The notes under the pieces: generated by a model | What the model was told of the DNA's origin: nothing | The model's input: only the letters and a program-made list of their open reading frames with translations | The model's database searches: none | NCBI GenBank assembly: GCA_964456135.1 | Contig: CAYVZD010000002.1 | Span: forward strand, 16,125-80,124 | Length of the DNA: 64,000 nt | From: an uncultured Bifidobacterium sp. | Lineage (GTDB): Bacteria; Actinomycetota; Actinomycetes; S36-B12; UBA5976 | Direction: 5' to 3' | Made by a program: the position numbers and the translations under genes | Shown: piece by piece, positions 1-64,000 of the stretch | Position numbering within the stretch: the stretch's first letter is position 1 | Layout of the letters: each line of letters starts with the position of its first letter

Positions 1-117
1 GCGCACTACACCGGTTAACCGCCCTGTTTTCAATAAGGCTGCTAATAAACCCAGATTTGGACTTGCCACTCAGTTTCACCTTTTTATTAATTGAATCTGT
101 TGCATTAGGTTACCTCT

Positions 118-1026
118 ATGGGTTACGAACGGGATCTGCTGGCCGCAGGAATTACAGATCCGGCACTGCAAGAGTCTTACGAACTTTGCCGTCAACTAAA
201 TAAAAAACATGGCAAAACCTATTACTTGGCCACCTTATTGTTGCCACCTGAAAAACGACCCTATGTTCATGCACTTTATGGTTTTGCCAGATATGCCGAT
301 GAAATTGTCGATGACTTAAGTTCAACACTCAGCCCTGAACAAAAAGCTGATGAATTACGTAAGTGGAGCGCTAAGTTTTATCAAAGTTTGGAATCTGGAA
401 AAACTGACGATCCTGTTTGTCTAGCTGTTATCGACACAATCAGGCGATGGAATTTACCTAGAGAACACTTTGAAGCATTTCTACATTCAATGGAAATGGA
501 TTTGACGGTAACTGAATACGAAACTTTTGAAGATCTATACGAGTACGTCTATGGATCAGCTGCGGTAATCGGTTTGCAAATGGTTCCAATCCTTGAACCC
601 ACAGACGATAGAGCATATGAATATGCAAAAGATTTGGGTGTGGCATTTCAGTTAGCAAATTTCATCAGGGATGTGAATGAAGATTTAGATCGTGGTCGGG
701 TTTACTTACCACTTTCAGAGTTGGCCAGACATGGCGTCACCCGAGCAGATTTAGAAAATCGGATTGCTACACCGCAAATTAAGGCTGCGCTTAAAGAACA
801 AATTGCCCGCGTTCGTGAACTTGAAGAAAAATCTAAAGTGGGAATCACCATGCTGTCCCCAGCTGCACAACCTTGCATTGAAACAGCTCGGATTCTTTAC
901 TGCGGAATTGTTGGTGCCGTCGAGAACATTGACTACGAAGTTTTCGAAAAACGAGCCTCAGTTCCGTTACACAAACGGTTAGCGGTTGCGATTCCAGCCT
1001 GGTATCGAGCGTGGCGGGCCCGCTAA
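118..1026 (+). CDS. crtB: phytoene synthase
   Basis: 302-aa ORF with squalene/phytoene-synthase Asp-rich motifs ARYADEIVDD and FIRDVNEDLDRGRVYLP. It lies next to lycopene cyclase subunit genes. Confidence 0.9.
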   Translation: MGYERDLLAAGITDPALQESYELCRQLNKKHGKTYYLATLLLPPEKRPYVHALYGFARYADEIVDDLSSTLSPEQKADELRKWSAKFYQSLESGKTDDPVCLAVIDTIRRWNLPREHFEAFLHSMEMDLTVTEYETFEDLYEYVYGSAAVIGLQMVPILEPTDDRAYEYAKDLGVAFQLANFIRDVNEDLDRGRVYLPLSELARHGVTRADLENRIATPQIKAALKEQIARVRELEEKSKVGITMLSPAAQPCIETARILYCGIVGAVENIDYEVFEKRASVPLHKRLAVAIPAWYRAWRAR

Positions 1027-1374
1027 CGGTTCACGTTGAATGCCGCGCTTTCCCCACCAAACCCAAAATGCCAAAGTCAGCAAAATCATTGCAAAACCAA
1101 AAAGTAAATCTTCAACTGGAGCGTAAGCTATCCGACCATCGCCTAAAAATGGTGGCCGATCATTAACAGGTGTGTCTGAGCCAATTATTTTTGCTCCTGA
1201 ATATTCCACGATGCCTGCTCCGGTAAGTACGCCATTTGCCATTAACTGAAAGCAGATAATGATGGCATAGCTTGCCCAAAAAACTCTTCGAGTAACTAAT
1301 TTTGTTCGAAGCACGTACAAATCAACCAGCACCGCAAGTGGTACGGCTAAAAGCGCTAATTGCGTATAAGTCAT
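979..1374 (-). CDS. lycopene cyclase domain protein, second subunit of a heterodimeric CrtYc/CrtYd-type cyclase
   Basis: 131 aa, multi-TM, with PxE(E/D)-type motif APVEDLLFGF. Its start overlaps the stop of the upstream subunit gene by 1 nt (TAATG on the minus strand). Its 3' end overlaps crtB by 48 nt. Confidence 0.7.
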   Translation of the reverse strand: MTYTQLALLAVPLAVLVDLYVLRTKLVTRRVFWASYAIIICFQLMANGVLTGAGIVEYSGAKIIGSDTPVNDRPPFLGDGRIAYAPVEDLLFGFAMILLTLAFWVWWGKRGIQREPLAGPPRSIPGWNRNR

Positions 1375-1745
1375 TAGTTGCTCTTGCCTTGACTGGAATT
1401 TGAACTGCTAACTTCCATCTCATCGCCGACAAGCCACTTTGGCTTCGTTGAGCGAACACCTTCTAAAGTCAAGACGGCACAAATGGGAATTGAGATAAAA
1501 AATAATATTTCTTCAAGTGGAACATTTACAATTGCAATAATTCCAGTTACGTACCGCTGATCAAAAGTCCAGTGACCTTGACTAATCGCGTAGATATCCC
1601 AAATCGTGAAAACAATAAGTACTGGCAAAATTGATAACGCCAATCGACGCCAACGACGATAAACCCGAGTACGCAGAACTATTTCGAGCCAGCCACTACC
1701 AAGTAGGCAAGCAACTAAGACTGCGATGTATGAAAAATTACCCAT
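1374..1745 (-). CDS. lycopene cyclase domain protein, first subunit of a heterodimeric CrtYc/CrtYd-type cyclase
   Basis: 123 aa, multi-TM, with motif VPLEEILFF. It is translationally coupled to the following subunit gene. Confidence 0.7.
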   Translation of the reverse strand: MGNFSYIAVLVACLLGSGWLEIVLRTRVYRRWRRLALSILPVLIVFTIWDIYAISQGHWTFDQRYVTGIIAIVNVPLEEILFFISIPICAVLTLEGVRSTKPKWLVGDEMEVSSSNSSQGKSN

Positions 1746-1847
1746 TGTGACCTCAAGAGAAATCTACCTGTCTTTATGCAATTTGGAGAATTGAAACTTT
1801 CTGCAGTCATTCCGAGTTCAAAACCGCCTTCTATTTAGAATTGAAAC

Positions 1848-3740
1848 ATGACTTCGCCAGCCGCAGACCCGTTTATTGGCCAAGTCTTTGAAGGTCGATA
1901 TCAAGTAACTGAATTAATCGCTCGCGGTGGAATGGCAAATGTCTACCGAGCCTTGGACTTACGACTAAACCGAATCGTGGCTTTGAAAATTTTGGCTGGC
2001 ACGTTAGCTAACGATCCAAATTTTGTTGATCGCTTTATGCATGAGGCCCGAGCAACTGCTGCCTTAATGCATCCAAATGTGGTTGCTGTACACGACCAAG
2101 GCCTTGCACTGGGATTCCCGTTTTTAGTTATGGAGTATGTTCCAGGAAAAACTATTCGCGAAGTCCTAGCAACTTACGGCCCATTCACCAGTGCCCATGC
2201 TTTAGAAATAATGAAATCAGTCCTGGCCGGTTTGGCCGCAGCGCATGATGCTGGTTTTGTACATCGCGACATTAAACCTGAAAATGTTTTGATTACTGCC
2301 GATGGCCTAATTAAAGTAACTGATTTTGGATTAGCCAGAGTGATTACTGATCAACCGGCAAGTGCAACAACTGGAGCCGTTTTACTTGGCACCATGGCTT
2401 ATCTGTCACCAGAGCAAGTTTCACAACAACCAATCGACCAGCGGTCTGACGTTTACTCAGCCGGAATTTTGCTATACGAAATGGTTACCGGGCGAGTTCC
2501 ATTTACTGGCGCAACTCCACTCGATGTTGCATTCAAACATGTTAATGAAGATGTACCGGCCCCAAGTATTTTGCAACCAGATGTACCACCTGCAGTAGAT
2601 CACTTGGTGTTGGCGGCAACTGCCCGAAATGTGAATGATCGACTCCCCTCGGCACGTGCGTTTCATGACGGCGTAATCCGCGCACTATCGGCAGTTCCGC
2701 AAGCAGAAGCGCTGACCACAGCGCTACCGTTAACCCCAACTGCAGTACTTCCAAACTTGAACCCACAAAAAATTAATCAACCCGTAAAACCGGTAAGCCA
2801 AACATCTAATTCAGAAAAATTAACCAGCACAAAAACACCTGGATATTTCGCGACAAAAAAACGTGCGTTATTGCGAACATTTGGTGCATTAGTTGCAGTT
2901 GTTTTAGGTGCTGGTGCTTGGTACATGTTTTCTGGTACCTATCAACCAGTACCAAATGTTGTTGGGCAAACGCTTGAACAAGCAACAGTCGCTTTTTCAG
3001 ACTTAGGTTTAAGTTTTGAAAAAGTCGAAGAGTTTTCGGAAGAAATTCCTGCCGGAACTATCCTGCGCACGGCGCCAGAAGCTGGTCAGCGAGCTCGAGT
3101 AGGAAATCCAGTTCAAGTTTTTATCTCAAAAGGGCCAGAAAGATATGTAATCCCGCAAGAAATAGTTGGTAAATCGGCAGATGAGGTAGCTGAGATATTG
3201 CGCGACTTAAATTTAGTTGCCTCCGGTACCGAAGAAATTTTTTCTGAAGAAATTGAAATTGGCAAAGTTGCTTCTACAAATCCAGCCCCTGGTGCAAGTT
3301 TGATGCGCGATACACCAGTAATAATTCAAATATCAAAGGGGCCAGAACCTATAGATATGCCAAATATCGTTGGTGCCCTTATTACTGATGTAGCTCCACT
3401 ACTGCTTTCTTTAGATTTAACAATCGAAGTTACTGAACAGATTTACGATGAAACTGCTCCGGTCGACACAATTCTGGCAATTAATCCAGCCGCAGGAACG
3501 AAAGTTGCCAAAGGTTCAGTCATAAAAGCAACCGTGAGTCTTGGTCCACCTCTTGTTTCAGTTCCAAATGTAGTTGGTAAAAGTGTTTCCGAAGCAACAA
3601 GAATTTTAGAGACAGCTGGTTTTAAAGTTCAAAAAGTAAACAAACTTCCTGCCGCACCGCTGCAAATTGTGTATTCGCAAAATCCCCCAGCAAACAGTAA
3701 AGTGGCTAAGGGAACTTTAATAATCATTGAAATCGTTTAA
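1848..3740 (+). CDS. transmembrane Ser/Thr protein kinase with four C-terminal PASTA domains
   Basis: 630 aa with Hanks kinase motifs (GGMANVYRA, VALK, HRDIKPEN, DFGLA, SPEQ) and one TM segment (FGALVAVVLGAGAWYMF). Four ~65-aa repeats each end in KGP/LGP, typical of PASTA domains. Confidence 0.9.
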   Translation: MTSPAADPFIGQVFEGRYQVTELIARGGMANVYRALDLRLNRIVALKILAGTLANDPNFVDRFMHEARATAALMHPNVVAVHDQGLALGFPFLVMEYVPGKTIREVLATYGPFTSAHALEIMKSVLAGLAAAHDAGFVHRDIKPENVLITADGLIKVTDFGLARVITDQPASATTGAVLLGTMAYLSPEQVSQQPIDQRSDVYSAGILLYEMVTGRVPFTGATPLDVAFKHVNEDVPAPSILQPDVPPAVDHLVLAATARNVNDRLPSARAFHDGVIRALSAVPQAEALTTALPLTPTAVLPNLNPQKINQPVKPVSQTSNSEKLTSTKTPGYFATKKRALLRTFGALVAVVLGAGAWYMFSGTYQPVPNVVGQTLEQATVAFSDLGLSFEKVEEFSEEIPAGTILRTAPEAGQRARVGNPVQVFISKGPERYVIPQEIVGKSADEVAEILRDLNLVASGTEEIFSEEIEIGKVASTNPAPGASLMRDTPVIIQISKGPEPIDMPNIVGALITDVAPLLLSLDLTIEVTEQIYDETAPVDTILAINPAAGTKVAKGSVIKATVSLGPPLVSVPNVVGKSVSEATRILETAGFKVQKVNKLPAAPLQIVYSQNPPANSKVAKGTLIIIEIV

Positions 3741-3764
3741 AAATTAGTTAAGTAGTAAAAAGTA

Positions 3765-4688
3765 ATGTCAACTGTCACGTCCGTTAGCTCAACAGCGCAT
3801 AAAAAGCGAGTCGAATTTTGGGCTATGTTGCTCCTTTTTGGGGTGACCTTTATCTGGGGTGTCACGTTTGTGACCATCAAAGATTTACTCACCCAAATGG
3901 ATCCAGCCGACATTATGGTTTGGCGATTTGGCATTGCAGCAGCTGTAATGTTTTTTATAAATCCGCGCGCGATTATTCAGCTTCCACGTAAACACAAAAT
4001 CCATGGAGTCTACTTAGGCATTGCACTCGGAATCGGTTTTATTTTCCAACTTGTCGGATTATCGACAACTTCTGCGACAGTTTCTGCTTTTATCACCGGG
4101 TTATTCGTCGTCTTAACTCCAATTCTGGCTGGAATCTTGCTAAAAGAGCCGATCGACAAAATGGTCTGGTTAGCCGTTTTGCTAACCACCGTTGGCTTAG
4201 CATTACTGGCACTTAAAGGTTGGTCTACTGGGCTTGGCGAGCTTCTTACTTTAGCTTGTGCATTTTTCTTTGCCCTTCACATCATTGGCTTAGATAAGTG
4301 GTCAAAAACTGATTATGTTTATGGGCTTACGGCCATGCAGATCATTGTGGTCTTTGTTTTCAACTTTATTGCAGCGTTAAGTACCGACGGAATTAGTGCT
4401 CCACCTACTACCCAAGTTTGGTCCGCGATTATTTTCTTGGCTGTTGTGGCAACGTGCGTTGGCTACTTTGCGCAAACTTGGGTGCAGAGCTCTATCGGTC
4501 CAACAAGAACCGCAATCATTTTGACAATGGAGCCAGTATTTGCGGGTATAGCAGGAGTGACTTTCGGAACTGACGTGCTAACACAGCGGATGATTATCGG
4601 TGCTGCCTTGATTTTGCTTGGCACTTACATTGTCGAACTTGGGCCAAGACATAGTGCTGAGGGTACTCACCCACACTTAGAGCCTTAA
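3765..4688 (+). CDS. EamA/DMT-family permease
   Basis: 307 aa with ~10 predicted TM helices and a two-fold internal EamA-like organisation. Confidence 0.75.
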   Translation: MSTVTSVSSTAHKKRVEFWAMLLLFGVTFIWGVTFVTIKDLLTQMDPADIMVWRFGIAAAVMFFINPRAIIQLPRKHKIHGVYLGIALGIGFIFQLVGLSTTSATVSAFITGLFVVLTPILAGILLKEPIDKMVWLAVLLTTVGLALLALKGWSTGLGELLTLACAFFFALHIIGLDKWSKTDYVYGLTAMQIIVVFVFNFIAALSTDGISAPPTTQVWSAIIFLAVVATCVGYFAQTWVQSSIGPTRTAIILTMEPVFAGIAGVTFGTDVLTQRMIIGAALILLGTYIVELGPRHSAEGTHPHLEP

Positions 4689-4689
4689 T

Positions 4690-6012
4690 TTATTTGCGCA
4701 ACATGTCTGAAACTAGAAATGCTAATTCCAAACTTTGAACCCGGTTTAACCGCGGATCACATGCAGTTTCATACCTAAACGGTAAATCTGATTCAGACAC
4801 TCCAGCAATGCCACCAAGGCATTCGGTTACATCATCACCAGTTAATTCAATGTGAATCCCACCAGGATGAGTTCCAGCCGCTTTATGAACTTCAAAGAAA
4901 CCTTTAACTTCATTTATTACGTCATCAAATAAACGGGTTTTGTGACCGGAAGCGGCTTCTTTAGTGTTTCCATGCATTGGATCACAAACCCAAATTACTT
5001 TGTGATCTGCTTTTTTGACTGCCTCAATTAATCCTGGAAGTACATTTCTAATGTGCTCGGCACCCATCCTGGTTATTAGCATGAGGCGACCAGGTTTGTT
5101 AGTTGGATTTAATTTTTCGATTAACGCAAGTAAATCTTCAGGTTTAGTTTTTGGTCCAACTTTTACCCCGATTGGATTTTCAATACGAGCTGCAAAATCA
5201 ACATGAGCACCCGCTAAATCCCTGGTACGTTCACCAATCCAGACAAAATGTCCAGATACGTCATAAAGTTTTCCGGTTCGAGAATCGACTCGAGTTAGTG
5301 GTTTTTCGTAATCGAGTAAAAGCGCTTCGTGGCTGGCGTAAAAATCTACGCGACGAAATTCTTCGGGATCTGCACCGCAGGCAGTCATAAAAGATAGTGC
5401 GCGATCAATTTCAGCTGCCATTTGCTCATACCGTTTGCCAGGAGCAGACTGACTAACAAAGTCTTGATTCCACGAATGAACCTGACGTAAGTCTGCGTAA
5501 CCACCTTGGGTAAAGGCTCGAATCAAATTAAGCGCAGCGGCGCTTGCGTGGTAAGTCTGAACTAGTCGCATCGGATCTGGTTTTCTTGCTTCTTCCGTGA
5601 ACTCAAGTCCATTAACGGCGTCGCCACGGTAAGAAGGCAGACTTTGCCCATTTACTGTTTCTAAATCTGCACTACGTGGCTTTCCGTACTGGCCAGCAAT
5701 GCGGCCGATCTTTACAACCGGAAGCGATGCGCCATAAGTAAGGACAATGGCCATCTGCAAAACTGTTTTTAATCTAGCCCGAATTGAGTCGGCAGTATTG
5801 GCGGCAAAAGTCTCTGCGCAGTCCCCGCCCATAAGGACAAATGCTTCCCCATTTGCGGCTTCGCTTAATTTTTCAGTGAGTTCATCACACTCACCAGCAA
5901 AAACTAGAGGTGGTAGGGATCGCAAAATCTCTTGGGCTTTTTCAAGCGCAGCGTTATCTGGCCACTGCGGCTGTTGAGCAGCAGGCAATAAGGGCCAGGT
6001 AATTTGCGACAC
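4690..6012 (-). CDS. aroG: class II 3-deoxy-7-phosphoheptulonate (DAHP) synthase
   Basis: 440 aa, the length typical of plant/actinobacterial type II DAHP synthases. Motifs GDCAE, KPRS and VCDPMHGN are present. The position is syntenic with M. tuberculosis aroG. Confidence 0.9.
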   Translation of the reverse strand: MSQITWPLLPAAQQPQWPDNAALEKAQEILRSLPPLVFAGECDELTEKLSEAANGEAFVLMGGDCAETFAANTADSIRARLKTVLQMAIVLTYGASLPVVKIGRIAGQYGKPRSADLETVNGQSLPSYRGDAVNGLEFTEEARKPDPMRLVQTYHASAAALNLIRAFTQGGYADLRQVHSWNQDFVSQSAPGKRYEQMAAEIDRALSFMTACGADPEEFRRVDFYASHEALLLDYEKPLTRVDSRTGKLYDVSGHFVWIGERTRDLAGAHVDFAARIENPIGVKVGPKTKPEDLLALIEKLNPTNKPGRLMLITRMGAEHIRNVLPGLIEAVKKADHKVIWVCDPMHGNTKEAASGHKTRLFDDVINEVKGFFEVHKAAGTHPGGIHIELTGDDVTECLGGIAGVSESDLPFRYETACDPRLNRVQSLELAFLVSDMLRK

Positions 6013-6139
6013 GGGTCTAGGTTAGTCGGGCTAACACCGGATTACTAAATCGAGCGCTTGGCTTGAATAGTTGGTGCACCGGTTTGGTAGGTGCACTGGG
6101 TAAACGCAAATGATTTAGTCCGCTGAGTAGATTTGAGAT

Positions 6140-7360
6140 ATGGCTATTAAAAAAGTTGCACTGCTAACCGCCGGTGGCCTTGCCCCTTGCTTATCTTCTG
6201 CTGTCGGCGCACTCATTGAGCGCTATTCACAAGTAGCTCCAGAAGTTGAAATTATCGCCTATCGAAATGGTTATCACGGTTTACTGAAAGGTGACTATTT
6301 AACAGTTACCCCAGAAATTCGGGCAAAAGCACATTTGCTGCAAGATCTAGGTGGAAGTCCGATTGGTAATAGTCGAGTTAAGTTAACCAACATTGCAGAT
6401 TGTGTAAAGCGCGGATTAGTTCAAGAAGGGCAAGATCCACAGCAGGTTGCAGCTGATCAACTTGTTAAAGACGGAGTCGACGTTTTACACACAATTGGCG
6501 GCGACGACACAAATACTGCCGCTGCTGACTTAGCCACTTTCTTAGCCAAAAATAACTACGGCTTAGGTGTGGTCGGTCTACCAAAAACAATCGATAATGA
6601 TGTTTACCCAATTGCTCAATCTTTAGGTGCCTGGACAGCTGCAGATGAAGGCGCAAAATATTTCAGCAATGTCGTATCCGAACATACTTCGAATCCAAAA
6701 ATGCTTATCGTGCACGAAGTGATGGGCCGACATTGTGGTTGGTTAACTGCAGCTACTGCGGTCGCGTATCGCAAGTTACTCGATGACCAAGAATGGTTGC
6801 CAGAATTTGGCGCTGCAAGGCCGCAACGAGAAATACATGCTGTCTACATTCCAGAACTTGAAATTGACATTGAAGCTGAAGCTAATCGGTTATCCGGTGT
6901 AATGGATTCACTTGGAAACGTGAATATATTTCTTTCCGAAGGTGCCGGAGTCGACGCCATAGTTGAAGAAATGCGAAGCCGTGGCGAGGAAATCCCACTT
7001 GATCCTTTCGGACATGTAAAAATTGATCGCATAAATCCGGGCGCTTGGTTTGCTGCTCAATTTGCGCCCATGATCGGTGCCGAAAAAGTTTTAGTCCAAA
7101 AAAGTGGTTACTTCTCTAGATCTGCCCCGGCAAATGAAAAAGACAAACAACTGATTCAAGATTGTGCTCATGTTGCAGTTGAGGCCGCACTAACTGGTGT
7201 TAGTGGGTTAGTTGGAATGGACGAAAATGCCGGCAATGTAATTCGGGCTTGTGAATTTTCAAGAGTTGCGGGTGGTAAACCCTTTAATCCAGATCAAGAT
7301 TGGTTTGAAGATTTACTTTCTAAAATTAAGCAACCTAAAGGTAACTCGATTAGCCACTAG
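6140..7360 (+). CDS. pfp: pyrophosphate-dependent 6-phosphofructokinase
   Basis: 406-aa PFK-family protein. It has TIGGDDTNT, the GGDDT signature of PPi-PFKs rather than the GGDGS of ATP-PFKs, and PKTIDNDV. Confidence 0.85.
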   Translation: MAIKKVALLTAGGLAPCLSSAVGALIERYSQVAPEVEIIAYRNGYHGLLKGDYLTVTPEIRAKAHLLQDLGGSPIGNSRVKLTNIADCVKRGLVQEGQDPQQVAADQLVKDGVDVLHTIGGDDTNTAAADLATFLAKNNYGLGVVGLPKTIDNDVYPIAQSLGAWTAADEGAKYFSNVVSEHTSNPKMLIVHEVMGRHCGWLTAATAVAYRKLLDDQEWLPEFGAARPQREIHAVYIPELEIDIEAEANRLSGVMDSLGNVNIFLSEGAGVDAIVEEMRSRGEEIPLDPFGHVKIDRINPGAWFAAQFAPMIGAEKVLVQKSGYFSRSAPANEKDKQLIQDCAHVAVEAALTGVSGLVGMDENAGNVIRACEFSRVAGGKPFNPDQDWFEDLLSKIKQPKGNSISH

Positions 7361-8044
7361 TTAGCGCTTACGAGATGCGTATTTATCAACGTACTCTTGG
7401 CCGCCAAGTTCCATCAGGTTGTACATGATTTCATCAGTAATGGAACGCAGAACGAATCGATCTTCTTCCATTCCGTAATAACGAGAAAAATCCAACGGCT
7501 TACCAATTCTTAAACCAACATCTACGTTGAAATTTGGTCGACTGCGACCAATCGGCTGAACTTTATCGGTATTGATCATCGCTACAGGAATTACGTTTAC
7601 TTTGGCTTCTAGTGCCATGCGAGCAACGCCAGTTTTACCTCGATACAAACGTCCATCAGGAGATCTTGTGCCTTCTGGATAAATACCTAAAAGATGACCT
7701 TCATTAAGTAACCGAACGCCAGTTGCAATTGCATCCGTAGCTGCATTGCCACCAGTTCGGTCAATCGGAACCTGGCCTGCTCCTCTGAAGAATGCAGCAG
7801 TTGCTCGACCTTTGAGTCCGGTGCCGTTGAAATATTCTGCTTTTGCCATGAAAGTAATTTTTCGCGGAACTGCGATCGGCAAAAAGATGGAATCCGAAAA
7901 TGATAAATGGTTACTTGCAATTAATGCAGGGCCAGAATCAGGGATGTTTTCCAGGCCCTCAACCCATGGATGAAAAGTAATGTCGAGGGCAGGACCAATG
8001 GCCACATTTTTGAGGAATTTATAGAACTTATCGCCTTCGGACAC
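7361..8044 (-). CDS. plsC: 1-acyl-sn-glycerol-3-phosphate acyltransferase family protein
   Basis: 227 aa with the HX4D motif (NHLSFSD) and YPEGTRS. The start codon is GTG. Confidence 0.85.
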   Translation of the reverse strand: MSEGDKFYKFLKNVAIGPALDITFHPWVEGLENIPDSGPALIASNHLSFSDSIFLPIAVPRKITFMAKAEYFNGTGLKGRATAAFFRGAGQVPIDRTGGNAATDAIATGVRLLNEGHLLGIYPEGTRSPDGRLYRGKTGVARMALEAKVNVIPVAMINTDKVQPIGRSRPNFNVDVGLRIGKPLDFSRYYGMEEDRFVLRSITDEIMYNLMELGGQEYVDKYASRKR

Positions 8045-8173
8045 AGGACTAACGGTAGTGAATTTATTGGGTTTTGGGCAATCCGACTCAACTTATCGAG
8101 AAATATCTGGTGACCTTCGATAATCTCCCCCTAATAGAAAGTCCAGCACTGACCTTGGGAAAGGGTTCTAGAT

Positions 8174-9970
8174 ATGCGTGAAATGCACGTACCAGCGCTG
8201 GTGGCGCCGCCAACTAGTGGCAACATCACCGACATTATTGAAACGAGTGCAAGTGTCTATCCAAAGCATGTACTCGCACGTACACCCGAGGGCACTGAGT
8301 GGAAAGACGTATCTTCGGTTGAATTCCGCAATCTAGTGCGCAGCATAGCAAAGGGACTAATCGCAGACGGAATTCAAACTGGTGACCGAGTAGCTATTTT
8401 TGCTCGCACTCGTTACGAATGGACCGTAGCTGACTTTGCTATTTGGTATGCCGGTGCAATTTCAGTGCCAATCTATGAAACTTCTTCACCAGAGCAAGTC
8501 AAGTGGATTATGTCCGACTCAAATGTTGTTGCCACATTTTTTGAAGCAACCCGAACAACTTATGCATTTAAAGAAATTTCCGCTTCTGTTCCGCAAATGA
8601 CTCGTAGCTACATTTTTGCTGAAAATGTTTTCGCTGATCTTGCGGCCAAAGGTTCTGAAGTCTCTGACGAAGATTTAGAAAAACGTCGTCAGCATGCTAC
8701 TCCGCAAGATGTGGCCACAATTATTTACACCAGTGGTACAACTGGCAATCCAAAAGGTTGCATGCTTACCCATTCAAATCTTTTTGCTGAAGTTGATAAC
8801 TTGGTCGAGGGTATCCCCGAGGTTTTCAAGGCTCCGCAAGCATCAACTTTAATTTTCCTTCCACTTGCCCACGTTTTTGGTCGCTTAATTCAAGTTGCAA
8901 TGATTCGAGGTCAAGTAACCATTGGTCACTGTCCAAACCCAGTAGCACTTTTGAAAGATTTAGAATCATTCAAACCAAGTTTCTTGCTTGCAGTGCCCCG
9001 AGTATTTGAAAAGGTATTCAATGGCGCTGGTGCAAAGGCACATGCAGCAAGCCCAGTAAAAGGCAAAATTTTCGATAAAGCAGCTGCAACTGCCATCGCC
9101 TATAGCCAAGCGTTAGATCACGGCAAACCATCTGCTGGCCTAGCAATCAAACACAAATTATTCGACAAGTTGGTTTATTCGAAATTACGTGCCGCAATGG
9201 GTGGCCGAGTGACCCATGCAATTTCAGGTGGTGCGGCACTTGGAACTCGATTGGGACATTTCTACCGTGGATTGGGTCTAATCGTGTTAGAAGGTTATGG
9301 CTTAACGGAAACCACAGCTGGTACAACCCTCAACATCCCAACTGCACTAAAAATTGGCAGTGTTGGTAAACCAGTGTTTGGTACCGGAATAAAAATTGCC
9401 GATGATGGTGAAGTCTTAATCAAGGGACCGCACGTATTCAAGGGTTACTGGAATAACGAGTTAGCTACCAAAGAGGTTTTCACTGAAGACGGTTGGTTTA
9501 AGTCAGGCGACATTGGTGAACTAGATAGCGAAGGCTTCCTTCGAATCACCGGTCGCAAGAAGGAACTACTTGTAACGGCCGGTGGAAAGAACGTAGCCCC
9601 AGCGGTACTTGAAGATAGATTGCGAGCCCATCCAATCGTTAGTCAATGCGTTGTGGTCGGTGACGGTCAGGCATACATTGCAGCCTTAGTCACACTTGAC
9701 CAAGAAGCGCTTCCAGGTATTTTGGCTGCAAATGGAATTGCCGAAGAACCTCTTGAGAAATTGGTGAATAACCCTGAAGTCCGGGCTATTGTGCAATCTG
9801 CGATTAATACAGCAAATGAAGCAGTGTCGCTTTCGGAAGCAATTAAGAAGTTCACAATTTTGCCGCTAGATCTAACAATTGATAATGGTTACTTAACACC
9901 AAAGATGAGTATCCGTCGCCATATTGTTACTGCAGATTTCGCCAAAGAAATTGCAGATCTCTATAACTAG
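8174..9970 (+). CDS. fadD: long-chain fatty-acid--CoA ligase (AMP-forming)
   Basis: 598 aa with AMP-binding motif IIYTSGTTGNPKG, plus GYGLTET and GWFKSGDIG. Synteny is fadD15-like, next to the GT4 gene. Confidence 0.85.
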   Translation: MREMHVPALVAPPTSGNITDIIETSASVYPKHVLARTPEGTEWKDVSSVEFRNLVRSIAKGLIADGIQTGDRVAIFARTRYEWTVADFAIWYAGAISVPIYETSSPEQVKWIMSDSNVVATFFEATRTTYAFKEISASVPQMTRSYIFAENVFADLAAKGSEVSDEDLEKRRQHATPQDVATIIYTSGTTGNPKGCMLTHSNLFAEVDNLVEGIPEVFKAPQASTLIFLPLAHVFGRLIQVAMIRGQVTIGHCPNPVALLKDLESFKPSFLLAVPRVFEKVFNGAGAKAHAASPVKGKIFDKAAATAIAYSQALDHGKPSAGLAIKHKLFDKLVYSKLRAAMGGRVTHAISGGAALGTRLGHFYRGLGLIVLEGYGLTETTAGTTLNIPTALKIGSVGKPVFGTGIKIADDGEVLIKGPHVFKGYWNNELATKEVFTEDGWFKSGDIGELDSEGFLRITGRKKELLVTAGGKNVAPAVLEDRLRAHPIVSQCVVVGDGQAYIAALVTLDQEALPGILAANGIAEEPLEKLVNNPEVRAIVQSAINTANEAVSLSEAIKKFTILPLDLTIDNGYLTPKMSIRRHIVTADFAKEIADLYN

Positions 9971-9976
9971 GGATAA

Positions 9977-11158
9977 ATGCATCCAAAACTTCTTGGGCTA
10001 ATTGCTGCCTGGCTGGCTAGTCGTGCGTGGGTTTTGCTTTCTGGGTTTCAGATTCTTCCCTACCCAGAAGGTGCAAATCTATTTGCCGATGTTCGGTTGT
10101 ATGACTGGTGGGCTGGCAACATTCAAGATGGCCACTTCCCTATTAATGACCCAATGTGGCAATACCCGCCACTTGCCGCTTTGGTTTTTTTATTCGGCTA
10201 CTTAATTGCTCCACAAACTGTGGGTTTTGTTTTCTTGGCAACTGCAGCGGATGCGCTAATTTTCTATTTTCTGCTCGAAGCTGGACAAAGTCGGCCCGAC
10301 AAAAAATATTTGCCCGCTGCGATCTGGGTAAGTACTGCAATTTTCATGGGACCAGTAATGCTTGGTCGATTTGATGTATTTCCGACTTTATTTGCTGTCT
10401 TAGCTTTAGTTTTTATTCAAAACAACAAGTATTTTGGCGTAAATGTAGCAATTGGCGCGATTTTAAAAGTCTGGCCAATCCTGCTACTGATTGCAATCCC
10501 AAAAAGTCGATTCAAATCTGTCCTAGCGTGGTTTGCTCTTTCATTTGGTTTGCTCGCCTTAGCGCTAACAATCTGGTGGCCAAATAGTTTTTCGTTTTTA
10601 GTTGGACAGCAATCAAGAGGTTTGCAAATCGAGTCTTTCGGCGCTCTAGCTTTTATGATTTGGAATGCAATTGCTGATCCACTACTACTTGAATTTCGAT
10701 ACGGCGCAGTTGAAGTTCTGGCTGCCGGAGTCAATTTAGTTTCATTGCTGATTACTGTTGTTGGATTTGTATTTATTGGCCAGGTGATCTTCTGGCGAAT
10801 TAAAGGCAAACTCGAAAAAGTTGAACCAAGTTTGATTGCGCTGTATTTAGTCATGCTTTCAATGGTTACCAGTCGAGTATTGTCACCCCAATACATGGTT
10901 TGGCTTTTTGGCCTTCTTGCTGTTTGTGCGCTGGCAACTATTCAAAAATTTAACTTAATCTTTTGGCTCATTGCGATCAGTGCATTTGCTGGACAACTCA
11001 TTTATCCAGTTTTTTATTACTCATACATGTCTGGTGAATTATTGGCTTTACTGATTCAAATTTTAAGATTAACTACATTGTTAGCGGCAACATTTTTAGT
11101 ATGGCAAAATTTGCAAAGCCAAAAAAATGAATCTGCTGCTGATTTAGTGAGAAATTAA
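9977..11158 (+). CDS. polytopic membrane glycosyltransferase-like protein (GT87/DUF2029-like)
   Basis: 393 aa with ~10 or more TM helices. Its position matches the actinobacterial alpha-(1->2)-mannosyltransferase neighbourhood. The family assignment is by architecture and synteny only. Confidence 0.55.
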   Translation: MHPKLLGLIAAWLASRAWVLLSGFQILPYPEGANLFADVRLYDWWAGNIQDGHFPINDPMWQYPPLAALVFLFGYLIAPQTVGFVFLATAADALIFYFLLEAGQSRPDKKYLPAAIWVSTAIFMGPVMLGRFDVFPTLFAVLALVFIQNNKYFGVNVAIGAILKVWPILLLIAIPKSRFKSVLAWFALSFGLLALALTIWWPNSFSFLVGQQSRGLQIESFGALAFMIWNAIADPLLLEFRYGAVEVLAAGVNLVSLLITVVGFVFIGQVIFWRIKGKLEKVEPSLIALYLVMLSMVTSRVLSPQYMVWLFGLLAVCALATIQKFNLIFWLIAISAFAGQLIYPVFYYSYMSGELLALLIQILRLTTLLAATFLVWQNLQSQKNESAADLVRN

Positions 11159-12277
11159 GGCGTTTAGTTTTGCAAACGTGTTTTCCCAAGTCCAATTAGT
11201 TTGAACCCAGTTTCGTCCAAATTGACCCATCTGATCGCGTAATTGTGCATCGGCTAGTAACTGCACAATGCGATTAACTAGCTCGTCTTGGTTCGTGCCT
11301 GAAACAACATATCCAGATTGGTCCGACTCCACAGCCTCAGGAGCGCCACCTGAATCTCCAGCAATAACCGGTAGTCCAGTCGCAGATGCTTCTAAGTAAA
11401 CAATGCCAAGACCTTCGACATCCCACCCGGCACTTCGAGTTCTACAAGGCATCGCAAAAATATCTCCGACGGCATACCATTTTGGTAAATCTGCAAATGG
11501 TACTTTTCCTGTGAAGTGCACGTCTTGTTCAAGAGATAACTGACCAACTAATTTTTCTAATTTATTTCTATAGGGTCCCTCGCCCACAATTACTAAAGCC
11601 GCACCTGGAATCTGCTCTTGGACTTTGGGCAAAGTTTTAATTAGTTGATCATGACCTTTTCGAGCCATCAATCTAGAGACACTTACGATAACTGGGCGAT
11701 CAGCAAAGCCAATTTGAGTTCTAAGTTCATTTCCTTGATCTCTATTTGAAGTACTGAACTGTTGGCTATCTACTGCAGGCAAGAGCTGGTGCATCTTTGC
11801 TGCCGCAGATTTGGGTAAACCTTTTAAGATTTGATTTTTGGTGTATTCGGTTAAATAAGTAAGCACATCAACTTCATTCGAAATTTTGCGAAGAAGTTGT
11901 TTGGTTACTGGAGTTTTAGCCCAGCCAACTTCATGGCCATGCGTGAATGCAACTATTTTCTTTATCCCTAATTTTCGTAAAGGTCCGGCTAGTAAGCCAA
12001 GCGGTGCTGAGGCGCCAAAAATAACTTGTTCAATTTGATTTCGCTCAATGATCTCTTTAGCTAAAGCAAAAGTTTTTTTAGTCGGCAATAGCATCTGAGT
12101 TTTGGCGCGAACCACTTCAAAATCATGCAATGCATCAAACTGTGCATCGCCAGCCCAACTTGAAGTTAGAACCGATACTTGGGACGGCTCAAACCTCCGG
12201 ACTATTTCATAAACAAAAGTCTGGATTCCGCCAGGTCTGGGCGGAAAATCATTTGTAATGAATAGTGTCTTAGTCAC
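11144..12277 (-). CDS. GT4-family glycosyltransferase (PimB-like mannosyltransferase)
   Basis: 377 aa. The N-terminus LFITNDFPPRPGGIQTF and the C-terminal GLPVIAGDSGGAPEAV (EX7E region) are present. It starts with GTG and lies 3 nt after the small Cys-rich ORF. Confidence 0.8.
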   Translation of the reverse strand: MTKTLFITNDFPPRPGGIQTFVYEIVRRFEPSQVSVLTSSWAGDAQFDALHDFEVVRAKTQMLLPTKKTFALAKEIIERNQIEQVIFGASAPLGLLAGPLRKLGIKKIVAFTHGHEVGWAKTPVTKQLLRKISNEVDVLTYLTEYTKNQILKGLPKSAAAKMHQLLPAVDSQQFSTSNRDQGNELRTQIGFADRPVIVSVSRLMARKGHDQLIKTLPKVQEQIPGAALVIVGEGPYRNKLEKLVGQLSLEQDVHFTGKVPFADLPKWYAVGDIFAMPCRTRSAGWDVEGLGIVYLEASATGLPVIAGDSGGAPEAVESDQSGYVVSGTNQDELVNRIVQLLADAQLRDQMGQFGRNWVQTNWTWENTFAKLNALISH

Positions 12278-12280
12278 GTG

Positions 12281-12490
12281 TCATAGGTTACTGGCAGCCG
12301 CAGGTGCTTGCGGATTTTCACCAGCGCCTTTGATTAACCTAAGTGGCGCAACAATTCCGGCCTTGGCCAGAACAGTTAGTGCATCTTTGTGGTCATCAAT
12401 TGAGTCAGGTACGGGACCGAGCAGCATGGTGACTACGCAGTCACTGCAGGCGATGTCTTTCATTACGCAACTATTGCAATCAATCAACAT
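12281..12490 (-). CDS. small Cys-rich hypothetical protein (CxxC-x6-CxxC)
   Basis: 69-aa ORF with N-terminal DCNSCVMKDIACSDC. It ends 3 nt before the GT4 gene start, so it is probably co-transcribed. No family was recognised. Confidence 0.5.
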   Translation of the reverse strand: MLIDCNSCVMKDIACSDCVVTMLLGPVPDSIDDHKDALTVLAKAGIVAPLRLIKGAGENPQAPAAASNL

Positions 12491-12506
12491 AGTGTTCAGG
12501 TTAGAT

Positions 12507-12590
12507 GTGAGAACTGACAGGTTTTTTAAACTGTCAGGGTGAGAACTGACAGGTTTTTTAAACTGTCAGGGTGAGAACTGACAGGTTTTT
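12507..12590. repeat. tandem repeat, 32-bp unit x 2.6, each unit containing the palindrome CTGACAG-N10-CTGTCAG
   Basis: The unit GTGAGAACTGACAGGTTTTTTAAACTGTCAGG is identical at 12507-12538 and 12539-12570. A third copy matches for 20 nt (12571-12590). Confidence 0.95.
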
Positions 12591-12601
12591 ATCCCAAGAA
12601 A

Positions 12602-13687
12602 TTAGGCTTTTAGGGCAAACCGTTGGCTAACCGAAATCCAGACATCGAGCACTGAACCAGCAGCGCCACTTGATAAGGCGCCAAACGCCACAGGGAGTGA
12701 GCGATTAATTCGAGCCGTTAGAGATTCGCTGGGATTACCGTATTGGAATTTACCAACTGCGCTGTCGTAGGCAACAAGTGCTGCAGCAGCATTGAGTGCA
12801 ACTACGTCTCGAATTGCACCAAGATTTCCATCACTGCGACCAGCAAAAATTGCTCGAGCTACTTGGGCGTTGTACTTGGCATCGGCTCCACGCAGTTGCT
12901 CAATTGACGAAGTGTTTAAGCCAAATGAACTTGGCACCAAAACTTCTTCACGAATGGTTCCACTTGTCACATCCCAAGCACGTGTAGGCCCAGTCGTAGT
13001 GATTTCATCAAAACCATCTTCACTTCGAACCAAGATTGAAGATTTACCGCGTTGTAGTTGAACTTGGGCTAGCGTTGGCGCAAGTCTGGCATCAGCAACT
13101 CCAATCAAAGCGGCTTGTGGTTGTCCTGGATTAGCTAATGGTCCAAGGACATTAAAAACTGTCGGAACGCCAAGTTCTTTTCGAACATTTGCTGCGTATC
13201 GCATTGCCGGATGATGTGCTGGTGCTAAACAAAATCCAATACCAGCTTCTGCCACCGAAGATGAAACTAAAATCGGCGGCATATTTATGGCTACGCCGAG
13301 TGCTTCGAGAACATCTGCAGTTCCTGATTTCGAGGAAACTGCTCGATTGCCATGCTTTAAAACTGGAACTCCACAGCCAGCAACTGTGATTGCTGCCATT
13401 GTTGAAATGTTTACTGAATGCGAACCATCGCCGCCAGTACCAACTACATCAACCGCAAAACGATCAAGGCTTACTTGAATTGCGTACTTCATCATGGTTT
13501 CAACTAAGCCAGTTATTTCAGTGGCAGTCTCACCTTTAACTCGCAAGCCCATAGCAAAAGCTGAAATCTGCGAATCTGTAGCGTTGCCAGACATCAAATC
13601 TTCCATCGCCCAAGCAGCCTGGTCGTGAGAAAGATCTTGACCGCGCGAAAGAATGCCGAGAATGTCTTTCCAAGTTAAATCGATCAA
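12602..13687 (-). CDS. trpD: anthranilate phosphoribosyltransferase
   Basis: 361 aa with motifs VDVVGTGGDGSHSVNIST, KHGNRAVSSKSGTADVLEALG and NVLGPLANP. Confidence 0.92.
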   Translation of the reverse strand: MIDLTWKDILGILSRGQDLSHDQAAWAMEDLMSGNATDSQISAFAMGLRVKGETATEITGLVETMMKYAIQVSLDRFAVDVVGTGGDGSHSVNISTMAAITVAGCGVPVLKHGNRAVSSKSGTADVLEALGVAINMPPILVSSSVAEAGIGFCLAPAHHPAMRYAANVRKELGVPTVFNVLGPLANPGQPQAALIGVADARLAPTLAQVQLQRGKSSILVRSEDGFDEITTTGPTRAWDVTSGTIREEVLVPSSFGLNTSSIEQLRGADAKYNAQVARAIFAGRSDGNLGAIRDVVALNAAAALVAYDSAVGKFQYGNPSESLTARINRSLPVAFGALSSGAAGSVLDVWISVSQRFALKA

Positions 13688-13711
13688 ACTATGCCCTTTG
13701 CTGGGTAACCG

Positions 13712-14137
13712 CTAATTAGCGATTGCAGTTTTCGGTGAACTACTCGAAGGTCTGATTAAACCAATCACTGCATTTACTAATGCGCGTGGGTCAATTGGGT
13801 GAGCCACAATTGCATCTGCCCGCGACCAGGTAGCCAGCCAACGATCATCAGCCCGAGCTACCAAAACCAGTATTGGTGGACAATTAAAAATTTCATCCTT
13901 GAGTTGGCGACAAACACCAAGACCACCGGCAGGTGCAGCTTCACCGTCAAGAATGACGAGATCGAATTGCCTAGTGTCCATTACCTTGATCAACGCTGGT
14001 TCAGTGGCAACGTCATAAATCTCGACATCACTGATGTCTTCTGCTGGACGCTTACCTATCGAGGTCTTCACGGTGGTGCGCACTTTCGCGTTATCGCTAT
14101 AGACCAAAACCCTGAGTGTTTTACCTGGTTGACTCAC
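13712..14137 (-). CDS. stand-alone receiver-domain-like protein (atypical)
   Basis: 141 aa with a CheY-like pattern: RVLVYSDN (beta1), FDLVILDGEA (putative phospho-acceptor Asp), PILVLVARAD, AIVAHPIDP. By-eye alignment suggests the conserved Thr/Ser and Lys positions are not conserved. There is no output domain. Confidence 0.55.
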   Translation of the reverse strand: MSQPGKTLRVLVYSDNAKVRTTVKTSIGKRPAEDISDVEIYDVATEPALIKVMDTRQFDLVILDGEAAPAGGLGVCRQLKDEIFNCPPILVLVARADDRWLATWSRADAIVAHPIDPRALVNAVIGLIRPSSSSPKTAIAN

Positions 14138-14255
14138 GCAATAAGCGTATCTGACCGCTGTCGGCTACGAAATTTCTGCCTGGTATGGGGCTTGAATCCA
14201 GACCCATTCGGCCAAGAATTTGGGTTAAAAATTTGAACAAAATTAGCCAACTTTT

Positions 14256-14924
14256 GTGAGGTACGAGACATCGCCAATTGCGGTCCCTGCTCAGAAAGGC
14301 CTTAAATCTTCAAGTAAACTCGGGTTTGTGAGTACAAGTTCAGCCGTCAGAGTCCCATCCTCCGCAGAGCGTCCGAACATGGTTTCGGTCGGCACAATTG
14401 TCTGGCTTTCCAGTGAATTGATGTTTTTCTCTGCGCTATTCGCGATGTATTTCACATTGCGGGCAGTGAATTTAGAACTTTGGGCTGAAGAAGTCGAAAA
14501 ATTAAACCTCCCGCTTTCAGCATTTAACACAACGGTTTTGGTTCTATCTTCAGTTACTTGTCAGCTCGGTGTTTTCGCTGCGGAACGCGGTGACGTAGCC
14601 AAATTACGCAAGTGGTTCGTGATCACATTATTAATGGGCACTTACTTCGTAGCTGGTCAGATCTATGAATACATCGAACTCGTTCACGAAGGTCTAACGC
14701 TTTCATCTTCGGCTTACGGTTCGGCTTTCTACTTGACCACTGGATTCCACGGCTTGCACGTGACCGGCGGCTTAATCGCATTTATTTTCGTGTTACTTCG
14801 TACGTACGCAACAAAACATTTCACGCATGGACAAGCCACATCAGCGATTGTCGTTTCTTACTACTGGCACTTCGTTGATGTTGTGTGGATTGGTTTGTTC
14901 GCGGTTATTTACCTAATTCAATAA
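14256..14924 (+). CDS. ctaE: cytochrome c oxidase subunit III
   Basis: The stretch [20 protein letters not shown]...[16 protein letters not shown]...[13 protein letters not shown] closely resembles actinobacterial CtaE. The start is uncertain: the GTG at 14256 is from the ORF track and a downstream start is possible. Confidence 0.9.
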
Positions 14925-14963
14925 AACCGAAAAGTTTAGACAAAAGCAGACGAGGAAAAGCTA

Positions 14964-15740
14964 GTGGCGATAAATCGTAGACATCCAGCAGTAATGGCAA
15001 CTGTGCTCGGTGTTGCTCTCGGAACGATGGGTGTGGCTTACGCAGCCGTTGATTCGAGCACCAAACCAAAGACGATTACTGTTTCGCAAACACAGGTTGA
15101 AGAAGGAAAAGCACTTTATTTAGAGGGTTGTTCTTCTTGCCATGGTTTAGCTGCGCAAGGTACTAGCGATGGTCCCTCATTAATCGGTGTTGGCGCAGCA
15201 TCAGTTGATTTTCAGGTGAGCACAGGCCGGATGCCAATGGCTGCGCCTGGTGTACAAGCTCCGGTTAAAAAAGTTGTCTATAACGAAACCGAAATTGCTG
15301 CACTTGCTGCATACATAGCAACACTTGGTCCAGGACCTGCTATCCCAACTGCAGAAATGTTAGATACTTCAGATGCCGAAATTGCTCTGGGTGGCGAATT
15401 GTTTAGAACTAACTGTGCCCAGTGCCATAGTGCTTCAGGCCGTGGTGGTGCTCTCTCCAATGGTCGAGTTGCACCAACTTTGATGAATTCTGATGCAAAA
15501 GAAATTTACGAAGCAATGGTTTCTGGCCCACAAGCTATGCCGGTTTTCTCTGATACGACATTGCCTCTTGAAGATAAGCAAGCCATCATCGCTTACATTC
15601 AAGAATTACAAAAAAATGAAAACCCAGGCGGTGGGTCACTTGGTCGTCTAGGTCCTGTAACTGAAGGTCTATTTGTCTGGGTAGCCGGACTTAGCGCACT
15701 TCTTGCTGTTGCCGTTTGGATCGGAGCAAAAGCTAAATGA
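14964..15740 (+). CDS. qcrC: cytochrome bc1 complex diheme cytochrome c subunit
   Basis: 258 aa with two CxxCH haem motifs (CSSCHG, CAQCHS) and a C-terminal TM anchor. A 4-nt ATGA overlap links it to qcrA. Confidence 0.9.
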   Translation: MAINRRHPAVMATVLGVALGTMGVAYAAVDSSTKPKTITVSQTQVEEGKALYLEGCSSCHGLAAQGTSDGPSLIGVGAASVDFQVSTGRMPMAAPGVQAPVKKVVYNETEIAALAAYIATLGPGPAIPTAEMLDTSDAEIALGGELFRTNCAQCHSASGRGGALSNGRVAPTLMNSDAKEIYEAMVSGPQAMPVFSDTTLPLEDKQAIIAYIQELQKNENPGGGSLGRLGPVTEGLFVWVAGLSALLAVAVWIGAKAK

Positions 15741-16777
15741 GTCACGATAACAACGGGCTTGAACCGTACGGCGCTAAAGATGGTGTGGATGTAGTTAGTG
15801 GTGTTCCAGTTTTCCCAATGGGTGAGCATCAATTACGACGTGCTGACATAGATCCAAAAGCTGCTAAGCGTGCTGAGATTCAGGTTGCCACCATGTTTGG
15901 TTTGGCAGCAGTTTCGATTTTGAGTTCAATCGTTGCTTACATTGCAATCCCGAATCAATCCAGAATAAATCTGCCAATTATTGGACTAGTTAATGGCAAC
16001 CATGTTGGCGTTGGATTCTTTTTTGGTCTTGGCACATTCTTAATCGGTGCTGGTGCAATTCATTGGGCTAAGAAATTAATGCCAGATGACGAAATTGTGC
16101 AAGAGCGCCACCCGTTAACTTCAAGTGCGGCTGACCGTGCTGAAGTTGTTGAAATTTATAAGCGTGGTGCTGCTGAATCTGGAATTGGTCAGCGCAAAAT
16201 AATCCGCCGTACTCTGCTCGGTGCGCTTAGCGTTTTTCCGCTTCCATTCATTGTTTTCTTGCGCGACTTAGGTCCCCTACCCGGCACCAAATTGCGCGAA
16301 ACAATTTGGGCTAAAGACATTCACGTCGTGACCGATCCGACTTACCGAAAAATTAAAGCTGAAGATATCCCGGTTGGCACACTGATCAATGCAGTTCCAG
16401 AAAACCTCAAAGAAATCGAGCATGAAGAAGGCACATTAAACCAACGCGGTAAAGCTTCGATCATCCTGGTCCGGATGGATCCAGCCGACATAGTCTCGCA
16501 ACAGGGCGAGGGTTGGGATTACCAAGGCATTCTGGCGTTCTCAAAGATTTGCACTCACGTGGGCTGTCCGACTTCGCTATACCAACAGCGCACCCATCAC
16601 CTGCTTTGCCCATGTCACCAGTCAACTTTTGACCTGTCTGACTCTGGCAATGTGGTCTTTGGTCCGGCCGCCAGGCGGATGCCGCAACTTCCTATTACTG
16701 TAGACAGCGAAGGCTATTTGGTCGCCAAGTCCGGTTTCCAAGAGCCAGTGGGACCTAGCTTCTGGGAGCGTGGATGA
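15737..16777 (+). CDS. qcrA: cytochrome bc1 complex Rieske iron-sulfur subunit
   Basis: 346 aa with Rieske motifs CTHVGCP and CPCHQSTF. A 4-nt overlap links it to qcrB. Confidence 0.9.
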   Translation: MSHDNNGLEPYGAKDGVDVVSGVPVFPMGEHQLRRADIDPKAAKRAEIQVATMFGLAAVSILSSIVAYIAIPNQSRINLPIIGLVNGNHVGVGFFFGLGTFLIGAGAIHWAKKLMPDDEIVQERHPLTSSAADRAEVVEIYKRGAAESGIGQRKIIRRTLLGALSVFPLPFIVFLRDLGPLPGTKLRETIWAKDIHVVTDPTYRKIKAEDIPVGTLINAVPENLKEIEHEEGTLNQRGKASIILVRMDPADIVSQQGEGWDYQGILAFSKICTHVGCPTSLYQQRTHHLLCPCHQSTFDLSDSGNVVFGPAARRMPQLPITVDSEGYLVAKSGFQEPVGPSFWERG

Positions 16778-18447
16778 GCACGACGAAACCAAACTCGGCA
16801 ATTGATGCATCGGGTAAATCGGTAGTTGGTGGCGTTGCTGGTTACGTTGATGACCGTTTAGCTTCGGCTAACTTCACCAAGCGCATCCTTAATAAAGTTT
16901 TCCCTGATCACTGGTCATTTATGCTCGGTGAAATTGCACTTTATAGTTTTATCATTCTGCTTCTTTCGGGAACTTACTTAACTCTTTGGTTTAAGCCGTC
17001 CATGATCGAAGTTGTTTACAACGGTTCATACGTTCCATTAAAAGGTGTAAAGATGTCTGAAGCGTTCGCTTCGACTCTTGAAATTTCATTCGATGTTCGT
17101 GGCGGCTTATTGATGCGTCAGATCCACCACTGGGCTGCACTGTTTTTCATTGCAGCTATGTCAGTGCACGTAATGCGCATTTTCTTTACTGGTGCATTCC
17201 GTAAGCCACGCGAAATTAACTGGGTGATTGGAACTTTCCTTTTAGTTCTTGGAATCTTGGAAGGTTTCGCAGGTTACTCACTTCCAGATGACTTACTTTC
17301 TGGAACTGGTTTACGAATTGCTGAAGGTATTATTCAGGCAGTACCACTTGTTGGTTCTTACTTAGCCATGTTTATTTTCGGTGGCGAATTTCCGGGAACT
17401 GACTGGGTTGCCAGGTTATATGCAATTCATATTTTGATCGTGCCAGGTATTTTGTTGGCATTGGTGACCGTTCACTTAATCATGGTGTTCTACCAAAAGC
17501 ACACCCAATTCCCCGGACAAGGTCGTACCGAAAGTAACGTAGTTGGTTACCGCTTGTATCCGATCTACATTGCTAAAGCTGGTGGCTTCTTCTTCATCGT
17601 GTTTGGTGTGATTACCTTAATTTCAGCACTGGTCACGATTAACCCAGTATGGCTATACGGGCCATACACACCTTCGCAAGTAACTGCAGGTTCTCAGCCA
17701 GACTGGTACATCGGTTGGCTGGACGGTGCAGTTCGAATTATGCCTAACTGGGAAACAAACATTCTGGGCTACACATTTAGTTGGAACTTAATCGTGCCGG
17801 CTCTTGTGATTCCAGGAATTATGTTCACTGCCCTTGGTCTATATCCATGGATCGAAGCTTGGGCCACTGGCGATAAGCGTGAACACCACTTACTAGATCG
17901 TCCACGTAATGCACCAACGCGTACCGGTCTTGGCGTGATGGCAATTAGTTTCTACTTGATGCTCTGGATTTCAGGCGGAAATGACGTAATTGCTACCGCA
18001 TTCGATTTATCGATTAACGCAATTACTTGGACATTCCGAATTGGTATCTTCGTAGTTCCAGTTATTGCGTTCAAAGTAACCAAGCGAATTTGCCTTGGGT
18101 TACAACGTCGGGATCGCGAGAAGCTTCTCCATGGTTACGAAACAGGTCAAATCCTTCGTTTGCCACATGGTGAGTTTATTGAAATTCACAAGCCAGTATC
18201 AGATGCAGAAAAAGCGGTACTTCTTGCTAAGCAGGATTACAAGCCACTGCAACTAGATGCAGCGGTTGATGCAAATGGTGTTCGCAATCCAAAAGGTCGC
18301 AAAGCACGTCTACAAGCACGTATCTCTAAGTGGTACTACGACGAGAATATTGCACGGCCAACTGCTGCTGAACTAGAAGCTGCAGCGCACCATGCAGAAC
18401 ATGAATTAGCGCAAGCTCAAGGTCAAGTTAAAGAGCTCTCGCACTAG
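16774..18447 (+). CDS. qcrB: cytochrome bc1 complex cytochrome b subunit
   Basis: 557 aa, polytopic, with cytochrome b His ligand context (RQIHHWAA, YAIHILIVPG). It is the last gene of ctaE-qcrCAB and is followed by a terminator. Confidence 0.9.
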   Translation: MSTTKPNSAIDASGKSVVGGVAGYVDDRLASANFTKRILNKVFPDHWSFMLGEIALYSFIILLLSGTYLTLWFKPSMIEVVYNGSYVPLKGVKMSEAFASTLEISFDVRGGLLMRQIHHWAALFFIAAMSVHVMRIFFTGAFRKPREINWVIGTFLLVLGILEGFAGYSLPDDLLSGTGLRIAEGIIQAVPLVGSYLAMFIFGGEFPGTDWVARLYAIHILIVPGILLALVTVHLIMVFYQKHTQFPGQGRTESNVVGYRLYPIYIAKAGGFFFIVFGVITLISALVTINPVWLYGPYTPSQVTAGSQPDWYIGWLDGAVRIMPNWETNILGYTFSWNLIVPALVIPGIMFTALGLYPWIEAWATGDKREHHLLDRPRNAPTRTGLGVMAISFYLMLWISGGNDVIATAFDLSINAITWTFRIGIFVVPVIAFKVTKRICLGLQRRDREKLLHGYETGQILRLPHGEFIEIHKPVSDAEKAVLLAKQDYKPLQLDAAVDANGVRNPKGRKARLQARISKWYYDENIARPTAAELEAAAHHAEHELAQAQGQVKELSH

Positions 18448-18456
18448 CCAATTTCT

Positions 18457-18490
18457 AAAAAGCCCCAGTTTAAAAACTGGGGCTTTTTAT
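18457..18490 (+). terminator. rho-independent terminator after qcrB
   Basis: AGCCCCAGTT (18461-18470) pairs perfectly with AACTGGGGCT (18475-18484) around a 4-nt loop, followed by a T5 run. Confidence 0.85.
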
Positions 18491-18501
18491 TTATCCCAAC
18501 A

Positions 18502-18507
18502 TATAAT
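18502..18507 (+). promoter_or_regulatory. candidate -10 hexamer (TATAAT) for a leaderless transcript of the 121-aa membrane protein gene
   Basis: A perfect TATAAT lies at 18502-18507, with 7 nt between the hexamer and the ATG at 18515. No Shine-Dalgarno sequence fits in between. This spacing is typical of actinobacterial leaderless mRNAs. Confidence 0.4.
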
Positions 18508-18514
18508 TGAGGCC

Positions 18515-18880
18515 ATGACTAAAGGCTTAAAGATATCTACTTACTTTGCCCTAAGTTGGGGAATCCTGCTGAATTTAGCCGTGGTTGCAAATCTTGAAAT
18601 TGCGCTACCCCTTGCAGCAGGCGGGCAATTTGAAAGTTTTCCAACTGCGATTCGGGTGGTCTATTTATTCCAAACTTTTTGGCTGCTATTTCAGTTTAAA
18701 ATTTTTCATCGTCTTTTAAATGGGCAAGAACTCAAATCAAAGTGGCTAATAAACATTTTTATCGGACTTGGATTTATCGGTTTTTGGCTCAACTTACTAT
18801 CGCCAAGTAACCCTGAGAAGATTAATTCGATCGCACTCGCAATTGTGACTTACAGTTTCTGGACTTTAAGAAAAAACTAA
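18515..18880 (+). CDS. small integral membrane protein, unknown function
   Basis: 121 aa with ~4 TM helices. No family was recognised. Confidence 0.5.
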   Translation: MTKGLKISTYFALSWGILLNLAVVANLEIALPLAAGGQFESFPTAIRVVYLFQTFWLLFQFKIFHRLLNGQELKSKWLINIFIGLGFIGFWLNLLSPSNPEKINSIALAIVTYSFWTLRKN

Positions 18881-19587
18881 CCGTTCTTTAAAAGTGCACT
18901 TCTGCGTTCGGCAGCTAACGCATTTGCAAAATCATCGTCGAATTTTTCTAGTTTTAAGCCCGTAGCCGATTCCAAAATTGCATCAGCGAGTTGTGGATTT
19001 CGGGCTAGTGCCGGTCCGTGCATGTAGGTGCCGATCACGTTCCCGTGCCAAACACCTTCGGTGCGATCAAAGCCATTACCTATTCCGCTGATTACTTTGC
19101 CAAGTGGGACTACCCCCTCACCTAAATTGGTCAGTCCTTGATGGTTTTCAAAACCAGTCAAGATTGGCAAGTCATTTTTAGTTGGCTCAACAACTAACTC
19201 GCCTACGCTTCTAGGCGCAGCATTCACTGAGGTGTGGGCATCCACTAAACCAAGTCCATCGATAATTAATCCATCAGGCCCAGGAAGCGATGTGCCAATT
19301 ACCTGGAAACCTGCACATACCGCGAATACCGTTGCACCGTTATTAACTGCTGCTGTTAATCCGCCATCTTTTGCCATGAGCTCAAGACTTACTGTTTGCG
19401 GGCCATCTTCGCCACCGCCGAGTAAATAAATGTTGCCACTTTGTGGAATAGCCATGCCAGGAGTAACTTCAATTAATTCAGTGTCTATTTGGCGCGCCTT
19501 GGCACGATGAATTAAAACTTCAGCATTACCTTGATCGCCGTATGTGCCAAGCAAGTCGTGATAGAGCCGAACGATAGTTAAAGTCAC
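18877..19587 (-). CDS. gatD: lipid II isoglutaminyl synthase, glutaminase subunit (GatD, CobB/CobQ-like GATase)
   Basis: 236 aa with LYHDLLGTYGDQGN, nucleophile context FAVCAGFQ, and GTYMHGP. A 4-nt overlap links it to the upstream murT-like gene. Confidence 0.85.
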   Translation of the reverse strand: MTLTIVRLYHDLLGTYGDQGNAEVLIHRAKARQIDTELIEVTPGMAIPQSGNIYLLGGGEDGPQTVSLELMAKDGGLTAAVNNGATVFAVCAGFQVIGTSLPGPDGLIIDGLGLVDAHTSVNAAPRSVGELVVEPTKNDLPILTGFENHQGLTNLGEGVVPLGKVISGIGNGFDRTEGVWHGNVIGTYMHGPALARNPQLADAILESATGLKLEKFDDDFANALAAERRSALLKNG

Positions 19588-20780
19588 CGACCGACTCCCT
19601 TGGTATGAATACCTTTTTGCGCAGCAGTTAAGTCAGCAAATGCCGTGTAACTAGCTATTGCTTCTATTGTTCCTTGCGGCAGCGCTTGAACAGCCATGGC
19701 AAAACTATCTGCAATCTGTACATCTATACCTTGAACTTTAAGTCGATAGGCAATATCTAATTTACGTTCGCCAATACAAACAACTTTCCGATCCTGGAGG
19801 GCAGAAAAATCTATGTCCCAAAGCCATGAAGTATCTCGGCCATCAATACCCCGGGCATTGAGTGACAAAATAATGTTGGAGCAAGTTAACGAGGCTAAAC
19901 TTTCGCGCCAGCTTTCGGGATTCTTTGCCAACCTAGTCGGAACATGTCTTTGCGCAACGGTAAATACATCAACGCGATCTGGCGGATTAGTAGTTAACTC
20001 TTCTTGAAGTTCAATTGGCACGGTTGCGCCCATCAACCGAGCAGCTTCTACGGCAAGTAGGGCATTTCTTGCTGGCCCAGAAAAACTTTTGTTTGCTCGC
20101 ACTTGAGCTAAAGCACTTCCTAGGCCACAACTACATCTATAGTCGCCAAGGGACCAGTCGAGTATTTTTGCACAATTTGGACAGGTGGCGGCATCCGGAT
20201 GTCGTCGTCCCCCAAAAGTAACTCGAATAACGTGACCAGCATTTGCAGCCGCGTACTCTAAAAACGGATCATCCCGATCAATAATTATGGTCACATCGTC
20301 TTTGGTAAAAGTGTTATGCCATAAATTTGCCACTTTACGAACTTCGCCCGTTCGATGTAACTGATCGCGCGAAAGATTCAAAAGCACAATCACTTTTGGT
20401 GCAAGTAATTCATACATTGTTGGTAGATAAAGTTCGTCGCACTCAAGTACTACAAAGCGATGTTTAGGCTTTTGCGCCAAAGCGGCAGCGATGCCGGCTG
20501 CCATATTTGCACCGGTTTCACTGGTATTAACTTTTTCTCCAGTACCAACTTCTAAAATTCTGGCTAAGTTAGCAGTCGTCGTTGTTTTACCATTGGTGCC
20601 ACTGACAATTACTATGTCGCGCCTGGCAGCTAATTTCTTGATCGCGTCTTTATCAATGGCCAAGATGACTCGGCCCTTAATTGTTTCACCTCGGCCACGT
20701 TTGAGAACTTTTGAGACAGTTCCGGCACCTTGCCCAGCCAGGTTTGCAAATGCTAGCCGAACTCTTTTATCACCGGCCAT
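19584..20780 (-). CDS. murT: Mur ligase family protein MurT (lipid II isoglutaminyl synthase ligase subunit)
   Basis: 398 aa with P-loop SGTNGKTTTT, a Cys4 ribbon CPNCAKILDW...YRCSCG and a C-terminal DUF1727-like region. It is paired with gatD. Confidence 0.85.
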   Translation of the reverse strand: MAGDKRVRLAFANLAGQGAGTVSKVLKRGRGETIKGRVILAIDKDAIKKLAARRDIVIVSGTNGKTTTTANLARILEVGTGEKVNTSETGANMAAGIAAALAQKPKHRFVVLECDELYLPTMYELLAPKVIVLLNLSRDQLHRTGEVRKVANLWHNTFTKDDVTIIIDRDDPFLEYAAANAGHVIRVTFGGRRHPDAATCPNCAKILDWSLGDYRCSCGLGSALAQVRANKSFSGPARNALLAVEAARLMGATVPIELQEELTTNPPDRVDVFTVAQRHVPTRLAKNPESWRESLASLTCSNIILSLNARGIDGRDTSWLWDIDFSALQDRKVVCIGERKLDIAYRLKVQGIDVQIADSFAMAVQALPQGTIEAIASYTAFADLTAAQKGIHTKGVGR

Positions 20781-20788
20781 AAGAAAAA

Positions 20789-21184
20789 TTACTTAACGAA
20801 TTCACCGCGGTAGTACTCGAAAAGCAATGCAGCGACTGCGGCAATTATCGCCATGGTGCCAAGAACCATTAACCAACGAGCGAATACGAATCCAAGTACG
20901 AAAATAAACGTTGCAAAACCAATGGCCAGTGGAGTCCAGGAATGCGGTGAGAAAAAGCCGTAATCAGAATCGATATCTGAAATCCGAGCATATTCAACAT
21001 CCTCGGGCAATGTTCCAACTCGATTAGAAGTGAACAACGTATAAAAACCGATTAAGAACGATAAGCCGCCAGTTAACGCTAATACTGTTGTGCCGATAAC
21101 TTCCTGGGTCATGTACCAGTAAACAACTGTGACAATTGCGTAAAAAATTGTGAACGCAATAAAAAGTTTTCCACCAAACTTCAT
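20789..21184 (-). CDS. ctaF: cytochrome c oxidase subunit IV (actinobacterial CtaF)
   Basis: 131 aa with 4 TM helices, located immediately downstream of ctaD. Confidence 0.8.
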   Translation of the reverse strand: MKFGGKLFIAFTIFYAIVTVVYWYMTQEVIGTTVLALTGGLSFLIGFYTLFTSNRVGTLPEDVEYARISDIDSDYGFFSPHSWTPLAIGFATFIFVLGFVFARWLMVLGTMAIIAAVAALLFEYYRGEFVK

Positions 21185-21187
21185 GGT

Positions 21188-22885
21188 TTAACGACCTTTC
21201 CCAGCAATAAAGTCAGCAATTTCCTGACGTGCTTCTGGACTTAAGTCCGTGTGCTCAACATGGTGTAAATCAAATGCTGGACGTTCACTTCGAATCGGTG
21301 GGATTGAAGTGAAGTTGTGACGTGGCGGTGGTGACGAAGTTGCCCACTCAAGTGATGCACCCCAGCCCCATGGATCGTCTTGGTTGACCATCGGTGCTCG
21401 TTTGTAGGTGATGTAAACATTCCAGAAAAATACGAATGTTGAAGCACCCAAAACGATCGAACCAATAGTTGAAACGATGTTTAACGTGGTGAAGCCATCG
21501 CTGGCTAAATAATCTGAGTAGCGACGAGGCATGCCTTCGGCACCCAACCAGTGTTGAACTAGGAATGTTAAATGGAAGCCAAAGAAAACAAGCCAGAAGT
21601 GCAACTTAGCTAACTTCTCGTCCATCATGCGGCCAGTAAATTTTGGCCACCAGAAATAGAAGCCAGCGAACATCGCAAACACCACGGTGCCAAATAGCAC
21701 GTAGTGGAAGTGCGCTACTACGAAGTAGGTGTCACTGACGTGGAAGTCAATCGGAGGTGCGGCCAACAAAATACCGGTTAAGCCACCGAATAAGAATGTG
21801 GCTAGGAAGCCGATGATCCAAAGCATCGGTGATTCAAATGTGACTGAGCCTCGCCACATTGTGCCAATCCAGTTAAAGAATTTAACGCCGGTCGGCACCG
21901 CAATCAGCATCGTCATGAATGAAAAGAATGGCAAACTCACGGCTCCAGTTACATACATGTGGTGTGCCCAAACTGAAACAGACAGCGCAGCAATCGCAAT
22001 TGTTGCGTAGACCAAGCCTTTATAACCAAAAATCGGTTTGCGGCTAAAAACTGGCAAAATTTCTGACGCTATACCAAAGAACGGTAGCGCCAGAATGTAA
22101 ACCTCAGGGTGACCAAAGAACCAGAACAAATGTTGCCAAAGTATTGCGCCACCGTTTTCTGCGGCGAATACTTGTGTACCAAATTTACGATCACTTTCAA
22201 GCATCAACATCGCAGCAGCTAGAACTGGGAACGCCATCAAAACCAAAATACTTGTAACTAAAACGTTCCAAGTAAATAGCGGCATACGGAACATGGTCAT
22301 ACCTGGTGCGCGCATTGTGAAAATTGTCGTGATGAAGTTCACTGCACCCAAAATCGAAGCCATGCCAGACATAGTCAGACCCATAATCCAAAGATCAGAA
22401 CCAATGTTCGGTGAGTTAACTACGTTTGATAACGGTGCATATGCAAACCAACCAAAACCTGCTGCGCCGCCTGGGGTCAAAAAGCCCAACATTACGATCA
22501 TGCCGCCGAAGAAGTACAGCCAGTAGCTGATCATGTTTAACCGCGGGAAGGATACGTCTGGTGATCCGATTTGCAGCGGCATGATTGCGTTTGCAAAACC
22601 AGCAAATAACGCAGTTGCGAATAAGAAGAGCATCAGGGTGCCGTGCATTGTGAACAATTGGTTGTACTGCTCGTTACTGAAGAACTGTAAACCTGGTGAA
22701 GCTAACTCAGCACGAATACCGAGCGCCATCGCTCCAGCTAGCACAAAGAAAATAAACGAGGTAATCATGTACAAATTACCGATCACCTTGTGATCAGTAG
22801 AGGTAATCCACTTAATAACTGTGCGACCTTTAGTACTTGGTCGACTCGGACCAGTTGCTGTAACTGGTTTATCGAGAAGGGCCAT
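21188..22885 (-). CDS. ctaD: cytochrome c oxidase subunit I
   Basis: 565 aa with haem-copper oxidase signatures [11 protein letters not shown] and HHMY...VPTG...HFHYV. Confidence 0.95.
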
Positions 22886-22887
22886 AA

Positions 22888-23703
22888 TTACTCTCCTACT
22901 CCTGCATCAACAGCTCGGCCAGTATCGAGTATTCCGGACTGGCCTTTTGCTTTTAATTCCGCGATGTGCGCATCAAATTCAGCGCGCGTTACAACTTTCA
23001 CGTCGAAAATCATTCGGGCATGATCGACGCCACATAATTCAGCACACTTACCTGGAAAGACTCCGAGTTTGTTTGGAGTAACAGTGAATTCATTAGTTCG
23101 TCCTGGAATTAAATCCATCTTGGTTAAGAATGCTGGAATCCAGAATGAGTGAATAACATCTGGCGAAGTTAAAGAAAACTTAACTTTTTCATCAACTGGT
23201 AACCAAAGTACTGGACGCTCTCCTGGAGTACCGACATCGTAGGCGCCAGCTTCTAAATAATTGAAAGCCCAAGACCAGCGCCAGCCAACAACATTTACGC
23301 TGTGTTTTTGATCGCCTGGATTTTCAGTCAATATTTTTTGATCGCGAGCAGTGAACCAGAAAAGTGCCAAAATCATAATTAACGGGATAACCGTGTACAT
23401 AATTTCTAACGGAATGTGGTACTTAGTTTGCTCTGGCAAGCCATCGCCTTTTTTGCGGCGATAAAAAATAATTGCCCAAATCAGTAAGCCCCAAACAAGT
23501 AAGCCAACGAGTATCGCGGCAATCCATGAACCTTGCCATAAAGATAAAATTCGAGGTGCTTCTTCGGTAGCAGGTTCTGGCATACCTAAGCGACCCATTT
23601 CAGTGTCACTCGCGCAACTAGAAAGAAGTAGTGAACTGATTAACACCGATAAACCAAAACCGAGACGTTTACGTTGCACTTTGCTATCTACCTGTTTCTT
23701 CAC
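22888..23703 (-). CDS. ctaC: cytochrome c oxidase subunit II
   Basis: 271 aa with a lipoprotein-like signal (LLLSSCAS), two TM helices and the CuA site HSFWIP...[12 protein letters not shown]. Confidence 0.9.
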
Positions 23704-23797
23704 TTGGTCAAAACCCTCTGAAATATTGGACTTTACCTCTTCAGACTAGCGCAAACCCATTTAAACTATGCGTTTGCCAGGGTACCTAGGGCGACTG

Positions 23798-24544
23798 TCA
23801 GGACTGCGAATACCTCGAAAATCTGGGCTCGATTTGAAGCAATTTTGTTAGTTGCGCCACATAGGAAGTCCGACTTATTTCCTTTACACCAAGAGTGGCT
23901 AGGTGGTCAGTTTGCCATTGGCAATCAATTAGCCGACCGTCCCCATCGTTTAGTTGCTGGGCTAGAAAAACTAACGCAGCTTTAGAGGCGTCAGTCACAT
24001 TATGAAACATGGATTCACCGGCAAAAAGTCCGCCAACTTCTACCCCGTATAAGCCACCGACTATTTGGCCCCTTAAATTTCGAACTTCAATTGAGTGAGC
24101 AAATCCCAAGTTGTGTAATTCCAGGTAGGCCACAATGACCTGTTCGGTAATCCACCCTGAAGGCCGCGTAGGTGATCCACAATTGCGAATGACAAACTCG
24201 AAATCTTGATTCACAGTAAAGCTGAATTTCTTGATTGATTTTTTTAGCGAATTCGAAATTTTGATTTTTGCTGGATCTAAAACGCCTCGCGGATTTGGTG
24301 ACCACCAGCTAATTACTAAAGGGCTTTCTTTTGCATCTAAGGGCATTGGAAAATAACCATTTTTATATGCCCAAATCAAAACCTCAGAATTCCAAGTGCT
24401 GCCATCAGCAATTAGTTTTGGCCAGTTACCACCTGGAGTTAAGTAAATTGGTTCACCAGTTATATCCGTTTGACCAACGGCAACTAACTCGACATCTTCT
24501 GGCACTGTTGCCAGATCTGGAAAGTCAAAGTTTCCAGTTTTCAT
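23798..24544 (-). CDS. aat: leucyl/phenylalanyl-tRNA--protein transferase
   Basis: 248 aa. By-eye alignment to E. coli Aat matches YKNGYFPM, WWSPNPRGVL, GWITEQVIVAYLELHNLGFAHSIEV, GGLYGV..GGLFAGESMF and LIDCQ. A 4-nt ATGA overlap links it to the upstream kinase gene. Confidence 0.8.
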   Translation of the reverse strand: MKTGNFDFPDLATVPEDVELVAVGQTDITGEPIYLTPGGNWPKLIADGSTWNSEVLIWAYKNGYFPMPLDAKESPLVISWWSPNPRGVLDPAKIKISNSLKKSIKKFSFTVNQDFEFVIRNCGSPTRPSGWITEQVIVAYLELHNLGFAHSIEVRNLRGQIVGGLYGVEVGGLFAGESMFHNVTDASKAALVFLAQQLNDGDGRLIDCQWQTDHLATLGVKEISRTSYVAQLTKLLQIEPRFSRYSQS

Positions 24545-25518
24545 GCCAATAAGTGAGTCTTCACTTCATCTGCCGCCGCTGATCCATAAGCTGCGGCAAG
24601 TCGTTCGATAAAAACTGTTTTTTCTAAATGAAACTCTTGTGTGCCCACAGTCTCGATCACGTAGGTAGCGAGTAACGCGCCAACTTGCGCACACCGTTCA
24701 AGTCCTAGCCCCCAACTCAAGCCAGTAATAAACCCAGCTCGAAAAGCGTCGCCAACACCTGTTGGATCTTTAATTTGCTTTTCTTGGGCAACCGGAACTC
24801 TCAGATCAATTCCATCTTTAGATTGGATATGCACGCCGTTTTTGCCAAGAGTCGTAACTCTGATTCCAACATGATCAAGTACTTGACTTTCATTCCAGCC
24901 AGTTCGCTCTTGAATCAACTTAGATTCGTACTCATTGTTGAAAAGATAATTAGCTCCATCAACAATCTCAACGGTGTCTTGTCCGCTTAATCGTGGAAGT
25001 TGCTGTGACGGATCACTGATAAAAGAAATACCGGCTGCTTTACATGCTTTAACGTGTTTGATCATTGCCGACGGATCATCAGCGCCAATTAAGACCAGGT
25101 CCAGACCGCCAACTTTGTTAGAAATACTCTCAATATCAATTTGATTTGATTCAGACATTGCACCTGGATAAAACGAAGCAATCTGATTTTGCTCTTGATC
25201 TGTAGTGCACATAAAACGAGCAGTATGAGCTGTTTTTGAAGTATGGACATGCTCGCACTTAACACCAACATTTTGAAGCCAGTCACGGTAACCATCAAAA
25301 TCATGGCCAACTGCAGCAATTAAATAAGGTTGCTGGCCTAATGTGCCCATGCCAAAACAAATGTTCGCTGCTACTCCGCCTCGGCGAATTTGTAAGTCAT
25401 CAACTAAAAAAGATAGCGAAACATTATGTAGCTGATCAGCCATCAGCGAGTCATTGAATTTACCCGGAAATGTCATCAAGTGGTCAGTAGCTACTGAACC
25501 TGTGATACCTACTCGCAC
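24541..25518 (-). CDS. PfkB-family carbohydrate/nucleoside kinase (adenosine kinase-like)
   Basis: 325 aa with the ribokinase-family C-terminal motif DPTGVGDAFRAGF. The position is syntenic with mycobacterial adoK. Confidence 0.8.
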   Translation of the reverse strand: MRVGITGSVATDHLMTFPGKFNDSLMADQLHNVSLSFLVDDLQIRRGGVAANICFGMGTLGQQPYLIAAVGHDFDGYRDWLQNVGVKCEHVHTSKTAHTARFMCTTDQEQNQIASFYPGAMSESNQIDIESISNKVGGLDLVLIGADDPSAMIKHVKACKAAGISFISDPSQQLPRLSGQDTVEIVDGANYLFNNEYESKLIQERTGWNESQVLDHVGIRVTTLGKNGVHIQSKDGIDLRVPVAQEKQIKDPTGVGDAFRAGFITGLSWGLGLERCAQVGALLATYVIETVGTQEFHLEKTVFIERLAAAYGSAAADEVKTHLLA

Positions 25519-25539
25519 AAGTAACGACTCTAACGAAAG

Positions 25540-25574
25540 AATCCCGCAGTCGGCAGGCGACTACGGGATTTTTT
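25540..25574 (-). terminator. stem-loop between erpA and the PfkB kinase gene (possible intrinsic terminator or attenuator)
   Basis: A 13-bp stem (25540-25552 with 25558-25570) encloses a 5-nt loop. The single mismatch is C.A on the plus strand but becomes a G.U wobble in minus-strand RNA. On the minus strand the stem is followed by UUCUUUCGUU. Confidence 0.45.
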
Positions 25575-25584
25575 CTAATTCGAT

Positions 25585-25932
25585 TTAGTGGAAAGAATCG
25601 CCACAGGCACATGAACCAGTGGCATTTGGATTATCGATGGTAAAGCCTTGTTTTTCGATTGTGTCAACAAAATCGATCACGGCACCACCAAGGTACGGAA
25701 CGCTCATTCGATCGACAACAACGCCAACTCCGCTAATTTCTTGGCGCACATCACCATCTAGATTGCGGTCATCAAAGAAAAGTTGATAACGAAGTCCAGA
25801 GCAACCACCCGGTTGTACTGCAATTCGAAGATTTAAGTCGTCGCGACCTTCTTGGTCAAGTAATGCGCGAACTTTGTTCGCTGCGACATCAGTAAGGACT
25901 ACTGACGAACTCTGGGTTGCTTCCGTTGTCAT
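25585..25932 (-). CDS. erpA: iron-sulfur cluster insertion protein (HesB/IscA/ErpA family)
   Basis: 115 aa with GGCSGLRY and the C-terminal CACGDSFH signature. Confidence 0.9.
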   Translation of the reverse strand: MTTEATQSSSVVLTDVAANKVRALLDQEGRDDLNLRIAVQPGGCSGLRYQLFFDDRNLDGDVRQEISGVGVVVDRMSVPYLGGAVIDFVDTIEKQGFTIDNPNATGSCACGDSFH

Positions 25933-26025
25933 GACACTCCTGCTCGGAAAATTTGTTACTTATTGCAACCCGAATGGTTCAACAAGTATTCCCTTGATTT
26001 TAACTTGATTTAGCCCGATCACAAC

Positions 26026-27138
26026 TTATTCTCGGCGACCCCAAGTTTTGGCTACCCGACTGGCTACTTCCCTGATTACTTGCGCAGCATTCCCCATTGA
26101 ATGCTCTTTGCCGGCGATCTCTGACATTGAATAAGCAGCATCGATACCAGCTGAAAGGTACTCGCGCTTACCTAATCTAACTTCACCAGCAATAACCACA
26201 CATGGCTTACTTGCTGTAACACAGTGAGCGGCAACTCCGATTGCGACTTTGCCTTGGAGACTTTGATCATCCAGGCAGCCCTCGCCCGTAATTATCAAGT
26301 CAGCAATTGAGATTTTTTCGTCGAGTGAAACGATCTGCATAACTGTTTCAATGCCAGCAACTCTTTGGGCACCGATTAGTAATAGGCCGTAGCCCAGCCC
26401 GCCAGCCGCGCCAGCACCTAAAGCAACTGCTGGATTTTTACCATCACTTCTTACTCCACAAACTTGTGCAAAATTTTCTAAAGCACCTTCAAGCCGCATA
26501 ATGCTTTCTTCGGTTGCACCTTTTTGTTTGCCAAAAACATTGGTGGCTCCACGAAGGCCAAGTAATGGATTATCAACATCGCTTGCGCAGATCAATTTAA
26601 CACCAGCCACTGCTGAGAGTGCTTTGGTTAAATCGATTGTTGTCACCGTAGAAAGTGCGGCTCCACCCGTTGCTAAAGGTGCATCGGCAATCGCGCCGAG
26701 TGCAGCCAACATCCCAGCGCCACCATCATTGGTGCCGCTACCGCCAAGACCAATTGTTATTTCAGTGGCGCCAGATTCGATAGCTGCCATGATTAATTCA
26801 CCGACTCCGTATGTGGTGGTGAATTGCGGATCTCGTTGAGCTTTTGGAATTAAATGCAAGCCACAAGCTTGAGCAGATTCGATCCAAGCCTGATTTTCAA
26901 GTAATGCATACTGGGCTAAAACTTTCTCGCCGAGCGGTCCGGTTACTACGAGTGGAACTTCCGTTGCGCCCAGCGCAGTTGCTATGGCTGATACGAACCC
27001 TGGTCCGCCATCAGATAGAGGCGCGATGTCGACTTGATCTTCGGGGTAAATTTCATGCCATCCCTGAGCAATCGATGTTGCTGCCTGCGCTGAAGTCAAA
27101 GTTCCAGTGAAGCAATCTGGGCTGACCAAAATCCTCAT
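26026..27138 (-). CDS. glycerate kinase
   Basis: Glycerate-kinase family features are present: MRILVSPDCFTG, GGSGTNDGGAGM, ITGEGCLDDQSL. I place the start at the ATG at 27138 (MRILVSPD...) rather than the ORF-track start at 27219, which would overlap the divergent gene. Confidence 0.85.
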   Translation of the reverse strand: MRILVSPDCFTGTLTSAQAATSIAQGWHEIYPEDQVDIAPLSDGGPGFVSAIATALGATEVPLVVTGPLGEKVLAQYALLENQAWIESAQACGLHLIPKAQRDPQFTTTYGVGELIMAAIESGATEITIGLGGSGTNDGGAGMLAALGAIADAPLATGGAALSTVTTIDLTKALSAVAGVKLICASDVDNPLLGLRGATNVFGKQKGATEESIMRLEGALENFAQVCGVRSDGKNPAVALGAGAAGGLGYGLLLIGAQRVAGIETVMQIVSLDEKISIADLIITGEGCLDDQSLQGKVAIGVAAHCVTASKPCVVIAGEVRLGKREYLSAGIDAAYSMSEIAGKEHSMGNAAQVIREVASRVAKTWGRRE

Positions 27139-27163
27139 GTGGGGCAGGTTAGCATTAATCACT

Positions 27164-27721
27164 ATGAGTACCAGTGACAAATCTAGTTCCGGTAAGGGCC
27201 GTCCGACTCCAAAGCGCAAGGAAGTTGAAGCGCAGCGAAAACAAGGTTTTAGTGCGAAGCGCGGAACAAAGGAAGCTAAGCGTGCTGCTCGTGAACGCGC
27301 AAGAGAAATGCGTGCACAGGCTCGAGCTGGTTTAGCTGCTGGTGACCCAAGATACTTCCCGCGACGTGATGCTGGGCCAGTGAAAGCCCGAGTTCGCGAT
27401 TACATCGATTCGCGACGCACAGTTGGCGAAGTTTTTGTTGTCGTAGCATTTTTAGTTCTAGCTCTGGGTCTGATTAATAACGCTCAACTTCAGGCAGTTG
27501 TAGTTTTTGCTTGGACTGCGGTCCTACTACTTGTCTTAATTGACACCACCATTGTCGGCTTATTACTAGCGCGAACCTTGCGTAAAGAATTTCCAGAAAA
27601 GGCAGATCGCAGAGGTGCAGTTTCATACGGTGTGCTGCGGGCATTGCAAATAAGAAAATTTCGAATTCCACCGCCCCGCGTTCGTCCCGGTGGTAAACCC
27701 ATCGCGCAGAAAAATAAGTAA
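27164..27721 (+). CDS. DUF3043-like membrane protein
   Basis: It has a basic N-terminus (GKGRPTPKRKEVEAQRK...) followed by two TM helices, and it is syntenic with the mycobacterial gene next to glycerate kinase. I prefer the ATG at 27164 over the GTG at 27107. Confidence 0.65.
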   Translation: MSTSDKSSSGKGRPTPKRKEVEAQRKQGFSAKRGTKEAKRAARERAREMRAQARAGLAAGDPRYFPRRDAGPVKARVRDYIDSRRTVGEVFVVVAFLVLALGLINNAQLQAVVVFAWTAVLLLVLIDTTIVGLLLARTLRKEFPEKADRRGAVSYGVLRALQIRKFRIPPPRVRPGGKPIAQKNK

Positions 27722-27733
27722 CTAGGAGAAAAA

Positions 27734-28741
27734 ATGGAATTTCGTTACTTAGGAAATAGTGGACTACTAGTTTCAGAAATTTCATACGGCAACTGGATAA
27801 CTCATGCTTCACAAGTAGCTGAAGATACGGCAATTGCTTGTGTTCAGGCAGCACTTGATGCCGGGATTTCAACTTTCGATACTGCAGATGTTTATGCAAA
27901 TACGGCCGCCGAAGAAGTTCTGGGCCGAGCCTTAAAAGGTCAGCGACGAGAGTCACTTGAAATTTTCACTAAGGTTTACTGGCCCACAGGACCTCGGGGC
28001 CATAACGATTGTGGCTTATCTCGCAAACACATCATGGAGTCTTGTAACGCATCACTAAAACGACTTGGCACCGACTACATAGACCTTTATCAAGCGCACA
28101 GATTCGATGTAACTACTCCACTTGAAGAAACGCTTATTGCGTTTGATGATTTAGTCCGGCAAGGAAAAGTACTTTACATCGGTTTCTCAGAATGGAATGC
28201 CAGCCAAATTACGCAGGCAATAAAAATTGCTAAAGAACTTGGGTTAACTAAATTCATTTCCAGTCAGCCACAATATTCAATGTTGTGGCGGGTAATTGAA
28301 TCTGAAGTCGATCCACTGTGCCGGGAAAATGGAATCAGTCACATAGTTTGGTCACCTATTGCGCAAGGTGTACTAACTGGCAAATATTTACCTGGTCAAC
28401 CACCACCAGCTGATAGTCGAGCGACTTCTAGTGAAGGTGGTTCTGTTACCGACAGATTCTTAAAAGATGACATTTTGACTGCCGTACAAAACTTGAAACC
28501 TATTGCTAAAGAACTTGATCTGACCATGGCGCAGCTGGCAGTTGCTTGGGTCCTTCAGAACAAAAACGTGGCCAGTGCCATTGTTGGAGCATCTAAACCA
28601 GAACAAATCACCGAAGCTGCCAAAGCAAGTGGAGTTAAGTTATCGACAGATGTCTTGTCAGCGATAGATCGGGCACTTGCTGGTGTTATCGCTACCGACC
28701 CTCGACTGACTGTTTCGCCTGAAGATCGTCCAATTTGGTAA
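27734..28741 (+). CDS. aldo/keto reductase
   Basis: 335-aa AKR-family protein. The pattern includes FDTADVYANTAAEEVLG, YIDLYQAHRFD and the IVGASKPEQI region. Confidence 0.85.
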   Translation: MEFRYLGNSGLLVSEISYGNWITHASQVAEDTAIACVQAALDAGISTFDTADVYANTAAEEVLGRALKGQRRESLEIFTKVYWPTGPRGHNDCGLSRKHIMESCNASLKRLGTDYIDLYQAHRFDVTTPLEETLIAFDDLVRQGKVLYIGFSEWNASQITQAIKIAKELGLTKFISSQPQYSMLWRVIESEVDPLCRENGISHIVWSPIAQGVLTGKYLPGQPPPADSRATSSEGGSVTDRFLKDDILTAVQNLKPIAKELDLTMAQLAVAWVLQNKNVASAIVGASKPEQITEAAKASGVKLSTDVLSAIDRALAGVIATDPRLTVSPEDRPIW

Positions 28742-28779
28742 ATCTTCTACCCTTATCAATTTTTAATTAGCTGCTGTGC

Positions 28780-28975
28780 TACGTTTGCATAACTGCATTA
28801 CCAGCGAAGTCCGGTGAAATCCCGGCGCTGTCCCGCAACTGTAATTTGGTACCAAAATTTTTGGAAACCATGAGCCAGGTCGCCTGTTACTGCATTCGTT
28901 AAAAACTCTCGAGGAAGAGTTCGTCGATGCACTCCTTTGGTGTTCGCCGAGTTTTTCTTCGGCCACATTAGGAGA
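28780..28975 (+). promoter_or_regulatory. cobalamin (B12) riboswitch
   Basis: Core consensus GCGAAGTCCGGTGAAATCCCGGCGCTGTCCCGCAACTGTAA lies at ~28804-28844. A B12-box-like GAGCCAGGTCGCCTG lies at 28872-28886. Downstream hairpins precede the AGGAG RBS of a periplasmic-binding-protein gene. Boundaries are approximate. Confidence 0.85.
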
Positions 28976-28979
28976 CAAA

Positions 28980-29927
28980 ATGTCTAATCGGTTAAAAAAT
29001 TTAACCAAAACAGTGGCCGTTGCACTAAGTATCTTTTTACTTGCTGCGTGTGGCGGTTCAACTCAAACGGAAGCATCCACATCAGCAAGTCCGATGGCAG
29101 CGAATTTTCCGGTAACTATCAACAACAACGGAACTGATGTAGTCATCGCTGAGCAACCTGATGCCATCATTTCGCTCTCCCCGACTGCAACTGAAATTTT
29201 GTTTGCTATCGGGGCTGGGCAGCAAGTCATCGCTGTTGATGATCAGTCAACCTACCCAGCAGAAGCACCGATTTCTGACCTATCTGGCTTCACGCCAAAT
29301 GTCGAGGCCATTGTTGCAAAGCAGCCAGACTTAGTTGTCGTTAGCTACGACGCAGACAATCTAATTGCATCACTACAGGCTGCGAGCATTCCAGTGCTAC
29401 TACAAAATGCTGTTGCAGATCTCGACGGAACTTATGCTCAAATCACTGAACTTGGTTTAGCTACAGGTCAAGTGCAAGGTGCGAGTGATTTGGTAACCAA
29501 GATGAAAGATGATGTTTCAACAGCATTGGCTTCGATTAAACCATTAGCTCAGCCATTGACTTACTATCACGAGCTAGATCCAACTTTCTACACGGTAACT
29601 TCAGCTACTTTTATTGGTCAGTTGTACGCACTAGCTGGTTTAGAAAACATTGCTGATGCAGCACCAGATGCTGAAAGTGGTTACCCACAATTGTCAGCTG
29701 AATATATCGTGCAAGCAGATCCAGATTTGATTTTCCTAGCAGACACAAAATGCTGTGCAGTTACCCAAGCAGAACTAGCTTCGAGAGCGGGATTCGATGC
29801 CTTAACTGCTGTTCAATCTGGTGCAGTCGTTGAACTAGATGACGACATTGCCAGCCGTTGGGGCCCACGGACAACTGAGTTACTCGCCGCAATTGTTGAG
29901 GCGATTAACAAATTAGCTACCTCGTAG
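28980..29927 (+). CDS. ABC transporter substrate-binding lipoprotein (BtuF/FhuD-type, probable cobalamin/corrinoid binding)
   Basis: 315 aa with lipobox LLAACGG and a periplasmic binding protein type-2 pattern. It sits directly behind the cobalamin riboswitch. Confidence 0.8.
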   Translation: MSNRLKNLTKTVAVALSIFLLAACGGSTQTEASTSASPMAANFPVTINNNGTDVVIAEQPDAIISLSPTATEILFAIGAGQQVIAVDDQSTYPAEAPISDLSGFTPNVEAIVAKQPDLVVVSYDADNLIASLQAASIPVLLQNAVADLDGTYAQITELGLATGQVQGASDLVTKMKDDVSTALASIKPLAQPLTYYHELDPTFYTVTSATFIGQLYALAGLENIADAAPDAESGYPQLSAEYIVQADPDLIFLADTKCCAVTQAELASRAGFDALTAVQSGAVVELDDDIASRWGPRTTELLAAIVEAINKLATS

Positions 29928-29943
29928 TTAAAAAAATAAAGCC

Positions 29944-30987
29944 ATGAGCACAACTGCGACCATTAAAAAATTACCAAGTATCACTTGGTTAATTGCGATG
30001 TTCGCAGTTGTGCTTGCTTTGTTTATTGGTTTGGGTGTTGGTGCAGTATCAATTCCAGCAACTGCTGCCCTGCAAGAAATTCTCTCGCGCTTAACAAATG
30101 GATTGATTGAAAGTCCGCTTTCGCAAACCCAAGCAACAATCATTTGGGATTTGCGTCTTCCTCGAGTGCTACTTGCTTTACTTGTAGGTGCCATGTTGGC
30201 AAGCGCTGGATGTGCTTACCAAGGTTCGTTTAGAAACCCACTAGCCGATCCTTATTTACTTGGTGTCTCAGCAGGAGCTGGTCTTGGGGCAACCATTGTC
30301 ATTTTCACGCAAGATCAAACAACTAAATGGGAACTACCTCTTGCTGCATTTATTGGAGCAATGGGTGCTGTGATGCTCACCTATTTACTAGGTCGCTCAG
30401 CAATTGTCGGTAGATCTTCAACTTCCTTAGTGCTGGCAGGCGTTGCTGTGGCAAGTATGTTGACTGCAATTCAAACTTTGTTACAACAACGTAATACTGA
30501 CAAGATTCGTGAAGTTTATTCCTGGGTTTTAGGTCGTTTATCAACAGCAGGTTGGGGTGACGTGGTCTTAGTTACGCCATACATTTTGATCTGCGTGACT
30601 GTTTTATTTTTATGCCGCCGAATCTTAGATGTCTTTTCAGTTGGTGACGAAGAAGCGCACACAATGGGTTTGTCAGTGGGTCGGGCCAGAGCTGCAATTA
30701 TTGTTGCTGCTTCATTAGGAACAGCCGCTGCAGTTTCGGTTACCGGATTGATAGGTTTTGTCGGCATTATTGTGCCGCACATTCTGCGGTTAATTGTTGG
30801 ACATAGTTATCGAAATTTAATGCCACTGGCAACCATTTATGGTGGCGTCTTTTTAGTTCTTGCTGATGTTGTCGCTAGAACTGCACTTGCGCCACAAGAA
30901 ATATCTATTGGCGTTATAACTGCTTTAATTGGGGCACCATTTTTCTTGTTTATTCTTGGCTCAAGTAAACATGGCTCGATAACATGA
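29944..30987 (+). CDS. FecCD-family ABC transporter permease (BtuC-like)
   Basis: 347 aa with ~9-10 TM helices and FecCD hallmarks (RLPRVLLALLVGA, GxIGFVGLIVPH-like GLIGFVGIIVPHILR). Confidence 0.85.
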   Translation: MSTTATIKKLPSITWLIAMFAVVLALFIGLGVGAVSIPATAALQEILSRLTNGLIESPLSQTQATIIWDLRLPRVLLALLVGAMLASAGCAYQGSFRNPLADPYLLGVSAGAGLGATIVIFTQDQTTKWELPLAAFIGAMGAVMLTYLLGRSAIVGRSSTSLVLAGVAVASMLTAIQTLLQQRNTDKIREVYSWVLGRLSTAGWGDVVLVTPYILICVTVLFLCRRILDVFSVGDEEAHTMGLSVGRARAAIIVAASLGTAAAVSVTGLIGFVGIIVPHILRLIVGHSYRNLMPLATIYGGVFLVLADVVARTALAPQEISIGVITALIGAPFFLFILGSSKHGSIT

Positions 30988-31757
30988 CCACATTAAAAGT
31001 TACTGGGCTGCACGTTAAGTTAGCCAACAAAACCGTTGTAGATGATTTTTCAATTTCAATTTCAGTTGGAGATTGGATTTGTGTTATTGGTCCAAATGGG
31101 GCTGGTAAATCAAGTATGTTGCGCGCACTAGCTGGAATCGTTGAATCAACTGGTGAAATGTTTATCAATGACAAGAACTTAAGAAATTTAAATCAGAAAG
31201 CTAGGGCCTGTTGGATTGCATATGTAGCCCAAGACCCAGTTATGCCTCAAGGAATGTCTGTTTTTAATTATGTAATGCTTGGCCGAACTGCACATCTGAA
31301 TATGTTGGCTGCTGAATCAGCCCAAGATATGGAGATCACAAATTATGTAATTGACGAGATCGGATTGCATGATTTTGTCGATCGCGATGTGGCTACCTTG
31401 TCTGGTGGAGAACGTCAACGAGTAGCAATTGCCAGGGCACTAGCACAAGCCAGCCCAATAGTTCTATTGGATGAGCCAACTACTGCACTGGATGTTGGTT
31501 ATCAGCAAGACGTTCTTGAACTGATCGATCGATTACGTACCGAGAAAAAAATCGGTGTGATCTCAACAATGCATGACTTAACTGTTTCTGGACTTTATCC
31601 TGATCAACTTATGTTGTTAGCGGATGGAAAAACTGTTGAACAAGGCAGCGCAGAAAAAGTTTTAACTTCTGAAACAATTCGCAAACACTACGGAGCTGCT
31701 GTCGAAGTTATTGCCAGCACCAACGGCCCCATCGTAGTTCCGGTAAAGAAAATTTGA
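30984..31757 (+). CDS. ABC transporter ATP-binding protein (BtuD/FhuC-like)
   Basis: 257 aa with Walker A GPNGAGKSS, signature LSGGERQR and Walker B VLLDEPT. A 4-nt overlap links it to the permease gene. Confidence 0.9.
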   Translation: MTTLKVTGLHVKLANKTVVDDFSISISVGDWICVIGPNGAGKSSMLRALAGIVESTGEMFINDKNLRNLNQKARACWIAYVAQDPVMPQGMSVFNYVMLGRTAHLNMLAAESAQDMEITNYVIDEIGLHDFVDRDVATLSGGERQRVAIARALAQASPIVLLDEPTTALDVGYQQDVLELIDRLRTEKKIGVISTMHDLTVSGLYPDQLMLLADGKTVEQGSAEKVLTSETIRKHYGAAVEVIASTNGPIVVPVKKI

Positions 31758-31887
31758 GAATTTAATTAATTTGGCCACCAATTAATACGCCACGCCGAGG
31801 TGAATAAAGGTGTGCGTTTATTCAAAAACGATATTGTGAATTGATACCTGCTACCCCAGCAGGACAAAGTTAATTAGGAGTTACTCA

Positions 31888-32532
31888 ATGCAGAATGCCC
31901 CAGCTCGGCTACTTGCTGAATTTCTAGGCGTTTTCTTCCTCTGCTTCTTTGGCATTGGAGCAATTACAAATGATGCAGGACTAACCGGAATCGCTTTGGC
32001 ACACGGTATTGCTATTTTTGTGGCAATCGCTGCTTTTGCACATGTATCTGGCGCACATTTCAATCCAGCCGTGACAACTGCACTTGCTGCCACTCGTCGC
32101 ATCGCACCTGTTGATGCACTCGCTTACATCGTGGCTCAACTACTTGGCGGTTTTGCTGCTGCTGCTGTTGCCAAATATGCCTTTGGTGCACTCGCGGGTG
32201 TTCCTAGTTTGAATGCTGCAGCAACAACCACAGATGGAATTCTTGTTGAAGCTATCGCTACTTTTATTTTGATGATTACGATCATGGGCGTTGCCGTCGA
32301 TAAGAGAGGCTCGTTCTCAACAATCTCAGGCTTACCAATTGGCTTAGCCATCACAGGTGGAATTATGTTCGCTGGACCAATAACAGGTGCTGCATTGAAC
32401 CCAGCAAGATGGTTTGGTCCTGCGTTAGTTGGTGGCGATCTAGGCAATGCAATTGTTTGGACAGTTGGACCGATTGTCGGCGCATTACTGGCAGTTTTCA
32501 TTTACGACGCCGTAGTGAAGCCAGCCAAGTAA
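31888..32532 (+). CDS. MIP-family channel (aquaporin/glycerol-facilitator type)
   Basis: 214 aa with 6 TM helices and two NPA boxes (HFNPAVT, ALNPARW). Confidence 0.9.
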   Translation: MQNAPARLLAEFLGVFFLCFFGIGAITNDAGLTGIALAHGIAIFVAIAAFAHVSGAHFNPAVTTALAATRRIAPVDALAYIVAQLLGGFAAAAVAKYAFGALAGVPSLNAAATTTDGILVEAIATFILMITIMGVAVDKRGSFSTISGLPIGLAITGGIMFAGPITGAALNPARWFGPALVGGDLGNAIVWTVGPIVGALLAVFIYDAVVKPAK

Positions 32533-32539
32533 GTAATTT

Positions 32540-32576
32540 AAAAAAATGCCCTAGCAATTTTGCTAGGGCATTTTTT
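32540..32576. terminator. bidirectional rho-independent terminator between the MIP channel gene and gcvT
   Basis: An 11-bp perfect stem, ATGCCCTAGCA (32546-32556) with TGCTAGGGCAT (32561-32571), encloses a 4-nt loop. It is flanked by A7 upstream and T6 downstream, so it should work on both strands. Confidence 0.85.
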
Positions 32577-32595
32577 ATTTAGCTTTTGAGGTTTT

Positions 32596-33681
32596 TTACT
32601 TAGTGCTTGGGTCGACAAATGGTGGCTTGGTAACTGTTACTGAAAGCGCTCGACCACGAACATCTACAGTGAGCACATCGCCTTCAGCAACACCGGGATT
32701 CACTAAAGCCAGTGCAATACCTTTTTGCAAAGTAGGCGAAAAAGTTCCACTTGTGGTCTGGCCAATTACTTCGCCAGCTGCATTTTTTACATCCATGTGG
32801 CCACGTGGAATACCACGATCATTAGCAATTAATCCAACAGAAGTCCTTGGTGCACCAGATTCTTTCTGAGCAACAAGTGCTTCACGACCAGCAAATTTAT
32901 CTTTCTTCCAACCAACAGCCCATCCGATTTTTGCTTCGAGTGGAGTAATTTCAGGTGAAATATCTTGTCCATGTAATGGGTATCCCATTTCAGTACGCAA
33001 TGTATCTCGGGCACCTAAACCGCAAGGAAGAATTCCAAACTTGTTTCCCGCAGAAAGTAGCGCATCAAACAACGGAGCAAGTCCATCATTGGAAATTACA
33101 ATTTCATAGCCATGTTCGCCGGTGTAACCAGTTCGACAGACAGTTAACTCAAAGCCTTGCCAGGTAGCATCAACAAAAGCCATGTAGTCATGATTCGTTG
33201 GTAAGCCCAATTCATCTAGCACGTCAGCAGATTTTGGACCTTGAACAGCGATGATGCCTTGCTTCAAATGGTTATTTTCTATCGTGATCCCCACTGGAAC
33301 TATTTTTTCTAAGTTAGCCACGACCGTCGATGCATTGCCGGCGTTTGGGATAAACCGAACTTCAGTCTTGCTTACTAAATAGACGATCAAGTCATCAATA
33401 ATTCCGCCTGCTTCGTTGCAGTACATCGAATATTGAGCTTGACCTGGAGTTATTCGATCTAAATCATTTGCAAAAACAGAGTTAGCAAATTCATAAGCAC
33501 CTTCACCTAGGATGCGAACTTTGCCCATGTGAGAAACGTCAAAAACACCAACTGCATTTCGCACAGCATTATGTTCGGCGACAGTGCCAGCGGTGTATTC
33601 GATTGGCATATCCCAACCACCGAATGGACCCATTTTTGCACCAAGGGATAAATGTTTTGAATGTAAGGCAACTTCAGGCAT
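32596..33681 (-). CDS. gcvT: glycine cleavage system aminomethyltransferase (T protein)
   Basis: 361 aa with GcvT pattern GWDMPIEY, VGVFDVSHMG, RTGYTGEHGYEI, ARDTLRTEMGYPLHGQD. Confidence 0.92.
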   Translation of the reverse strand: MPEVALHSKHLSLGAKMGPFGGWDMPIEYTAGTVAEHNAVRNAVGVFDVSHMGKVRILGEGAYEFANSVFANDLDRITPGQAQYSMYCNEAGGIIDDLIVYLVSKTEVRFIPNAGNASTVVANLEKIVPVGITIENNHLKQGIIAVQGPKSADVLDELGLPTNHDYMAFVDATWQGFELTVCRTGYTGEHGYEIVISNDGLAPLFDALLSAGNKFGILPCGLGARDTLRTEMGYPLHGQDISPEITPLEAKIGWAVGWKKDKFAGREALVAQKESGAPRTSVGLIANDRGIPRGHMDVKNAAGEVIGQTTSGTFSPTLQKGIALALVNPGVAEGDVLTVDVRGRALSVTVTKPPFVDPSTK

Positions 33682-33747
33682 GACTTAACCGTACTAGTAA
33701 CGTAGTGATTAGTCTTTATTAGGCAACCAATTTAGGAGTGAGAACTC

Positions 33748-35271
33748 ATGCCAACTTTGGATCCAAAAGTTGCCGGCTTAACGCTTAAGTCAGGAAATCC
33801 GCTAACTGCTGTTTTTGATGCAGTCGTTGTGGCCACCACAACAGATAATAAGTTTTCAATTTTCTCTGATGGACTTACTAAAGCGGCCACTACTAAGTTA
33901 AAAAATACTCTCCAAACTGTTGGCGCTACTGGTGCCAAAGACGAATTGATCAGAATTCCGGGGACAGGAATTTCAAAATCAAAAGTTATCGTTGCAGTTG
34001 GTTTAGGTTCGACCAAAAATGGCATAAGTGAAGAACAGCTTCGACGTGCAGCAGGTAACGCAACAAGAAGTTTGGCTGGATTTAAGCGAGTTGCTATGTA
34101 CCTGCCGGCAACCTATGCAGGTGCAGCAAAAGCAATCTTTGAAGGTGCTGCGCTAGGTGCTTACTCATTTACTGACCATCGACATGCAACATTGAATAAA
34201 GCAAAAAGTCCGGTTAGTGCTATTTCCCTTTTCACCGAGCACGCAAAGGACAAAGAATTTAGAACCGCCCTTGACCAAGCCCGAGTAATAACACACTCAG
34301 TTCACTTTGCTCGAGATTTAATTAACACTTCCCCATTACATTTACCACCGGCTGAAGTCGCAAAAGCTGCAAAGCAATACTTGACTGGGACGACAATAAA
34401 AGTTCAGATTTTGGACGAGAAACAACTTGCTACAGGTGGCTATGGTGGCATTCTTGGGGTTGGCCAAGGTTCTAGCCGTCCACCACGACTAATTCGAATG
34501 GAATACAAACCGCGGAGTGCTAAAAAACACATTGCATTACTTGGTAAAGGAATTACTTTTGATACCGGTGGTATTTCACTAAAGCCACCAGCAAGTATGC
34601 ACGAGATGAAAGCAGATATGTCTGGTGCAGCTGCGGTGATTGCAACCATCCGCGCGATCCACGATTTAGCTTTGCCGATTGCCGTAACTGCCTATGCTGC
34701 TTGTGCCGAAAATATGCCAGGTGGTGGTGCCCAGCGCCCCGGTGATGTCATTACAACTTACGGTGGTCGCACAATCGAAGTCTTAAACACTGACGCTGAA
34801 GGTCGATTAGTTCTAGCCGATGCCTTAGTGCGAGCAGCCGAAGATAACCCAGATGTTGTTCTCGACATTGCAACTTTGACTGGTGCCGCTGTAGTTGCAT
34901 TAGGTCATCGCACAGCTGGTGTTATGGGTGACGATGAAGTGCGCGATGCAGTTAAAGCTGCAGCTGACCGTGCTGGTGAAGAATTTTGGCCAATGCCTCT
35001 TCCAGAAGAATTACGTGCACCACTAGATTCCCTGGTTGCAGACATAGCCAATATTGGACAGCGCGAAGGTGGCATGTTATCTGCTGGATGGTTCCTCAAA
35101 GAGTTCGTTGAAGATGGCTTGCCTTGGGCACACCTAGACATCGCTGGGCCGGCATACAACTCGCAATCTGCCCACGGCTACACCCACAAGGGTGGGGTTG
35201 GCTTTGGTGTACGCACGCTAGTCGCTTTTGCCCAAGATTGCTTATCCGGTGTCGGTGCTGATTCCAAATAG
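33748..35271 (+). CDS. pepA: leucyl aminopeptidase (M17)
   Basis: 507 aa with GKGITFDTGGISLKP and the M17 signature NTDAEGRLVLADAL. Confidence 0.9.
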   Translation: MPTLDPKVAGLTLKSGNPLTAVFDAVVVATTTDNKFSIFSDGLTKAATTKLKNTLQTVGATGAKDELIRIPGTGISKSKVIVAVGLGSTKNGISEEQLRRAAGNATRSLAGFKRVAMYLPATYAGAAKAIFEGAALGAYSFTDHRHATLNKAKSPVSAISLFTEHAKDKEFRTALDQARVITHSVHFARDLINTSPLHLPPAEVAKAAKQYLTGTTIKVQILDEKQLATGGYGGILGVGQGSSRPPRLIRMEYKPRSAKKHIALLGKGITFDTGGISLKPPASMHEMKADMSGAAAVIATIRAIHDLALPIAVTAYAACAENMPGGGAQRPGDVITTYGGRTIEVLNTDAEGRLVLADALVRAAEDNPDVVLDIATLTGAAVVALGHRTAGVMGDDEVRDAVKAAADRAGEEFWPMPLPEELRAPLDSLVADIANIGQREGGMLSAGWFLKEFVEDGLPWAHLDIAGPAYNSQSAHGYTHKGGVGFGVRTLVAFAQDCLSGVGADSK

Positions 35272-35349
35272 TGAAACAATAGAGGCGACTGAGTATGGGC
35301 GGATCAACTAAAACGCATTACTCAGCCGGTACCTGTTTTCGGAGGATTA

Positions 35350-36708
35350 ATGCACGACGTAGTTATTTTGGGTGGCGGTAGCGGTGGATACGCATGTGCA
35401 CTCAGGTCTTCTCAACTTGGTTTATCCGTAGTACTTATCGAACAAGACAAACTAGGTGGCACCTGTTTGCATCGTGGTTGCATTCCAACCAAAGCACTTT
35501 TACATGCAGCTGAAGTTGCCGATACTGCGCGCGAGGGCGAAAACTACGGAGTACACAGTACTTTTAATGGAATTGATATGACTAAAGTCAATTCTTATAA
35601 AGATGGCGTAATTGGCCGACTATATAAAGGATTACAAGGTTTAGTTAAAAGCCGAGAAATAACTTACGTTGAAGGTTTTGGAAAACTAGTTGCGAAAAAT
35701 GTGGTCGAAGTTAATGGCCAGCGTTACGAAGGAAAAAATATTGTCTTAGCGACTGGTTCGTATGCTAAGTCGCTACCTGGACTAGAAATTGCTGGTCGAA
35801 TCATGACCAGCGATCAGGCATTAACAATGGATTACGTTCCAAATAGCGCCATCATTTTAGGTGGTGGGGTGATTGGTGTTGAGTTTGCATCAGTCTGGAA
35901 GTCTTTCGGTGTTGATGTAACTGTTATCGAGGGCTTACCACGCTTAGTGCCTGCCGAAGATGAAGCAATTTCAAAAACTATGGAACGTGCATTCCGCAAG
36001 CGTGGCATTAACTTCAAAACCGGAGTTAGATTCCAGGGCGCAGCAAGTGATGATTCAGGCGTAACCGTGACTTTGGAAAATGGCGAAACCGTTCGCGCAG
36101 ATTTATTGCTCGTTGCCGTCGGACGTGGTCCACGTACCGAAGGACTGGGATATGAAGAACAAGGCATCAACATGGACCGTGGTTTTGTCTTAGCAAATGA
36201 ACGTTTAGCTACCAATGTGCCAGGAATCTTCGCCGTTGGTGACATCGTGCCAGGTTTGCAGCTTGCTCACCGCGGTTTTCAGCAAGGTATTTTTGTGGCC
36301 GAAGAGATTGCCGGCCTTGCACCAAAGTCAATTGATGAAACAGGCATACCTAGAGTCACTTACAGCGAACCAGAAATTGCTTCCATTGGTTACACCGAAA
36401 CCCAGGCTAAAGAAAAATTTGGTGAGATTGATTCATATGAATACAACCTTGGTGGCAACGGTAAGAGCCAAATTCTGGGTACCGCTGGTTTCATCAAATT
36501 GATTCGCAAAAAAGATGGCCCGGTTGTAGGTGTACATATGATCGGCTCTCGCGTTGGTGAACTCGTTGGTGAGGCACAGTTAATTTACAACTGGGAAGCT
36601 ACAGCTGATGATGTGGCAACTTTGGTCCATGCTCACCCGACCCAAAATGAAGCACTTGGCGAGGCATTCTTAGCACTTGCTGGAAAACCACTTCACGCCC
36701 ACGCCTAA
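35350..36708 (+). CDS. lpdA: dihydrolipoyl dehydrogenase
   Basis: 452 aa with FAD motif VILGGGSGGY, redox-active disulfide GGTCLHRGCIPTK and C-terminal HAHPTQNEAL. Confidence 0.92.
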   Translation: MHDVVILGGGSGGYACALRSSQLGLSVVLIEQDKLGGTCLHRGCIPTKALLHAAEVADTAREGENYGVHSTFNGIDMTKVNSYKDGVIGRLYKGLQGLVKSREITYVEGFGKLVAKNVVEVNGQRYEGKNIVLATGSYAKSLPGLEIAGRIMTSDQALTMDYVPNSAIILGGGVIGVEFASVWKSFGVDVTVIEGLPRLVPAEDEAISKTMERAFRKRGINFKTGVRFQGAASDDSGVTVTLENGETVRADLLLVAVGRGPRTEGLGYEEQGINMDRGFVLANERLATNVPGIFAVGDIVPGLQLAHRGFQQGIFVAEEIAGLAPKSIDETGIPRVTYSEPEIASIGYTETQAKEKFGEIDSYEYNLGGNGKSQILGTAGFIKLIRKKDGPVVGVHMIGSRVGELVGEAQLIYNWEATADDVATLVHAHPTQNEALGEAFLALAGKPLHAHA

Positions 36709-36754
36709 AAATTAACTAAAATTAATAAGACAGATTAATAAGGAGAGCTAAGCA

Positions 36755-38440
36755 GTGAGCACAACTGTTTCAATGCCACAACTGGGTGAAAGCGTAACTG
36801 AGGGTACCGTCACTCGTTGGCTAAAAAATGTTGGCGACACTGTGGCAGCTGACGAAGCACTTCTAGAAGTTTCAACAGACAAAGTAGATACCGAGATACC
36901 ATCTCCGGTAAGTGGCGTGCTAACCGAAATCATTGCTGGCGAGGATGCAGTGGTTCCTGTTGGTGGCGCACTTGGTGTTATTTCTGAAAGTGGATCTGCT
37001 GCTTCAAGTTCTCCTGCACCAGTTGCTACTCCAGCTCAGGTTAGCCAAACCCAACCAGAACCAGTTGCGCAAGTAAATACCCCAGCACCAGAAGCTCCAG
37101 CACAAGCAACGCAGGCGACATCTTCGGCTGCTACTCCTGTTTTATTACCTGCTCTTGGTGAAAGTGTGACTGAAGGAACAGTTACCCGATGGCTAAAGGC
37201 AATCGGTGACTCAGTAAGTGCGGACGAAGCACTTTTAGAAGTTTCCACTGACAAAGTAGATACTGAAATACCTTCTCCAGTTTCTGGAGTGCTATTCGAA
37301 ATTACAGTTCCAGAAGATGGTGTGGCTAAAGTTGGCGGCCAACTTGGATTAATAAGCACTTCCGCTGGAGCTCCCGCAGTAACCCAAAGTGCTCCGGTTA
37401 CTCCACCCGCAGCTCCAGTAGCACCTGCCGCTACTTCTCTGGTTGTCTCTACTACTCCAGCATCAACTGCGAACATCGATAACTCAGGTTCCTACGCAAC
37501 ACCAATTGTGCGCAAACTCGCTGCGCAAATGGGAGTGGATCTTTCGAAGGTCAAGGGCACCGGCGTAGGTGGGCGTATTCGCCGCGAAGATATTTTGGCA
37601 ACTACGCCAACAATGGCCCCAGTACAAGTTGCCAGCGATCGTCCAGTTGAAAGTAAACCTTTTGTGGCTCCGGTAACTCCAACCGCAGCTCCAGCTGTCA
37701 GTCCTCAAGCAGCCGAGGTGCGCGGCAAAACTGAAAAAATGACCCGACTACGTTCAGTAATTGCCCAGCGGATGGTTGAATCGCTTCAAGTTTCAGCGCA
37801 ATTAACATCTGTCGTTGAAGTCGACGTAACAAAAATTTCTGTACTTCGAAATAAGTCAAAAGCTGCTTTTGAACAGCGTGAAGGAGTAAAACTCTCTTTC
37901 CTACCATTTTTTGCTAAAGCAGCCTGCGAATCGTTAAAGCAATTCCCGACCGTTAATGCCTCGATTAATCAAGAAGAAGGCACCGTCACTTATTACGATG
38001 CCGAGCACTTAGGTATTGCTGTAGATACCGAACGAGGATTACTAGTTCCGGTCATTCGCGATGCTGGCGACTTAAATATTGCTGGCTTAGCTCGCAAAAT
38101 CGATGAACTTGCTCAGCGCACTCGCACAAACAAACTTTCACCAGATGAATTAAGTGGTGGCACATTCACCATCACGAATACTGGAAGTCGCGGCGCACTA
38201 TTCGATACCCCAATCATTAATCAGCCACAGGTGGCAATTCTTGGCACAGGTGCAGTAGTTAAGCGCCCGGTGGTGATAACTGACTCCAGTGGCGCCGATG
38301 TGATCGCAGTGCGACAGATGGTTTATTTGTCCCTGACTTATGATCACCGACTTGTTGATGGTGCTGATGCGGCACGCTTCTTGTCAGCCGTTAAGGCGCG
38401 ACTCGAAGAAGGCGCGTTTGAAGCAGACCTTGGTCTGTAA
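36755..38440 (+). CDS. sucB: 2-oxoacid dehydrogenase E2 (dihydrolipoamide succinyl/acetyltransferase) with two lipoyl domains
   Basis: 561 aa with two lipoyl-attachment motifs EVSTDKVDTEIPSP, Ala/Pro linkers, a peripheral-subunit-binding domain (ATPIVRKLAAQMGVDL) and the catalytic DHRLVDG. Confidence 0.9.
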   Translation: MSTTVSMPQLGESVTEGTVTRWLKNVGDTVAADEALLEVSTDKVDTEIPSPVSGVLTEIIAGEDAVVPVGGALGVISESGSAASSSPAPVATPAQVSQTQPEPVAQVNTPAPEAPAQATQATSSAATPVLLPALGESVTEGTVTRWLKAIGDSVSADEALLEVSTDKVDTEIPSPVSGVLFEITVPEDGVAKVGGQLGLISTSAGAPAVTQSAPVTPPAAPVAPAATSLVVSTTPASTANIDNSGSYATPIVRKLAAQMGVDLSKVKGTGVGGRIRREDILATTPTMAPVQVASDRPVESKPFVAPVTPTAAPAVSPQAAEVRGKTEKMTRLRSVIAQRMVESLQVSAQLTSVVEVDVTKISVLRNKSKAAFEQREGVKLSFLPFFAKAACESLKQFPTVNASINQEEGTVTYYDAEHLGIAVDTERGLLVPVIRDAGDLNIAGLARKIDELAQRTRTNKLSPDELSGGTFTITNTGSRGALFDTPIINQPQVAILGTGAVVKRPVVITDSSGADVIAVRQMVYLSLTYDHRLVDGADAARFLSAVKARLEEGAFEADLGL

Positions 38441-38481
38441 TTGCGTTCGCGCAAAACTCAATTCACCTGCAAACTAGTTAC

Positions 38482-39360
38482 ATGAAGATTGCTATTGCTG
38501 GTTCATCTGGACTAATTGGTACTGCACTTGTTGAATCCTTACGGGCAGACGGTCATGAGGTTATTCGGTTAGTAAGGCGCAAGTCCGTTGCTACATCTGA
38601 GGTCACCTGGGACCCAGCCAATAAACAAATCGATTTAGCAAGCCTTTCCGGTGTTGAAGTATTAATAAATTTGGCTGGTGCTGGAGTTGGTGATCAACGC
38701 TGGACAAAAAAATACAAAAAATTAATTCTTAGTTCGCGGGTGCAATCAACAAAAACTTTGGCAAATGCCGCACTAACTATTAAGCCAAAAGTTTTAATAA
38801 ACGCAAGTGCAATTGGCTTTTATGGCGACACTGGTAGCCGCGAAGTTAATGAAGATTCGGCTCCGGGCTCAGGTTTTCTAGCCGATGTGGTTAAAGCTTG
38901 GGAGGATGCTACTGCTGTTGCCAGTACTGCAGGAATTCGTGTAGTCAACTTAAGAACTGGCCTTGTCGTTAGTAGTCAAGGTGGTGCCTGGCAAAGATTG
39001 TTGCCAATTTTCAAACTGGGCTTAGGTGGAAAACTTGGAAATGGCAAGCAATACTGGTCGTTCATTTCACTTCGCGATGAAATCAATGCAATTAAATTCC
39101 TAATAGATAACCAAAATATTTCCGGACCGGTTAATTTAACCGCACCAAATCCAGTTACAAATCGTGAAGTCACTAAAGCGATGGCTCAAGTTTTAAAGCG
39201 ACCAGCACTCCTTAATGTTCCGGCAATCGCATTAAAAGTTGTGCTTGGTGAATTTTCGCAAGAGGTTTTAGGAAGCTGCCGAGTAATTCCAAAAAAGTTA
39301 ATGTCGGCTGGCTTTAAATTTTCTGATCCTGATATCGTAAGTGCTATAAAAACACTTTAA
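38482..39360 (+). CDS. TIGR01777-type NAD-dependent epimerase/dehydratase family protein (SDR with DUF1731 C-terminus)
   Basis: 292 aa with Rossmann motif IAGSSGLIG. It sits downstream of the E2 gene, as in other actinobacteria. Confidence 0.75.
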   Translation: MKIAIAGSSGLIGTALVESLRADGHEVIRLVRRKSVATSEVTWDPANKQIDLASLSGVEVLINLAGAGVGDQRWTKKYKKLILSSRVQSTKTLANAALTIKPKVLINASAIGFYGDTGSREVNEDSAPGSGFLADVVKAWEDATAVASTAGIRVVNLRTGLVVSSQGGAWQRLLPIFKLGLGGKLGNGKQYWSFISLRDEINAIKFLIDNQNISGPVNLTAPNPVTNREVTKAMAQVLKRPALLNVPAIALKVVLGEFSQEVLGSCRVIPKKLMSAGFKFSDPDIVSAIKTL

Positions 39361-39371
39361 CGAAATCGGAT

Positions 39372-40646
39372 TTGATGAATTCGCTACCCACCAAAGTTGA
39401 TATAGTCGTTGTCGGTGCCGGACTTGCTGGATTAGCTGCGGCCAGAAGATTATCGATCGCTGGAAAAAGCGTTTGCGTGGTAGAAGCCTCGGACGAAATT
39501 GGTGGTCGAGTTCGAACGGATTACCACGATGGGCTAATTCTCGATCGAGGTTTTCAGCTTTACAACCCCTCTTATGAAGAAGGGTTTCACATTTTAGATT
39601 TAAATTCCTTAAACCTTAGATCGTTAACGGCTGGGATCATTGTTTCAATTGACGGTCGTCAATATAAATTGGGTGATCCACGAAAAGAACCAACGTGGGC
39701 CGTTGATTCAATGTTGGCGCCTGTTGGTGCAATTTCTAGCAAAATAAAATTTGCGAAGTATGCAATAAAAAATGCATTTACTAAGCAAAAAGATGACAAA
39801 TTTGATCAACGCACAGATCAATTTTTAACCCGCCAGTTTGGCAAGGACCTAACACAAAAAGTGCTCAGGCCATTCTTAGCTGGCGTTTTTTTAGAAGATG
39901 AATTGGCTACTTCTAAGAGATTTTTTGATGTGGTGTTGAAAAATTTTGTTAAAGGCGTCCCTGGAGTACCAGACAACGGCATGTTTGAGATTCCAAAGCA
40001 ACTTGCCGCCCAGTTGCCGATCGGTTCAATTCAACTAAATACAACTGTGGCAAATATCTCGCCAGGATCTGTTCAAACATCGCAAGGAACAATTTCTTGT
40101 CGAGCCATTATCTTGGCAGCGAATGCTCGAAGTGCTGCCAAGTTATTGCCAAACCTTAAAGTTCCACCGAGTAATTCGGTAACTACCTGGTACCACTTAG
40201 CCGACTGTTCAGCTAAAGAATTAACTGAAGGTGCGGGAACTTTAATAGTTGATGGTAAACGCTACGCCTCCCACCAGGTTGATCCAAATAAACCAATTGT
40301 AAATACCGTGGCGATTTCAAATGCAGCACCAAGTTATGCCAGTGAAAATCGAGTCTTAGTATCGACTAGTGCTATTGGTGTGCATCACACTACTGCTGCC
40401 GAGGCAGCTGTGCGCCAACACTTGGCAACGCTTTATAAAGTTTCAACAACCACGTGGCAACACGTGGCAACTTATCCAATACCTGATGCATTGCCCGCAA
40501 TGTTGCCACCATTTAATTTGAGTAAACCAGCAAGACTGGGTGATGGAATTTATCTTGCTGGAGACTTCCGAGATGTTTCGTCCATTAATGGTGCATTTAG
40601 AAGTGGACGGATTGCCGCTGAGGCAGCAATTGCAGACAGTCTTTAG
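39372..40646 (+). CDS. FAD-dependent oxidoreductase (amine-oxidase / phytoene-desaturase superfamily)
   Basis: 424 aa with dinucleotide-binding motif VVVGAGLAGLAAARRL...VVEASDEIGGR and C-terminal YLAGDF. Confidence 0.75.
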   Translation: MMNSLPTKVDIVVVGAGLAGLAAARRLSIAGKSVCVVEASDEIGGRVRTDYHDGLILDRGFQLYNPSYEEGFHILDLNSLNLRSLTAGIIVSIDGRQYKLGDPRKEPTWAVDSMLAPVGAISSKIKFAKYAIKNAFTKQKDDKFDQRTDQFLTRQFGKDLTQKVLRPFLAGVFLEDELATSKRFFDVVLKNFVKGVPGVPDNGMFEIPKQLAAQLPIGSIQLNTTVANISPGSVQTSQGTISCRAIILAANARSAAKLLPNLKVPPSNSVTTWYHLADCSAKELTEGAGTLIVDGKRYASHQVDPNKPIVNTVAISNAAPSYASENRVLVSTSAIGVHHTTAAEAAVRQHLATLYKVSTTTWQHVATYPIPDALPAMLPPFNLSKPARLGDGIYLAGDFRDVSSINGAFRSGRIAAEAAIADSL

Positions 40647-41365
40647 CTAAGTTTTCCAACTGGTAGAACAGTTTCGACGACTTCGCCATTTATTTTTTCG
40701 ACTTTATAGGCTTTGGCATTTTGATCTGCCTTATCAATCACGACCTCAATTGGATCAATTCCTTGATAAATAATTCCAGCATGATCATCAGTTGCAAATG
40801 AGAGTGGCAAAGTCTCATTTTGCACTAACGACTGCAAAAGCGGCCGGCGCTGCGCTTCAGAGTCGTAATGGACTCCATTGCCCCAGGGCAGGAAACCAAG
40901 TGCATTTGTAACAGTCTCAAGTTTTGGACCAAATGAATCAGTTGGTCCACCAAAATGCCAACAAATTGAACCAGCACTTACTCCGCCAAGAACGACACCA
41001 CGTTCCCACGCATCTTTTGTCGCAAGATCAACACCGTGCAGACGCCAAACTGCAAGTAAGTTCGCAACCGATCCACCGCCAACCCAGACTAAGTCAGCTC
41101 GACCAAATGCCTCTTCGACTGGCACATTTGGCTGAGTAAATAATGCCAAATGCTCAGCGTCAACTGAAAGTTGCGATACCGCTTGGTACATCGTGGCCAA
41201 GTAATTCTTATCGTCACCACTTGCAGTTAAAACGAATAAAACTCTTGGACGAGATTTGCCCGTAAGTTCGAGTGCTCGCAGAAAAATATTTCCTGGAGTA
41301 ACGACTCCCCAACGATCTGTTTGATTAAACCCACCGCTGGATGCAACTACATAGCGATTTACCAT
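40643..41365 (-). CDS. S51-family peptidase (peptidase E / cyanophycinase-like)
   Basis: 240 aa with a class-I GATase-like fold pattern, WVGGGSVANLL, and candidate nucleophile context LGGVSAGSICW. Confidence 0.65.
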   Translation of the reverse strand: MVNRYVVASSGGFNQTDRWGVVTPGNIFLRALELTGKSRPRVLFVLTASGDDKNYLATMYQAVSQLSVDAEHLALFTQPNVPVEEAFGRADLVWVGGGSVANLLAVWRLHGVDLATKDAWERGVVLGGVSAGSICWHFGGPTDSFGPKLETVTNALGFLPWGNGVHYDSEAQRRPLLQSLVQNETLPLSFATDDHAGIIYQGIDPIEVVIDKADQNAKAYKVEKINGEVVETVLPVGKLS

Positions 41366-41378
41366 GACGCCCTAATGA

Positions 41379-43571
41379 TTAACTCTTAGCAGCAAGCTCT
41401 AGTGGGCCTTCAGATTTCCCGAGTTTACTTGGCCACCAAATCTTGGCACCGATGTCATGAGCTAGGGCAGGTACTAGCAAACTGCGCACGATTATGGTGT
41501 CTAGTAACACACCAAACGCAACGGCAAAGCCTAGTTGAACAATAAAGACCAAAGGCAATGTGCCAAGCACAGCGAATGTTGCTGCCAGAACCACACCTGC
41601 AGATGTAATTACCCCACCAGTTACGGTTAGCCCCTTCAAAATACCTTCGCGGGTGCCCAGTTTGATCGCTTCTTCTCGAACTCGCGTCATCAAGAAAATG
41701 TTGTAATCAATACCGAGAGCCACTAAGAACACGAAAGCAAATAGCGGGAACGATCCATCGGTGCCTGGAAAATCAAATAGGTATGTAAACACTAGATGTG
41801 AAATACCTAACGTGGCACCGAACGAAAGCACGGTTGTGACAATCAGAATTAGTGGCGCAAACAAACTACGCAACAAGAGTGCCAAGATCACGCCAATTAC
41901 CAACAGCGCTATCGGAATAATCAAATTACGATCCCGCATGTTTGCTTGCTGCAAGTCATAGTTGATGGCAGTTGAGCCACCGACAAGTGCATCCGGGCTT
42001 GCTTCTTTTGCAACCTGCCTAATAGTTGGAATGTAATCCTGTGCCTCAACTGAGTCCGCGGCTTTATCAAGAATTACCTCTAGTCGAGCAAATCCATCAA
42101 CATATTTAACTTCTGGAGCTGGGGCACCAACAATTGCTGGGCCAGTCAGAGTAGGTGTCACAGCTGATACGCCTTCAGTGCCAAGCAGCACATCAGTTAC
42201 TTTTTGCACATCGTCTTTAGGCACGATAACTAAAGTTGGATCGCCTTGACCAGCGGGGAAATGCTCAGAGAGTTTTTCAAGACCTACGACAGAATCTGGA
42301 TTTCCAATAAATGAATCTGTTTGCGCTAAACCGCGAGTATTCAATTGGGTCACGAATGCGAATGCAATTGAAAGCAAAATAGCAGTTGATACCCAGGTAC
42401 GACGCGGATGTGTACCAACGGTATTTGCAACTCGAGACCAAATACCAGTTAACTTCTCATCTACATCGTCGTGGTTTGGAATTCTTGGCCAGAAAATCCA
42501 GCGGCCAAATAAAACCAAAAGAGCAGGTAGCAAAGTAAGCATTACTAGTTGTGCTGCGACGATACCAATTGCCGAAACTGGACCAAGACCACGAACCTGA
42601 GCCAAATCAGACAAGGATAAGACCAATAAACCTGAAATAACAGTTAAACCGGAGGCCAAGATTGGCTCAAATACTCCACGCAAAGTTACTTTCATTGCAG
42701 TGGCACGACTTTCAAAATGGTGTAACTCTTCGCGATAACGAGCAATTAACAGCAAGGCATAGTCAGTAGCCGCACCAATCACCAACACCGACAAAATACT
42801 TTGTGATTGACCATCGACTTTAATTAAGTCATTGCTGGCCAATAGATAAACAACACCACCGCCAACTGAAAGTGCCAAGACCGCGCAAAACAGCGGAATA
42901 ATCCAAAGTACTGGTGATCGGTAAACAAATATCAAGATTGCCGCAACGAGACCAAGTGTTTTTAAAAGTAGCAAAGTGTCAATGTCGCCGAAACTTCCAA
43001 AAAGATCAGCCAGAATTCCACCGATACCTGTTACATGCGATTCAAAGCCATCTACTGCGTCAGCTTCGGCTCGAATTGTTTCAATCAAAACTGGTAATGC
43101 TGGCTCATTGTTTTCTAGTGGCGCAGCAATAACAGAATCATCAATCGGTATCGAAACTATTGCAGCCTTATTGTCTTGCGATGGGATCGGAAAAAGCGGA
43201 GTGCTGTCTGCCAAGAAATCACCAACGGTTTTACCACCACTATCAGGGACTTCTGCGTTAGGCAGCGCACCAACAAAAGTAGTTAAGTTTGCAATCGCAT
43301 TTGGATTAATGTCACCAGTGAAAATCACAATCGCTGGCAATAAAGATGTGTCATCCGAAACAAATTTGGCCGAAATTTCTCCAGCCTTTGTTGACTCGGC
43401 TGATCCGGGCAGGAATCCAGCGCTGTCATTTTCTTGAACGCTAGACAATTTTCCAAACAGTGGACCGGTTACTCCACTGATCGCAAGCCAAGCAACAATG
43501 GCAAGAATTGAAAACCATAAAGGTTTGCGTGCAGTTTTTTCGGTTTTCTGACGGCGGCCGTGTTTAGCCAT
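41379..43571 (-). CDS. MMPL/RND-superfamily membrane transporter
   Basis: 730 aa with two 6-TM bundles, each preceded by a large extracytoplasmic loop. MMPL-type motifs are present (GAATDYALLLIARYREE, ALGIDYNIFLMTRVREE). Confidence 0.85.
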   Translation of the reverse strand: MAKHGRRQKTEKTARKPLWFSILAIVAWLAISGVTGPLFGKLSSVQENDSAGFLPGSAESTKAGEISAKFVSDDTSLLPAIVIFTGDINPNAIANLTTFVGALPNAEVPDSGGKTVGDFLADSTPLFPIPSQDNKAAIVSIPIDDSVIAAPLENNEPALPVLIETIRAEADAVDGFESHVTGIGGILADLFGSFGDIDTLLLLKTLGLVAAILIFVYRSPVLWIIPLFCAVLALSVGGGVVYLLASNDLIKVDGQSQSILSVLVIGAATDYALLLIARYREELHHFESRATAMKVTLRGVFEPILASGLTVISGLLVLSLSDLAQVRGLGPVSAIGIVAAQLVMLTLLPALLVLFGRWIFWPRIPNHDDVDEKLTGIWSRVANTVGTHPRRTWVSTAILLSIAFAFVTQLNTRGLAQTDSFIGNPDSVVGLEKLSEHFPAGQGDPTLVIVPKDDVQKVTDVLLGTEGVSAVTPTLTGPAIVGAPAPEVKYVDGFARLEVILDKAADSVEAQDYIPTIRQVAKEASPDALVGGSTAINYDLQQANMRDRNLIIPIALLVIGVILALLLRSLFAPLILIVTTVLSFGATLGISHLVFTYLFDFPGTDGSFPLFAFVFLVALGIDYNIFLMTRVREEAIKLGTREGILKGLTVTGGVITSAGVVLAATFAVLGTLPLVFIVQLGFAVAFGVLLDTIIVRSLLVPALAHDIGAKIWWPSKLGKSEGPLELAAKS

Positions 43572-43691
43572 GGTTTGAAGTCCTTAGTGATTTATTGGAT
43601 TGCGATTAACCTTTAAATTCTAGTTGACCTTTAAAGTCAACGCAGCCTTGACCGGTGTGCGGGCCAATCAATGCCCAATTAGGCTTTAAAT

Positions 43692-44360
43692 ATGCCAGTG
43701 GTTATCGACAGCACAACACTTGGCAAGGTATTTCATAAGTACGACCAGATGTGGGCGCACCAACGACAGCTACATGAAAAGGTCGTTGCACGGATTGAGC
43801 CAGACACGATCCTGTTACTAGAACACGAACCTGTTTACACAGCAGGTCGGCGAACTGAAATCTTCGAACGACCGATCGATGGCACACCCGTTATAGATGT
43901 TGACCGTGGCGGAAAAATAACGTGGCACGGTCCAGGTCAATTGGTCGGATATCCGATTGTGCACTTACCTGCCGCCTTAGACGTAATTCCTCATGTCCGA
44001 CGTCTGGAAGAAGTAATTATCAAAACTTGTGCTGATTTTGGGTTGGCAACGACTCGAAAAAAGGGACGTAGTGGCGTTTGGCTTACCAACAATGAATTAG
44101 ACCGCAAAATTGCGGCAATTGGTGTGCGAGTTGCTCAGGGTGTCACAATGCATGGCTTTGCCTTGAACTGCAATAACGATTTGAGCTGGTTTGACCGAAT
44201 AGTTCCGTGTGGCATTTCGGATGCTGCGGTAACCACGTTAACCAAAGAGTTGGGTCGAGAAGTGACGCCCGTAGAGGTATTACCAGTTATCACTGCGTAT
44301 TTGCATGAAGTGTTTGATCCACTTGTTGATTCCAACAACCAACTAGTTAATTCCAACTAA
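43692..44360 (+). CDS. lipB: lipoyl(octanoyl) transferase
   Basis: 222 aa with [28 protein letters not shown] and AIGVRV...TMHGFALN. Confidence 0.9.
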
Positions 44361-44383
44361 GTTAATTTGATTAAGATTGAACT

Positions 44384-45337
44384 ATGTCTGATCCATTCAT
44401 AACTGCCGACCAAGGTACAGGTCCGCGGTTACTTCGGATTGAAGCTCGCAATGCTTCTGTTCCCATCGAGCGTAAGCCTGAATGGATTAAAACAAAATTA
44501 AAAACTGGTCCTGAGTACAACGAAATTATGGGCCTAGTTAAATCTGGTGGCTTGCACACAGTCTGCCAAGAAGCTGGTTGCCCAAATATTTACGAATGTT
44601 GGGAAGATCGCGAAGCAACTTTCTTAATTGGCGGCGATCAATGTACCCGTCGTTGTGACTTCTGCCAGATTGATACTGGCAAACCACTTCCCCTTGATCG
44701 TGATGAGCCGAGAAGAGTCGCTGAATCAGTTGCCACAATGCAATTAAAGTACGCAACAGTAACTGGTGTTGCTCGCGACGATTTAGCTGATGGCGGTGCC
44801 TGGCTTTACGCCGAAACAATTCGGGCAATACACGAAAAAGTTCCGGGTTGTGGTGTGGAAATGTTGGCTCCTGACTTCAATAACAAACCAGATTTGTTAA
44901 AAATTGTTTTTGATTCCAAACCCGAAGTTTTTGCCCACAACATTGAAACTGTGCCAAGAATTTTCAAGCGAATTCGCCCGGCATTTAACTATGAGCGCTC
45001 ATTATCGGTGATAACCCAAGCTAGAGATTATGGGTTGGTAACAAAATCTAACTTGATCCTTGGAATGGGCGAAGAAATTGATGAGGTTAAGCAAGCCCTT
45101 CGTGATCTCCATGCAGCAGGCTGCGACCTAGTTACCATCACGCAGTATTTACGGCCATCATTACGCCATCACCCCGTAAGTCGTTGGGTAAAGCCAGAAG
45201 AATTTGTTGAATTGGCCAATTTTGCAACTGAAATTGGCTTTGCTGGCGTTATGAGCGGGCCATTAGTTAGATCTTCATACCGAGCCGGTCGCCTTTATCA
45301 GCAAGCCATCGATGCCAGAAAGATAACCACCGTCTAA
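44384..45337 (+). CDS. lipA: lipoyl synthase
   Basis: 317 aa with the auxiliary cluster motif [12 protein letters not shown] and the radical-SAM motif CTRRCDFC. Confidence 0.95.
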
Positions 45338-45347
45338 AGTAAAAGGC

Positions 45348-46010
45348 ATGTCAGCAACTAATAGTGCCCCCAAAAAGAAACGCTGGTATCGCCAGATACT
45401 AGAAACTTATTCATTTGCTAAATCGGAAATCCCAGGTTTGTCTTTTAAGTTACTTGGGATTTTTGTCGGTGTCTTTGCAGCGTTATTGATTGTTGGCTTT
45501 TTAATCGACCAACCAATTTTCTTAGGAATAACTGGCTTCTCAATTGCCTTACTAGTGACTTTAATAGTTTTTGGTCGCTGGGCAGAACGTGCTGCATACC
45601 AATCAATCGAAGGTCAACTTGGCGCAGCCGGTTCTGTAGTAAGTGCAATGCGCGGGGCCTGGTTTGTGAGCGCAGGAATTGGTGCAGACAAATATCAAAA
45701 CATTGCGCACCGAGTTGTAGGTCGACCAGGAATTATTTTGGTTGGTGAAGGTAGTCGCCCTGGTGCATTACTTGCTGAGCAGCGCAAGGCGCACATGCGT
45801 TATGTCCCAAATGTGCCAATTCACGAATTAATTGTCGGTGAAGGTAACTTAACAATTTCGAATTTGCAAAAAACGATTAAAAAATTGCCAAAAGCGTTGC
45901 GCCCCGCAGAAGTTACCGATGTACGTCGCCGATTAGACGCGCTACCAAAAGTAGCTCTGCCAATTCCTAAAGGTCCAATGCCGCAAGGTAGAAAGATTCC
46001 GAGACGATAA
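45348..46010 (+). CDS. DUF4191-like membrane protein
   Basis: 220 aa with two N-terminal TM helices. It is conserved downstream of lipA in actinobacteria (call by synteny). Confidence 0.65.
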   Translation: MSATNSAPKKKRWYRQILETYSFAKSEIPGLSFKLLGIFVGVFAALLIVGFLIDQPIFLGITGFSIALLVTLIVFGRWAERAAYQSIEGQLGAAGSVVSAMRGAWFVSAGIGADKYQNIAHRVVGRPGIILVGEGSRPGALLAEQRKAHMRYVPNVPIHELIVGEGNLTISNLQKTIKKLPKALRPAEVTDVRRRLDALPKVALPIPKGPMPQGRKIPRR

Positions 46011-46231
46011 TGCAACAAATAACTGATTTTTTAAGTTCTCTGACCCCAACGCAGTGGATTATTGCCATTGTCGTGGCAGTAATGCTAGCTAAAAAGTTGA
46101 TCAAGCTTGCCATCGTTATTGGTTTAATTGCGTTTGTGGCATTCCCCTACATCAAAAGTTCAGGGTTACTTGATTTAAATTTAGATCCAAACAGTATTTT
46201 GCAGCAGGTGCTTAATCAGCTTGGTTTATAA
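46010..46231 (+). CDS. small membrane protein
   Basis: 73 aa with two TM helices. Its ATG overlaps the preceding stop codon (TAATG). Confidence 0.5.
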   Translation: MQQITDFLSSLTPTQWIIAIVVAVMLAKKLIKLAIVIGLIAFVAFPYIKSSGLLDLNLDPNSILQQVLNQLGL

Positions 46232-46239
46232 AATCCGCA

Positions 46240-46713
46240 TTAGCGGGTTTTTACTACAACTGATTTAACAGCTTTATCATGAAGGCCTCGGCCATCACGA
46301 TCCCAAATAACTGCGGGCAAGACCAGCGTTAGCAATACCGCGCGAATTAAAGTAGCCATAATCCCGAGCTTTTCTCCGGTGACTTTGCGCACGCCGATGC
46401 CGACAACCTGCTGGCCAAAACTAGCCCCTAGGGTGGTAGTCAATAGAAATACTTGACTGGCAAAAACAATTAACGCTGCTATCGAATATTCAGTACTTCC
46501 ATATTCAGCAGTCTGAAAAAATCCGCGCACAATTAACAAAGCGGATAACCAATCCAAAGTGATCGCCATGATTCGGCGTCCAAAAGTGGCTACTGAACCA
46601 ACCCCATGCTCTGGGATGCCAAGGCGCTGTCCGGGATAACCAAAACTGATTCCCTGTTGCTCAAGTGCTGCCCTTGGGCCAAGTAGCCACGAGCCAATGT
46701 CCTTGCGATCCAT
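46240..46713 (-). CDS. RDD-family membrane protein
   Basis: 157 aa with GRRIMAITLDWL and the C-terminal WDRDGRGLHDK motif typical of RDD domains. Confidence 0.7.
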   Translation of the reverse strand: MDRKDIGSWLLGPRAALEQQGISFGYPGQRLGIPEHGVGSVATFGRRIMAITLDWLSALLIVRGFFQTAEYGSTEYSIAALIVFASQVFLLTTTLGASFGQQVVGIGVRKVTGEKLGIMATLIRAVLLTLVLPAVIWDRDGRGLHDKAVKSVVVKTR

Positions 46714-46761
46714 AAGTAGTAAGCCTAATGAAATCTATGAAAGTGGCATCTGGGAAAGCCT

Positions 46762-46799
46762 GTAACAATCCTGAAACACGTGAGACACGGCTTTTTAAC
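46762..46799 (+). promoter_or_regulatory. GlnR-box-like repeat upstream of glnA
   Basis: The sequence GTAAC-n6-GAAAC-n6-GACAC-n6-TTAAC ends 81 nt before the glnA ATG. It resembles the actinomycete GlnR consensus gTnAc-n6-GaAAc-n6-GtnAC-n6-GAAAc. Confidence 0.4.
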
Positions 46800-46879
46800 C
46801 AATCGGCACTAGCGTCTGGATTAGTCGTTCGCGACCAAAAAATTAAACGAACCTTACGTAACTATTAGCTGGAGGATGG

Positions 46880-48325
46880 ATGTCCAACTTAGGTCTTAAC
46901 AACGCCCAAGATGTCCTTAAATACATAAAAGATAACAACGTCAAATTTGTTGACGTGAGATTTTGCGACTTACCTGGTGTGCAGCAACATTTCAACATGC
47001 CAGTTGAATCAGTCAACGAGGCTCTATTTACTGATGGTCAGATGTTCGACGGTTCTTCGATTCGTGGCTTCCAGTCAATTCATGAATCAGATATGAAATT
47101 AATTCCAGATCCAACAACAGCTTTTATCGATCCATTCCGTGAAGCAAAAACATTAGTAATGAATTTTTCAGTTCATGATCCGTTTACCGACGAACCTTAT
47201 AGCCGTGACCCACGCAACGTCGCTGCCAAAGCCCAGGCTTACTTAGCCTCAACTGGAATCGCGGACACTGCATTCTTTGCCCCTGAAGCAGAATTTTTCA
47301 TTTTCGATTCAGTGCGATTTAGTACAGCTTCAAACGAAGCGTTTTATCACATCGATTCAATCGAAGGTGCTTGGAATACCGGCAGTGAATTTAATGCAGA
47401 TGGTTCAGATAATCGTGGCTATAAAACTCCAACTAAAGGTGGCTACTTCCCTGTTTCTCCTACAGATCAGATGGCTGATCTGCGCGACTCAATTGTCACC
47501 AAACTTGGTGAAGTGGGCCTACTAGTAGAGCGTTCACATCATGAAGTTGGTAGCCCAGGTCAAATGGAAATTAACTATCGCTTTAACACTTTGCTAAAAG
47601 CAGCAGACGAAGTGATGTTGTTTAAGTACGTTGTTAAAAATCAAGCCTGGGCTCAAGGTAAAACAGCTACTTTTATGCCTAAGCCGATTTTTGGTGACAA
47701 TGGCTCAGGTATGCACGTACATCAATCACTTTGGAGTAACGGAAAGCCACTGTTCTTTGATGAACGTGGATATGGCGGTTTGTCTGACACGGCCCGCTGG
47801 TACATCGGTGGAATCTTGAAGCATGCCCCATCGCTACTTGCTTTCACAAACCCAACTGTTAACTCCTACCATCGCTTAGTACCTGGTTACGAAGCACCAG
47901 TTAACTTGGTTTACTCGCAACGAAATAGATCAGCTTGTATTCGAATTCCAATTACTGGAAGTAACCCGAAAGCCAAGCGCATCGAATTTCGTTGTCCAGA
48001 TCCATCTAGCAATCCATATCTAGCTTTTGCTGCATTACTAATGGCGGGATTAGATGGCATCAAGAACAAGATTGAACCTCATGCGCCTGTAGATAAGGAT
48101 CTTTACGAGTTGCCACCTGATGAAGCAGCTGACATTCCACAGGTTCCAAGTTCGTTGCCAGAAGTTCTAGCAGCGCTAGAAGCCGATCACGACTACTTGA
48201 TGGAAGGTGGCGTATTCACTCAGGACTTAATCGACACTTGGATCTCGTATAAGAGAACCGCTGAGGTTGATTACGTTCGACTACGTCCACATCCTGCTGA
48301 GTTTGAGTTGTACTACAACTTATAA
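46880..48325 (+). CDS. glnA: glutamine synthetase type I
   Basis: 481-aa GSI. It carries an adenylylation-site context ([10 protein letters not shown]) consistent with the glnE in this window. The RBS is GGAGGA. Confidence 0.95.
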
Positions 48326-48335
48326 ATACACAAAC

Positions 48336-48370
48336 AAAAGGCTCTAGGCACCTGCCTAGAGCCTTTTGTT
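48336..48370 (+). terminator. rho-independent terminator after glnA
   Basis: GGCTCTAGG..CCTAGAGCC forms a GC-rich stem within the perfect inverted repeat AAAAGGCTCTAGGCA / TGCCTAGAGCCTTTT, followed by TTTTGTT. Confidence 0.85.
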
Positions 48371-48388
48371 ATTGGTTAGACTCAATTT

Positions 48389-48634
48389 ATGATCACAATG
48401 TATGGCGCAGAATGGTGCGGCGATTGCCGACGTTCTACTGCACTTCTAAATGAATTAGGCGTGGAATTTAACTACATCAACGTAGAAGAAGTTCCAGAGG
48501 CTGCTCAAAAAGTTGTCGAAATAAACGGTGGTGCACAATCGATTCCGGTAATCGTGTTTGAAGATGGCACTCACTTGACCGAGCCAAGTAACCCAGATTT
48601 ACGCAACAAGCTTGAGTCTCTTGGCATTATTTAA
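48389..48634 (+). CDS. glutaredoxin-like protein (actinobacterial mycoredoxin type)
   Basis: 81 aa with a thioredoxin fold and active site WCGDC, plus SIPV (cis-Pro loop). Confidence 0.75.
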   Translation: MITMYGAEWCGDCRRSTALLNELGVEFNYINVEEVPEAAQKVVEINGGAQSIPVIVFEDGTHLTEPSNPDLRNKLESLGII

Positions 48635-48653
48635 CTAATTTGGTTTACCCAAA

Positions 48654-49094
48654 TTAGAAAATTAAGTCGTAGCGCCGAAAGACTTCGTCTAGTTTCCAGC
48701 CTCGGCTTTCGTACAATTTTTGTGCTGTCTCATTAGTGTGCGCAGTGCGCAACCAAATTCTGGATGCCCCAGCAGCTTTAGCTGCTTCTTCTGCAGCCTG
48801 CATTAATTTATTTGCAATTCCAGCGCCCCGATGTGCTGGGTCAACAAAAAGATCATTCAACAACCAAACGGTTGAAACTGAGACAGTTGAAAATGATGGA
48901 TAACACTGGGTGAAGCCAATAAGTTGGCCATCATTTTGCGCAACAAAAATTATCGATTCATTCTGCGTTAGGCGTTCTCGCAAAAAAGCCCTTGTCTGGA
49001 CATTTGGCTTTTGCTGATAAAACTCACGATATTGTTCAACTAATCCAGTTAGCTGATCTAAATCAGACTCAACTGCTTTTCGAATTTCAACCAT
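48654..49094 (-). CDS. GNAT-family N-acetyltransferase
   Basis: 146 aa with acetyl-CoA binding motif HRGAGIANKLM. Confidence 0.8.
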   Translation of the reverse strand: MVEIRKAVESDLDQLTGLVEQYREFYQQKPNVQTRAFLRERLTQNESIIFVAQNDGQLIGFTQCYPSFSTVSVSTVWLLNDLFVDPAHRGAGIANKLMQAAEEAAKAAGASRIWLRTAHTNETAQKLYESRGWKLDEVFRRYDLIF

Positions 49095-49103
49095 ATCTAG
49101 ATT

Positions 49104-50108
49104 TTATTGCTTGTCTCTGAATAGCCGAGTACCGATAACCAGTAAGACGACACCTAGCAACATGCTGCCTAATGCGCCACCAAGTCCTTCAACATATCGA
49201 ACTAAAAGTTCAACGCCACCGATTAATAAGCCACCGATGCCGCCAAACAGCCACGGCCACAAGCGGCTATTTAAATACAGGGCAAGATAAACAAAACCGC
49301 CAACTATGGTGATGGCTGGTACCGACCAGATCGGTAATAAATCACGAAATGAGGTCAGCGCAAAGAAAAGCGTAAGAATTGAGGCAAAGGCAGTGACATT
49401 TACTTCTTGGAAAACTTTTTTCTCTGCTGCATAAATCCAGTAACTACCAAGAACTACCAATGCAAGCGATCCAAAACTTGGAAAATCATCATCACCATAG
49501 ATTGAGTTCCAAATTAATGCGCCAATAGCAAATACAAATACATCAGCAGCAAGTATTTGGGCAAAAACTCCGATGGCAGACTTTGCCCGTAAGTAACCAA
49601 AATATGCAACTAACCCTCCACCAAGTGCGCAAAGTAAGGCAATTGTCATGTAAACCCATGGTTTTGGATTTATAAAGTAAATGTCGTTTGGATCACGGCG
49701 CGGAATCCATAGTTCGTTTGTAATCAGGCCAATTGTGAAGGCTGTTAATCCCGCCGAACCCACAAATAAAGTGGAACTTAACCGACGTACCTGTTCTAGA
49801 TGAGTATCTCGACTTACTAAGTAAGCAGCTGCGAATAGGAGTGCTGCGCCAAGTCCGATCACACCAGGTCTTCCCCAAGTACCAAGTTGTGCCCAAGTCT
49901 CATTAAGAATCAATCCAGCAGAAACAACGATTACTGCGCCACCGATGTAAGTTATTGCCTCAGAAAAAAGCGACCTACGTGTTCGGTCTGATTTTTCTTC
50001 TGGTACACCGATTAATGCAATCTGTGCAGCCAAGGCTTGCTCACTGCTTAATACGCCCTGGTCAACTAACTTTTGTAATTCTGGTTTGACTGAATTTTGA
50101 TTACTCAT
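49104..50108 (-). CDS. polytopic membrane protein, unknown function
   Basis: 334 aa with a soluble N-terminal ~50 aa followed by ~9 TM helices. It lies upstream of, and is probably co-transcribed with, the GNAT gene. Confidence 0.55.
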   Translation of the reverse strand: MSNQNSVKPELQKLVDQGVLSSEQALAAQIALIGVPEEKSDRTRRSLFSEAITYIGGAVIVVSAGLILNETWAQLGTWGRPGVIGLGAALLFAAAYLVSRDTHLEQVRRLSSTLFVGSAGLTAFTIGLITNELWIPRRDPNDIYFINPKPWVYMTIALLCALGGGLVAYFGYLRAKSAIGVFAQILAADVFVFAIGALIWNSIYGDDDFPSFGSLALVVLGSYWIYAAEKKVFQEVNVTAFASILTLFFALTSFRDLLPIWSVPAITIVGGFVYLALYLNSRLWPWLFGGIGGLLIGGVELLVRYVEGLGGALGSMLLGVVLLVIGTRLFRDKQ

Positions 50109-50147
50109 ATTCCAACCATAGTTCGCAGTTATCGCGATATGTCCTAG

Positions 50148-51413
50148 TTGGCAAAGAAAACGCGAGCGACAAAGTATCCTTTAACAATGCGCCAGTATTT
50201 AGATTTACTTAAAATCGCCGGCGTAAAACGACTTATTTTGAGTTCATTACCGGGTCGCTTAGCGTACGCCATGGTTCAACTTGCAACTTTTTTCTATGTA
50301 AAAGAAGTCACGGATTCAATTGCGCTTGCTGGACTTGCAACGGGGCTCGAAGGAATAACTTCAGCAGCTACCGCTGGTTTGCGCGGAACAGTTATTGATC
50401 GATTTGGTCAGTTTCGACCATTTTTATTTTTTGTCCCATTTTGGACGCTTTTACTTTTCGCTATGACACTGAGCACAAATACTGCCTGGATACTGACTGC
50501 TTCAGCGTTAGTTGGTTTTTTCTCACCACCGATTAATCTGGCTGCTAGGCCGCTTTGGCGTGATGCGGTCGGGCCAAGCCGTTTACGCACCGCTTACGCC
50601 ATCGATACCACGATGATGAATGCCACAACCGTCGTTGGACCAGTGGTTACTACCTATTTAGCGTTGCAATTTAGTGGCGAAACTGCGCTTTGGATGACTT
50701 CTATTCTCATGGCTATCGGCGGTGTTGCCATGATGACTATGCCACTTTCTCGAAATTGGAAGCCTGAGTCTGCTAAACCGAGCGCACGAGGTTTGTTTAA
50801 GCATCGGGCATTTCGAATCATTGTTTTTGAAGGAATGATTTTTGGCTTTGGCTGGGGTTTGATGGAAATTTCTATTCCGGCATACTCTTCGTTAATCGAG
50901 CGACCAGAATTATCTGCTCCATTATTAGCAACTTTGGCCATCACAAGTATCGTTGGGGGTTTGATTATTGGTGGGCGAAAATCGTCAATCACACCACTTA
51001 ATGGCTTTAAAGTTGCTGGTTTAGCAGTGGCAATTTGTGCGGCTCCTCTTGCATTTACATCGCCTGGTTTCAGTATGGGTTTTGTACTTGCTGCACTGGG
51101 ACTAGCACTAGGTTTTGCTCAGGTTTATCACTGGGAAACACTCGAAGCGATAAGGCCGGTAGGTACTGCAACATCTGCTCAAGCTTGGCTTTGGACATTA
51201 GAGGGCTCAATGTTGGCGATTGGCGCAGCAATTGGCGGCTTCTTGGTTGAAAAAGTTAACCCGCAAGTTGCACTTGGGTTGATTTCTTTGTGCTTACTTG
51301 GCGCAACCTCATACATTTGGCTCTATGGCAGCAAACACCTACAGGAAGCCAATAAGCCACTTTCTGAAGTCAAAAAGGTGCAGGCACTTGCCGACTTAGA
51401 AGAGCCAACTTAG
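50148..51413 (+). CDS. MFS transporter
   Basis: 421 aa with ~12 TM helices. The TTG start is from the ORF track, and an ATG at 50187 is an alternative. Confidence 0.75.
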   Translation: MAKKTRATKYPLTMRQYLDLLKIAGVKRLILSSLPGRLAYAMVQLATFFYVKEVTDSIALAGLATGLEGITSAATAGLRGTVIDRFGQFRPFLFFVPFWTLLLFAMTLSTNTAWILTASALVGFFSPPINLAARPLWRDAVGPSRLRTAYAIDTTMMNATTVVGPVVTTYLALQFSGETALWMTSILMAIGGVAMMTMPLSRNWKPESAKPSARGLFKHRAFRIIVFEGMIFGFGWGLMEISIPAYSSLIERPELSAPLLATLAITSIVGGLIIGGRKSSITPLNGFKVAGLAVAICAAPLAFTSPGFSMGFVLAALGLALGFAQVYHWETLEAIRPVGTATSAQAWLWTLEGSMLAIGAAIGGFLVEKVNPQVALGLISLCLLGATSYIWLYGSKHLQEANKPLSEVKKVQALADLEEPT

Positions 51414-51528
51414 CCAACCTTGCTCTTTTTTTTAACAAAAATGCGTGCTTAATTGGAAAGTTATAGATTTTAGAGTAATAATGAATTCAATCTGATCATC
51501 TTGATCTATCCCTTAAGAAAAGGAAAAA

Positions 51529-51786
51529 ATGGCTAAATCGGCGACTAGAGGCAAGTCAAAAACTGGCCTCGATTGGTTGCGCGATCGGATGGATACCTTA
51601 GGTTACAACTCGCTTGAATCTGTAGCTCAAGAAATTGGAATCAACCGTGGAAACTTGTACCGATACTTCTCGTTGGAGACAAGGCCAAGCGTTGCGTTAC
51701 TTCCAGACCTTTGTCGCGCATTGAAATCTTCCCCTGCGGAAATCCTTAAAGCTCTCGAAATTTTAAGGGCGGATGATCGCTTGTGA
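51529..51786 (+). CDS. small helix-turn-helix (XRE-like) DNA-binding protein
   Basis: 85 aa with an HTH-like segment SLESVAQEIGINRGNLYRYFS. A purine-rich RBS (AAAGGAAAAAATG) precedes the start. Confidence 0.55.
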   Translation: MAKSATRGKSKTGLDWLRDRMDTLGYNSLESVAQEIGINRGNLYRYFSLETRPSVALLPDLCRALKSSPAEILKALEILRADDRL

Positions 51787-52044
51787 TCCATAGTTGACGC
51801 ATGGGTCAGTCATGGCAACCATAGCCTGCCCATTCGCGTCACGAACATAAACTCGATGGGGCGCTTCATCATTTTCATACAAAGTGGTGAGCGCCCATTC
51901 GACTGCCTGATGCAAATCTGGTCGACATTTACTGATCGCATCGGCCAATCTATGTTCAGGATTTATTGAAACTCGAACGCGAGGTCCGTCCAACCGTTCA
52001 ACAACTGGATCGCTAACTTGCTCGCTGAGCACTAGTTCGATCAT
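51763..52044 (-). CDS. hypothetical protein
   Basis: 93 aa from the ATG at 52044; the ORF track starts one codon earlier at a TTG (52047). No family was recognised. Its 3' end overlaps the HTH gene by 24 nt. Confidence 0.4.
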   Translation of the reverse strand: MIELVLSEQVSDPVVERLDGPRVRVSINPEHRLADAISKCRPDLHQAVEWALTTLYENDEAPHRVYVRDANGQAMVAMTDPCVNYGSQAIIRP

Positions 52045-52259
52045 CAATTTCCCATTCTTGGTATCAAGCGATTTTGTTCAGAAATTATGTTGTGATTAAA
52101 CATCATACTGAAGGCCCTTATCCAATCCGTGGATCTGCGCTGATGTGAATTTGAATGCACATTTGATCCATAAGGGTCACTAAATCGCTCTGGACTGACA
52201 AATATTTACTTGATTTTGAAGGCTTAAATAACAGTTATGTAGTTCGTTAGAGTTGGGGT

Positions 52260-53564
52260 GTGGAAAATCCTAAAGATCAGCCAACTGCAATCGGATTTTT
52301 AGGCAGTTCCAATGACAAGCACCATCCAATTCGTACCCAAATCTCAGGTGCAGGATATTTCAGCCGAATCGGTCCAGGAATAGTTACCGGAGCAGCTGAT
52401 GATGATCCATCGGGTATCGGAACTTATTCGCAAATTGGAGCCGTCCAAGGTTACCGGGCGCTTTGGGTTGCCCCGGTATTACTGCCATTTGCTTTTGCTG
52501 TTCAAGAAACCTGCGCTCGTATTGCCCTAGTGACAGGAGAAGGCTTAGCGCGAGTAATTAAACGTAAATTCCCTGCCCCAATTCTTTTTCTGATGATTTC
52601 ATTGGTGGCAATTGCTAATACGGTAAATATCGCAGCGGACTTAAGTTCAATGGCTGCCGTGATTCGGATGTTCATACCGTTAAGTCAATTCGTTGTGGTC
52701 GTATTAATTACTGCTGTTGTCTTAATTGCCGAAATATTGATTCCATATCACCGTTATGCTCGAGTGCTTCGTTGGCTTTGTTTGTCATTGCTTAGTTACG
52801 TAGCAGTTCTATTTGTCGCGGACATCGATTGGTCCGCGGTGCGAACTGGACTTACAAATATCTCGATAACCTGGTCAAAAAGTGACATTGCAGCATTAAT
52901 TGCCATTGCTGGAACAACAATTTCCCCGTACTTATTCTTTTGGCAAGCTGCCGAAGAAATGGAAGAAAGTTCCCATTCCCCTGATATTTCAGTGACACAC
53001 ATTAACGCCATGCGAGGTGATGTATTTGCTGGCATGTTATCGGGTGTATTTGTGATGTTTGCAATTATGGCAACAACTGCAGCCACACTTTTTGGCAATG
53101 GAATAACTTCAATAACTTCACCTGAGCAGGCAGCTGCTGCATTAAAACCAATTGCTGGCGACTTTGCTAGTGGCTTATTTGCCTTAGGAATTTTAGGAAC
53201 AGGATTACTGGCAGTTCCGGTATTAGCAGGCTCAACTGCGTATGCAGTTAGCGAAGCATTTGGCTGGAAAGAAAGTTTGGAACGAAAGCCAAGTGAGGCA
53301 AAACAGTTCTACACAGTCCTTGCGACATCAATGCTGATTGCACTGTTACTTAATTTACTTGGCATTAATCCGATGCAGTCGCTGATTCTGGCCGCAATTA
53401 TTAACGGTGTAACTGCTCCGCTGCTTATGCTGACGATTTGGAAAATTTCGCGCGACAAATCCTTGCTTGGCCAATGGAAATCACCATTGTGGTCATCCAC
53501 ATTGGTAGGCATAGCAACGATTGCAATGTTTGCCTTACCTATTTGCTGGTTATTTGCTAACTAG
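52260..53564 (+). CDS. NRAMP-family metal ion transporter with a non-canonical binding site
   Basis: 434 aa with ~11 TM helices. The TM1 motif is DDDPSGIGTYS where canonical MntH has DPGN. The TM6 motif is GTTISPYLFF where canonical MntH has GAxxMPH. The start is GTG. Confidence 0.8.
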   Translation: MENPKDQPTAIGFLGSSNDKHHPIRTQISGAGYFSRIGPGIVTGAADDDPSGIGTYSQIGAVQGYRALWVAPVLLPFAFAVQETCARIALVTGEGLARVIKRKFPAPILFLMISLVAIANTVNIAADLSSMAAVIRMFIPLSQFVVVVLITAVVLIAEILIPYHRYARVLRWLCLSLLSYVAVLFVADIDWSAVRTGLTNISITWSKSDIAALIAIAGTTISPYLFFWQAAEEMEESSHSPDISVTHINAMRGDVFAGMLSGVFVMFAIMATTAATLFGNGITSITSPEQAAAALKPIAGDFASGLFALGILGTGLLAVPVLAGSTAYAVSEAFGWKESLERKPSEAKQFYTVLATSMLIALLLNLLGINPMQSLILAAIINGVTAPLLMLTIWKISRDKSLLGQWKSPLWSSTLVGIATIAMFALPICWLFAN

Positions 53565-54128
53565 CTTCCAGGCGCTTGGTAAAAGTAATCCAGCAGCTAC
53601 TGCTTTAATTACGTCACCAATAATGAATGGTGTGACGCCATGGGTTAATGCCCAGGCGAAGCCATTTCCAGTGAATTGGGCTAACCAGATAAATCCGAAT
53701 AAATAAATCACTGCCGAACCTGCAACATAAGCAAATACGGTTGATTTGATTTGCGTAGTGGCTCCGCGAGAAGCAATCGAACCGACCACAAGAGAAGCAA
53801 AAATGAATCCTAATAAATAGCCACCGGTAGCACCGAGTGCCTTATCGATACCCCCAGCTCCACCAGCAAGTACTGGGGCACCGGCAGCAGCAAGAACGAA
53901 GTAAAGAGTCTGAGCCAAAACAGATCGAGTCGCTCCCAAGGACGCTGCACCAACTAGCACGGCGAAAGTTTGCAACGTTAATGGAACTGGAGTGAATGGA
54001 AGGGGTATCGCAACTTGTGCACTAGCTGCGGTAGCTCCAGTAAGTCCAACTACCAACAAAATGCTTTTCGCAAGTGACCTGTTAACCCACCGATCAACAA
54101 GTACGGCGCTTGCAGATACTGAACTCAT
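53550..54128 (-). CDS. bioY: biotin transporter S-component BioY
   Basis: 192 aa with 6 TM helices and BioY pattern PVPLTLQTFAVLL-like (PVPLTLQTFAVLVGA), GGYLLGF and PFIIGDVIK. Confidence 0.85.
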   Translation of the reverse strand: MSSVSASAVLVDRWVNRSLAKSILLVVGLTGATAASAQVAIPLPFTPVPLTLQTFAVLVGAASLGATRSVLAQTLYFVLAAAGAPVLAGGAGGIDKALGATGGYLLGFIFASLVVGSIASRGATTQIKSTVFAYVAGSAVIYLFGFIWLAQFTGNGFAWALTHGVTPFIIGDVIKAVAAGLLLPSAWKLVSK

Positions 54129-54263
54129 TTGGCTGCTCCTACGTTCATGACCTTGTAATCAATAACTTATCCAAAGCCTACTAAGCAAAGTTAGTTTCTA
54201 GTGGGTAGGTCGCCTTCAATATTTGTTTGTACACAGTAATAGCCTTGACCCCAGGAGGATTCC

Positions 54264-55208
54264 ATGCGACACATTACAAGTGAAGAAATAGATAACTGCC
54301 TTGACTTTCCAAACTTGGTAAAAAGTCTGGAAAACGCATTCAAGTCAAATTGGACCACTCCAGTTCGGGCACATCACACAGTTACCGGAATTGGTCAAGA
54401 CAAAGTGATGTTGTTGATGCCTTCATGGACAGATAACCAAGAGCCACCATTTATGGGGGTAAAGATTGCAACTGTCGTTCCAGAAAATGGAACTAGGAAT
54501 TTACCAAGTATTTTTGGCGTCTACTACCTAATGAATGGGCACACAGGCGAACCATTAGTAACTATGGATGGAGCCAGACTTACCGTCTGGCGCACAGCAG
54601 CTGCATCGGCATTGGCAAGCAGCTACCTTTCTCGAAAAAATAGCAAGGTCTTAACCATGATTGGTTCGGGTGCATTGAGTCCATTCATGATCAAAGCGCA
54701 CATGGCAGTACGCCCAATCGAGGAAGTTTTTTTGTGGAACCACAACATTCGCAATGCTCATGCATTGGCTGAAAAACTTCGTGCTGAAGGAATCCCGGTT
54801 ACATCGCACCCAGATTTAGTTTCGGCGGTTGAAAAAAGTGACATTGTTAGCGCTGCAACTTTAACTAAGACGCCACTAGTGCATGGAAAATGGATTAAGC
54901 CCGGTACCCACGTTGATACTGTTGGCGCATTCACTCCTTTGATGCGTGAAACCGATGATGAGTTAGTTTCTAAGGCAACTATTTTTTGTGACACATTTGA
55001 CGGCGCACTAAAAGAGGCTGGTGATTTAGTTATGCCAATTTCTGCTGGGGTAATTTCGCGCAATGATGTTGTCGCTGACTTATTTGCATTGGCCAGGAAG
55101 TCACACCCCGGCAGAACTTCAGATTCAGAAATTACTTACTTCAAATCAGTTGGCACGGCACTTGAAGACTTAGCAGGTGCAATCACAGTTTGGAATTTAA
55201 GTAATTAA
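54264..55208 (+). CDS. ornithine cyclodeaminase / mu-crystallin family protein
   Basis: 314 aa with LTVWRTAAASALAS and Rossmann motif MIGSGALS, typical of the OCD family. The RBS is AGGAGG. Confidence 0.8.
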   Translation: MRHITSEEIDNCLDFPNLVKSLENAFKSNWTTPVRAHHTVTGIGQDKVMLLMPSWTDNQEPPFMGVKIATVVPENGTRNLPSIFGVYYLMNGHTGEPLVTMDGARLTVWRTAAASALASSYLSRKNSKVLTMIGSGALSPFMIKAHMAVRPIEEVFLWNHNIRNAHALAEKLRAEGIPVTSHPDLVSAVEKSDIVSAATLTKTPLVHGKWIKPGTHVDTVGAFTPLMRETDDELVSKATIFCDTFDGALKEAGDLVMPISAGVISRNDVVADLFALARKSHPGRTSDSEITYFKSVGTALEDLAGAITVWNLSN

Positions 55209-55209
55209 A

Positions 55210-56670
55210 GTGACTCAGGATCAAACTCCGTACGCTGATGCGATTAAGTCATACGCTAAACGCCGGTATGCGAAATTTGCCACTCCTGGCTTTCAATTAG
55301 ATTCGAATTGGCAAAGTAGCGCACAACCAGAATTGATAGATTTTTTTGGCGCAGACTTATTGGCCATGGATGTTCAGCCGCTTATTGATGGTATTGATTA
55401 CGGCACCTATCCAACTCCACTAGATCAATCACTAGAACTGGCTGCACAAGCTTGGGGCGCAAAGCGAACTTGGTTTTTAGCAAACGGTGCTTCGATGGGA
55501 AACCTCACGGCATGTTTAGCAATCAGTAATTTTGGTCAAAACATTGTGGTGCAAAGGTCTATGCACTCTTCGGTTATCGACGGTCTGGCGCTATCTGGAC
55601 TGGTGGCCGATTTTGTCTTCCCTTCGGTCGACGCTGAACTAGGGATTGCAAATGGAGTAAGTGCAATTGATTTGGAACGCGCGCTTAGTGAGTGTCCAAA
55701 TCCTGTTGCCGCTTACATTGTGACGCCCAGTTACTTTGGCGCGGTTTCAGATGTTGCCCAGTTAGCAAAAGTTGCCCACAGCTTTAATGTGCCGCTAATC
55801 GTTGATGAGGCTTGGGGTGCACATTTTGGCTTTCATCCAAGATTGCCAACTAATGCAATCCGTCTTGGCGCTGATTTAGTCGTCAGCAGCACACATAAAT
55901 TAGCCGGCTCGATTTCACAAACCGCCATGCTGCATTTGGGGCATGGTGAACATGCAGCAAAGCTTGAACCTTTTGTTGAACGGGCATTTCGATCTATGCA
56001 ATCCACAAGCGTGAACTCGTTATTTCTAGCTGCCCTAGACATTGCCCGAAAGCAGTTGGCAGTGAACGGCCTGCAGACAATTGGTAATTCGATCGAACTT
56101 GCAAACAAAATTCGAACTGGAATTAAATCTGGCGGACGTTTTGTCGATGCCGCTGACCAAATTTCAACACACCCAGATGTTCTAACAACTGATCCTCTGC
56201 GAATCACAATCAATACCAAAATTGGAAATATTTCGGGCTATTCCGCAAGATCTATTTTGTTCAATGAACACAATGTACATTGTGAGATGGCGACTGACCA
56301 TACTTTAGTTGCCTTAATTGGTGCCGGCGCGACACCAGAAGTTGAAAAGTTTTTAACCGCCTTGCACAAACTGCCACAAACGCAGTTAGCGACACAAGAT
56401 AATGTTTCTTTACCTAAGCCTGGCCAGCGCAAACTTTCAGTTCGACAGGCTTATTTTGGCCAAACTGAACTGGTTCCAGCAAGTAGCGCTGTTGGAAGAA
56501 TCTCGGCTGACAGTGCAGCTGCCTACCCACCAGGTATTCCAAATCTGCTTCCTGGTGAAATTATTACCCAAGAGAACATTGACTTCTTGCAAGCAACAGT
56601 CAAGGCACCGTTTGGGCATGTACGCGGTGGTGCCAGCAAAGATATGACTATTTTTCGCGTCGTTCGCTAA
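55210..56670 (+). CDS. PLP-dependent Orn/Lys/Arg decarboxylase family protein (short SpeA/YaaO-like type)
   Basis: 486 aa with the PLP-lysine context VVSSTHKLAGS and IVDEAWGAHFGF. The GTG start lies 1 nt after the OCD-family stop. Confidence 0.8.
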   Translation: MTQDQTPYADAIKSYAKRRYAKFATPGFQLDSNWQSSAQPELIDFFGADLLAMDVQPLIDGIDYGTYPTPLDQSLELAAQAWGAKRTWFLANGASMGNLTACLAISNFGQNIVVQRSMHSSVIDGLALSGLVADFVFPSVDAELGIANGVSAIDLERALSECPNPVAAYIVTPSYFGAVSDVAQLAKVAHSFNVPLIVDEAWGAHFGFHPRLPTNAIRLGADLVVSSTHKLAGSISQTAMLHLGHGEHAAKLEPFVERAFRSMQSTSVNSLFLAALDIARKQLAVNGLQTIGNSIELANKIRTGIKSGGRFVDAADQISTHPDVLTTDPLRITINTKIGNISGYSARSILFNEHNVHCEMATDHTLVALIGAGATPEVEKFLTALHKLPQTQLATQDNVSLPKPGQRKLSVRQAYFGQTELVPASSAVGRISADSAAAYPPGIPNLLPGEIITQENIDFLQATVKAPFGHVRGGASKDMTIFRVVR

Positions 56671-59609
56671 ACATTGGTTTCGACTTGTTCACCATAAAAA
56701 ACTCTTTGCACAACCTGACGTGCTAAACGTGTTGTTCGTCGATAATCTTCAAGTAGTTGTTGTCCCCCACGTAGGCCATAGCCCAGTTGGTAAGCAACTC
56801 GAGCAAGATCGATTAAATCTGTAGGTAAAGTGTCGCTTGGTTTACCTTTAACGAGCATGACTGCATTACGCACTTTGGTACATAGTTGCCATGCATTAAT
56901 AAGCGATTTACAATCGGCCGCCGAAAGTAAATCAAGACTTTCTGCAGTGCGTAGGGCTTCAACAGTTCGAGTAGTTTGTAATTGCGGGAATTTGTAAGCA
57001 TGGCCCAACTGCAGTATTTGGGCAACCCACTCAACGTCACTCAATCCTCCGGGACCAAGTTTCGTGTGCAAACTTGGATCAACCCCCCGCGGTAACCGCT
57101 CTGATTCCATTCGGGCTTTAAGTCTGCGGATTTCGCGCAATTCATTTTCAGGTAATCCAGTTTCTCGGTAACGAATTGGATTAATCAGATTCAAAAATTG
57201 GGCGGCTAATTCTTGATCGCCAGCGCTTATGTTTGCTCGAAGTAAAGCTTGGGTTTCCCAGCCTGCTGACCAGCGTTGGTAATAAGAATCGAATGAATCA
57301 AAACTACGAACTAGTGGACCATTTTTTCCTTCGGGCCGTAGATCAGCATCGATTACTAATTCAGGATCAGGACTTGGTGCCATCAAAAGTGAGCGTAAAT
57401 TATTTGCCATTTGATGTGCTATCTGATTTTCAATTTGTGCATTCGCTGAATCTGAATAGCAGAACATCACATCTGCATCACTGCCATAACCTAATTCGCA
57501 ACCGCCATAACGACCCATGGCAATAATTAAAAACTCCGGCGCCTGCTGTGTTGCTCGAGTGACTACGGATAAAGTGCCCGCCAATGTGGCATCTGTAATG
57601 TCAGTAAGTACCTGACCTACTTGTTCAACATCTAGATAGCCAAGAATGTCAGCACAGCTGACTCGGAATAACTCTCGTCTGCGCACAGCTCGAATTGCCG
57701 CTACTGCCTCGGCTGTCTGTTCATATCGAGATGCGATGGCGTTAATTTCGGTTGTCAGCTCATCGCGGGATCTTGGTTTTAATGATTCTTCACTGGCCAG
57801 TAAATTAACTGCTTCTGGTGCGCGAAGTAATAAATCTGTTGCGTACTTACTAGTAGCCAAAATAGTTGCTAACCGCTGGGCAGTTGCAGACTCATCGCGA
57901 AGTAAACGTAAATACCAAGGTGTAGTTCCAAGTGCCTCGCTAACTTGGCGGAAACCAAAAAGACCGGAGTCAGGATCAGGTGCTTGTGCAAACCATTCGA
58001 GCATTACTGGTAACAAAGTGCGCTGGATCGAAGCTTTTCTTGAGACACCTGTTGTTAATGCTTCTAAGTGGCGAAGTGCGCCGGCTGGGTCTTGATAGCC
58101 AAGCACTGCTAAGCGAGCACTGGCTGCTTCGGGTGTTAGCCTGGCCGCGGAACTATCGAGTTTTACTACCGCATTTAATAAAGGTCGATAAAAAAGTTTT
58201 TCGTGCAGACGTTTAACTTCGCGAGCATATTTTTTCCATTCTTTAGTCAATTCAGAAATTGGATCAACCAAGTAACCCATAGACCGTCCAATTTGGCGTT
58301 GACGATCTTCCTCTGTGGGCATGATGTGCGTGCGCCGCATTCGGTGCAACTGAATCCGATGCTCTAATGTTCGTAAAAATCTATATGCCGAGGAAAGGGT
58401 GGCTGCGTCCTCGCGGGCCACATAACCCCAAGTAGCGAGTTGCTCTAGCGCCAGCAAAGTGTTTGGGCTTCGAACTAATTCATCAGAACGACCATGGACC
58501 ATTTGTAAAAGTTGTACTGCGAATTCGACATCGCGTAAGCCACCACGACCTAGTTTTAATTCGCGATCTGCATCCTTAGATGGAATGTATTCAGCGACTC
58601 GCTCGCGCATTGCCTGTACATCTTCGATAAATCCAGGACGATTTGCTGCCTGCCAAATGTAAGGCAAAGTCGCGGCAATAAATTGCTCCCCTAACTGCAA
58701 ACTTCCCGCCATCGGTCTGGCTTTAAGTAATGCTTGGAACTCCCATGACTGGGCCCAGCGGTCGTAATAATCCAGATAACTTGGCAAGGTGCGCACTAGC
58801 GCCCCGGCTTTACCCTCGGGACGCAGCGCTGCATCCACTTCCCAAATCGAACCTTCTGTTGTGGGTAGCGAGCAAGCTTGCATTAACTTTTTAGCGATTT
58901 GGGTGCCAATTTCTATGGCGGCAGTTTCGTCTACTGTATTTGCTGTCATCGCAGCTGGCTGCAATACAAAAACTACGTCTACATCGCTGACATAGTTCAA
59001 TTCACGCGCTCCACATTTGCCCATGGCAATAACCGCTAGCTCAACTTTTTCGCTCTGGTCGGTGTATTTTCTTGCCAGGTAAAGAGCAGACTCGATAACT
59101 GCATCAGCCAAGTCGCTAAGCGCAGTAGCAATACCTGGAAGTATGTTTACGCTATTTTCTTTTGCAACCACATCGAGTGCGGCGATGGCACTTAACTCTT
59201 TACGATAGGCAATTCGAAGGGCAATTAACCCGTCATCCCAAGATTCGGTAGGTGTTACTGCTAGTAGTAAGGCAGAAACCAATTCGTCTCGACTCGGGAC
59301 ACTTTCAGCTGCTGCAACGTATGGGACATGAAAAGGAAATCTAATTAAGTGTTCACCTAACGCAACAGATGAGCCAAGTAACTCAACTATTTTTTGCCAG
59401 TTAGCAGCGGTGAAACCGGCAAAGTCAATTGACCCAGTTTGAATTAGCTTTGCTAAATTTTCTAAGGCTAAATCTGGATCAGCAGTTTCCTTTAAGTAAT
59501 CAAGTGCCGAATCTAAAAGTGGAGTTTTTTCAACTAGATCAGCAGCATGAGTGGTATTTGAAAATCCAAGTCTGGCTAATCTAGCTGCTCCTGAACTTTC
59601 TCTAGTCAT
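56667..59609 (-). CDS. glnE: bifunctional glutamine synthetase adenylyltransferase/adenylyl-removing enzyme
   Basis: 980 aa with two nucleotidyltransferase domains (GKCGARELNYVSDVDVVF and GRYGGCELGYGSDADVMF), each followed by a GlnE-type helical domain. Confidence 0.95.
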   Translation of the reverse strand: MTRESSGAARLARLGFSNTTHAADLVEKTPLLDSALDYLKETADPDLALENLAKLIQTGSIDFAGFTAANWQKIVELLGSSVALGEHLIRFPFHVPYVAAAESVPSRDELVSALLLAVTPTESWDDGLIALRIAYRKELSAIAALDVVAKENSVNILPGIATALSDLADAVIESALYLARKYTDQSEKVELAVIAMGKCGARELNYVSDVDVVFVLQPAAMTANTVDETAAIEIGTQIAKKLMQACSLPTTEGSIWEVDAALRPEGKAGALVRTLPSYLDYYDRWAQSWEFQALLKARPMAGSLQLGEQFIAATLPYIWQAANRPGFIEDVQAMRERVAEYIPSKDADRELKLGRGGLRDVEFAVQLLQMVHGRSDELVRSPNTLLALEQLATWGYVAREDAATLSSAYRFLRTLEHRIQLHRMRRTHIMPTEEDRQRQIGRSMGYLVDPISELTKEWKKYAREVKRLHEKLFYRPLLNAVVKLDSSAARLTPEAASARLAVLGYQDPAGALRHLEALTTGVSRKASIQRTLLPVMLEWFAQAPDPDSGLFGFRQVSEALGTTPWYLRLLRDESATAQRLATILATSKYATDLLLRAPEAVNLLASEESLKPRSRDELTTEINAIASRYEQTAEAVAAIRAVRRRELFRVSCADILGYLDVEQVGQVLTDITDATLAGTLSVVTRATQQAPEFLIIAMGRYGGCELGYGSDADVMFCYSDSANAQIENQIAHQMANNLRSLLMAPSPDPELVIDADLRPEGKNGPLVRSFDSFDSYYQRWSAGWETQALLRANISAGDQELAAQFLNLINPIRYRETGLPENELREIRRLKARMESERLPRGVDPSLHTKLGPGGLSDVEWVAQILQLGHAYKFPQLQTTRTVEALRTAESLDLLSAADCKSLINAWQLCTKVRNAVMLVKGKPSDTLPTDLIDLARVAYQLGYGLRGGQQLLEDYRRTTRLARQVVQRVFYGEQVETNV

Positions 59610-59611
59610 AC

Positions 59612-60340
59612 TTAGATTGCCTGACTGGCCAAAATTGACTTAGCCCAATTTTCAAAAACTGGGCGCCAAGTTTTGACTAATTCATCCTGTGCGTGATCTA
59701 TCTCGGCCAATGTTTCCTCTGGTGAGATGCTCATTTTTTGCAGAACTTGATCATCTGGCTTGGCCCACTTCGACACTGTATTTACTGAGACTTCTGGATG
59801 AAACTGCATGCCATAAACATTGTCACCCAGACGAAACGCGTGAACTGGACATTGATCATTTGCCGCCAAAACAACTGCATCATCTGGCAGATCAACTATG
59901 TAGTCCTGATGCCAACTAACTACTGGGATTACTTGGCCAGCTAGTTGTCCAAATAATTGATCAGATTTTGCTTCGTGGCTAATCCCAACTTCAACTAACC
60001 CGGCTTCCGGGCTGGGCGTGCGCACTGATTTGCCATCAACTGCGGTGGCTAACATTTGCGCACCTAAACAAATTCCGACAAACGGGAAATCTTGGGCAAT
60101 TGCATCTTTCATCAGTGAGCGCTGTGCCGTTAACCAACCATATTCCTCATCATCATGTGCACCCATTCGACCGCCCAAGACAAGTAATCCGTGAAACTTG
60201 TGCGGTATCTCGGCTGGCATCTGATCGCCCGCATGAGGGCGGATTATTTCTAATTCGAGACCGGCTTGGGTTAACCAAGTTGCGACTAAATCAATCGGCG
60301 CAACTGAGTCGTTTTCGACGACAAGTACCTTTGGTTTCAT
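59612..60340 (-). CDS. class I glutamine amidotransferase-like protein (stand-alone, GMP-synthase-GATase/COG0518-like)
   Basis: 242 aa with nucleophile elbow GICLGAQML and the His/Glu pair in MQFHPE. Its start abuts the glnA2 stop (TAAATG) and its stop lies 2 nt before the glnE start. Confidence 0.8.
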   Translation of the reverse strand: MKPKVLVVENDSVAPIDLVATWLTQAGLELEIIRPHAGDQMPAEIPHKFHGLLVLGGRMGAHDDEEYGWLTAQRSLMKDAIAQDFPFVGICLGAQMLATAVDGKSVRTPSPEAGLVEVGISHEAKSDQLFGQLAGQVIPVVSWHQDYIVDLPDDAVVLAANDQCPVHAFRLGDNVYGMQFHPEVSVNTVSKWAKPDDQVLQKMSISPEETLAEIDHAQDELVKTWRPVFENWAKSILASQAI

Positions 60341-61678
60341 TTATAACACCGGCAAGTAACGGTCGAGTTCGTAAGGAGTTACTTGCGCGCGGTACTCTTC
60401 CCACTCTTGGCGCTTATTGCGTAAGAAAAAGTCGAAAACATGCTCACCAAGTGTTTGCGCAACGAGTTCGCTGCGCTCCATCAAAGTGATTGCTTGGCCA
60501 AGGGACTGCGGTAATTGGGTAATGCCTAATGCGCGGCGCTCAGCATCGGTTAGCGACCAAACATCATCTTCGGCACCAGGTGGTAATTCATAACCTTCCT
60601 CAATACCTTTTAGCCCTGCAGCTAGTAGCAAGGCGAAAGAAAGGTAGGGGTTACAGGCTGGATCTATCGAGCGAATTTCAATCCGAGTTGAATTACCTTT
60701 AGCTGGTTTGTACATCGGCACTCGAATCAGTGCTGAGCGATTATTGTGACCCCAACAAATATACGATGGTGCTTCCCCGCCGCCGCCAAGTCGTTTGTAC
60801 GAATTAACCCATTGATTTGTTACAGCCGTAAATTCTGGAGCATGCTTAAGTAATCCGGCAATGAATTGTCGGCCAGTTTTACTTAACTGGTACTCGGCGC
60901 CTGCTTCATAGAATGCGTTTTTGTCCCCTTCAAATAGTGATAAGTGAGTATGCATACCTGAGCCTGGATACTGCGCAAATGGTTTTGGCATGAAAGATGC
61001 ATAAAGACCCTGTTCAAGCGCTACTTCTTTCATGACTACGCGGAACGTCATGATGTTATCTGCGGTAGTCAATGCATCTGCATAACGCAAGTCAATTTCT
61101 TGTTGACCTGGTGCACCTTCGTGATGACTAAACTCAACTGAAATCCCCATTGCTTCTAGCATTGTGATTGCCTGACGACGGAAGTCGTAGCCAACTCCAC
61201 TAGGCGAGTGATCGAAATAACCGACTTCATCAACCGGAATTGGCGTTACTCCTTTTTCCGGCTGATTTTTGAATAAGAAAAACTCAATTTCGGGATGTGT
61301 GTAAAAGGTAAAGCCAAGTTCGGCTGCCTTACCAAGAGCTCGCTTCAATACATTTCTTGGATCAGCAAATGATGCACTACCGTCTGGCAAATTAATGTCG
61401 CAGAACATTCTGGCTACGCTGTTCTGTTCACCGCGCCACGGCAGAATCGTAAATGTCTCAGGGTCAGGTTTGGCCAGCATGTCAGATTCATAAACACGGG
61501 CGAAGCCTTCAATAGCTGAGCCGTCGAATCCGATACCTTCAGCAAATGCGCCTTCAAGTTCAGCCGGGGCGATTGCAACAGATTTAAGTGTGCCTAGTAC
61601 GTCGGTAAACCAAAGGCGGACAAAGCGAATGTCCCGCTCTTCCATCGACCGCAATACAAATTCAGTTTGCTTATCCAT
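60341..61678 (-). CDS. glnA2: glutamine synthetase type I family protein (GlnA2-type, no adenylylation motif seen)
   Basis: 445 aa with the GS beta-grasp and catalytic domains (FDGSAIEGF, HHEGAPGQQEI, GSGMHTHLSL, NRSALIRVP). The position is syntenic with mycobacterial glnA2 next to glnE. Confidence 0.9.
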   Translation of the reverse strand: MDKQTEFVLRSMEERDIRFVRLWFTDVLGTLKSVAIAPAELEGAFAEGIGFDGSAIEGFARVYESDMLAKPDPETFTILPWRGEQNSVARMFCDINLPDGSASFADPRNVLKRALGKAAELGFTFYTHPEIEFFLFKNQPEKGVTPIPVDEVGYFDHSPSGVGYDFRRQAITMLEAMGISVEFSHHEGAPGQQEIDLRYADALTTADNIMTFRVVMKEVALEQGLYASFMPKPFAQYPGSGMHTHLSLFEGDKNAFYEAGAEYQLSKTGRQFIAGLLKHAPEFTAVTNQWVNSYKRLGGGGEAPSYICWGHNNRSALIRVPMYKPAKGNSTRIEIRSIDPACNPYLSFALLLAAGLKGIEEGYELPPGAEDDVWSLTDAERRALGITQLPQSLGQAITLMERSELVAQTLGEHVFDFFLRNKRQEWEEYRAQVTPYELDRYLPVL

Positions 61679-61725
61679 ACCCCTATGGTGCTCGCCTTTC
61701 GTTACAGCAGTGTTACAAGCCCGAT

Positions 61726-63474
61726 ATGCTGGTACGCGTGAATACCATCCGCTTGGCGCTGGCCCAAGTTAATCCCACGGTTGGCGATATCGCTGGAAAC
61801 CTAAACCTTTGTTTTGAATCTGTCGCCAAAGCGAGCGCTGCTGGTGCGCAATTAGTTTTATTGCCAGAAATGGTAATAACTGGTTACCCAATTGATGATC
61901 TAGCCCTACGCCCGTCTTTTCAAAAAGCTAGTGGTGAGGCAATTCAAGAATTAGCCACCAGATTGGCAAGCGAAAATTTAGGTCACCTAGTTGTGGTTGT
62001 CGGTTATTTACGTGGGACTGACAATGACGACGCTGAAAAATTAGGGGTTCCTCGGGGTGCACCGATGAATAGTGCTGCGGTGATTCACCAAGGAAAAATA
62101 CTTGGCCATTACAACAAACATCACTTGCCCAACTATGGGGTTTTTGATGAATTTCGGCACTTCGTCTCTGGGGATGAATCGCTAATTATTCGCGCCTTCG
62201 ATACTGATATTGCTTTGGCAATTTGTGAAGATCTGTGGCAAGACGGTGGACCGGTTGCCCGAGTTAAAGATAGTGGCGCCAGTTTGCTGCTAGTGCTAAA
62301 CGGATCTCCATATGAAAGAAATAAAGACGATGTTCGACTTGAACTAGTAAGGAAACGTGCGGCACAAGCAAACGTAACTCTGGCCTACGTAAACATGGTT
62401 GGTGGCCAAGATGACTTGGTTTTTGATGGAGACTCAATCGTGGTCTCAGCGCAAGGACAGATTTTGGCCAGAGCAAAGCAATTTGAAACTGAACTTTTAG
62501 TTCTAGACATAGAAGTAAGGCCAGCCGGGACTGCGACATTGCTTTCAACCGGCGAACCAGTATTAGTTGTTAACCAAAAATCTGACTCCCCCAAAGCAGC
62601 GCTTACTGGAAAAATTCGTGAACAACTTTCCGATTACGAAGAGTTATACAACGCACTGGTACTTAGCCTTCGGGACTACGTACAAAAAAATGGATTTAAG
62701 TCTGTTTTATTCGGCCTATCTGGGGGCATCGATTCAGCGCTAGTTGCGGCAATTGCTTGCGATGCAATTGGGGCAAAAAATGTTTACGCCATCTCTATGC
62801 CATCAAAATATTCCTCAGAACATTCGAAATCGGATGCACAAGATTTAGCCAGCCGTACTGGACTAAATTTGCGAGAAATTGCCATTGAACCGATGGTTGC
62901 GGCATTTTTGGCAGAGCTTAAATTGAGTGGTTTAGCTGAAGAAAATTTGCAGGCGCGAGTACGCGGTATGACGTTAATGGGAATTTCCAACCAAGAGGGT
63001 CATTTAGTTTTAGCCACTGGTAATAAAAGTGAGTTAGCTGTTGGCTACTCAACAATCTATGGAGATGCCGTAGGTGGATTTGCTCCAATTATGGACGTGC
63101 CAAAAGTTGATGTCTGGGCTTTAGCTAAATGGCGAAATGAAAATGCCCTTGCTAACGGGACCACACCACCGATTCCAGAATCGTCGATCACTAAGCCACC
63201 AAGTGCAGAATTGCGCCCAGGACAAAAAGATTCAGATTCGCTGCCAGATTACGAAGTTCTTGATGCGATTTTGCGCGAATATATTGAATTTGATCGAAGC
63301 CTAGATGAAATTGTGGCTCAAGGATTTCCAGAAAAAGTTGTGCAAAAAACCTTGCAGCTAACCGATCGAGCCGAATACAAACGGCGACAGTATCCGCCTG
63401 GCCCTAAAGTCTCGGGTAAAGCGTTTGGTCGAGATCGTCGATTGCCAATGACCAGCAAATGGCGTGAATCTTAA
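61726..63474 (+). CDS. nadE: glutamine-dependent NAD+ synthetase (CN-hydrolase domain plus synthetase domain)
   Basis: 582 aa with an N-terminal nitrilase-like domain (LPEMVITGYP, CEDLW) and a C-terminal PP-loop LFGLSGGIDSA. A GTG at 61738 is an alternative start. Confidence 0.9.
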   Translation: MLVRVNTIRLALAQVNPTVGDIAGNLNLCFESVAKASAAGAQLVLLPEMVITGYPIDDLALRPSFQKASGEAIQELATRLASENLGHLVVVVGYLRGTDNDDAEKLGVPRGAPMNSAAVIHQGKILGHYNKHHLPNYGVFDEFRHFVSGDESLIIRAFDTDIALAICEDLWQDGGPVARVKDSGASLLLVLNGSPYERNKDDVRLELVRKRAAQANVTLAYVNMVGGQDDLVFDGDSIVVSAQGQILARAKQFETELLVLDIEVRPAGTATLLSTGEPVLVVNQKSDSPKAALTGKIREQLSDYEELYNALVLSLRDYVQKNGFKSVLFGLSGGIDSALVAAIACDAIGAKNVYAISMPSKYSSEHSKSDAQDLASRTGLNLREIAIEPMVAAFLAELKLSGLAEENLQARVRGMTLMGISNQEGHLVLATGNKSELAVGYSTIYGDAVGGFAPIMDVPKVDVWALAKWRNENALANGTTPPIPESSITKPPSAELRPGQKDSDSLPDYEVLDAILREYIEFDRSLDEIVAQGFPEKVVQKTLQLTDRAEYKRRQYPPGPKVSGKAFGRDRRLPMTSKWRES

Positions 63475-63540
63475 TTTCCTGAAATAGTTGTAAGTGCATG
63501 TCCGGGGACCACTTGCTGGCCTCGAGATCGGAGTACCAAC

Positions 63541-64000
63541 ATGTCTTCGCAAACGCTTTACGGTGGATTGCAGTCTCGACGGATAACAACGGCTGACTTA
63601 ATTTCAGCCAAAGCTCGCGGCGAAAAATGGCCGATGATCACAAGCTACGACGCAATCACTGCCCAAATTTTTGATGAAGCCGGATACCCAGTTTTATTAG
63701 TTGGTGACTCAGCGGCCATGGTGGTGTTTGGTTTTGATTCGACTATTCCAGTTACTAGTGATGATCTAATTCCCCTTGTTGCGGCTGTCCATCGTGGAAG
63801 TAAGCGAGCCATGGTTGTTGCTGATTTGCCATTTGGCACCTACCAAGAATCTCCTGAACTGGCACTTAATAATGCATTTCGTTTTATGAAAGAGGGAAAT
63901 GCACACGCGGTAAAGATTGAAGGTGGCGTGGCCATGGCCCCAACTGTTGAGTTATTAACCAAAGCTGGGATTCCAGTAATGGGCCACATTGGATTACTTC
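63541..64000 (+). CDS. panB: 3-methyl-2-oxobutanoate hydroxymethyltransferase (5' part, runs off the window)
   Basis: This ORF is not in the ORF track because it has no stop in the window. My translation reads MSSQTLYGGLQSRRITTADLISAKARGEKWPMITSYDAITAQIFDEAGYPVLLVGDSAAMVVFGFDSTIPVT...VVADLPFGTYQ...AVKIEGG...GIPVMGHIGL, a clear PanB pattern. Confidence 0.85.
   Translation, partial: MSSQTLYGGLQSRRITTADLISAKARGEKWPMITSYDAITAQIFDEAGYPVLLVGDSAAMVVFGFDSTIPVTSDDLIPLVAAVHRGSKRAMVVADLPFGTYQESPELALNNAFRFMKEGNAHAVKIEGGVAMAPTVELLTKAGIPVMGHIGLL

Follow-up and report, generated by a model that had tools for sequence, protein, structure and literature searches.

A predicted gamma-glutamyl amidase gene between glnA2 and glnE in a streamlined freshwater actinobacterium

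The glnA2–glnE region of actinobacteria is a much-studied nitrogen-control locus. The two genes are transcriptionally linked in M. tuberculosis as well as in C. glutamicum and, as that source presents them, join directly with no gene in between (PMC2667176). The 64,000-nucleotide stretch of DNA analyzed here (the window) comes from an abundant, streamlined freshwater actinobacterium with a genome of about 1.2–1.5 Mb. It carries the orthologous flanking genes in the same order and orientation, yet holds a third gene, here called gat, between them. What does the product of this gene do, and which of its neighbors does it serve? The original prediction took the adjacency of glnA2 and glnE in M. 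tuberculosis as its starting point, which the published account backs, and read gat as a lineage-specific insertion forming a PuuA/PuuD-like gamma-glutamylation module with glnA2. The genes concerned are, in window coordinates:

glnA2, 60341..61678, minus strand: 445-aa paralogue of glutamine synthetase (GS) of the GSI-alpha type (Pfam, NCBIfam, residue table)
gat, 59612..60340, minus strand: 242-aa predicted gamma-glutamyl amidase with a stand-alone class-I glutamine amidotransferase (GATase) fold (Pfam, NCBIfam, AF2, Foldseek)
glnE, 56667..59609, minus strand: 980-aa bifunctional GS adenylyltransferase/adenylyl-removing enzyme (PRK14109)
nadE, 61726..63474, plus strand: glutamine-dependent NAD+ synthetase with CN_hydrolase and NAD_synthase domains (Pfam, NCBIfam)
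glnA1, 46880..48325, plus strand: GSI-beta-type glutamine synthetase, the presumed GlnE target
Orn/Lys/Arg decarboxylase family gene, 55210..56670, plus strand: 486 aa, downstream flank (Pfam)

The end-to-end packing of the three minus-strand genes was borne out by the open reading frames and by reads of the junctions, which are TAAATG between glnA2 and gat (0 nt gap) and TAA-gt-ATG between gat and glnE (2 nt gap). The start codons of all three proteins are sound, with orthologue alignments beginning at residues 1–3. Upstream, nadE diverges from glnA2 with 47 nt between the starts. Downstream, the decarboxylase gene converges on glnE, their ends overlapping by 4 nt, and glnA1 lies 8.3 kb from the end of glnE; the source genome holds only two GS genes. 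Gaps of 0–2 nt are unremarkable by themselves here because the window is ~94% coding and 10 of its 32 same-strand neighbor gaps are 2 nt or shorter (median 12 nt). What exceeds chance is that the arrangement is kept in distant, large, high-GC genomes. Furthermore, the retention of gat in a streamlined genome of ~1.2–1.5 Mb implies a real fitness value. Contigs from an RNA library span both gene junctions, with window positions 56600–59383 (most of glnE) outside their coverage. Scans for promoters and terminators returned nothing beyond shuffled expectation.

The product of gat belongs to the class-I glutamine amidotransferase superfamily (PF00117, 68.6 bits against a cut-off of 22.8). The catalytic Cys, His, and Glu motifs on which the original prediction relied are present (VGICLGAQ and MQFHPE) and supply an intact triad, Cys91-His181-Glu183. 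Cys91 is invariant in two orthologue alignments of 22 and 35 rows, as are His181 and Glu183 in the larger alignment; in the smaller one, the latter two are nearly invariant. Gln95 and Asp146, located in the CLGAQ and WHxD motifs, are also invariant. Judged by motif position only, these two would correspond to the S1 residues Q104 and D157 of the Arabidopsis peptidase GGP1, which are reported as conserved across the GGP1-like group (PMC12958103). The AF2 model of the protein (pLDDT 96.5) has the flavodoxin-like GATase fold followed by a C-terminal helical extension (residues 186–240). A Foldseek search gave 288 PDB matches (E ≤ 0.001); with one exception, those listed were GATases or GATase-fold peptidases. 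The best were TM1158, DnfC, 3m3p, MsGATase, SMU.1228c, and GGP1 (TM 0.72–0.86).

Both sequence and fold place the nearest relatives (TM1158, DnfC, MsGATase, and GGP1) among the COG0518-type stand-alone GATases rather than on the PuuD/C26 side. The PuuD identity in the original prediction therefore did not survive: no gamma-glutamyl-GABA hydrolase (PuuD) model is among the protein’s 22 NCBIfam matches, its Pfam C26 match (40 bits) covers profile positions 94–219 only and is weaker than PF00117, and the operon contains no genes of the Puu route. A GuaA subunit or domain was rejected as well (TIGR00888, 71 against 172; PRK00758, 74 against 198). A further GATase match in the source genome falls in a 524-aa open frame (G000:C3) whose length is, we presume, that of a full guaA. 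The gat product shares ~240 aa, the triad, and the C-terminal helices with GATases of the YfeJ/TM1158 type (PDB 1o1y, 3m3p, and 3l7n; TM 0.83–0.84 on the query). These are also its best sequence matches, yet it misses every curated NCBIfam cut-off for them (PRK07053, 126.9 against 250; PRK06490, 123.8 against 339; PRK09065, 110.9 against 205). We know of no physiological role assigned to the YfeJ/TM1158-type proteins and of no reported link between them and glnE.

By size, C-terminal helices, and closest relatives (TM 0.81–0.86), the protein is thus a predicted member of the stand-alone YfeJ/TM1158/DnfC/GGP1-like group, an assignment drawn from its sequence and model. Characterized members of this group are reported to hydrolyze glutamine or gamma-glutamyl compounds. 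For example, the dirammox cluster of Alcaligenes encodes DnfC (PDB 8khs), which ranks second among the fold matches (TM 0.86, 29% identity); it is described as acting downstream of glutamine synthetase and as hydrolyzing glutamine and gamma-glutamyl hydroxamate (PMC11440038). Its reported partners are the DnfA/DnfB oxygenase system (PMC13753816), whereas no dnfA/dnfB-like gene lies in the glnA2-gat-glnE operon or immediately next to it. Arabidopsis GGP1 (PDB 9k7i-l) and the M. smegmatis MsGATase (7d54), a paralogue, share the fold at only 19–22% identity. GGP1 is reported to cleave gamma-glutamyl isopeptides, with glutathione conjugates as substrates, and MsGATase to have glutaminase activity.

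The two neighbors within the operon are more readily classified. GlnE matches PRK14109 at 1302 bits (cut-off 625) and has two nucleotidyltransferase halves, visible as two PF03710 and two PF08335 stretches. The 445-aa GlnA2 has the Gln-synt_N and Gln-synt_C domains, exceeds the cut-off of the type I GlnA equivalog model (TIGR00653, 464.5 against 429.15 bits) and falls well below that of the gamma-glutamylputrescine synthetase PuuA (NF045547, 316 against 650). Its best PDB sequence matches are glutamine synthetase entries (8oow, 8tfb, and 4lnf). We compared six residues of the GS ammonium and glutamate sites, whose individual roles we partly presume. In the S. typhimurium numbering used in PMC8998196, these are Asp50, Ser53, Tyr179, Glu212, Asn264, and Glu327. 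The ammonium-site residues proposed for scoring in the original prediction are indeed not all kept. GlnA2 retains Asp50, Tyr179, Glu212, and Glu327 and has Ser53 replaced by Ala and Asn264 by Pro, changes found in all or nearly all of 39 orthologues and in none of eight GlnA1-type sequences. The flap reads GGGGEAP instead of VPGYEAP. S. coelicolor GlnA2, which is reported to glutamylate polyamines in vitro, lacks the same two residues (PMC8998196). M. tuberculosis GS2 is described as having a larger pocket, low activity with several nitrogen donors and slightly more activity with D-glutamate (PMC13740247).

A survey of gene neighborhoods showed that the adjacency is conserved in relatives and that gat is no lineage-specific insertion. 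The glnA2-gat-glnE trio is present in 31 of 40 other genomes of the genus, in all 11 same-genus loci fetched and in six genomes from four other families of the order. Within the class, the gene itself is spread over at least 14 GTDB families, and it occurs in at least eight named families; glnE follows it on the same strand at 26 of 80 named loci. Counts for the class sample hold among the matches listed. On that basis, 42 of 62 testable class genomes, from 14 GTDB families, have gat immediately upstream of glnE (among the matches listed). Likewise, it fills the glnA2–glnE junction in 25 of 97 testable class genomes, about a quarter, with gat–glnA2 gaps of 6–65 nt; in 38 of the 97, glnA2 joins glnE directly as in Mycobacterium (both among the matches listed). 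The direct junction is an alternative state to the trio. Six of six GATase-less loci with a 0.7-kb glnA2–glnE gap had no gat remnant in that gap by tblastn and profile search.

The gat-glnE junction is tight and conserved. In 18 of 22 loci no more than 70 nt separate the gat stop from the glnE match, and in 15 loci the pair stays tight while 1.7–3.9 kb of unrelated genes displace glnA2. We examined whether the intervening genes of Micromonosporaceae and other families might be conserved partners, and they vary from locus to locus (DUF350, WYL regulator, aminotransferase, GNAT, LtrA, acyltransferase, and alpha/beta hydrolase). The reverse break also occurs. gat and glnE are ~1 kb apart in one genus (G239 and G262) and ~5 kb apart in another family, no Streptomyces copy sampled adjoins glnE, and at one Frankiaceae locus glnA2-gat stands with no glnE within 5 kb. 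A GATase match was found in 0 of 18 glnE-less versus 135 of 232 glnE-positive class genomes (among the matches listed), with 15 of the 18 belonging to one genus, so that these kin are not independent. The gat products evolve fast (33–64% identity among orthologues), neighboring GlnA2 slowly (81–96%). Within the genus of the source organism, 31 genomes have both gat and glnE, eight have neither, one has glnE only and one has gat with glnE cut by a contig end. Their co-loss says little about function because a single block deletion likely explains it: in two relatives with identical flanks (L028 and L029), gat and glnE are missing and the decarboxylase gene directly follows glnA2. The decarboxylase gene also figures at locus L037. 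Long open frames suggestive of GATase-GlnE or GS-GATase fusions are high-GC artefacts, as separate frames and stops were present in 22 of 22 loci.

The wider block has glutamine as its common theme. nadE is a conserved neighbor, with a NadE homologue on 20 other fetched glnA2-holding loci, including named Micromonosporaceae, Frankiaceae, and Geodermatophilaceae, and at one non-actinobacterial locus (L104). In three loci (L045, L080, and L115), the opposite strand carries a GlnA1 homologue ~0.1–0.7 kb away from the glnE match. We tentatively favor, at somewhat less than even confidence, an accessory and dispensable gamma-glutamyl amidase, probably a glutaminase, that is produced alongside GlnE and GlnA2 within a block composed of nadE, glnA2-gat-glnE, and glnA1. 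The GATase would be a catalytically competent, stand-alone amidase, as its sequence and model predict, encoded by the middle, optional gene of an ancient operon of actinobacteria with nadE divergent upstream and glnA1 nearby or convergent downstream. Most likely, it would convert L-glutamine, or a small gamma-glutamyl amide that closely resembles it, to glutamate by hydrolyzing the gamma-amide. Made together with GlnE, it could act as an accessory glutamine drain, lowering glutamine and restoring glutamate as GlnE shuts off GlnA1 by adenylylation. We infer both glutamine as the substrate and the buffering of glutamine overshoot as the role. The gene is dispensable, since a comparable number of actinobacterial genomes join glnA2 directly to glnE. 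A constitutive glutaminase beside a GS would waste ATP and, therefore, regulation or a high Km has to be assumed. Against glutamine, GGP1 is a true gamma-glutamyl peptidase and an equally close fold relative, so the substrate may be a bulkier gamma-glutamyl compound. Also against the favored reading, the block can break between gat and glnE, and glnE occurs with no gat in genome G013 and in 38 of 97 testable class genomes (among the matches listed).

The amine cycle proposed originally is the less probable but still credible reading that GlnA2 gamma-glutamylates a polyamine, cadaverine, or ethanolamine and that the GATase removes the glutamyl group after an oxidation encoded elsewhere, or in proof-reading or release. 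E. coli PuuA and PuuD follow the same logic, pairing a GS-fold ligase with a hydrolase of the class-I-GATase fold for gamma-glutamyl amides. The parts of this proposal that stood are the altered GS site and the conserved adjacency. The Ser53Ala and Asn264Pro changes and rebuilt flap of the GlnA2 clade, the S. coelicolor parallel at the same two positions, the pocket and multi-donor activity of M. tuberculosis GS2, the fold kinship with GGP1, and the 6–65 nt gaps between gat and glnA2 in the 25 junction-filling genomes (among the matches listed) are all consistent with it. So are the Orn/Lys/Arg decarboxylase gene flanking the operon and a Geobacteraceae GATase relative that adjoins genes for agmatine deiminase and N-carbamoylputrescine amidase. 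A Puu-like route requires an oxidase and an aldehyde dehydrogenase. The source genome has seven strong DAO-family and seven full-length aldehyde dehydrogenase genes and no other C26/PuuD candidate; however, no oxidase or dehydrogenase gene is in the block at any locus examined, and the trio block has glnE instead of PuuB and PuuC equivalents. The PuuD identity fell with the NCBIfam results, and GlnA2 passes the curated GlnA model while failing that of gamma-glutamylputrescine synthetase. Nor does GlnA2 depend on the GATase, as 248 of 251 class genomes have a GlnA2 orthologue and at most 136 a GATase profile match (among the matches listed). Displaced glnA2 with a tight gat-glnE pair (15 fetched loci) is also commoner than glnA2-gat without glnE (one clear case), and glutamylation followed by direct deglutamylation would be a futile cycle.

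The Ser53Ala change and altered flap of GlnA2 could weaken binding of free ammonium, which brings in an improbable alternative, with ammonia supply from glutamine as also raised in the original prediction: the GATase may be a glutaminase subunit that donates ammonia to GlnA2, for example for D-glutamine or isoglutamine synthesis from D-glutamate, or to another synthase. The triad and predicted S1 site match those of an enzyme that uses glutamine, the slightly higher activity of M. tuberculosis GS2 with D-glutamate fits, and translational coupling at TAAATG would be apt for a 1:1 complex. About half of the class genomes have GlnA2 but no GATase (among the matches listed), which is not the pattern of an obligate subunit pair. 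No GlnA2-GATase fusion appeared in any locus inspected, the relatives elsewhere have no recurring synthase partner, and neighboring NadE has its own glutaminase domain. We consider it similarly doubtful that the protein is mainly a regulator, binding glutamine as a sensor or partner and thereby modulating GlnE or a GS in a PII-like role. The tight and widely conserved gat-glnE junction agrees with such a role, as do the lack of the GATase wherever glnE is absent (0 of 18, among the matches listed) and its divergence beside slow GlnA2, since accessory regulators often evolve fast. Strict conservation of the catalytic triad argues for catalysis, however, and many genomes have glnE without the GATase. 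PII proteins are partners in the control of GlnE in enterobacteria, and we know of no agent identified as doing this job in Actinobacteria. It would be a long shot that the GATase provides the glutamine input missing for GlnE in actinobacteria, as a partner that binds and hydrolyzes glutamine, is translationally coupled to GlnE, and sets the balance of GlnA1 adenylylation and deadenylylation or gates a GS directly. A complex prediction pairing the GATase (35-row alignment) with GlnE residues 1–490 (alignment A3) scored 0.00 and gives no answer either way.

We found no paper describing the gat orthologue group in a literature search. The trio is widespread in actinobacteria but missing from the studied M. 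tuberculosis, C. glutamicum, and S. coelicolor, which may be why the third gene went unnoticed. A glutaminase tied to GlnE, as favored here, would give the control of glutamine overshoot a second arm, a catabolic one. Should gat serve GlnA2 instead, it would help settle the job of a near-universal but enigmatic protein. In line with the favored reading, GATase relatives in other phyla are encoded in clusters of the types GSIII-GSI-GATase-GltB, GSIII-GATase-NadE, and ANTAR-GATase-porin-AmtB.

The class-I GATase gene (gat) is the middle one of three minus-strand open reading frames (ORFs) packed end to end, with the coordinates and junctions of the original prediction. A 47-nt intergenic region (61679-61725) separates the trio from nadE:

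56667-59609, minus strand: glnE, actinobacterial-type GlnE, 980 aa (PRK14109, 1302 bits)
59612-60340, minus strand: gat, class-I GATase, 242 aa (PF00117, 68.6 bits; motifs VGICLGAQ and MQFHPE)
60341-61678, minus strand: glnA2, glutamine synthetase (GS) paralogue, 445 aa (both GS domains; TIGR00653, 464.5 bits against a cut-off of 429)
61726-63474, divergent from glnA2: nadE, glutamine-dependent NAD synthetase

The glnA2/gat junction reads TAAATG, and the gat stop codon (TAA) is followed by two bases and the ATG of glnE. Of 32 gaps between same-strand genes in the window, 10 are ≤2 nt, and such packing is ordinary in the source genome (1.15 Mb, 74 contigs, 79% complete, about 45% G+C), so that packing alone proves nothing. 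The gat/glnE junction is spanned by contigs of 373 and 241 nt and the glnA2/gat junction by one of 252 nt, all from a single metatranscriptome study (two runs). These contigs are consistent with co-transcription, with the reservation that they cannot prove a single molecule and that DNA carry-over is possible. Metagenomes from freshwater, lake and estuary carry DNA near-identical to the window. In runs X3 and X4, long contigs break inside glnA2 (61041-61120) and several short contigs of higher depth pile up, probably reflecting co-existing strains that share a conserved stretch.

The GATase had been proposed as a lineage-specific insertion, a view that its distribution contradicts. A gat orthologue and glnE are both present in 31 of 41 genomes of the window's genus (source genome included) and both absent from eight, three of which are ≥95% complete. 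G013 is the sole genome of the 41 with glnE and no gat, and G015 carries gat and only the 5' part of glnE before the contig end. All 11 fetched same-genus loci have the order glnA2-gat-glnE, with identities of 88-96% for the GS and 47-64% for the GATase. The trio recurs in four further families of the order (six genomes, 61-74% G+C; GS 81-84%, GATase 33-40% and GlnE about 54-55% identity). In a scan of public genomes, 26 of 80 loci have glnE after the GATase gene and in the same orientation; the families named are Micromonosporaceae, Streptosporangiaceae, Pseudonocardiaceae, Nakamurellaceae, Kineosporiaceae, Geodermatophilaceae, Frankiaceae and Jatrophihabitantaceae. Among relatives, adjacency of gat with glnE is conserved from genus to class.

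An even draw of the class Actinomycetes (251 genomes, source genome included) yielded glnE in 233, a GATase profile match (E≤1e-30) in 136 and a GlnA2 orthologue in 248 (≥76% identity among the matches listed); these three tallies alone include four genomes marked unpublished (G058, G063, G070 and G273). The matches listed contain 83 strong GATase matches, and for 62 of them glnE is listed in the same genome. Of these 62, 42 GATases (14 GTDB families) share the contig and strand of glnE and precede the listed GlnE domain by 1.7-2.4 kb, a spacing equal to that of the window; seven lie 2.8-7.7 kb from glnE and 13 on other contigs. Both glnA2 and glnE are readable in 97 genomes among the matches listed: they are joined directly in 38, the state described for M. 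tuberculosis and C. glutamicum in the available part of PMC2667176, separated by a GATase-sized gap in 32, and 3-12 kb apart in 14. A GATase fills 25 of the 32 gaps; of the seven without one, the six examined contain an unrelated ORF or a GlnE N-terminal extension. As the direct-junction and gat-filled counts show, two forms of the operon are common, one with gat in the middle and one lacking it. The gene is an optional third member of a classic nitrogen operon, and is more widespread than originally thought. Our literature search, which covered few subscription journals, found no paper on a GATase between glnA2 and glnE. The glnA2-glnE slots of 0.7-0.8 kb without a GATase at loci L117-L122 (G074, G118, G123, G044, G126 and G222) hold an ORF of 180-250 aa without a Pfam match or a GlnE N-terminal extension of ~230 aa.

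The GATase gene also shows a moderate tendency to accompany glnE. In 18 of the 22 loci inspected, ≤70 nt separate its stop codon from the beginning of the GlnE match, and none of the 22 has a gat-glnE fusion. Among 101 GATase homologues classed by context, both neighbours are tight in 24, gat-glnE is tight with glnA2 displaced or out of range in 15, and glnA2-gat occurs without glnE in four (three being contig ends). The genes displacing glnA2 differ between loci. The opposite break also occurs: gat and glnE are about 1 kb apart in one genus (G239 and G262) and about 5 kb apart in a different family. A GATase match is absent from all 18 class genomes that lack glnE (15 from one genus). In the genus of the window, both genes appear to have been deleted together as one block, so that their co-loss is weak evidence. 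GlnA2 is clearly independent of gat. One genus in family f36 (G066 and 14 more complete genomes, 1.3-1.5 Mb) has no glnE match and keeps a GlnA2 orthologue; glnE has likewise been lost in a subclade of the genus to which the window belongs.

A NadE homologue was matched on 20 other fetched glnA2-bearing loci from several actinobacterial families. In L045, L080 and L115, about 0.1-0.7 kb at most separates the glnE match from an opposite-strand GlnA1 homologue; glnA1 is 8.3 kb from glnE in the window. At 54264-56670, a delta1-pyrroline/piperideine-2-carboxylate reductase-type gene (OCD/mu-crystallin family) lies 1 nt from an Orn/Lys/Arg decarboxylase family gene. The pair is convergent with glnE, overlapping it by 4 nt, and is kept in L037; the decarboxylase gene, which adjoins glnE in the window, adjoins glnA2 in L028 and L029, which points to the block deletion described above.

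Cys91 of the GATase is invariant in both alignments (22 and 35 rows). His181, Glu183, Gln95 and Asp146 are invariant in the 35 orthologues aligned, and His181 and Glu183 are nearly so in the earlier 22 rows. The AF2 model (pLDDT 96.5) has a C-terminal helical extension. Sequence comparison places the GATase nearest to the solved chains 9xfs, 3m3p, TM1158, 3l7n and archaeal GMP-synthase A subunits, and fold comparison nearest to TM1158, DnfC, 3m3p, MsGATase, SMU.1228c and Arabidopsis GGP1. MsGATase is described as a glutaminase, and GGP1 as acting on glutathione and glutathione conjugates, whose gamma-glutamyl bond it cleaves (PMC12958103, excerpts). DnfC, which acts downstream of GlnA, reportedly hydrolyses glutamine and gamma-glutamyl hydroxamate (PMC11440038, in part), and its true role is still disputed in the accessible text of PMC11440038 and PMC13753816. 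Our tentative reading, plausible if short of probable, is that the GATase is a gamma-glutamyl amidase that would hydrolyse mainly glutamine and, co-expressed with GlnE, would act as an accessory glutamine drain; both substrate and role are predicted. That the GATase regulates GlnE or a GS as their partner appears improbable, and we give equally little credence to an ammonia-donor subunit.

The original prediction paired the GATase with GlnA2 in a Puu-like amine cycle, in which a GS-fold ligase glutamylates an amine and a PuuD-like hydrolase removes the glutamyl group. The PuuD likeness did not hold up: the GATase matched no PuuD model in NCBIfam, and all curated cut-offs were missed. The best PDB matches of GlnA2 are entries named glutamine synthetase (8oow, 8tfb and 4lnf; about 55% identity, estimated by eye from alignments). 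We take these to be GSI-alpha enzymes of archaea and Firmicutes. In 39 GlnA2 orthologues compared with eight GlnA1-type sequences, Ser53 is replaced by Ala in all 39 (FDGSA for FDGSS) and Asn264 by Pro in 37 (PGS[GA]MH for NGSGMH) and Ala in the other two. The flap reads GGGGEAP or variants where GlnA1-type has VPGYEAP, and the loop before the conserved STRI/KRI motif is 1 aa longer than in GlnA1-type and 3 aa longer than in 8oow. Asp50, Tyr179, Glu212 and Glu327 are kept. S. coelicolor GlnA2, reported to lack both Ser53 and Asn264, glutamylates polyamines in vitro (PMC8998196, excerpts). The M. tuberculosis orthologue, tetradecameric in its structure, has weak activity that is slightly higher with D-glutamate (PMC13740247, in part), and glnA2 is reported as essential in M. 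smegmatis (PMC6142876, excerpts). A Puu-like amine cycle with GlnA2 is unlikely, if less so than the regulatory and ammonia-donor readings.

In a quick tree, the glnE-linked GATases form two neighbouring actinobacterial clades. The 18 Streptomyces copies sampled fall in a separate clade (16) or a small mixed clade (two), and none is beside glnE. Some distant relatives lie in nitrogen-assimilation clusters and others have unrelated neighbours. Three from outside Actinomycetota cluster together in the tree:

L100, 2547-9666: GSIII-GSI-GATase-GltB, Planctomycetales MAG
L104, 1384-7303: GAF/ANTAR-GSIII-GATase-NadE, Omnitrophota MAG, nadE directly after the GATase relative
L092, 4239-8629: ANTAR regulator-GATase-porin-AmtB, Myxococcota MAG

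An NhaA-type Na+/H+ antiporter gene adjoins a GATase homologue at three unrelated loci (L039, 1433-2677; L059, 2789-3973; L083, 3803-4990), and a different Na+/H+ exchanger is near one in L106. These neighbours may point to a connection of pH homeostasis with the release of ammonia. A Microbacterium locus (L107, 3915-5720) has one open frame with an M19 membrane-dipeptidase domain followed by a GATase domain, a candidate fusion or high-GC read-through.
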